A stretch of DNA of 23,139 nt, from NCBI RefSeq assembly GCF_006345805.1, contig NW_021836655.1, positions 1 through 23,139 on the forward strand. The letters are read 5' to 3'. Position 1 is the first letter of the stretch. Every line of letters starts with the position of its first letter. This document shows, in pieces, positions 1-23,139 of this stretch. Position numbers and translations under genes: made by a program. The notes under the pieces are model-generated. The model did no database searches. It was not told the origin of the DNA and saw nothing but the letters and a program-made list of their open reading frames with translations. The DNA is from Octopus sinensis. Its lineage: Eukaryota.

Positions 1-295
1 TCATATGACAGTGGGGGGGAGGAAGCCCCTCGATGACATTCAGGCAGCTGATGATCACATGTGTTATTGCACGGTCAACATTTACTGTTGTGTATCTTGG
101 TTGGCAATTTAAGGGTTTCACTGTCTCATCTGTTCATCAGATACTCCATAGCTTTCTCCTGCTCTTGGGTCACAAATATAAGAAAAAAATCCCCCAAAAT
201 AACATAGCCTTCAAGACGTGAAATGGTGTACCAATCACAATTTGTTTTAAGGTTGCACTTCAGGTCACACTTCATTTCAAGTTTAAGGGAAACCA

Positions 296-620
296 TCATC
301 ATCACCATCGCTGTCATCATCATCATTATCATAATCATTGAACATCTGCCTTCCATGCTGGCATGGGTTGGACGGTTTGACAGGAGTTGGCCAGGCAGCA
401 GCTAGCACCAGACTTCTCTATCTGTTTTATCAGGGTTTTTATGGCTGGATGCTCTTCCTAAAACCAATCACCCAGCAGAGTGGACCTTTTTTTACATGGC
501 ACAAGCACAGGCGGGGTCAGTTTTGGCAAGGTTCTCACAGTTTGATGCCTTTCCAAATGCCAACCACTACACAGTGTGGACTGAATGCTTTTCACATGGC
601 ACCAGTGCTAGCAGGGCCAC
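296..620 (-). mobile_element. Interspersed repeat family C with (GAT)n tail
   Basis: Reverse complement of the family C core (CCAACCCATGC.AGCATGGAA; GGAAG.GCATCCAGC) seen at 17325-17605. Confidence 0.65.
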
Positions 621-1218
621 CAAGTGACTTGAAAGACAAAGGTCCTTTGAGAAGGGAGGGGACATTGGAGGAGATGATCTTGTGTCAGATGATGAAAGCT
701 TACACTGAGACGGAAACAGGTTTGTTTCAGTAGAGGAGGTACATAGTTACCCGGGCCATACATTATTGTTTATAGTATAGAGAATGTTTGTGTTCTTGTG
801 TCGGCTGAGGTAGGCTAGTCCTACGCACCTGGGTTCAAACGAGAGGTCAACAGAAAGCGAATGTTTATTGAAGAGTCAGTTGCAGGAACCGAAGGATGTT
901 ACAGACTTCATGCTTTAGCATTTGGTTTGATGTATCAATTTTTGCAACCGTTCTTTTTACACTGCTGTGTGATATCGTTCAGTGATATCAAACTGCCTTT
1001 AAAGCCTGCCTGGTGTTACTCTGGCATGGGATCCACGACCAAAACGGAGATTACTTTAGGTTACTTTTTAGTTTATTTTCCCATTTTTAAATACCTTTAA
1101 GATGTTGGCTAAAGATTTTTTACAATAAATTCTTCTGTACTTAGCATTGTAAATGCATTCTTTCAAACTTCTTTCTATTTTAATGATGATAAAACTGTGT
1201 TTCCTGTAGGACTTAGTG

Positions 1219-1442
1219 AATAATGATCCTGTCTATTATAGGCACAAAACCTGAAATTTGTGGGAGGGGCATAGTCGATTACATTGACCTCCAGTACTCA
1301 ACTGGTACTTAATTTATCAACCCCAAAATAATGAAAGGTAAAGTCGACCTCAGTGAAATTTGAACTCAGAACGTAGCGATGAGCGAAATATCGCTAAGCA
1401 TTTTGTCCAGAATGCTAATGATTCTGCCAGCTCACCTCCTTG
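1219..1442 (-). mobile_element. Octopus-type tRNA-derived SINE (family B)
   Basis: Minus-strand head GGTGAGCTGGCAGAATC with B-box GAGTTCAAATT and an (ATT)n tail. Four homologues lie at 18828-19897. Confidence 0.75.
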
Positions 1443-3182
1443 ACTTAGAGAATCATGATAAAAAAACAAAAACAGGAATAAAAATAAGCCACGAGTTTTG
1501 CAACGGAAGAAATGAACCTAAAGTACGATGATGGTAGTGGTGGTGGTGGGTGATGATGATGATGATTGTGGTGGTGATGATGATGATGATGATGTAGACT
1601 GTCAAATGTACGAATGGAAAATATTTCAAGAAAGACAAAAAAAAAACCGTCAAATTGGAATTAGTCAAGGGATAGAAATCAAGTGGAAAACCAGAGTATT
1701 TCCCCGTCATCTGATAAAGTTACACGGAACTACCTAAGAAAGTTTGTATGTGGACAAACAAATGTTTAGAAATAGCAGTCACGTATTTCCGAAATCCGTC
1801 AATGTTTTTTATAAAAGGAAGGACACTATTTAACACACACACGGGTGCAGGCGTTTCACTGCTTGACACCACAAACAAGTATTTTCTTTTATAACTTCTT
1901 AGAAACTGAAAGTAGCCCGTTGTACATGTATATATACAGGGTGTGCCCCACACGAATGTATACACACTTTAGATAATTGTAAAGTGGGTGTTTATTAATG
2001 TTACACGTTCATATCTATGTGTATGCGAAGATATACGTATATATGAATACATCCCCACTATTAGTACTATTTTGTTAAGCGCATCTAGTAAACAGTATGA
2101 ACTGTGTCTAAGGCGGATACGCACAGTGTGTATCACTCCGCTGTACATTTACAGTTTGTGAACATGCCAAGTAAAGAAACGGGTAGAATCATAAAAATGC
2201 CTTCAGTGAGTTGTTTATTATCTTACCACGAACCAAAAGAATACATAACACACTGGTTGTCATTAACAACAAGGTCCACATCAAATCTAATACTTTCTAT
2301 ACACAAAACTATATTACATCACATAATGTCGTATGGTGACTTGTATGTTTTAGGTTTGTTTGAATAGATTTTGCTTTTGATCACTGAGGTGGCTTTGCTT
2401 TCTTTTTTCCTCCTGAAATACTTCTGAACAGTTTTCGATACGATTCTGCCGTGTCTGCTGTGTTTAAACGATAGAAAGAAGACGGCAGGCGATAAAATAT
2501 ATACACCAGGAAAATGGAGACGTTAAGAAATAGGTGACGATATTAAGTAAAGAATATTGATTCACTGTTGGGTGAATTCTTAGAAAATGAGCATTTTTCG
2601 TTGCCTTTTGGAGCTGGCAAACCAGTCTGAGTTGGTCAGATATAGACTGCTGTTTCCAGACGTTCATTTGTGTCTTTTAGGTGAGTCCTAACCTCTGCTT
2701 CAAGGGACGAAGTCAAGAATTGCAGGGGAGCTGGTTCTGAAAGACTTGAATCGCCTCTCGTAAGTGGAATAGGAAATCTCTTAGGAGAGCTGTTTGTTGC
2801 TAGAGGCACAAAAACTGCAGTCGACAAGACTAGATTTAAATGCTGACTAAACTTTTTAAAATGTTTACTGGTTGCACATGTAAGAATTCAGGAGAGATGC
2901 AACGCATAAAAGGAAGGCATTTTCTGTTGGAAGTTGTTGATAGGATGAAGTGTGCAGGTGAGACATGTCTGTCGATGTGGAGTGAGAGAATGGTAACTGT
3001 TGCAGCCTGTGATGCACAGGATTTAGCGACAACATTTCTAAGAATCTCATTGTGAGGATTTTACCAGAGCCATAATTATACAGGTGTATGCAAGTATATA
3101 AATACTTGCATAAACTTACGTGTGTGTGTGCGTGCGTGCGTATGCTTACACGTGTGTTTGTCTATGTATACATATATATATA

Positions 3183-3333
3183 TATACGACGAGCTTCTTT
3201 CTGTTTCCGTCTACCAAATCCACTCACAAGGCTTTGGTTGGCCCAAGGCTACAGATGTGCCACGCAGTAGGACTGAACCCGGAAGCATGTGGTTCGTAAG
3301 CACGCTACGTACCACACAGCCACTCCTGCGTCT
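3183..3333 (-). mobile_element. SINE family A, 5' portion
   Basis: Reverse complement of the family A head (CCACACAGCCACTCCTGCG, CCAAATCCACTCACAAGGCTTTGG). Confidence 0.75.
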
Positions 3334-3486
3334 ATCTATGTATCTGTCTTCTGTCTGTCTATCCATCTCTCCCTCTCTTTCTCTCTATCTGTCTACCTAT
3401 CGATCGATCAGTGTGTGTTTCTACTTGGTTGAGTCCTAGAATAGAGGCCGAAAATGTTCTGTTCATTCTACCTTGTTATATACATA

Positions 3487-3736
3487 TTGGCTTGGTGCAT
3501 AATTATTGCGGCTTTTTTCAACAAATTTCATTCAACAAAAACAATAACAACATGCAATAAAAACATCTTTAAATGATTATTCCGGAGCATATTCACCATC
3601 TCCTTCAATTACTGCTTCCCATTTGCTTGGCACACGGTCAGACCGTCATTCAAAGATGTTTTTGTTAAATATTGTTATTGTTTTTGTTGAATAAAATTTG
3701 TTGAAAAATAGCCGCAATAATTATACACCAACTCAA
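3487..3736 (-). mobile_element. Mariner-derived MITE / deletion derivative (250 bp)
   Basis: TIRs TTGGCTTGGTGCATAATTATTGCGGC and GCCGCAATAATTATACACCAACTCAA, similar to mariner TIRs and extending ~80 bp. TA on both flanks. The interior on the minus strand encodes PSKWEAVIEGDGEYAPE*, like a mariner transposase C-terminus. Confidence 0.8.
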
Positions 3737-4220
3737 TATCTCATAGATATACACATAATATGGCCACAAGCAGAGAGACGTACACACATGTTTTGTATAT
3801 GACTGTGTACTTGTGGCTGCATGTGTTTATATGGGTGAATGTATGTATAAAACGCGTGTTATAATTCTGCGAGTTGGCTTCCTGTGGATTCGCGTTCAAA
3901 TCCATGACAAGGCAGAGGTAGAGAAGGAAATCTATTTCCTTATTTCTCTTTCTATATTGAGTAAAAGGATTGCCTCACACCTACACATCTGCACAAATAG
4001 GACGGATGTCCCTTTCCATCACTGAACGACGTGGGTGTGTATGTGTTGGATTGTTTGCATGTGTGTGTGTGTGTGTGTGTGTTGAGGACTCAGTAGTAGA
4101 ATGGGAGGCTGAAACACTCCTTGTTAAACATACCACTTCCATAAACAACCAAACCCCAGACACTGGTACAGAGTGGAGGTTGTTGTAGATAAAGACAAAG
4201 TGAGAGAGTTAAATACAGAC

Positions 4221-4222
<2 letters not shown>

Positions 4223-4281
<59 letters not shown>
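4223..4281. repeat. (TA)n microsatellite
   Basis: Uninterrupted TA run. Confidence 0.95.
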
Positions 4282-4283
<2 letters not shown>

Positions 4284-4481
4284 AATTGAGGACTGAACAC
4301 GAAAAGTGGACAGTCAACATGCTAGATATAGACGTCAAATCGCCATTCTCCACAAAAGATTATGTTCTCAGATCAAACTTGGTGAGTTTGATCTGAGAAT
4401 AATCTTTTGTGGAGAATGGCGATTTGACGTCTATATCTAGCATGCTGACTGTCCACTTTTCGTGTTCAGTCCTCAATTGGT
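4281..4481. repeat. Near-perfect 201 bp palindrome next to a (TA)n tract
   Basis: Arms 4281-4379 and 4385-4481, 5-nt loop, one mismatch and one 2-nt bulge. Confidence 0.95.
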
Positions 4482-4593
4482 ATATATAAATATTTTAATC
4501 TTCGGATTCTTATTTAATATGCTAGACCACTGGTCTTAATTGATAAATATCAATTTCTACCCTTAATTAATACTATATATATATATACATACA

Positions 4594-4633
<40 letters not shown>

Positions 4634-4770
4634 TAATCCAACGGAAAACAGAAAAAACAACACGTGAACAATTAAAGTATTATTATTAGGCGCTCAGGAA
4701 AGAGGGAAGAACGAGGATATTTATATATATGTATGTATGTATGTGTGTGTGTGTGTGTGTGTATGTGTGT

Positions 4771-5228
4771 AGGCGCAGGAGTGGCTGTGTGGTAAGTAGC
4801 TTGTTTACCAACCACATGGTTCCGGGTACAGTCCCACTGCGTGGCATCTTGGGCAAGTGTCTTCTACTATTGCCCCGAGCCGACCAAAGCCCTGTGAGTG
4901 GATTTGTTTGATGGAAACTGAAAGAAGCCCGTCGTATATATTTATATATATATATGAGTGTGTGTGTGTCTGTGTTTGTCCCCCTAGCATTGCTTGACAA
5001 CCTATTTCTTTATTACCCACAAGGGGCTAAACACAGAGGGAACAAACAAGGACAGACATTGCTTGACAACCGATGTTTACGTCCCCGTTACTTAGCGGTT
5101 CGGCAAAACAGACCGATAGAATAAGTACTAGGCTTACAAAAGAAAAAGTCCCGGGATCGGTTGCTCGACTAAAGGCGGTGCTCCAGCTTGGCCGCAGCCA
5201 AATGACTGAAACAAGTAAAAGAGTAAAA

Positions 5229-5230
<2 letters not shown>
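4771..5230 (+). mobile_element. Full-length octopus-type tRNA-derived SINE (family A) with a nested insertion
   Basis: Head GGCGCAGGAGTGGCTGTGTGGTAAG with a B-box-like GGGTACAGTCCC, internal TA/TG microsatellite, tail CAAATGACTGAAACAAGTAAAAGAGTAAAAG. Homologous copies occur elsewhere in the window. Confidence 0.8.
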
Positions 5231-5263
<33 letters not shown>

Positions 5264-5335
5264 AATAGATATATACATAAAAGATAGACAGATAGAGAGA
5301 GATATGGCTAGATAGATAGGGGAGAGAGTCAAACA

Positions 5336-5369
<34 letters not shown>

Positions 5370-5403
5370 TAGATAGATAGGGGAGAGAGTCAAACAGACA
5401 TAG

Positions 5404-5435
<32 letters not shown>

Positions 5436-5569
5436 ATATATATATTTATGTCTGTTTGACTCTCTCCCTATCTATCTAGCCATATCTCTCTCTATCTGTC
5501 TATCTTTTTATGTATATATCTATTTATTATATATATATTATATATATATATATATATATCTATATATAT

Positions 5570-5934
5570 CCTTTTACTCTTTTACTTGTTTCAGTCATTT
5601 GGCTGCGGCCAAGCTGGAGCACCGCCTTTAATCGAGCAACTCGATCCCGGGACTTTTTCTTTTGTAAGCCTAGTACTTATTCTATCGGTCTGTTTTGCCG
5701 AACCGCTAAGTAACGGGGACGTAAACATCGGTTGTCAAGCAATGTCTGTCCTTGTTTGTTCCCTCTGTGTTTAGCCCCTTGTGGGTAATAAAGAAATAGG
5801 TTGTCAAGCAATGCTAGGGGGACAAACACAGACACACACACACTCATATATATATATAAATATATACGACGGGCTTCTTTCAGTTTCCATCAAACAAATC
5901 CACTCACAGGGCTTTGGTCGGCTCGGGGCAATAG
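5570..5934 (-). mobile_element. Inverted, 5'-truncated duplicate of the 4771-5230 SINE
   Basis: Near-identical reverse complement of 4867-5230, including the private nested insertion. Confidence 0.85.
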
Positions 5935-6041
5935 ATATATATAAATAGATATATACATATATATATAAATAGATTATATACATAAAAAGATAGACAGATA
6001 GAGAGAGAGATGGCTAGATAGATAGGGGAAGAGTCAAACAG

Positions 6042-6078
<37 letters not shown>

Positions 6079-6177
6079 ACATAAATAGATAGATACATAA
6101 AAAAATATACAGATAGAGAGAGAGGTGGCTAGATAGATGGGGAGAGAGTCAAACAGACATATATATATATATATAGA

Positions 6178-6212
6178 GATAGATAGATAGATAGATAGAT
6201 AATATCTAGATA

Positions 6213-6255
<43 letters not shown>
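6178..6255 (+). repeat. (GATA)n microsatellite
   Basis: Long, slightly interrupted AGAT run. Confidence 0.9.
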
Positions 6256-6269
<14 letters not shown>

Positions 6270-6717
6270 CAGTCAGATATAGAGAGAGAGGCAGAAAGTG
6301 ACGTTCCCGGATACACACACACACACACATCACCATAAATACACACACACGCACAAACATAAACAGGCGTGTATACACACACACAGACACACCGATACAC
6401 ACCCTAGACATCATTCGCCTTACGTGTATACATGTGTAATACTCCACACTCTCTCCCCCCCTTCTCTGTCTATAGACGTATGTAAATATCATACACACTT
6501 ACATATATAAATATTTACCTGCTTATGTACATACATAAATACATACATATACACACATCCGTTAGTTTTCCTTTCTTTTTCACGTTCAAATTATTATAAT
6601 TCCTAATTAATGATTAATTGTGAGACCTTTAATGTCATTTTACATTATTTAATTCATAAAAATGCTGACAATGTCTCTTTGATTTTAAATAAATAATTTA
6701 GACAATTTTTGTCTAAA

Positions 6718-6831
6718 TTTCGCGCCTTTTTCTCCACGTTTTTGTGTTCAAATAGTTGTTGCTAGGCAACGGATAGAGAACGGGAAGCGGCGGGAAGCGG
6801 GAAGTTATAGAGAGACTCCAGACTGGGCGGG
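6718..6831. promoter_or_regulatory. CpG/GC-rich promoter-like patch with RFX X-box, E2F site and GC box
   Basis: TTTCGCGC (6718-6725, E2F consensus TTTSSCGC); GTTGCTAGGCAAC (6758-6770, RFX X-box-like); three tandem CGGGAAG (6781-6804); GGGCGGG (6825-6831). All lie in a local CpG-rich island within AT-rich DNA. Confidence 0.55.
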
Positions 6832-7281
6832 TGTGATACCAGACCCGAAATATCACCAGATACCCTTAAGTATGGATGGTCACAAATGGATTTACCCGTC
6901 GTCTTTTCTATGTGTGTGCAAGAAGGCTACGTATAATAATGTATAATTATATGTATATATATCTAGGGTAATAATATCTGAGTTTTATATATGAATATGT
7001 ATGTATGTATAATATTCTTCTTTCCTGTGGGTATAATCATGATGTATATTATATTCCTATATTTATATTCCTATATAAATGTATCGGCAATCTATACAAT
7101 AGAGTCGGAAATTATCCAATACCTCAAATATTCCAACAGCTCTTTGATATTTCTTTTTTAAACTTGTACATATACATGAATAAATGTATACACAAACACA
7201 CATACATATAAATATATATACACACCTACATTTCTACAGTTATATATATATATAAATATATAATATATATATATATCCTGT

Positions 7282-7991
7282 GGCATAACTACAGATGAAA
7301 CACCCCATCGACTTTGTTTCCTCATAACTTCCAGGAAAATGGATATTTTTAATGAACTTCCACTTTCATTTTCTAAGAGAAAAGGATGCTCTCAAAGAAA
7401 TCCTCTTTTACAAAGCTCTTATTTAAATCCCTGTGGATAAATCCCAGCAAGAATCTTCTCAGGCTCTCCAATATTTTACAATATATAAAGAGAAAGAATC
7501 GGGGGCCAGGAAGTGGGGCTAAAAATAATCAGAGATTTTTTAAAATTATTTTTATTTTTTTTTATAACATAAAGTGTTTCTGAGGGAAAAAGAAAAGAAA
7601 AAAAAAAGAAGACAAGGAGGATGGTGTGCTAGAAACAACAGCCAAATCTCCCTTAAATCACACACTTTTTCCCTCGACCCCTTACAAAACATTTTGCCAA
7701 CAAATTTCTTTTTAATCGTAATCTACATCGTTTGAAAGTTATTTCTTTTAAATTTCATTGAAAATGTCCTATTTTCCTGAAATTTATGAGGAGGGAAAAT
7801 GTCTGGTTGTGTGAATTTTGAGAAACTCCTTTCTGCAACCCTTCAGAAAATGTTTTTCCAACAAATCCTTACAAAAACTCAATCTACAGGATCTAAGCGA
7901 TTATTTGTTGAAAGTTTCCTTAAAAAAATATGCATTTTTCTGCAAGTTATGAGGACACAAAGTCGGTGGGGTATATATCTGTAGTTATGCC
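7282..7991. mobile_element. Foldback/MITE-like element with ~65 bp terminal inverted repeats
   Basis: GGCATAACTACAGATGAAACACCCCATCGACTTTGTTTCCTCATAACTT matches the reverse complement of 7930-7991 with a few mismatches. AT-rich non-coding interior; no clear TSD. Confidence 0.6.
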
Positions 7992-7996
7992 GAATT

Positions 7997-8282
7997 TGCT
8001 TCCTCACAACTTGCGCAAAATTAAATATTTTTTAATGAAATTTTCTACAGATATTCTTCAGATGGTTTAGATTCCGATTAAATCAGAATTCATTGTGAAA
8101 ACCGTTTGTCCCTGGGTGGGAAAAGCAGTTTTAGAAAATTAACAAGATTTGCCTTTGCTTTGAAAGAAATAAAGTTTTCCCAATAAATCCCCATAGAATC
8201 GGAATTTACACCATCTGAAGCATATTTGTAGGAAATTCCATGAAAAATATCCATTTCTCTGCAAGTTATTAGGGAAGAAGCA
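7997..8282. mobile_element. Second related foldback element with ~90 bp inverted arms
   Basis: The arms share the CCTCA(T/C)AACTTGC..AAAAT..ATATTTT motif with the 7282-7991 TIRs, plus TTCAGATGGT.TA.ATTCCGATT in inverted orientation. Confidence 0.5.
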
Positions 8283-8419
8283 TATACATCATAAAGGAAC
8301 CTTTATACACATGTATATTTATATATACCTACATATACACACATGTCTTTGCTATGTTTTTTAAACACATAAAACTCATAGATGCATACTTTTACACTTA
8401 TTTTACACTTAAACCGCCG

Positions 8420-8780
8420 CAGGACAATATTTCAGAGTTGCTTCTTAAAGTGTCCATCACTTTTTTGAAAAAAACGATGCAAATTTCAGAGTATTTGGCT
8501 GTTATTTCTAGCATGATGTTAGGCCATCTATAGGACAATATTGACGTGGATGCTTTGGAATTGTCCTTCGATTTTTATTTGTGATGAAACAAAATGTGAA
8601 GGTTTTTGTGGCTCTTTCTAGCATGAAATGAGACCATATACAGGTCAATTTTATTTATGAATGTTTCTTAAAGTGTCCTTCAAATTTTATATGAAAAGTA
8701 AAGTGGTTTCGATTTCTAATATGAAAAATGACCAGCTATGGGAAAGCTTTTACTGAATGCTTCTTAAAGTGTCCTTCTCT
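8420..8780 (+). repeat. Diverged tandem repeat, 3-4 units of ~100-112 bp
   Basis: TTCTTAAAGTGTCC at 8442, 8665 and 8761, with a degenerate copy at ~8553; TTTCTAGCATGA-like motif at ~8506, ~8616 and ~8712. Confidence 0.6.
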
Positions 8781-8948
8781 TTTTTTATGAACCCCCCAAC
8801 AGCAACAACAACAACAACAACCCTACGAGGACGAAAGGCAATGTTTGTGCGTGTGTGCAGTTGGAATGTCACTGCAACAACAACAACAACAACAATCTAT
8901 TCTTATTAAACGTTAAAAACTGTCAGATGCAGACTGCACACACGACAC

Positions 8949-8961
8949 TGATGACGACGAC

Positions 8962-8993
<32 letters not shown>

Positions 8994-9172
8994 CGACGAT
9001 GATGATTATGATGATGATGACGATGATGACGACGATGATGACGACGATGATGACGATGATGACGATGATGATGACGATGATGATGATGAATGCGGCGGTG
9101 GTGACGATGATGATGATGATGGTGGTGGCGGCGGCGGTGGTCGTCTGCTGTTTTAGGTTGTTGTTGTTGTTG
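8949..9172 (+). repeat. Compound trinucleotide tract (GAT/GAC)n-(GCG/GTG)n-(GTT)n
   Basis: Seen directly; it is the source of the spurious Met-rich ORF 8855-9202. Confidence 0.9.
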
Positions 9173-9253
9173 GTCGTCTGCCTTTTAATGGAGAATCAAT
9201 GATTATGAAAGTCTCTGCTTTCGGACCAGACATTCCTATATATACATGCATGC

Positions 9254-9303
<50 letters not shown>

Positions 9304-9371
9304 AGGTCCCGGGCTGATTCGGGGTTAACCATAGTAAATAAGGTACTCAATACATAGCAGAGTAAAATTAA

Positions 9372-9377
9372 TTTATT
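9372..9377 (-). promoter_or_regulatory. Candidate polyadenylation signal (AATAAA) of the multi-propeller gene
   Basis: First minus-strand AATAAA found downstream of the stop at 9832 (~455 nt away), followed by U/GU-rich sequence. Confidence 0.4.
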
Positions 9378-9387
9378 ATATAGAAGG

Positions 9388-9483
9388 GCTTCTACAGGAC
9401 TAGAACTGTTTCATTCAAGAGAAATCTTCAGGAAGCTTCCTGAAGATTTCTCTTGAATGAAACAGTTCTAGTCCTGTAGAAGC
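9388..9483. repeat. Perfect 96 bp spacer-less palindrome
   Basis: GCTTCTACAGGACTAG...CAGGAAG|CTTCCTG...CTAGTCCTGTAGAAGC, 48+48 bp, centred between 9435 and 9436. Confidence 0.95.
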
Positions 9484-9488
9484 TCCTT

Positions 9489-9527
<39 letters not shown>

Positions 9528-9831
9528 AACATACATACATATAGCCTTATTTCTATACATACATTCCTAAATAAGTGTGTATATATATATAAACACATGT
9601 ATATATACTGTAAATAAATATACACACACACAAAGAGAGAGTGTTGAGGAATGTTACAACAATAATTGTTAGTGTGTAGAATGCAATGTATGCGATGCCA
9701 GGTTCGATTCCCGGGCGAAGCCATTTACAACAAGCAGAAGAAGAAGAAGATTAATATTTCTAATATTTGAATAAATATTGTCAAATAAAGAAAGCAAAAG
9801 GTTGACGTTCCAGGAATAATTCCAAAAACCA

Positions 9832-12800
9832 TCAGAGAATGTCAAAATCCAAATCCAAAAGAACTTCAAAGACTTCATTATCATCCCATCTCAGGAGTAA
9901 ATATTTTGGATTATCTTTTAATCTCAGGATTTCATCATCTTCAGATGTTTCCTCTTCAATATGTCGAGGTATTTCGTAAATATTGTTTATTGTATCTGTT
10001 ATATAAACACATTCACCAATTATGGTCAGACCAAGTCTTGGAATATAATATCCCAGACCAATAAATATTTCTTTTATTCTTATCCTCCTCACCAAAGACT
10101 TTTCCCTGAACCATTCCACAAAACAAAAAACTTCCCTCCATCCAGACTCCCCCTTTTCATCTCCCTCCTCACAAACAACACATCACCAAAAGATGTGACT
10201 CCCACACCATCCACCCCTTCATGTCCCTCCAACCTTCCCTTTCTCCACATCTTCCCACCACACACTTCATCTTTACATTTCCCATCTTCAAAATCAACCA
10301 CATCCACATAATAAGGGTCAAAGATTTTGGGGTCTTTGCAATAATAGTAATACTTGTTGTTCTCCCATCTTCTTTGGTATTTCTTGTGTCTCTCTTTTTG
10401 AGTTATGTCTCTAATATAATGACCACCACACACGAGTTGATTGTCGTTGTATTTATAAATCCTGTTGTAGTATTTCTCAGTTCTGATGGTTTTTAAATGA
10501 CGGAGATCCCTGTTGAAGACCCTCATTTCTCTCCCAAAGGCGACAATGAAACATTCCTCTGTCCACCGACATATGTCCAGTGCTGGTCGTTGTTGTTGTT
10601 CATGTTGAAGTATGTCCACTGTTGTTGTTGTTGTTGTTCTGATTAATGTGACACTTTCTCGAAATATCAACACACTCACATTCACATCTAACTTAATTAG
10701 TTTACTGTTCCGGCCCCTAATGTCCCTCATATCATAATTAACAGGTTCCTCGAATGCAGGAATGGAAAAAGGGACCATTGCTGTCCTATATGGAAGTCTC
10801 CTCACTGATATTTCATCAATTCCCGAATCATTAATCTCCGCTATGTAATTACCACATCTCACCTTTAATCTACCTTTACCAATTATTTCACCTGAATTAC
10901 CTCTTCTTCTTCCTCCTCCATCTCCATCTCCTCCTCTGTATTCCAATTTATTAATTAATTCATTACTGAATATTTCTTGTTCGTTTCAGATGTAATGGAA
11001 GGGAAACGAAGACCAGAATCAAGATTTAATAACGACACAGATTCCAGAATGTTCACTTGGTCCCCATCAATCTTTATGCAATGACATTCAATCAATTCAT
11101 TATGTACACACCAGTAAATACCCGCCACTTTTCTCCATATTACACCATAAGGGATGAGACTCGACCAAACTTGAGATGTCTTCAAATCTTCTCCATTCAG
11201 TTGAAATATTTCTTTCCTTTTAGGAACCGTGGCCATTATGTGTGATTCTTGTGTAAAACACACACCACCAACTAAACTTGCAACATTTCTGTGACATAGC
11301 AACTGGCAGTCTTCATCGAATATTTTAACATTTCCATTATTGGCTTTTTCACACACAACTGTCTTTCCTTCCTCAGAGACATCAAAATCTTTTACTTGAA
11401 CAGGACATTCGTCTGTTTGTAAACGAGCAACCGGGAAGCTGTCTCGATTCACCATAAACAACCCTTCAACATACAATTCATTCTCTCTTTCCCTCTTCCG
11501 AAGACTTCCAACAAACCTTGGTCCTTTACAGTCTATACTGGAGAAATCTACTTCATCTTTATAAATTCTTTTATTTAAAAATATTCTCTTGTATTCCCCA
11601 TTCTGGGTCAAACACAAAATGTTTTGATATCCAGATGAACCTGAACATTTCTCCCACCGACCATAAATGTACAAAAAACTGTCATCAATTGTCATCCTGT
11701 CAACACCAGAATACCCCATGTAGTGTCTGACTGAATGTAAATATTGACCACCACTGTTGAAGAAAATGATGAATCTCCAGTTGAAGACAATGATGACATC
11801 TTCATCAGTAACTTTAATATCCTGGATTCTATCAGAATAATCTCCATCTTCTCTCAATATTAATGGGTCAGGTATGTTTATTTTTTTTATTTCCTTCACA
11901 CTCGAATTTATTTCATCAATATCAACAAAATGCAAATGTCTTTCATCTCTCCGTTCACTAAAAACCAGTTGATTGTTTGATAAAGAAGCCACACATTCAT
12001 ATGTATTTCTCGTTTTGTAAATTACCAACGACAATGGAAATTCCACTTTTAATGTCAACAGTTGGGGTTTACCATGATCTTCATATCCCAACTCGTAATG
12101 ACCAGTGTGTTTGACTGCCATCGACACATTTTAATATTATAATAAACATTCACTTTGATTGAATCCATAAGGTGACCATCCAATGTGAATATCTTAATGT
12201 TTCCATTCTTCTTGTCACATCCTGCAATCAGATTATTTTCAGTAAGAACCAAAGATCTAATCTCCACTGGTCCTTTGTCTCCCAAATGTTTAGGGAGAGG
12301 AATATGTCTGGCTTTATCAGAAACTGTCAGGTCCTGTAGATATAAGTGGAAGACAACATTTCACTGAGAGAAATGTGTCTGGAAAATACATCCACCAGGT
12401 CGATATAATAATTAAGTTGATTATTAGTAACGAGATCATTAACCAACAAATTCTGATCGTTTATGGCAAACATACGGCTTCTGTCTATCAGATAAACAGA
12501 CGTTTGGTCAATAGATCCACCTTGGAGACTGAGGGGACGTTTCGCTTGGGACATTAAAACACTGGGGACCATCTGACGACCGCCATGACCACCACCACCT
12601 ATTCTAGTGTTGTACTGAAAAGCTTTTCCCCTAGTAACAATTAATAGCTTTTCTGTTTTCTTGTCTATTGATAATGATTTCACAAACACAGGGATATTAA
12701 TTGTCTTAATTACTTCAACTTGATTATAATAATTGATGGCTAAAATGTCTAAATGTGATGGTTTATCACAATAACAAACAATTTCACCTTCACCCATCTT

Positions 12801-15164
12801 ACACACCCGTACATAAGGCTGCCTAAATGATACACTTCTCACTCTCTTTGATAGGTTTCCGATGACCCTTAATTGTTTCCGTAGGGGTAATGTGACCCCT
12901 ATATGATTAGAATCCCATCGACATATATCTGTGGCTGTAGACGGCAGAGATAATCTGGACACAATGTCTCCTTCCTCAGAAATGTAGAACAAGCAATCAT
13001 GATTGATGTCGGACACCACCAACTGTCCATTGGACAGATTACATATTTTGCCAATGACAAGTTTTTGGTCATTCTCCTTTTCTTTGAGTCGTAGATTTAG
13101 ATTTCTGATGTAAGGATTTTTCGTGGGTAAACGACAGCCAGACGACTGGTCTTGATTCTTGTAAAGAAGAACCCTGTTGAGTTGAGTGTCCGGGACATAA
13201 AGAGTTCCTTGGAAAACAGCAATGTGAGGGTGAACAGGGAAAGGCAGTTCCCACTGCCATTTCATTTGTCCATATAGATCGTAACATCTGAGAATAGAGT
13301 GTCTCCTGAAGAGGACATAGAAATAAACATTATCAGAGTAGATGTGATGAGGGTGGCCATAGAATGGAAGGTATTTTTGAAAAAGTTCTTCACCACATGT
13401 GGAATAAAATACCATTTTATTTTCGTTTCCATCTACGACTACAAAATTAATTGGAGTTGCAGCAATGCTGACATTATGATGTCCCAGAGAAATTCTTTCT
13501 GCAATGTCAACTTTATCTTCGTTGATCAAGAGGATATGGACCTCGCTTTTGTTTCCACCTGTGGTTAGAGCTAAACACTTATTTGATACAAGATGACATA
13601 GTTTAATGTAATCAGTATGGACTTTCATTAAAGGGCCTTTCATTAGCCCAGGGCATGTGATACACTGAAATTCTTTGTTTTCATAGTAAAACACCAGAAA
13701 TCCTTTAGAATTTATTCTACACAAGCAAGAAGGAATCTCAGGGAAAGTTGAATTACTTTGGTTAATTATTTCTCTAGTCTCAGTGAATAATATAGCTTTA
13801 TTATTCCTGTAGAATATTAATATAGAAGATGTAGACATAGGTAGAATATTAGTAACGTTGTAGCAATCCTCAATATAAATATAGTTGTTCAATGTTGGTG
13901 TCCATAGCTGGGGGTTATATGACTGCCTGGGCCAAAAGTCTTCATTTGTTCCAATGATATGAAGGACATCAAAATAATCGGTTACAAAAATGTTTTCTTT
14001 GCCAACTGAAATATGGCGGCATTTCATGCCAATTTCTCTTGTTGTCACAGCACCTGTACCTGATATCCGATAAATAATATGTCCCTGAAGGACATAAAAA
14101 TGGTTTTGGTACACAGAGATGTGGCTTGGAATGTCCAGGGAATTGGTATCCACCACAAATAACTGCTGGCCATCCACATTGTAACAGGTAACCCTGTTAA
14201 TATTGGAAAAGGATACTAAGAGTTTATTTTGTGCTCCTACAGCAATATCTGAAGGTGTTTCTTTCGTTATGAATTCGTATTTTATTCTATTCTCTTCCCA
14301 GTCAATGACGTATATGGTCCGACCAAACATTTCTACACCTATAAGCGTAGAATGTTCCAAATAAGAAACCAAGATTAATCCTAGCTGAATTCTTTTGATT
14401 TTAAAACTTAAAGGGTTGATAATAAGAATCATCCTTCGAAATGGGAGGGTGGCCAGGACTGTGTCTTGACTGATTCTAGTAAAATCAGTGACGGAAGATG
14501 AGCAATGAACTTCATTTCTGTTGCCGTCTCTTGTTATACAACATATTGTCATACAGTGGCGGGAATATGTTACAATACCCCCTTGCATGACGACAATATT
14601 GGATATTGGGTTGCTTAAGTCTTCACCAGATTCTTCAATCTCTACTTCTCTGGTCACAACTGGCCGAAGGGGACGAAATTTTGTGATTACTTTTGGTGGT
14701 TCAATGGTCTTGTGGTTGTATGGGTTACAGGTGACATAAAAGTCAAAGAATCTTTGTTGAAACCAATCAAGGTTTTGGTGAACAAAATCATTATTTTGTT
14801 TTGCAAATTCCAGAAATCTTGGCATTTTACGTTTGATATTACGTAAAATTCGAGATCCATTTAAACCCAGAGAGTCCATGTGATTACATTTATCCTTTAC
14901 ATAATCTATAAACGTATTGATGTGGTCTGTTTTGATTAGTGTTCGGTAACATGTCACAATATGAAGGAAACTTGGTAACATGGACTTTTCCTGTTCTTTA
15001 GATTTCTTTGTGTCTTTTCTTTCCTGTTCTTCTGTTTTCTTTGTGTTTTGTGTGTGTAATATTTGGGTAAGAATTGGTGTAGTTTCCTTATAAATTGCTG
15101 TTGTATCACAGACTGTGGCAGGAATGAGAGCCAACATTTTGTTTTCTTCATTAATCTTCTCCAT
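9832..15164 (-). CDS. Reconstructed giant single-exon coding block, ~1,778 aa, about six tandem NHL-like beta-propeller units (molluscan TRIM/NHL-like propeller family); interrupted in this sequence by four 1-nt deletions
   Basis: The track ORFs of 945, 76, 390, 285 and 95 aa abut or overlap, each in the -1 frame of the one before. 5333 nt + 4 restored nt = 5337 nt = 1779 codons including the stop. A blade motif recurs about six times at roughly 200-290 aa spacing (VTDFTRISQDTVLATLP, PSCLCRINSKGFLVFY, ATDICRWDSNHIGVTLP, IKMCRWQSNTLVITS, VGGVCFTQESHIMATVP, ALDICRWTEECFIVAF). No SINE interrupts the block. The family assignment comes from motif recognition, not a search. Confidence 0.75.
10089..10946 (-). 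CDS. 285 aa open segment: linker and most of propeller unit 6 of the same protein
   Basis: The frame is open upstream to about 10986 (NEQEIFSNELINKLEYRGG). It contains DICRWTEECFIVAF and GVGVTSFGDV blades and continues by a -1 shift into the 95 aa ORF ending at 9832. Confidence 0.7.
   Translation of the reverse strand: MEYRGGDGDGGGRRRGNSGEIIGKGRLKVRCGNYIAEINDSGIDEISVRRLPYRTAMVPFSIPAFEEPVNYDMRDIRGRNSKLIKLDVNVSVLIFRESVTLIRTTTTTTVDILQHEQQQRPALDICRWTEECFIVAFGREMRVFNRDLRHLKTIRTEKYYNRIYKYNDNQLVCGGHYIRDITQKERHKKYQRRWENNKYYYYCKDPKIFDPYYVDVVDFEDGKCKDEVCGGKMWRKGRLEGHEGVDGVGVTSFGDVLFVRREMKRGSLDGGKFFVLWNGSGKSLW
10955..12127 (-). CDS. 390 aa open segment: most of propeller unit 4 and unit 5 of the same protein
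   Basis: NHL-like blades such as VKDFDVSEEGKTVVCEKANNGNVKIFDEDC. It joins the 76 aa ORF (12055-12285) by a -1 shift at about 12088. The listed start is probably not a real initiation site. Confidence 0.75.
   Translation of the reverse strand: MSMAVKHTGHYELGYEDHGKPQLLTLKVEFPLSLVIYKTRNTYECVASLSNNQLVFSERRDERHLHFVDIDEINSSVKEIKKINIPDPLILREDGDYSDRIQDIKVTDEDVIIVFNWRFIIFFNSGGQYLHSVRHYMGYSGVDRMTIDDSFLYIYGRWEKCSGSSGYQNILCLTQNGEYKRIFLNKRIYKDEVDFSSIDCKGPRFVGSLRKRERENELYVEGLFMVNRDSFPVARLQTDECPVQVKDFDVSEEGKTVVCEKANNGNVKIFDEDCQLLCHRNVASLVGGVCFTQESHIMATVPKRKEIFQLNGEDLKTSQVWSSLIPYGVIWRKVAGIYWCVHNELIECHCIKIDGDQVNILESVSLLNLDSGLRFPSITSETNKKYSVMN
12327..15164 (-). CDS. 945 aa open segment: N-terminal region plus propeller units 1-3 of the multi-propeller protein
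   Basis: 945 stop-free codons in AT-rich DNA. NHL-like blades such as KICNLSNGQLVVSDINHDCLFYISEEG and PSDIAVGAQNKLLVSFSNINRVTCYNVDG. The true frame probably leaves this ORF at about 12360 (SLSE|NVVFHLYLQDL). Confidence 0.85.
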   Translation of the reverse strand: MEKINEENKMLALIPATVCDTTAIYKETTPILTQILHTQNTKKTEEQERKDTKKSKEQEKSMLPSFLHIVTCYRTLIKTDHINTFIDYVKDKCNHMDSLGLNGSRILRNIKRKMPRFLEFAKQNNDFVHQNLDWFQQRFFDFYVTCNPYNHKTIEPPKVITKFRPLRPVVTREVEIEESGEDLSNPISNIVVMQGGIVTYSRHCMTICCITRDGNRNEVHCSSSVTDFTRISQDTVLATLPFRRMILIINPLSFKIKRIQLGLILVSYLEHSTLIGVEMFGRTIYVIDWEENRIKYEFITKETPSDIAVGAQNKLLVSFSNINRVTCYNVDGQQLFVVDTNSLDIPSHISVYQNHFYVLQGHIIYRISGTGAVTTREIGMKCRHISVGKENIFVTDYFDVLHIIGTNEDFWPRQSYNPQLWTPTLNNYIYIEDCYNVTNILPMSTSSILIFYRNNKAILFTETREIINQSNSTFPEIPSCLCRINSKGFLVFYYENKEFQCITCPGLMKGPLMKVHTDYIKLCHLVSNKCLALTTGGNKSEVHILLINEDKVDIAERISLGHHNVSIAATPINFVVVDGNENKMVFYSTCGEELFQKYLPFYGHPHHIYSDNVYFYVLFRRHSILRCYDLYGQMKWQWELPFPVHPHIAVFQGTLYVPDTQLNRVLLYKNQDQSSGCRLPTKNPYIRNLNLRLKEKENDQKLVIGKICNLSNGQLVVSDINHDCLFYISEEGDIVSRLSLPSTATDICRWDSNHIGVTLPLRKQLRVIGNLSKRVRSVSFRQPYVRVCKMGEGEIVCYCDKPSHLDILAINYYNQVEVIKTINIPVFVKSLSIDKKTEKLLIVTRGKAFQYNTRIGGGGHGGRQMVPSVLMSQAKRPLSLQGGSIDQTSVYLIDRSRMFAINDQNLLVNDLVTNNQLNYYIDLVDVFSRHISLSEMLSSTYIYRT

Positions 15165-15966
15165 TTTATGAATATAGAATTATTATCTTTTTCTGTTAAT
15201 ATATTCTTTTTTGTGGATTTTGTTTTCTTCCTTTGGAATACAATTTATCTCTTCAAAATTCACTAATTTTTACATGAAAGCTGAAATAAAATGAAAACTT
15301 TATTAGTTTTGTGAAAAGCTTTTGATAAAATAATATTTACGATTCATCAAAGAATTTCAAGGAAAACACACATTTCATTAAATACATTAAACAAATTGTT
15401 TATTTGACAGTGAAGTTAAACATTTAACTGTTTTCAATGGAATAATCATTAGAAATAAACTTGAAGATATAATACACCATTATCTTTATTGACTGAATAT
15501 AAGTGATCGTGAAAATTTTTGTAGTAAGAAGGATATAAATATTTTATTGAGGTTATTTCTACAGATATTATCGGTAGAAATTATAGCCAGGACTGATTTC
15601 CTGCTACAACATTTCTATCGAAATGTCAGACAGAAACAAACAAAGAGATCAAAGAGAAAAACATCTGTTGTTTGTTCTCATTGTTTATCTCATTGTTTGT
15701 TTACATCTGACATCTCCATAGGAAAGGTTTAGCAAAAATCAGAGCCAACTATAATTCTATGGAATATCAATAGAATAATGTGAAAATACTGCTAACAAAG
15801 TAGAATGTGGTGTTGACTTCTAAAACGATTTAATATATTTTACAGGATTTATGGTTGCATAATGAAATACCACGTCCCTACAAATCAGAATATAAGTATT
15901 ATTAATAATCATATGCACTGGAAATGATGTGACAGTCATGGTTGGCTTGGTTTCCATCATATTTAC

Positions 15967-16165
15967 CTGGATTCACAGATACCAATAAAGCTGGAGATGA
16001 AACTGTTCTTAACCTGACAAATGCTGTAAATCTCTCGACATTTCAATATAATCCACACAATTATCATACACAACATTGATTAACTCAGAAGCTTATCCAA
16101 AGATGGGCTTTCATATATAATCACATTGATAGACAGCATGTTGAGAGGATCGTTATATTTGTTTG
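15967..16165 (-). CDS. Candidate upstream exon C (NKYNDPLNMLSINVIIYESPSLDKLL|ELINVVYDNCVDYIE...); needs one or two 1-nt restorations
   Basis: Acceptor ctcaatcacag| in phase 1. Two possible donors: tcag|gttaag (16014; 152+1 nt) or ccag|gtaaat (15967; 199+2 nt), both phase 1 after repair. As read, there is an in-frame TAA. Confidence 0.25.
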
Positions 16166-16629
16166 CTGTGATTGAGATCATAAAGATGGTTAATGAATAA
16201 GCCCAATTAATGAAAGGTAGGTTCATCTTAATTATCTTTAATTTCAGGACAATGTTTGGGTAGCAATGAGAAAGATGTGTTTGTATGAAAATGGTTTTGC
16301 AGGTGAAGTGTGTTTTGTTTTGTGTTAGGTGAGGAGTTATAACTTGGTAGTTTATTATGAAGTATTGTGGGGGTTTAATGAGGTGGATTAGAAAATATTG
16401 GTGAGGGTTTTAATGACATTCTGGTGACCCATCATTATCAGAATGATCCTCCACCCCTCCTTGGTCTATGAAATAATAACTGTTACTCTATACCCCAGGA
16501 GGAATGAAAAATAAAAGAGGACCTTCTTCAGGATCCACATACATATATGTATATATGATAGAATGAATGTGTATAATATATACACAAGGATGCACATATG
16601 TATATTTATACATCCATACGTCTGTATGT

Positions 16630-16860
16630 ATGTATGATGTCATCATCTTTTACTCCCACTTTCCATGCTGGATGGTTGGATGGTTCAAAGAATATCTTGC
16701 CTGAAGTTACATTTTCTGGTTTCCTGTCTGCAGCTGGATGCTCTTCCTGACACCAACCACTGCACAATGTGCACTGGGTGCATCTTATGGCACCATCGCT
16801 AGAGACAATCGCCATGACCTTGACAAAACTAAAGGTTCCCCTCAATCTCTGGGTTTCACA
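16630..16860 (-). mobile_element. Interspersed repeat family C copy
   Basis: CATCATC...TTTCCATGCTGGATGGTTGGATGG...GCTGGATGCTCTTCCTGACACCAACCAC. Confidence 0.6.
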
Positions 16861-17152
16861 TATACCTTGGAATGTGTGAGAGATCTAGGGTAATAAAATA
16901 TAAAAGGAGTGGCTGAGTGTTGGGGAGAGACTCAGGTAGGTCCCGTACATCCCTAGTTTCATTGGAAGAATGGTGAAGAGAAAGATTTACTGCCATCTTT
17001 GTCACAGCAGTAAGATAGTAGAGTAAAAGAAGAAGAGGAGAGTGATTGAGAGATGAAAGATAGAGGTAGGGGTGATAGGGGCGTGACAGTAGGCACTCAA
17101 GGTCCGAGAGTTGACACTCATCAAACTGGTTTTTGGAGGTCTGGGAATATAC

Positions 17153-17284
17153 CTCCAAAGACCAGTTTGATAAATGCTATTATAACGAAACTTTCGGATC
17201 TTGGGTCACTTGTTACTTCTGCTAAATATTTATATATTATATCAAAATCAGAATCCAAGTCGATCAACATCATGGAAATTGTAG
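17153..17284 (-). CDS. Candidate upstream coding exon B (132 nt, symmetric phase 1-1; TISMMLIDLDSDFDIIYKYLAEVTSDPRSESFVIIAFIKLVFG)
   Basis: Acceptor ggtatcacag|, donor tttggag|gtatat. The length is divisible by 3, the frame is stop-free, and the phase matches exon A. Confidence 0.35.
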
Positions 17285-17324
17285 CTGTGATACCAGTGCC
17301 GGTGGTACGTAAAAGAACCATCCA

Positions 17325-17605
17325 AACGTGACCGTTGCCAGCGCCGCCCGACTGGCCTTCGTGCTGGTAGCACATAAAAAGCACCATCCGATCATGGCCA
17401 TTGCCAGCATCGCCTGGCCCCCGTGTCTGGTGGCACATAAAAAGTACCCACTACACTCATGGAGTGGTTGGCGTTAGGAAGGGCATCCAGCCATAGAAAC
17501 TTTGCCAGATCAGAACTGGGCCTGGTGCAGCATCAGGCCTCCCACACCCCATTTGAACCGTCCAACCCATGCTAGCATGGAAAGCGGATGGTAATGATGA
17601 TGAGA
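17325..17605 (+). mobile_element. Interspersed repeat family C copy
   Basis: GTGGCACATAAAAAGTACCCACTACACTC...GGCGTTAGGAAGGGCATCCAGC...CCAACCCATGCTAGCATGGAAAGCGGA followed by a GAT tail. Confidence 0.7.
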
Positions 17606-18373
17606 TATATTATATATATATGTATATATATACATATATATACCTTCACACACCCATTGTACAAATATCTGTGTCTATGTATGTTTATAGCTATGAATCA
17701 ATGAATGACAAAAGAACAAGAGTTACATAGCCACCTTCATTAGACTTCCAGCTGTTTCTGCTACAGGAAGCAGTGAACTCGAGCTGAGTGTGTGTGCGCG
17801 TAGGTGTCTGTGCATTTGTTTATGTTTGCAATCTTTTTAAGTTGCTCCAAGCAGAAACATCTGTCAACCAATCACCCCCACCTTGGAAGACATGGGAAAT
17901 AAGAACTTTTGTTCTTGCAAAATGGTTTTGGGTGAGCAATAGGAAGGCTGTCTGTCTGTAAAACAAGGCTACAATAATATATTCACCTAACCCATGCTAG
18001 CACACAAAGTCAGAAGTGCAAACAAACATAAGTAAACCCATGTTTATACATTCATATACTTTTATGCATACATAAACACATACACACGTGTGTGTGTGTG
18101 CATCTGATGTTAAGAAGATCATCCAGCTGTAGAAATCTTGCCAAATCTTTCATTAGAGCTCAGCAATGTCCTCTGGTTCACTGCTTCCTCGTCAACTGTC
18201 CTACCCATGCCAGTTAGGGAAAATGGATGTCAAAACCTTTATAATACATCAGATGATGTATTTTCTTTTTTGTATTTTCCCTCTCATAATTTTGTTTTGT
18301 TTCTTGCCAGGTTCTTGTGAGTCCCACTCAGTCAAGTCTATGACTACACTCGATGAGGCTTACCAATCCTCAC

Positions 18374-18453
18374 CTGGTTTCAAGCAAGAGAATATTTCCC
18401 CAAGTTCTTCCAACATGAACAGCACAATGGTTGGATATGTTTTCTGGTGAACA
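18374..18453 (-). CDS. Candidate upstream coding exon A (80 nt; VHQKTYPTIVLFMLEELGEIFSCLKP)
   Basis: Acceptor tcgtttgtttgcag|, donor ccag|gtgagg, an open frame ending in phase 1, unique sequence between repeats. Confidence 0.35.
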
Positions 18454-18654
18454 CTGCAAACAAACGACACTGTTTGTTGTGACGTGACATTTGTTTATAA
18501 TTCGCAGCAGATGTCAAGACAAGGAGACGTGAGCAGACATATGCACACACAAACACACACACACACACAACACATTCACATACAAGTACAAATGTAGATA
18601 TGCATACATGAATATACACACACATGTATATACCATAGGATTTATCAGTTCCAT

Positions 18655-18790
18655 GTACGAAACCCATTCATAAGGCTTTAGTCAACCTGGAACATTAGAA
18701 GAAGTTAATTCTTTAAGGTGCTGCAAAGTGGGACTGAACCTGAGACCACAAGGTTCTGAAGTGAATTTCTTAACCATACAGCCATGCCCC
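18655..18790 (-). mobile_element. SINE family A, diverged 5' fragment
   Basis: CATAAGGCTTTAGTCAACC...GTGGGACTGAACC...CCATACAGCCATGCC resembles the head at 3183-3333. Confidence 0.55.
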
Positions 18791-18827
18791 CACTTTTTTT
18801 TGGTAATATTCTGAAGATAATAATAAT

Positions 18828-19408
18828 CCTTTCTACTATAGGCATAAGGCCTGAAATTTTGGGTGTGGGGGGTTAATTGATTACATCACCCCCCAGCCCC
18901 TAACTGGTTCTTATTTTATCAATCCCAAAAGGACGAGGGGCAAAATCAACCTTGGTGGAATTTGAACTCAAAATGTAAACTTGGAAGAAATGATGCAAAG
19001 TATTTTGTCTGGCATTTTGTAACAATTCTGCTTGTTCATCACATTAATAATAATAATAATAATAAGAAGAAGAAGAATATCAATAACTATAACAATAACA
19101 ACATCAATAATAATAATATTAGCAGCAGCAGCAAAAACAACAACAACAACAGCAATGATTTCTTTTATGTTTTATTTAATATAATAAAAATGATTTCAAG
19201 TTTTGGCACAAGGCCAGCAAGTTCAAGGAAGGGGCCAGTCTATTACACTGACCCCAGTACTCAACTAGTACTTAATTTATCGATCCGAAAAGGATCCGAA
19301 AAGGTGGAATTTGAACTCAGAATGTAAAGATGGACAAAATGCCGCTCAACCTTTTGCTTTGCATCCTCACAATTCTGCCACCACGTCACAGTAATTATAA
19401 TAATAATG

Positions 19409-19445
<37 letters not shown>

Positions 19446-19897
19446 TAATAATAATGATAATAATAATAAGAAGAAGAATAAGAATAAGAATAAGGAGAAG
19501 AATACTTTCTTACTATAGGCACAAGGCCTGAAATTTGGGGTGAGGGGACTAGTAAATTACATTGCCTCCAGTGCATAACTGGAACTTATTGAATCGACCC
19601 CAAAAGGATGAAAGGCAAAGTTGACCTTGGTGGAATTTGAACTCAGAATGTAGTGGCATATGAGTTGTAATAATAATAATAATAATAATAATGGCTTCAA
19701 ATTTTAACAGAAGGCCAGCTTGTTCTGGAGAGCAGGTAAATTGATTACATCGACCCCAGAACACAAAAGGTACTTATTTTATTGACCCCCCGAAAGGAAC
19801 AGGTTGATGTCCGGCAAAATTTGAACTCAGAACATAAAGGCAAACATAGCTGCCTAGCATTTTGCCCAGCATGCTAACGATTCTGCCAGCTCACCAC
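18828..19897 (-). mobile_element. Cluster of four head-to-tail SINE family B copies separated by (AAT)n tracts
   Basis: Copies at about 18828-19040, 19195-19385, 19500-19655 and 19693-19897. Each carries TTTGAACTCA(G/A)AA and is preceded on the plus strand by an AAT-type run. Confidence 0.75.
19395..19500 (+). repeat. (AAT)n grading into (AAG/AAT)n microsatellite
   Basis: Seen directly. Confidence 0.9.
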
Positions 19898-20005
19898 CCA
19901 AATAGTAGTAATAGTAATTAATAATAGTAATAGTAATTAATAATAATGATAACACCCTTCCTTTCCTATTTTATATCCTTCATATGTCCTTCTCTTCTTT
20001 TACTT

Positions 20006-20039
<34 letters not shown>

Positions 20040-20164
20040 CCCTCTCTCTCCTTTCAATATCACTTCAACATTTTATTTCCCTTTTACATAAACATGTATA
20101 TATTATGTGTGTTTGTGTGTATTTATATAGTGTACGTGTATATATGTATATATATCTTTTTATA

Positions 20165-20350
20165 TTCTTATACTTGTTTCAGTCATTTGACTGTGGCCAT
20201 ACTGGAGCACTGCCTTTAGTCAAACAAATTGACCCCAGACTTATTCTTTGTAAGCCTAGTACTTATTCTATTGGTGTCTTTTTGCTGAACTTTAAGTTAC
20301 AGGGATGTAACACCCACATCGGTTGGTCAAGCAATGTTAGTGGGACAAAA
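20165..20350 (-). mobile_element. SINE family A, 3' portion
   Basis: CTTGTTTCAGTCATTTGACTGTGGCCATACTGGAGCAC...GTAAGCCTAGTACTTATTCTAT matches 5580-5700. Confidence 0.75.
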
Positions 20351-20665
20351 ATAAAGACACAATTACGTACCTATTTGATTTCTTAGCTTATATTCTGTAA
20401 AATTGATTTAGAAATTTTGAATTTTCCATGCAAATAAAATCTAAAACTTTTTGTCATTAAAAATAATTTACATTTTCTTTCTCTTTCTTTAGAATTCATC
20501 AAATATTTTTGAAATGTTCAAAAAATATAAACTTTCTCTTCTTGTAAAAGTATTTGAAATCCTGGACACATTTTTTATAGTTTTAAAATGGTAGGAGGAA
20601 ATTAGCACAAACGTGAAGAGTGTGTGTATATATGTATGTATACAGTGTGTATCTCTCTCTCTCTC

Positions 20666-20706
<41 letters not shown>

Positions 20707-21768
20707 CTTTCCATCATTTAATCATTAGTACTTACTGTTTAATTAAAATATTAACTCCATTTCCTAATTTAGCTGATCCACAAATAGATTCGGTTAAAAT
20801 ATTTACCGGACTTAAAAAGAATGGCTGGTGCTAATACAATCAGTTAAATACATAAAAGCAATGCTCCAGCACGGCCGTGGTTCAATAAACTAAAGGAGTA
20901 AAACACATCAGCCACACATTACATTCATAACTTGAAATCTTTCTACCACCACGACCACCACCATTTAGTCTGTTAACCTATCTCTATAAATGACACACCC
21001 TCTCTTCAATTATTATTCATGTCTTTCTCATCCACAAATCTACACTTAAAAAAAAACCATCACTATTCTATTCCTCAACCAAGCTGATAATTCCACAGAA
21101 ATCTCCAAGAATATTTCTAAATTTACCAAATTATAACATAGACTATTCCTTCAAATACAATATTTAAATATAATTTATAAAAATATATCAAAACTATAAT
21201 CTCTTTTAATTTAATAGGATGTTTAACTTTTATAATGTCAGAATACAATTTATGAAGTTGAAATATTAAAATTATTTTTATAAACATTACATTTGAAATG
21301 TAACAAATATATTTGTTTAAAATAAATTAAAATTATGGCTTCTGTTGTTGATGTTTAACTAAAAATCAATTCTTATCTAATCACCCTATGGTCAGACCCC
21401 ACCCATAAGTTGTTATCATCTAACATGTTTTTAGGGGTTTTTTTGAGACTTTGTTCTTGGTTTTGTAGCAGAGTTTATAATAAATGCAGACAATATGAAG
21501 TAATTCTCAGAAGCAATCCATCTGATAAATAATATTGAAGATGGTGAGAAAACATATTTAATGCATTGCACATTAAAATGTGCTGAGAGAGAAAATATAT
21601 GTTTGTCACCAAATTGTTTAATATTTAAACAATTCTTTTTGTTTGCTTCAAGATAAAAATAGAAATGAAATCACCAGAACAATTCCATTTATATACAAAG
21701 TTTAATATTAAAATCAAATCAGTTAAAAAAATATATTTCATTGATTGAAAGAAGAAAAAGATCAATTA

Positions 21769-23114
21769 CACAACGTAACAATTTTCAAAAAAAATTTGTT
21801 TATTGTATTTTTTTTATTGTTTATCAATCTATTTTTTCTCTGATTCCAAAACTGAAATTATTTTTTGTGTTTCTCACATCAACAGTTAAAAAAATATGTC
21901 GACTTTCAATGTTATTATATTCGGTATTGTTATAATGTTCCGCTGACTAATGTATGTCTAATTTTCCCTTTCAGACCAATTACTAAGTTGTGCTACTTTC
22001 AGATGGCTTCTAGAATATGTAAAAATTCTCCAGATACATTTTGCTATGTGTGTGTTATTATAATTTGGAAAAAAGCAGGTATTACATAAGATCGTGAAAG
22101 GTGCCAAATTGTGGATAGCGTACAGACTATTTCGGAATGCCTATGGTGACCAGGACAAACCACGGGCCCCCACATGTGATATGTGAAAGCTGTCAGTCTA
22201 CTCTAATGATGGTTAAGAGGGTACAGGAAGGTCAATGCCTTTTGCCATTCCAAGGGTGTGGAGAAACAAAGAACCATCACGATGACTGTTACTTTTGTAT
22301 AATCATGTGACAAAGTACAGAAAAGTGAAAAGAAGACAATCTCTTCAGTATCCAGACATACCATCATCTAGAGCACCTGACAGTTACGAGTACCACTACC
22401 ACCAGAGAAAATATTTCATCTGACGAGTCAACAGTAGCAGAAGCCAAGAAATGTGGGAAGCTTTCGTACATGAACGACTCAGAGCCTCACCTTCCAAATC
22501 AGAGTGAGCTAGATGATTTAATCAGGGATCTGGGTCTTACTAAGTCAGGAGTTGAACTTGTTTCATCAAGTTGAAGGAATGGAATACTGGGGGAGACTGC
22601 AAGACATCTGTGAACTGGAAATGCATGAAGTTGAGGATCATGGTGAGAGATTTATCAGGACGTCGCAACTATGGAAAGAAGATACCAAGGACGATGGGAT
22701 ACTGCTATGATGGGAGATTATATATGGTCTCTAGTCAGAAGAGATGAAGGTATACACTCTAGAAAATCTCGATCGTCAAAGCACTTCTCATCTTAAAAAG
22801 AGTTATCAAGGCATTTACAGTGCAGAGTTTTATTGTTTCTTTTTGTTGTAACTAATATTATACTTCCTAAATACTTTTCAATCAATGAAAAATTACTAAA
22901 TGTTGTGTAATTATCCTTACAATACTAGAATAGATTGAACCAACAAAGTGCTGTAGAGAAAAGTTACAATATAACGAGCAAATATGAAATTAGGAATAAA
23001 TAAATAACTATATCGATGTTAGGTAAAAATGAATTTGATTTTTGAATTTAGTGGCAAAAAATGCTTATATGAACATTAAAAAATACAAATAAACAAAACA
23101 TGTGTTACATTGTG
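21769..23114 (+). mobile_element. Internally deleted, non-autonomous Chapaev3 (CMC superfamily) DNA transposon
   Basis: Termini CACAACGTAACA and TGTTACATTGTG match 11/12, with longer imperfect subterminal IRs. TTA is duplicated on both sides (21766-21768, 23115-23117). The element carries a transposase relic. Confidence 0.85.
22003..22796 (+). pseudogene. Degenerate Chapaev3-type transposase (N- and C-terminal parts only)
   Basis: After frame repair: MASRICKNSPDTFCYVC, GDQDKP(W/R)APH, PFAIPRVW, NHHDDCYFC, YPDIPSS, QSELDDLIRDLGLTKS, then a jump at ~22610-22640 to DHGERF.QDVATMERRYQGRWDTAMMGDY.W. Many frameshifts; the central catalytic region is absent. Confidence 0.85.
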
Positions 23115-23139
23115 TTAGTAGAGTCGTTAGAACGTTGGA

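What the first reader, a model, noticed from the sequence alone, without database searches (positions are those of the whole stretch)
9832..15164. Hidden ~1,778 aa single-exon protein built from about six tandem NHL-like beta-propellers
Seen: five track ORFs join into one 5.3 kb intronless frame. A CRW/CRI-type blade motif recurs about six times, and unit starts resemble each other (NPISNIVVMQGGIV, KICNLSNGQLVVSD, EIRSLVLTENNLIAGCD, VKDFDVSEEGKTVVCE). Known: molluscs have expanded families of B-box/coiled-coil proteins that typically carry one NHL-like six-bladed propeller, and NHL propellers act as protein- or RNA-binding platforms. Inference: a six-propeller concatemer of highly diverged units in one giant exon is an unusual architecture. 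It may be a lineage-specific multivalent binding or immune-recognition scaffold that automated annotation would fragment.
Basis: partly seen in the sequence, partly recalled or inferred. Interest (0 to 1): 0.8.

Follow-up and report, generated by a model that had tools for sequence, protein, structure and literature searches.

The report
Broken copy of octopus six-propeller gene
The window holds a frame-shifted, probably dead copy of an undescribed octopus-only gene family whose intact members are single-exon proteins of about 1,800 residues, built from a helical head and about six NHL-like beta-propellers, two of which vary strongly between recent copies.

Summary
Five minus-strand ORFs (15164..9832) are collinear pieces of one ~1,800-codon gene, and the internal repeat is real (profile self-alignment E 1e-15).

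There are six units of ~230-290 aa. Unit 2, modelled with a unit-level alignment, folds confidently (pLDDT 86.7) as a six-bladed propeller. Its nearest solved folds are TRIM2/3/71, Thin and Brat NHL domains. Units 1, 3, 4 and 6 align across all six blades. Unit 5 is short and doubtful.

The gene is not merely hidden; it is broken. Against an intact 1,802-codon paralogue (L008, 94.8% DNA identity), the window copy carries seven frame-breaking indels of 1 to 5 bp and has lost the family stop codon. Its lineage-specific substitutions look neutral, so it is most likely a young pseudogene. Assembly error is not excluded.

The family was found only in Octopoda (three Octopus species and Argonauta hians). 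It has no Pfam domain and no RING or B-box. It is annotated only as 'uncharacterized', and I found no paper on it. Conserved single-copy members (omega 0.39) coexist with a duplicating cluster on one small chromosome.

In the recent copies, propellers 4 and 6 carry hypervariable patches with dN/dS above 1. This suggests a recognition role but does not prove one.

The parts
9778..15164 (-). Whole gene remnant: a decayed copy of a ~1,800-codon single-exon gene of an octopod-specific family
   Evidence: The conceptual translation (X placed at each junction) aligns end to end with intact family proteins of 1,662-1,925 aa at 31-52% identity, and with close paralogues at 75-91%. tblastn matches it collinearly to the intact 1,802-codon ORF of L008.
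12327..15164 (-). Still-open 945-codon ORF (ATG at 15164, stop at 12329-12327). It covers the N-terminal region, U1, U2 and most of U3. The last six codons and the stop are out of frame, created by the first frameshift.
14640..15164 (-). N-terminal ~175-residue region, predicted helical. It has no zinc-finger pattern and no signal peptide.
   Evidence: AF2 secondary structure shows helices at 45-98, 103-123 and 127-145, at low confidence. Pfam finds nothing significant.
13869..14639 (-). Propeller unit U1 (residues 176-432), the most constrained unit
   Evidence: Unit alignment covers 19 of 23 U2 strands. Omega is 0.04-0.33 in all pairs.
13077..13868 (-). Propeller unit U2 (residues 433-696), modelled as a six-bladed beta-propeller
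   Evidence: AF2 with unit-level alignment A2: pLDDT 86.7, pTM 0.83, 23 strands. Foldseek top hits are the NHL domains of TRIM2, TRIM71, TRIM3, Thin and Brat, with TM 0.62-0.68.
12280..13076 (-). Propeller unit U3 (residues 697-962). It has the strongest NHL-like blade motif (ICNLSNGQLVVSD...ICRWDSNHIGVTLP) and is interrupted by frameshift 1.
12346..12346 (-). Frameshift 1: one T missing (TTT>TT) relative to all paralogues
11420..12279 (-). Propeller unit U4 (residues 963-1248). It is hypervariable among recent paralogues and out of frame in this copy.
   Evidence: Unit alignment covers 20 of 23 strands. Omega is 1.2-2.5 among the six close paralogues. Hypervariable patches and in-frame indels are shown.
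12082..12083 (-). Frameshift 2: two extra bases relative to L008, inside a variable loop
10731..11419 (-). Unit U5 (residues 1249-1478). It is short: blades 1-3 are clear, and the rest is divergent or low-complexity (GGDGDGGGRRRG).
   Evidence: 12-15 of 23 strands align in all family members.
10977..10977 (-). Frameshift 3: one G missing (GG>G)
9778..10730 (-). Propeller unit U6 plus the C-terminal tail. Its second half is hypervariable. In this copy it carries four of the seven frame-breaking indels.
10159..10159 (-). Frameshift 4: one base missing relative to L008, in a variable patch. The other paralogues differ here by -4 or +5.
9809..9844 (-). A 4-bp deletion at 9844 and a 1-bp insertion at 9809.
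9778..9787 (-). A 5-bp deletion (scored as 2 + 5 bp against the other paralogues) that destroys the family's ...FYFDK-TAA terminus
15165..21768 (.). Upstream flank duplicated together with the gene. It is part of a block of at least 12.4 kb that is 94.5% identical to the L008 locus.

Best explanation
Window 15164-9778 (minus strand) is a recently inactivated paralogue of an octopod-restricted gene family.

Intact members are single-coding-exon proteins of about 1,660-1,925 residues. They have no signal peptide and so are presumably intracellular. Each has a ~175-residue helical N-terminal region followed by six tandem units of ~230-290 residues. Five of the units are six-bladed NHL-like beta-propellers. 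The fifth unit in order is shorter and may be incomplete.

The family has slowly evolving single-copy members on large chromosomes, and a cluster of young segmental duplicates on one small chromosome (O. vulgaris OX597841.1, 29 Mb) that evolves by birth and death. The window copy belongs to that cluster. It keeps an open 945-codon 5' part, but downstream it has seven frame-breaking indels and has lost its stop codon.

Inferred, not shown: the intact proteins act as multivalent binding scaffolds. Propellers 4 and 6 would carry hypervariable surface loops that diversify between paralogues to recognise varied ligands (protein or RNA), as in rapidly evolving innate-immune or restriction-type families. 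Propeller 1 and the helical head would provide conserved functions such as assembly or signalling.
For: Broken frame:
- Five overlapping open segments lie in successive frames.
- Seven frame-breaking indels separate the window from the intact 1,802-codon ORF of L008, which is 94.8% identical in DNA. The same sites appear against three other paralogues.

Neutral drift in this copy:
- Window-specific singleton substitutions are 5 synonymous to 22 non-synonymous (omega about 1).
- The intact L008 lineage shows 10 to 7 in codons 1-939 (omega 0.19).

A real gene family:
- P0048, P0067 and P0074 are uninterrupted single ORFs of 1,674-1,718 codons.
- The O. vulgaris / O. bimaculoides orthologue pair has dS 0.099, dN 0.039 and omega 0.39.

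Architecture:
- Profile self-alignment gives E 1e-15 and 2e-12, and a six-unit alignment was built.
- The U2 AF2 model has pLDDT 86.7 and 23 strands.
- Foldseek top hits are NHL domains.
- The unit profile hits Brat (3.9e-6), TRIM3 (8.8e-6), Mei-P26 (3.2e-5) and Thin (9.8e-5), and hits designed and PQQ-like propellers more strongly.

Lineage restriction:
- All hits in the 5.8-billion and 1.84-billion protein searches that carry a name are from Octopus or Argonauta.

Birth and death:
- Duplicated blocks of 12 kb or more share their flanks.
- Of the close copies examined, only L008 is intact.

Diversification:
- Omega exceeds 1 in U4 and U6 among the six close paralogues. Several pairs have nominal p of 0.004-0.02.
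- Omega in U1 is 0.04-0.3.
- Hypervariable patches with in-frame indels are visible in the alignment.
Against: - Three of the seven indels are 1-bp changes in short homopolymers (TTT>TT, GG>G, A>AA). Nearly every close paralogue in the public O. vulgaris assembly also has one or two frameshifts. Consensus errors in near-identical duplicates could therefore explain part of the damage. I could not inspect reads, and I do not know which assembly the window comes from.
- The neutral-drift signal rests on 27 substitutions. Its difference from L008 is not statistically significant.
- Only one of the six units was modelled. The 945-residue model was poor (pLDDT 37.7).
- dN/dS was computed with pairwise Nei-Gojobori counts on non-independent pairs, some of them pseudogenes, with evident gene-conversion mosaicism. 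There was no site-model test and no multiple-testing correction.
- There is no expression, localisation or ligand evidence. The recognition/immune function is inference by analogy.
Confidence: 0.62

Rival explanations
1. The locus is an intact, functional ~1,800-codon gene, and the frameshifts are assembly or polishing errors in a family of near-identical paralogues.
For: - Three indels are single bases in short homopolymers.
- L001, L002, L009a, L009b and L004 also carry one or two frameshifts each. Such a uniformly high rate would be unusual for real lesions in copies that otherwise look constrained (omega about 0.4 in the 5' half).
Against: - Four lesions are multi-base (+2, -4, -5, and -4/+5 in variable patches), and the stop codon is deleted.
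- The public O. vulgaris assembly yields perfectly open 5.0-5.4 kb ORFs for L005, L006 and L008.
- Window-specific substitutions are at the neutral ratio.
Confidence: 0.17
2. The copy is truncated but alive. It would express the 945-residue product (helical head plus propellers 1-3) as a shortened family member.
For: - The ORF has kept its start codon and 945 open codons.
- It differs from L002 with omega 0.41 over this part.
- Similar truncated models are annotated in O. vulgaris, for example P0002 at 913 aa.
Against: - The omega of 0.41 is mostly inherited from the shared history with intact ancestors.
- The few window-specific changes in codons 1-939 are 1 synonymous to 6 non-synonymous.
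- The ORF ends inside propeller 3, which would leave an unclosed propeller.
- There are no expression data.
Confidence: 0.15
3. The ORF belongs to a transposable element or other selfish repeat, which would explain the many copies and frequent decay.
For: There are dozens of copies and fragments, many of them broken, with shared flanks.
Against: - No transposase, integrase, RT or other mobile-element domain appears in any member.
- The duplicated blocks differ in extent (7 kb to more than 12 kb, and patchy over about 20 kb) rather than sharing sharp common ends.
- Single-copy members on large chromosomes are conserved among three Octopus species with omega 0.39.
- The expanded copies sit mainly on one small chromosome.
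Confidence: 0.03
4. The five ORFs are exons separated by short introns, not frameshifted pieces.
For: The source is a eukaryotic genome, and some public gene models of paralogues contain 'introns'.
Against: - Successive open segments overlap by 28-91 bp.
- The intact paralogue L008 is collinear base for base, and the window differs from it only by 1-5 bp indels at the junctions.
- The 'intron' in model P0007 removes about 206 codons from an ORF that is open throughout.
Confidence: 0.01

Closest known systems
TRIM-NHL proteins (Brat, Mei-P26, Thin, LIN-41/TRIM71, TRIM2, TRIM3)
   Same: - The U2 model is a six-bladed propeller whose best structural matches are their NHL domains (TM 0.62-0.68).
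- The unit profile hits their sequences at E 4e-6 to 1e-4.
- A helical region precedes the propellers.
- Both are intracellular proteins without a signal peptide.
   Different: - No RING, B-box or filamin domain is present.
- There are six tandem propeller units instead of one.
- No Pfam NHL hit reaches threshold.
- Sequence identity to NHL domains is 13-15%.
- The family is restricted to Octopoda.
Multi-propeller receptors of the LDL-receptor family (LRP1, LRP2, LRP4, LRP5/6), with four to eight YWTD six-bladed propellers
   Same: Both have a tandem array of several six-bladed propellers in one chain acting as a multivalent ligand-binding platform. This comparison rests on my own knowledge, not on a test here.
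   Different: The LRP proteins are secreted or transmembrane, their propellers are separated by EGF modules, and they carry the YWTD motif. Here there is no signal peptide, no EGF or LDL-A module and no Pfam Ldl_recept_b hit.
PQQ-like / BamB-type and designed symmetric propellers (Bagel, Scone, Cake, Pizza)
   Same: They give the strongest sequence-profile hits of the unit profile: Bagel8 at 1.9e-14 and the PQQ-like 3hxj at 2.7e-12, summed over several blades. Pizza6 is among the top structural hits.
   Different: Most of these are eight-bladed, bacterial or artificial. The hits reflect blade-level similarity, not a shared domain architecture.
Rapidly diversifying, tandemly duplicated innate-immune recognition families (for example TRIM5/TRIM22 and fish finTRIM B30.2 loops)
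   Same: Shared features are clustered young duplicates, frequent pseudogenes, hypervariable patches with in-frame indels, and dN/dS above 1 confined to particular domains. The comparison itself is from my own knowledge.
   Different: The variable domain has a different fold (propeller, not B30.2). No E3 ligase module is present, and no functional or expression link to immunity is shown.

Membership tests
TRIM-NHL (RING / B-box / coiled-coil / NHL) | N-terminal RING finger | tested here: not met
   No RING hit in the window pieces, in the N-terminal 175 residues or in five intact family members. The first 175 residues contain only four cysteines (read from the translation).
TRIM-NHL (RING / B-box / coiled-coil / NHL) | B-box zinc finger | tested here: not met
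   No B-box hit in any member.
TRIM-NHL (RING / B-box / coiled-coil / NHL) | Coiled-coil region before the C-terminal domain | tested here: inconclusive
   Long helices at residues 45-98, 103-123 and 127-145 appear in a low-confidence model (pLDDT 50-62). No coiled-coil predictor was run.
TRIM-NHL (RING / B-box / coiled-coil / NHL) | One C-terminal six-bladed NHL propeller | tested here: not met
   The fold is present, but as about six tandem units rather than one.
Pfam NHL repeat (PF01436) | Repeat score at or above the gathering threshold (20 bits) | tested here: not met
   No NHL hit in the window pieces. The best in the family is P0053 at 18.5 bits, E 0.002.
NHL-type six-bladed beta-propeller fold | Six four-stranded blades forming a closed propeller, with nearest structural neighbours being NHL domains | tested here: met
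   Shown for U2 only. AF2 gives pLDDT 86.7, pTM 0.83 and 23 strands. Foldseek ranks 1-5, 7-8 and 11-12 are the NHL domains of TRIM2, TRIM71, TRIM3 and Thin. U1, U3, U4 and U6 are inferred by alignment over 17-23 of the 23 strands. U5 is doubtful.
Octopod-specific ~1,700-1,900-aa family (e.g. LOC106880634, LOC115216371, LOC106873529; unnamed) | End-to-end collinear homology with full-length members | tested here: met
   The conceptual translation aligns over 1,600-1,690 columns with P0048, P0053, P0050, P0047 and P0074 at 31-52% identity. It aligns collinearly with the L008 ORF at 90% amino-acid identity.
Octopod-specific ~1,700-1,900-aa family (e.g. LOC106880634, LOC115216371, LOC106873529; unnamed) | Uninterrupted single coding exon from ATG to the ...FYFDK stop | tested here: not met
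   Seven frame-breaking indels are present and the stop codon is deleted in the window copy.
LDL-receptor-type YWTD multi-propeller proteins | Signal peptide, EGF and LDL-A modules, YWTD (Ldl_recept_b) repeats | tested here: not met
   No such Pfam hits in any member. The N-termini are charged and not signal-like (sequences).
Transposable-element protein | Transposase, integrase or RT domain, and constant element termini | tested here: not met
   No such domains are found. The extents of the duplicated blocks vary.

The most novel reading that the evidence does not exclude
The intact members form an octopod-invented family of intracellular, multivalent recognition receptors. A conserved helical head and propeller 1 would be coupled to propellers 4 and 6, whose surface loops are diversified between paralogues by positive selection, in-frame indels and gene conversion. 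The cluster on the small chromosome would be a birth-and-death 'repertoire' locus, for example for antiviral or RNA/protein non-self recognition. The window would be one of its dead members.
Probability: 0.25. Interest if true: 0.75.

Novelty: new variant of a known kind. Interest (0 to 1): 0.5.

Why it matters
- Cephalopod genomes are known for a few large lineage-specific expansions. This looks like another one that has gone unnoticed, because Pfam sees no domain in it and annotation pipelines break it into fragments and chimeras.
- A chain of about six NHL-like propellers without an E3 module is an unusual architecture for this fold.
- The pattern found here is the usual signature of recognition or conflict genes: conserved single-copy members, a fast-duplicating cluster, frequent pseudogenes, and two hypervariable propellers. 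If confirmed, it would give octopus immunology or RNA biology a concrete candidate family.
- For the window itself the practical message is more modest. The locus should be annotated as a probable pseudogene of this family, not as five separate genes or as an intact giant protein.

Tried and rejected
- Pfam on the five pieces, on five intact members and on the N-terminal region found nothing above threshold.
- A PDB sequence search with the single 945-aa piece gave no hit even at E 10.
- AF2 on the 945-aa piece with a 16-sequence family alignment gave pLDDT 37.7, which is unusable, so I did not run a fold search on it.
- An exact look-up of the 945-aa product found nothing on record, so the source assembly of the window remains unknown.
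- A word-indexed search with the unit profile for non-octopod relatives returned only Octopus fragments. The exhaustive profile search gave one unnamed borderline hit (P0065, E 9.7e-4) with no Pfam domain, which I did not pursue.
- Literature searches by topic and by locus or accession names found no paper on the family.
- tRNA, Rfam and Pfam scans of the rest of the window found nothing.
- The intron reading and the transposon reading were considered and rejected (see rival explanations).
- My first unit boundaries put the start of U5 about 14 residues too late, which produced spurious non-matches for U5. I corrected this.
Full report
**1. What is in the window**

On the minus strand, the ORF listing and a three-frame scan show five open segments: 15179-12330, 12360-12058, 12130-10958, 10985-10092 and 10182-9835. 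Each overlaps the next by 28-91 bp. They lie in frames 2, 1, 0, 2, 1, so every junction shifts the frame in the same direction.

The first segment contains an ATG at 15164 and 945 open codons. At about 37% G+C, roughly 6.8% of random codons are stops, so such an ORF is not a chance event (about 1e-29 by my own arithmetic). But the pieces do not form one frame as the sequence stands.

**2. It is a member of a gene family, and an intact near-twin exists**

- A search of 5.8 billion proteins with the 945-aa piece gave 30 hits, all from Octopus vulgaris, O. sinensis or O. bimaculoides. All are 'uncharacterized' or 'hypothetical', run up to 1,652 aa, and many lie on one 29.19-Mb O. vulgaris chromosome, OX597841.1. 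A search with the third piece gave 17 more, again all Octopus and mostly fragments.
- An exhaustive HMMER profile search of 1.84 billion cluster representatives found only 26 proteins. All that carry names are Octopus or Argonauta hians.
- Among them are intact full-length proteins conserved across species on large chromosomes: P0048, P0066 and P0067 (1,674-1,680 aa in three Octopus species), P0053 and P0070 (1,662 and 1,674 aa), P0047 (1,712 aa), P0074 (1,718 aa), and P0050 and P0068 of Argonauta (1,913 and 1,925 aa).
- P0048, P0067 and P0074 are each encoded by one uninterrupted ORF.
- The locus of model P0007 (L008) contains an open 1,802-codon ORF, MEKINEENK...FAFFYFDK*. It is 94.8% identical in DNA to the window gene and 94.5% identical over 12.4 kb including 6.6 kb of upstream flank.
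- The window's conceptual translation (X placed at each junction, used for analysis only) aligns end to end with all of these proteins.

**3. The window copy is broken**

Relative to L008 the window carries seven frame-breaking indels:

| Position | Change | Context |
|---|---|---|
| 12346 | -1 | TTT>TT |
| 12082 | +2 | variable loop |
| 10977 | -1 | GG>G |
| 10159 | -1 | variable patch |
| 9844 | -4 | |
| 9809 | +1 | A>AA |
| 9783 | -5 | removes the family's TAA stop |

There are also four in-frame indels. The same lesions appear against three further paralogues.

Substitutions unique to the window lineage are 5 synonymous to 22 non-synonymous, which is the neutral expectation. The intact L008 lineage shows 10 to 7 in codons 1-939, omega 0.19. 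These numbers are small.

I conclude that the copy is most likely a young pseudogene. Assembly error is a real alternative for the three homopolymer single-base events, and perhaps more. L001, L002, L009a, L009b (O. vulgaris) and L004 (O. sinensis) also each carry one or two frameshifts. Against that, the same public assembly gives perfectly open ORFs for L005, L006 and L008. I could not inspect reads, and the exact product is not on record, so the source assembly is unknown.

**4. Architecture**

- Profile self-alignment of a 23-sequence family alignment gives strong off-diagonal matches: residues 216-1058 against 469-1353 (E 1.3e-15), 693-1736 against 176-1190 (E 1.9e-12), and 712-811 against 1486-1626 (E 1.7e-6).
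- This defines six units: U1 176-432, U2 433-696, U3 697-962, U4 963-1248, U5 1249-1478, and U6 from 1479 to the end. The units align with one another.
It is C-R-[WI] in U2, U3, U4 and U6 and is degenerate in U1 and U5.
- Pfam finds nothing above threshold in the window pieces or in five intact members. The best is a sub-threshold NHL repeat in P0053, at 18.5 bits against a cut-off of 20.
- AF2 on the whole 945-aa piece with a shallow family alignment failed (pLDDT 37.7). It indicates only a helical region up to about residue 145 and an all-beta remainder.
- Treating the six units of nine diverse members as homologues of one another gave a 30-row alignment at 12-67% identity (A2). With it, AF2 models window U2 with pLDDT 86.7 and pTM 0.83. 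The model has 23 strands in six blades and a disordered 23-residue linker.
- Foldseek against the PDB ranks the NHL domains of TRIM2, TRIM71, TRIM3, Thin, Lin41 and Brat and the NHL-derived design Pizza6 at or near the top (TM 0.62-0.68, 13-17% identity). WD40 and BamB propellers come lower in TM-score.
- The unit profile also hits PDB sequences: designed and PQQ-like propellers most strongly, then Brat (3.9e-6), TRIM3 (8.8e-6), Mei-P26 (3.2e-5) and Thin (9.8e-5).
- Mapping the 23 strands of U2 onto the other units shows 17-23 strands covered in U1, U3, U4 and U6 in five diverse members, but only 12-15 in U5, whose blades 4-5 are weak.

'About six NHL-like propellers' is therefore right in outline. 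It is demonstrated for one unit, inferred by homology for four, and doubtful for one.

There is no RING, B-box, EGF or LDL-A module, transposase or signal peptide (N-termini).

**5. How the family evolves**

- The O. vulgaris / O. bimaculoides orthologues P0048 and P0067 are 91.6% identical in protein, with dS 0.099, dN 0.039 and omega 0.39. This is a real, moderately constrained and fairly fast-evolving gene.
- The copies close to the window are segmental duplicates sharing flanks over 7 kb to more than 12 kb, with patchy homology over about 20 kb. They lie between 6.4 and 22 Mb of OX597841.1.
- Synonymous divergence between two given copies varies several-fold along the gene. For L001 against L002, pS is up to 0.6 in codons 360-420 and about 0.03 elsewhere. 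This indicates gene conversion or recombination.
- Among six close O. vulgaris copies, U1 has omega 0.04-0.33 in every pair. U4 has omega 1.2-2.5 and U6 has 1.0-4.0, with nominal one-sided p of 0.004-0.02 in several pairs. Comparisons with more distant copies give 0.6-0.8.
- The amino-acid alignment shows short hypervariable patches, up to five or six states among six copies and often with in-frame indels, between invariant strand-like stretches.
- These are pairwise counts on non-independent and partly decayed sequences, so I treat diversifying selection as suggested, not established.

**6. Mechanism**

Shown or strongly supported: this is a broken member of a coding family with a helical head plus tandem NHL-like propellers. 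The family is restricted to octopods, with conserved singletons and a birth-and-death cluster.

Inferred: the proteins are intracellular multivalent binding platforms. NHL propellers of TRIM-NHL proteins bind RNA or proteins on one face (established knowledge). Here the variable loops of propellers 4 and 6 would provide paralogue-specific recognition, and the constrained propeller 1 and head would provide common functions. The genomic behaviour resembles that of innate-immune or conflict gene families. I have no expression or ligand evidence.

**7. Comparison with what is known, and novelty**

The fold class is known (NHL-type six-bladed propeller). The protein is not a TRIM-NHL member, because RING and B-box were tested and are absent and it has six propellers instead of one. 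It is not an LRP-type multi-propeller receptor either.

The family is present in the databases only as uncharacterized models, many of them fragments or chimeras. P0002 (913 aa) and an 857-aa model split one gene. P0007 splices about 206 codons out of an open ORF. P0056 and P0079 fuse a C2H2 zinc-finger gene to a family fragment. P0059 fuses an ankyrin-RING MIB2-like gene to one.

Four literature searches found no description.

I rate the family as a new variant of a known kind. The window locus itself is a probable pseudogene of that family.

**8. Verdict**

Interest is 0.5. This is a neat, undescribed octopod family with an unusual architecture and a suggestive evolutionary signature, but it was reached through a dead copy and has no functional data.

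Noticed in passing
window 8949-9121: A (TGA)n microsatellite of about 58 copies creates an artefactual Met/Thr-rich 115-aa ORF at 8855-9202. Several AT/TA dinucleotide arrays flank the gene (9255-9299, 9491-9523).
   Followed up: no
window 4764-5005 and 20162-20362: Two short (~200-240 bp) elements recur in several paralogous loci, in both orientations and at non-syntenic positions. Examples are L001 3861-4061 and 17524-17747, and L002 1683-1900, 1857-2058 and 21150-21352. They look like interspersed (SINE-like) repeats.
   Followed up: partly
window 17311-17448: A 66-bp tandem repeat (2.1 copies, 77% match) lies in the shared upstream flank. Overlapping ORFs at 16856-17438 have no Pfam hit.
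   Followed up: partly
window 9491-21768 vs L008 3346-15696: The duplicated block shared with the intact paralogue is at least 12.4 kb at 94.5% identity. It extends 6.6 kb upstream of the ATG, so the presumed promoter region was copied with the gene.
   Followed up: partly
L001 20448-21804: The last ~500 bp of the gene and its 3' flank (window 9491-10017) occur as about three consecutive partial copies downstream of the second family gene in L001. A further copy lies at L001 15769-16258.
   Followed up: no
L008 10001-15409 (OX597841.1): The public gene model P0007 (1,596 aa) removes about 206 codons as an 'intron' from an ORF that is open for all 1,802 codons. P0008 and P0005 similarly skip internal stretches. 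The full-length proteins of this subfamily are therefore absent from the protein databases.
   Followed up: yes
proteins P0056, P0079 and P0059 (O. vulgaris models): These are chimeric gene models. In P0056 and P0079, C2H2 zinc-finger arrays are fused to a family fragment. In P0059, an ankyrin + RING (MIB2-like) N-terminus is fused to the stretch spanning the end of the helical head and the start of U1. They are probably annotation fusions with neighbouring genes, but a natural RING fusion would be interesting.
   Followed up: partly
codons ~240-520 of L001 vs L002 (window 14444-13600): Synonymous divergence between these two paralogues jumps from about 0.03-0.1 to 0.2-0.6 in this block and then falls back. 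This is a mosaic pattern, as expected from gene conversion between cluster members.
   Followed up: partly
L001, L002, L004, L009 (two copies): Almost every close paralogue examined carries one or two frameshifts of its own, at different sites. Whether this reflects a very high pseudogene fraction or consensus errors in near-identical duplicates is unexplained.
   Followed up: partly
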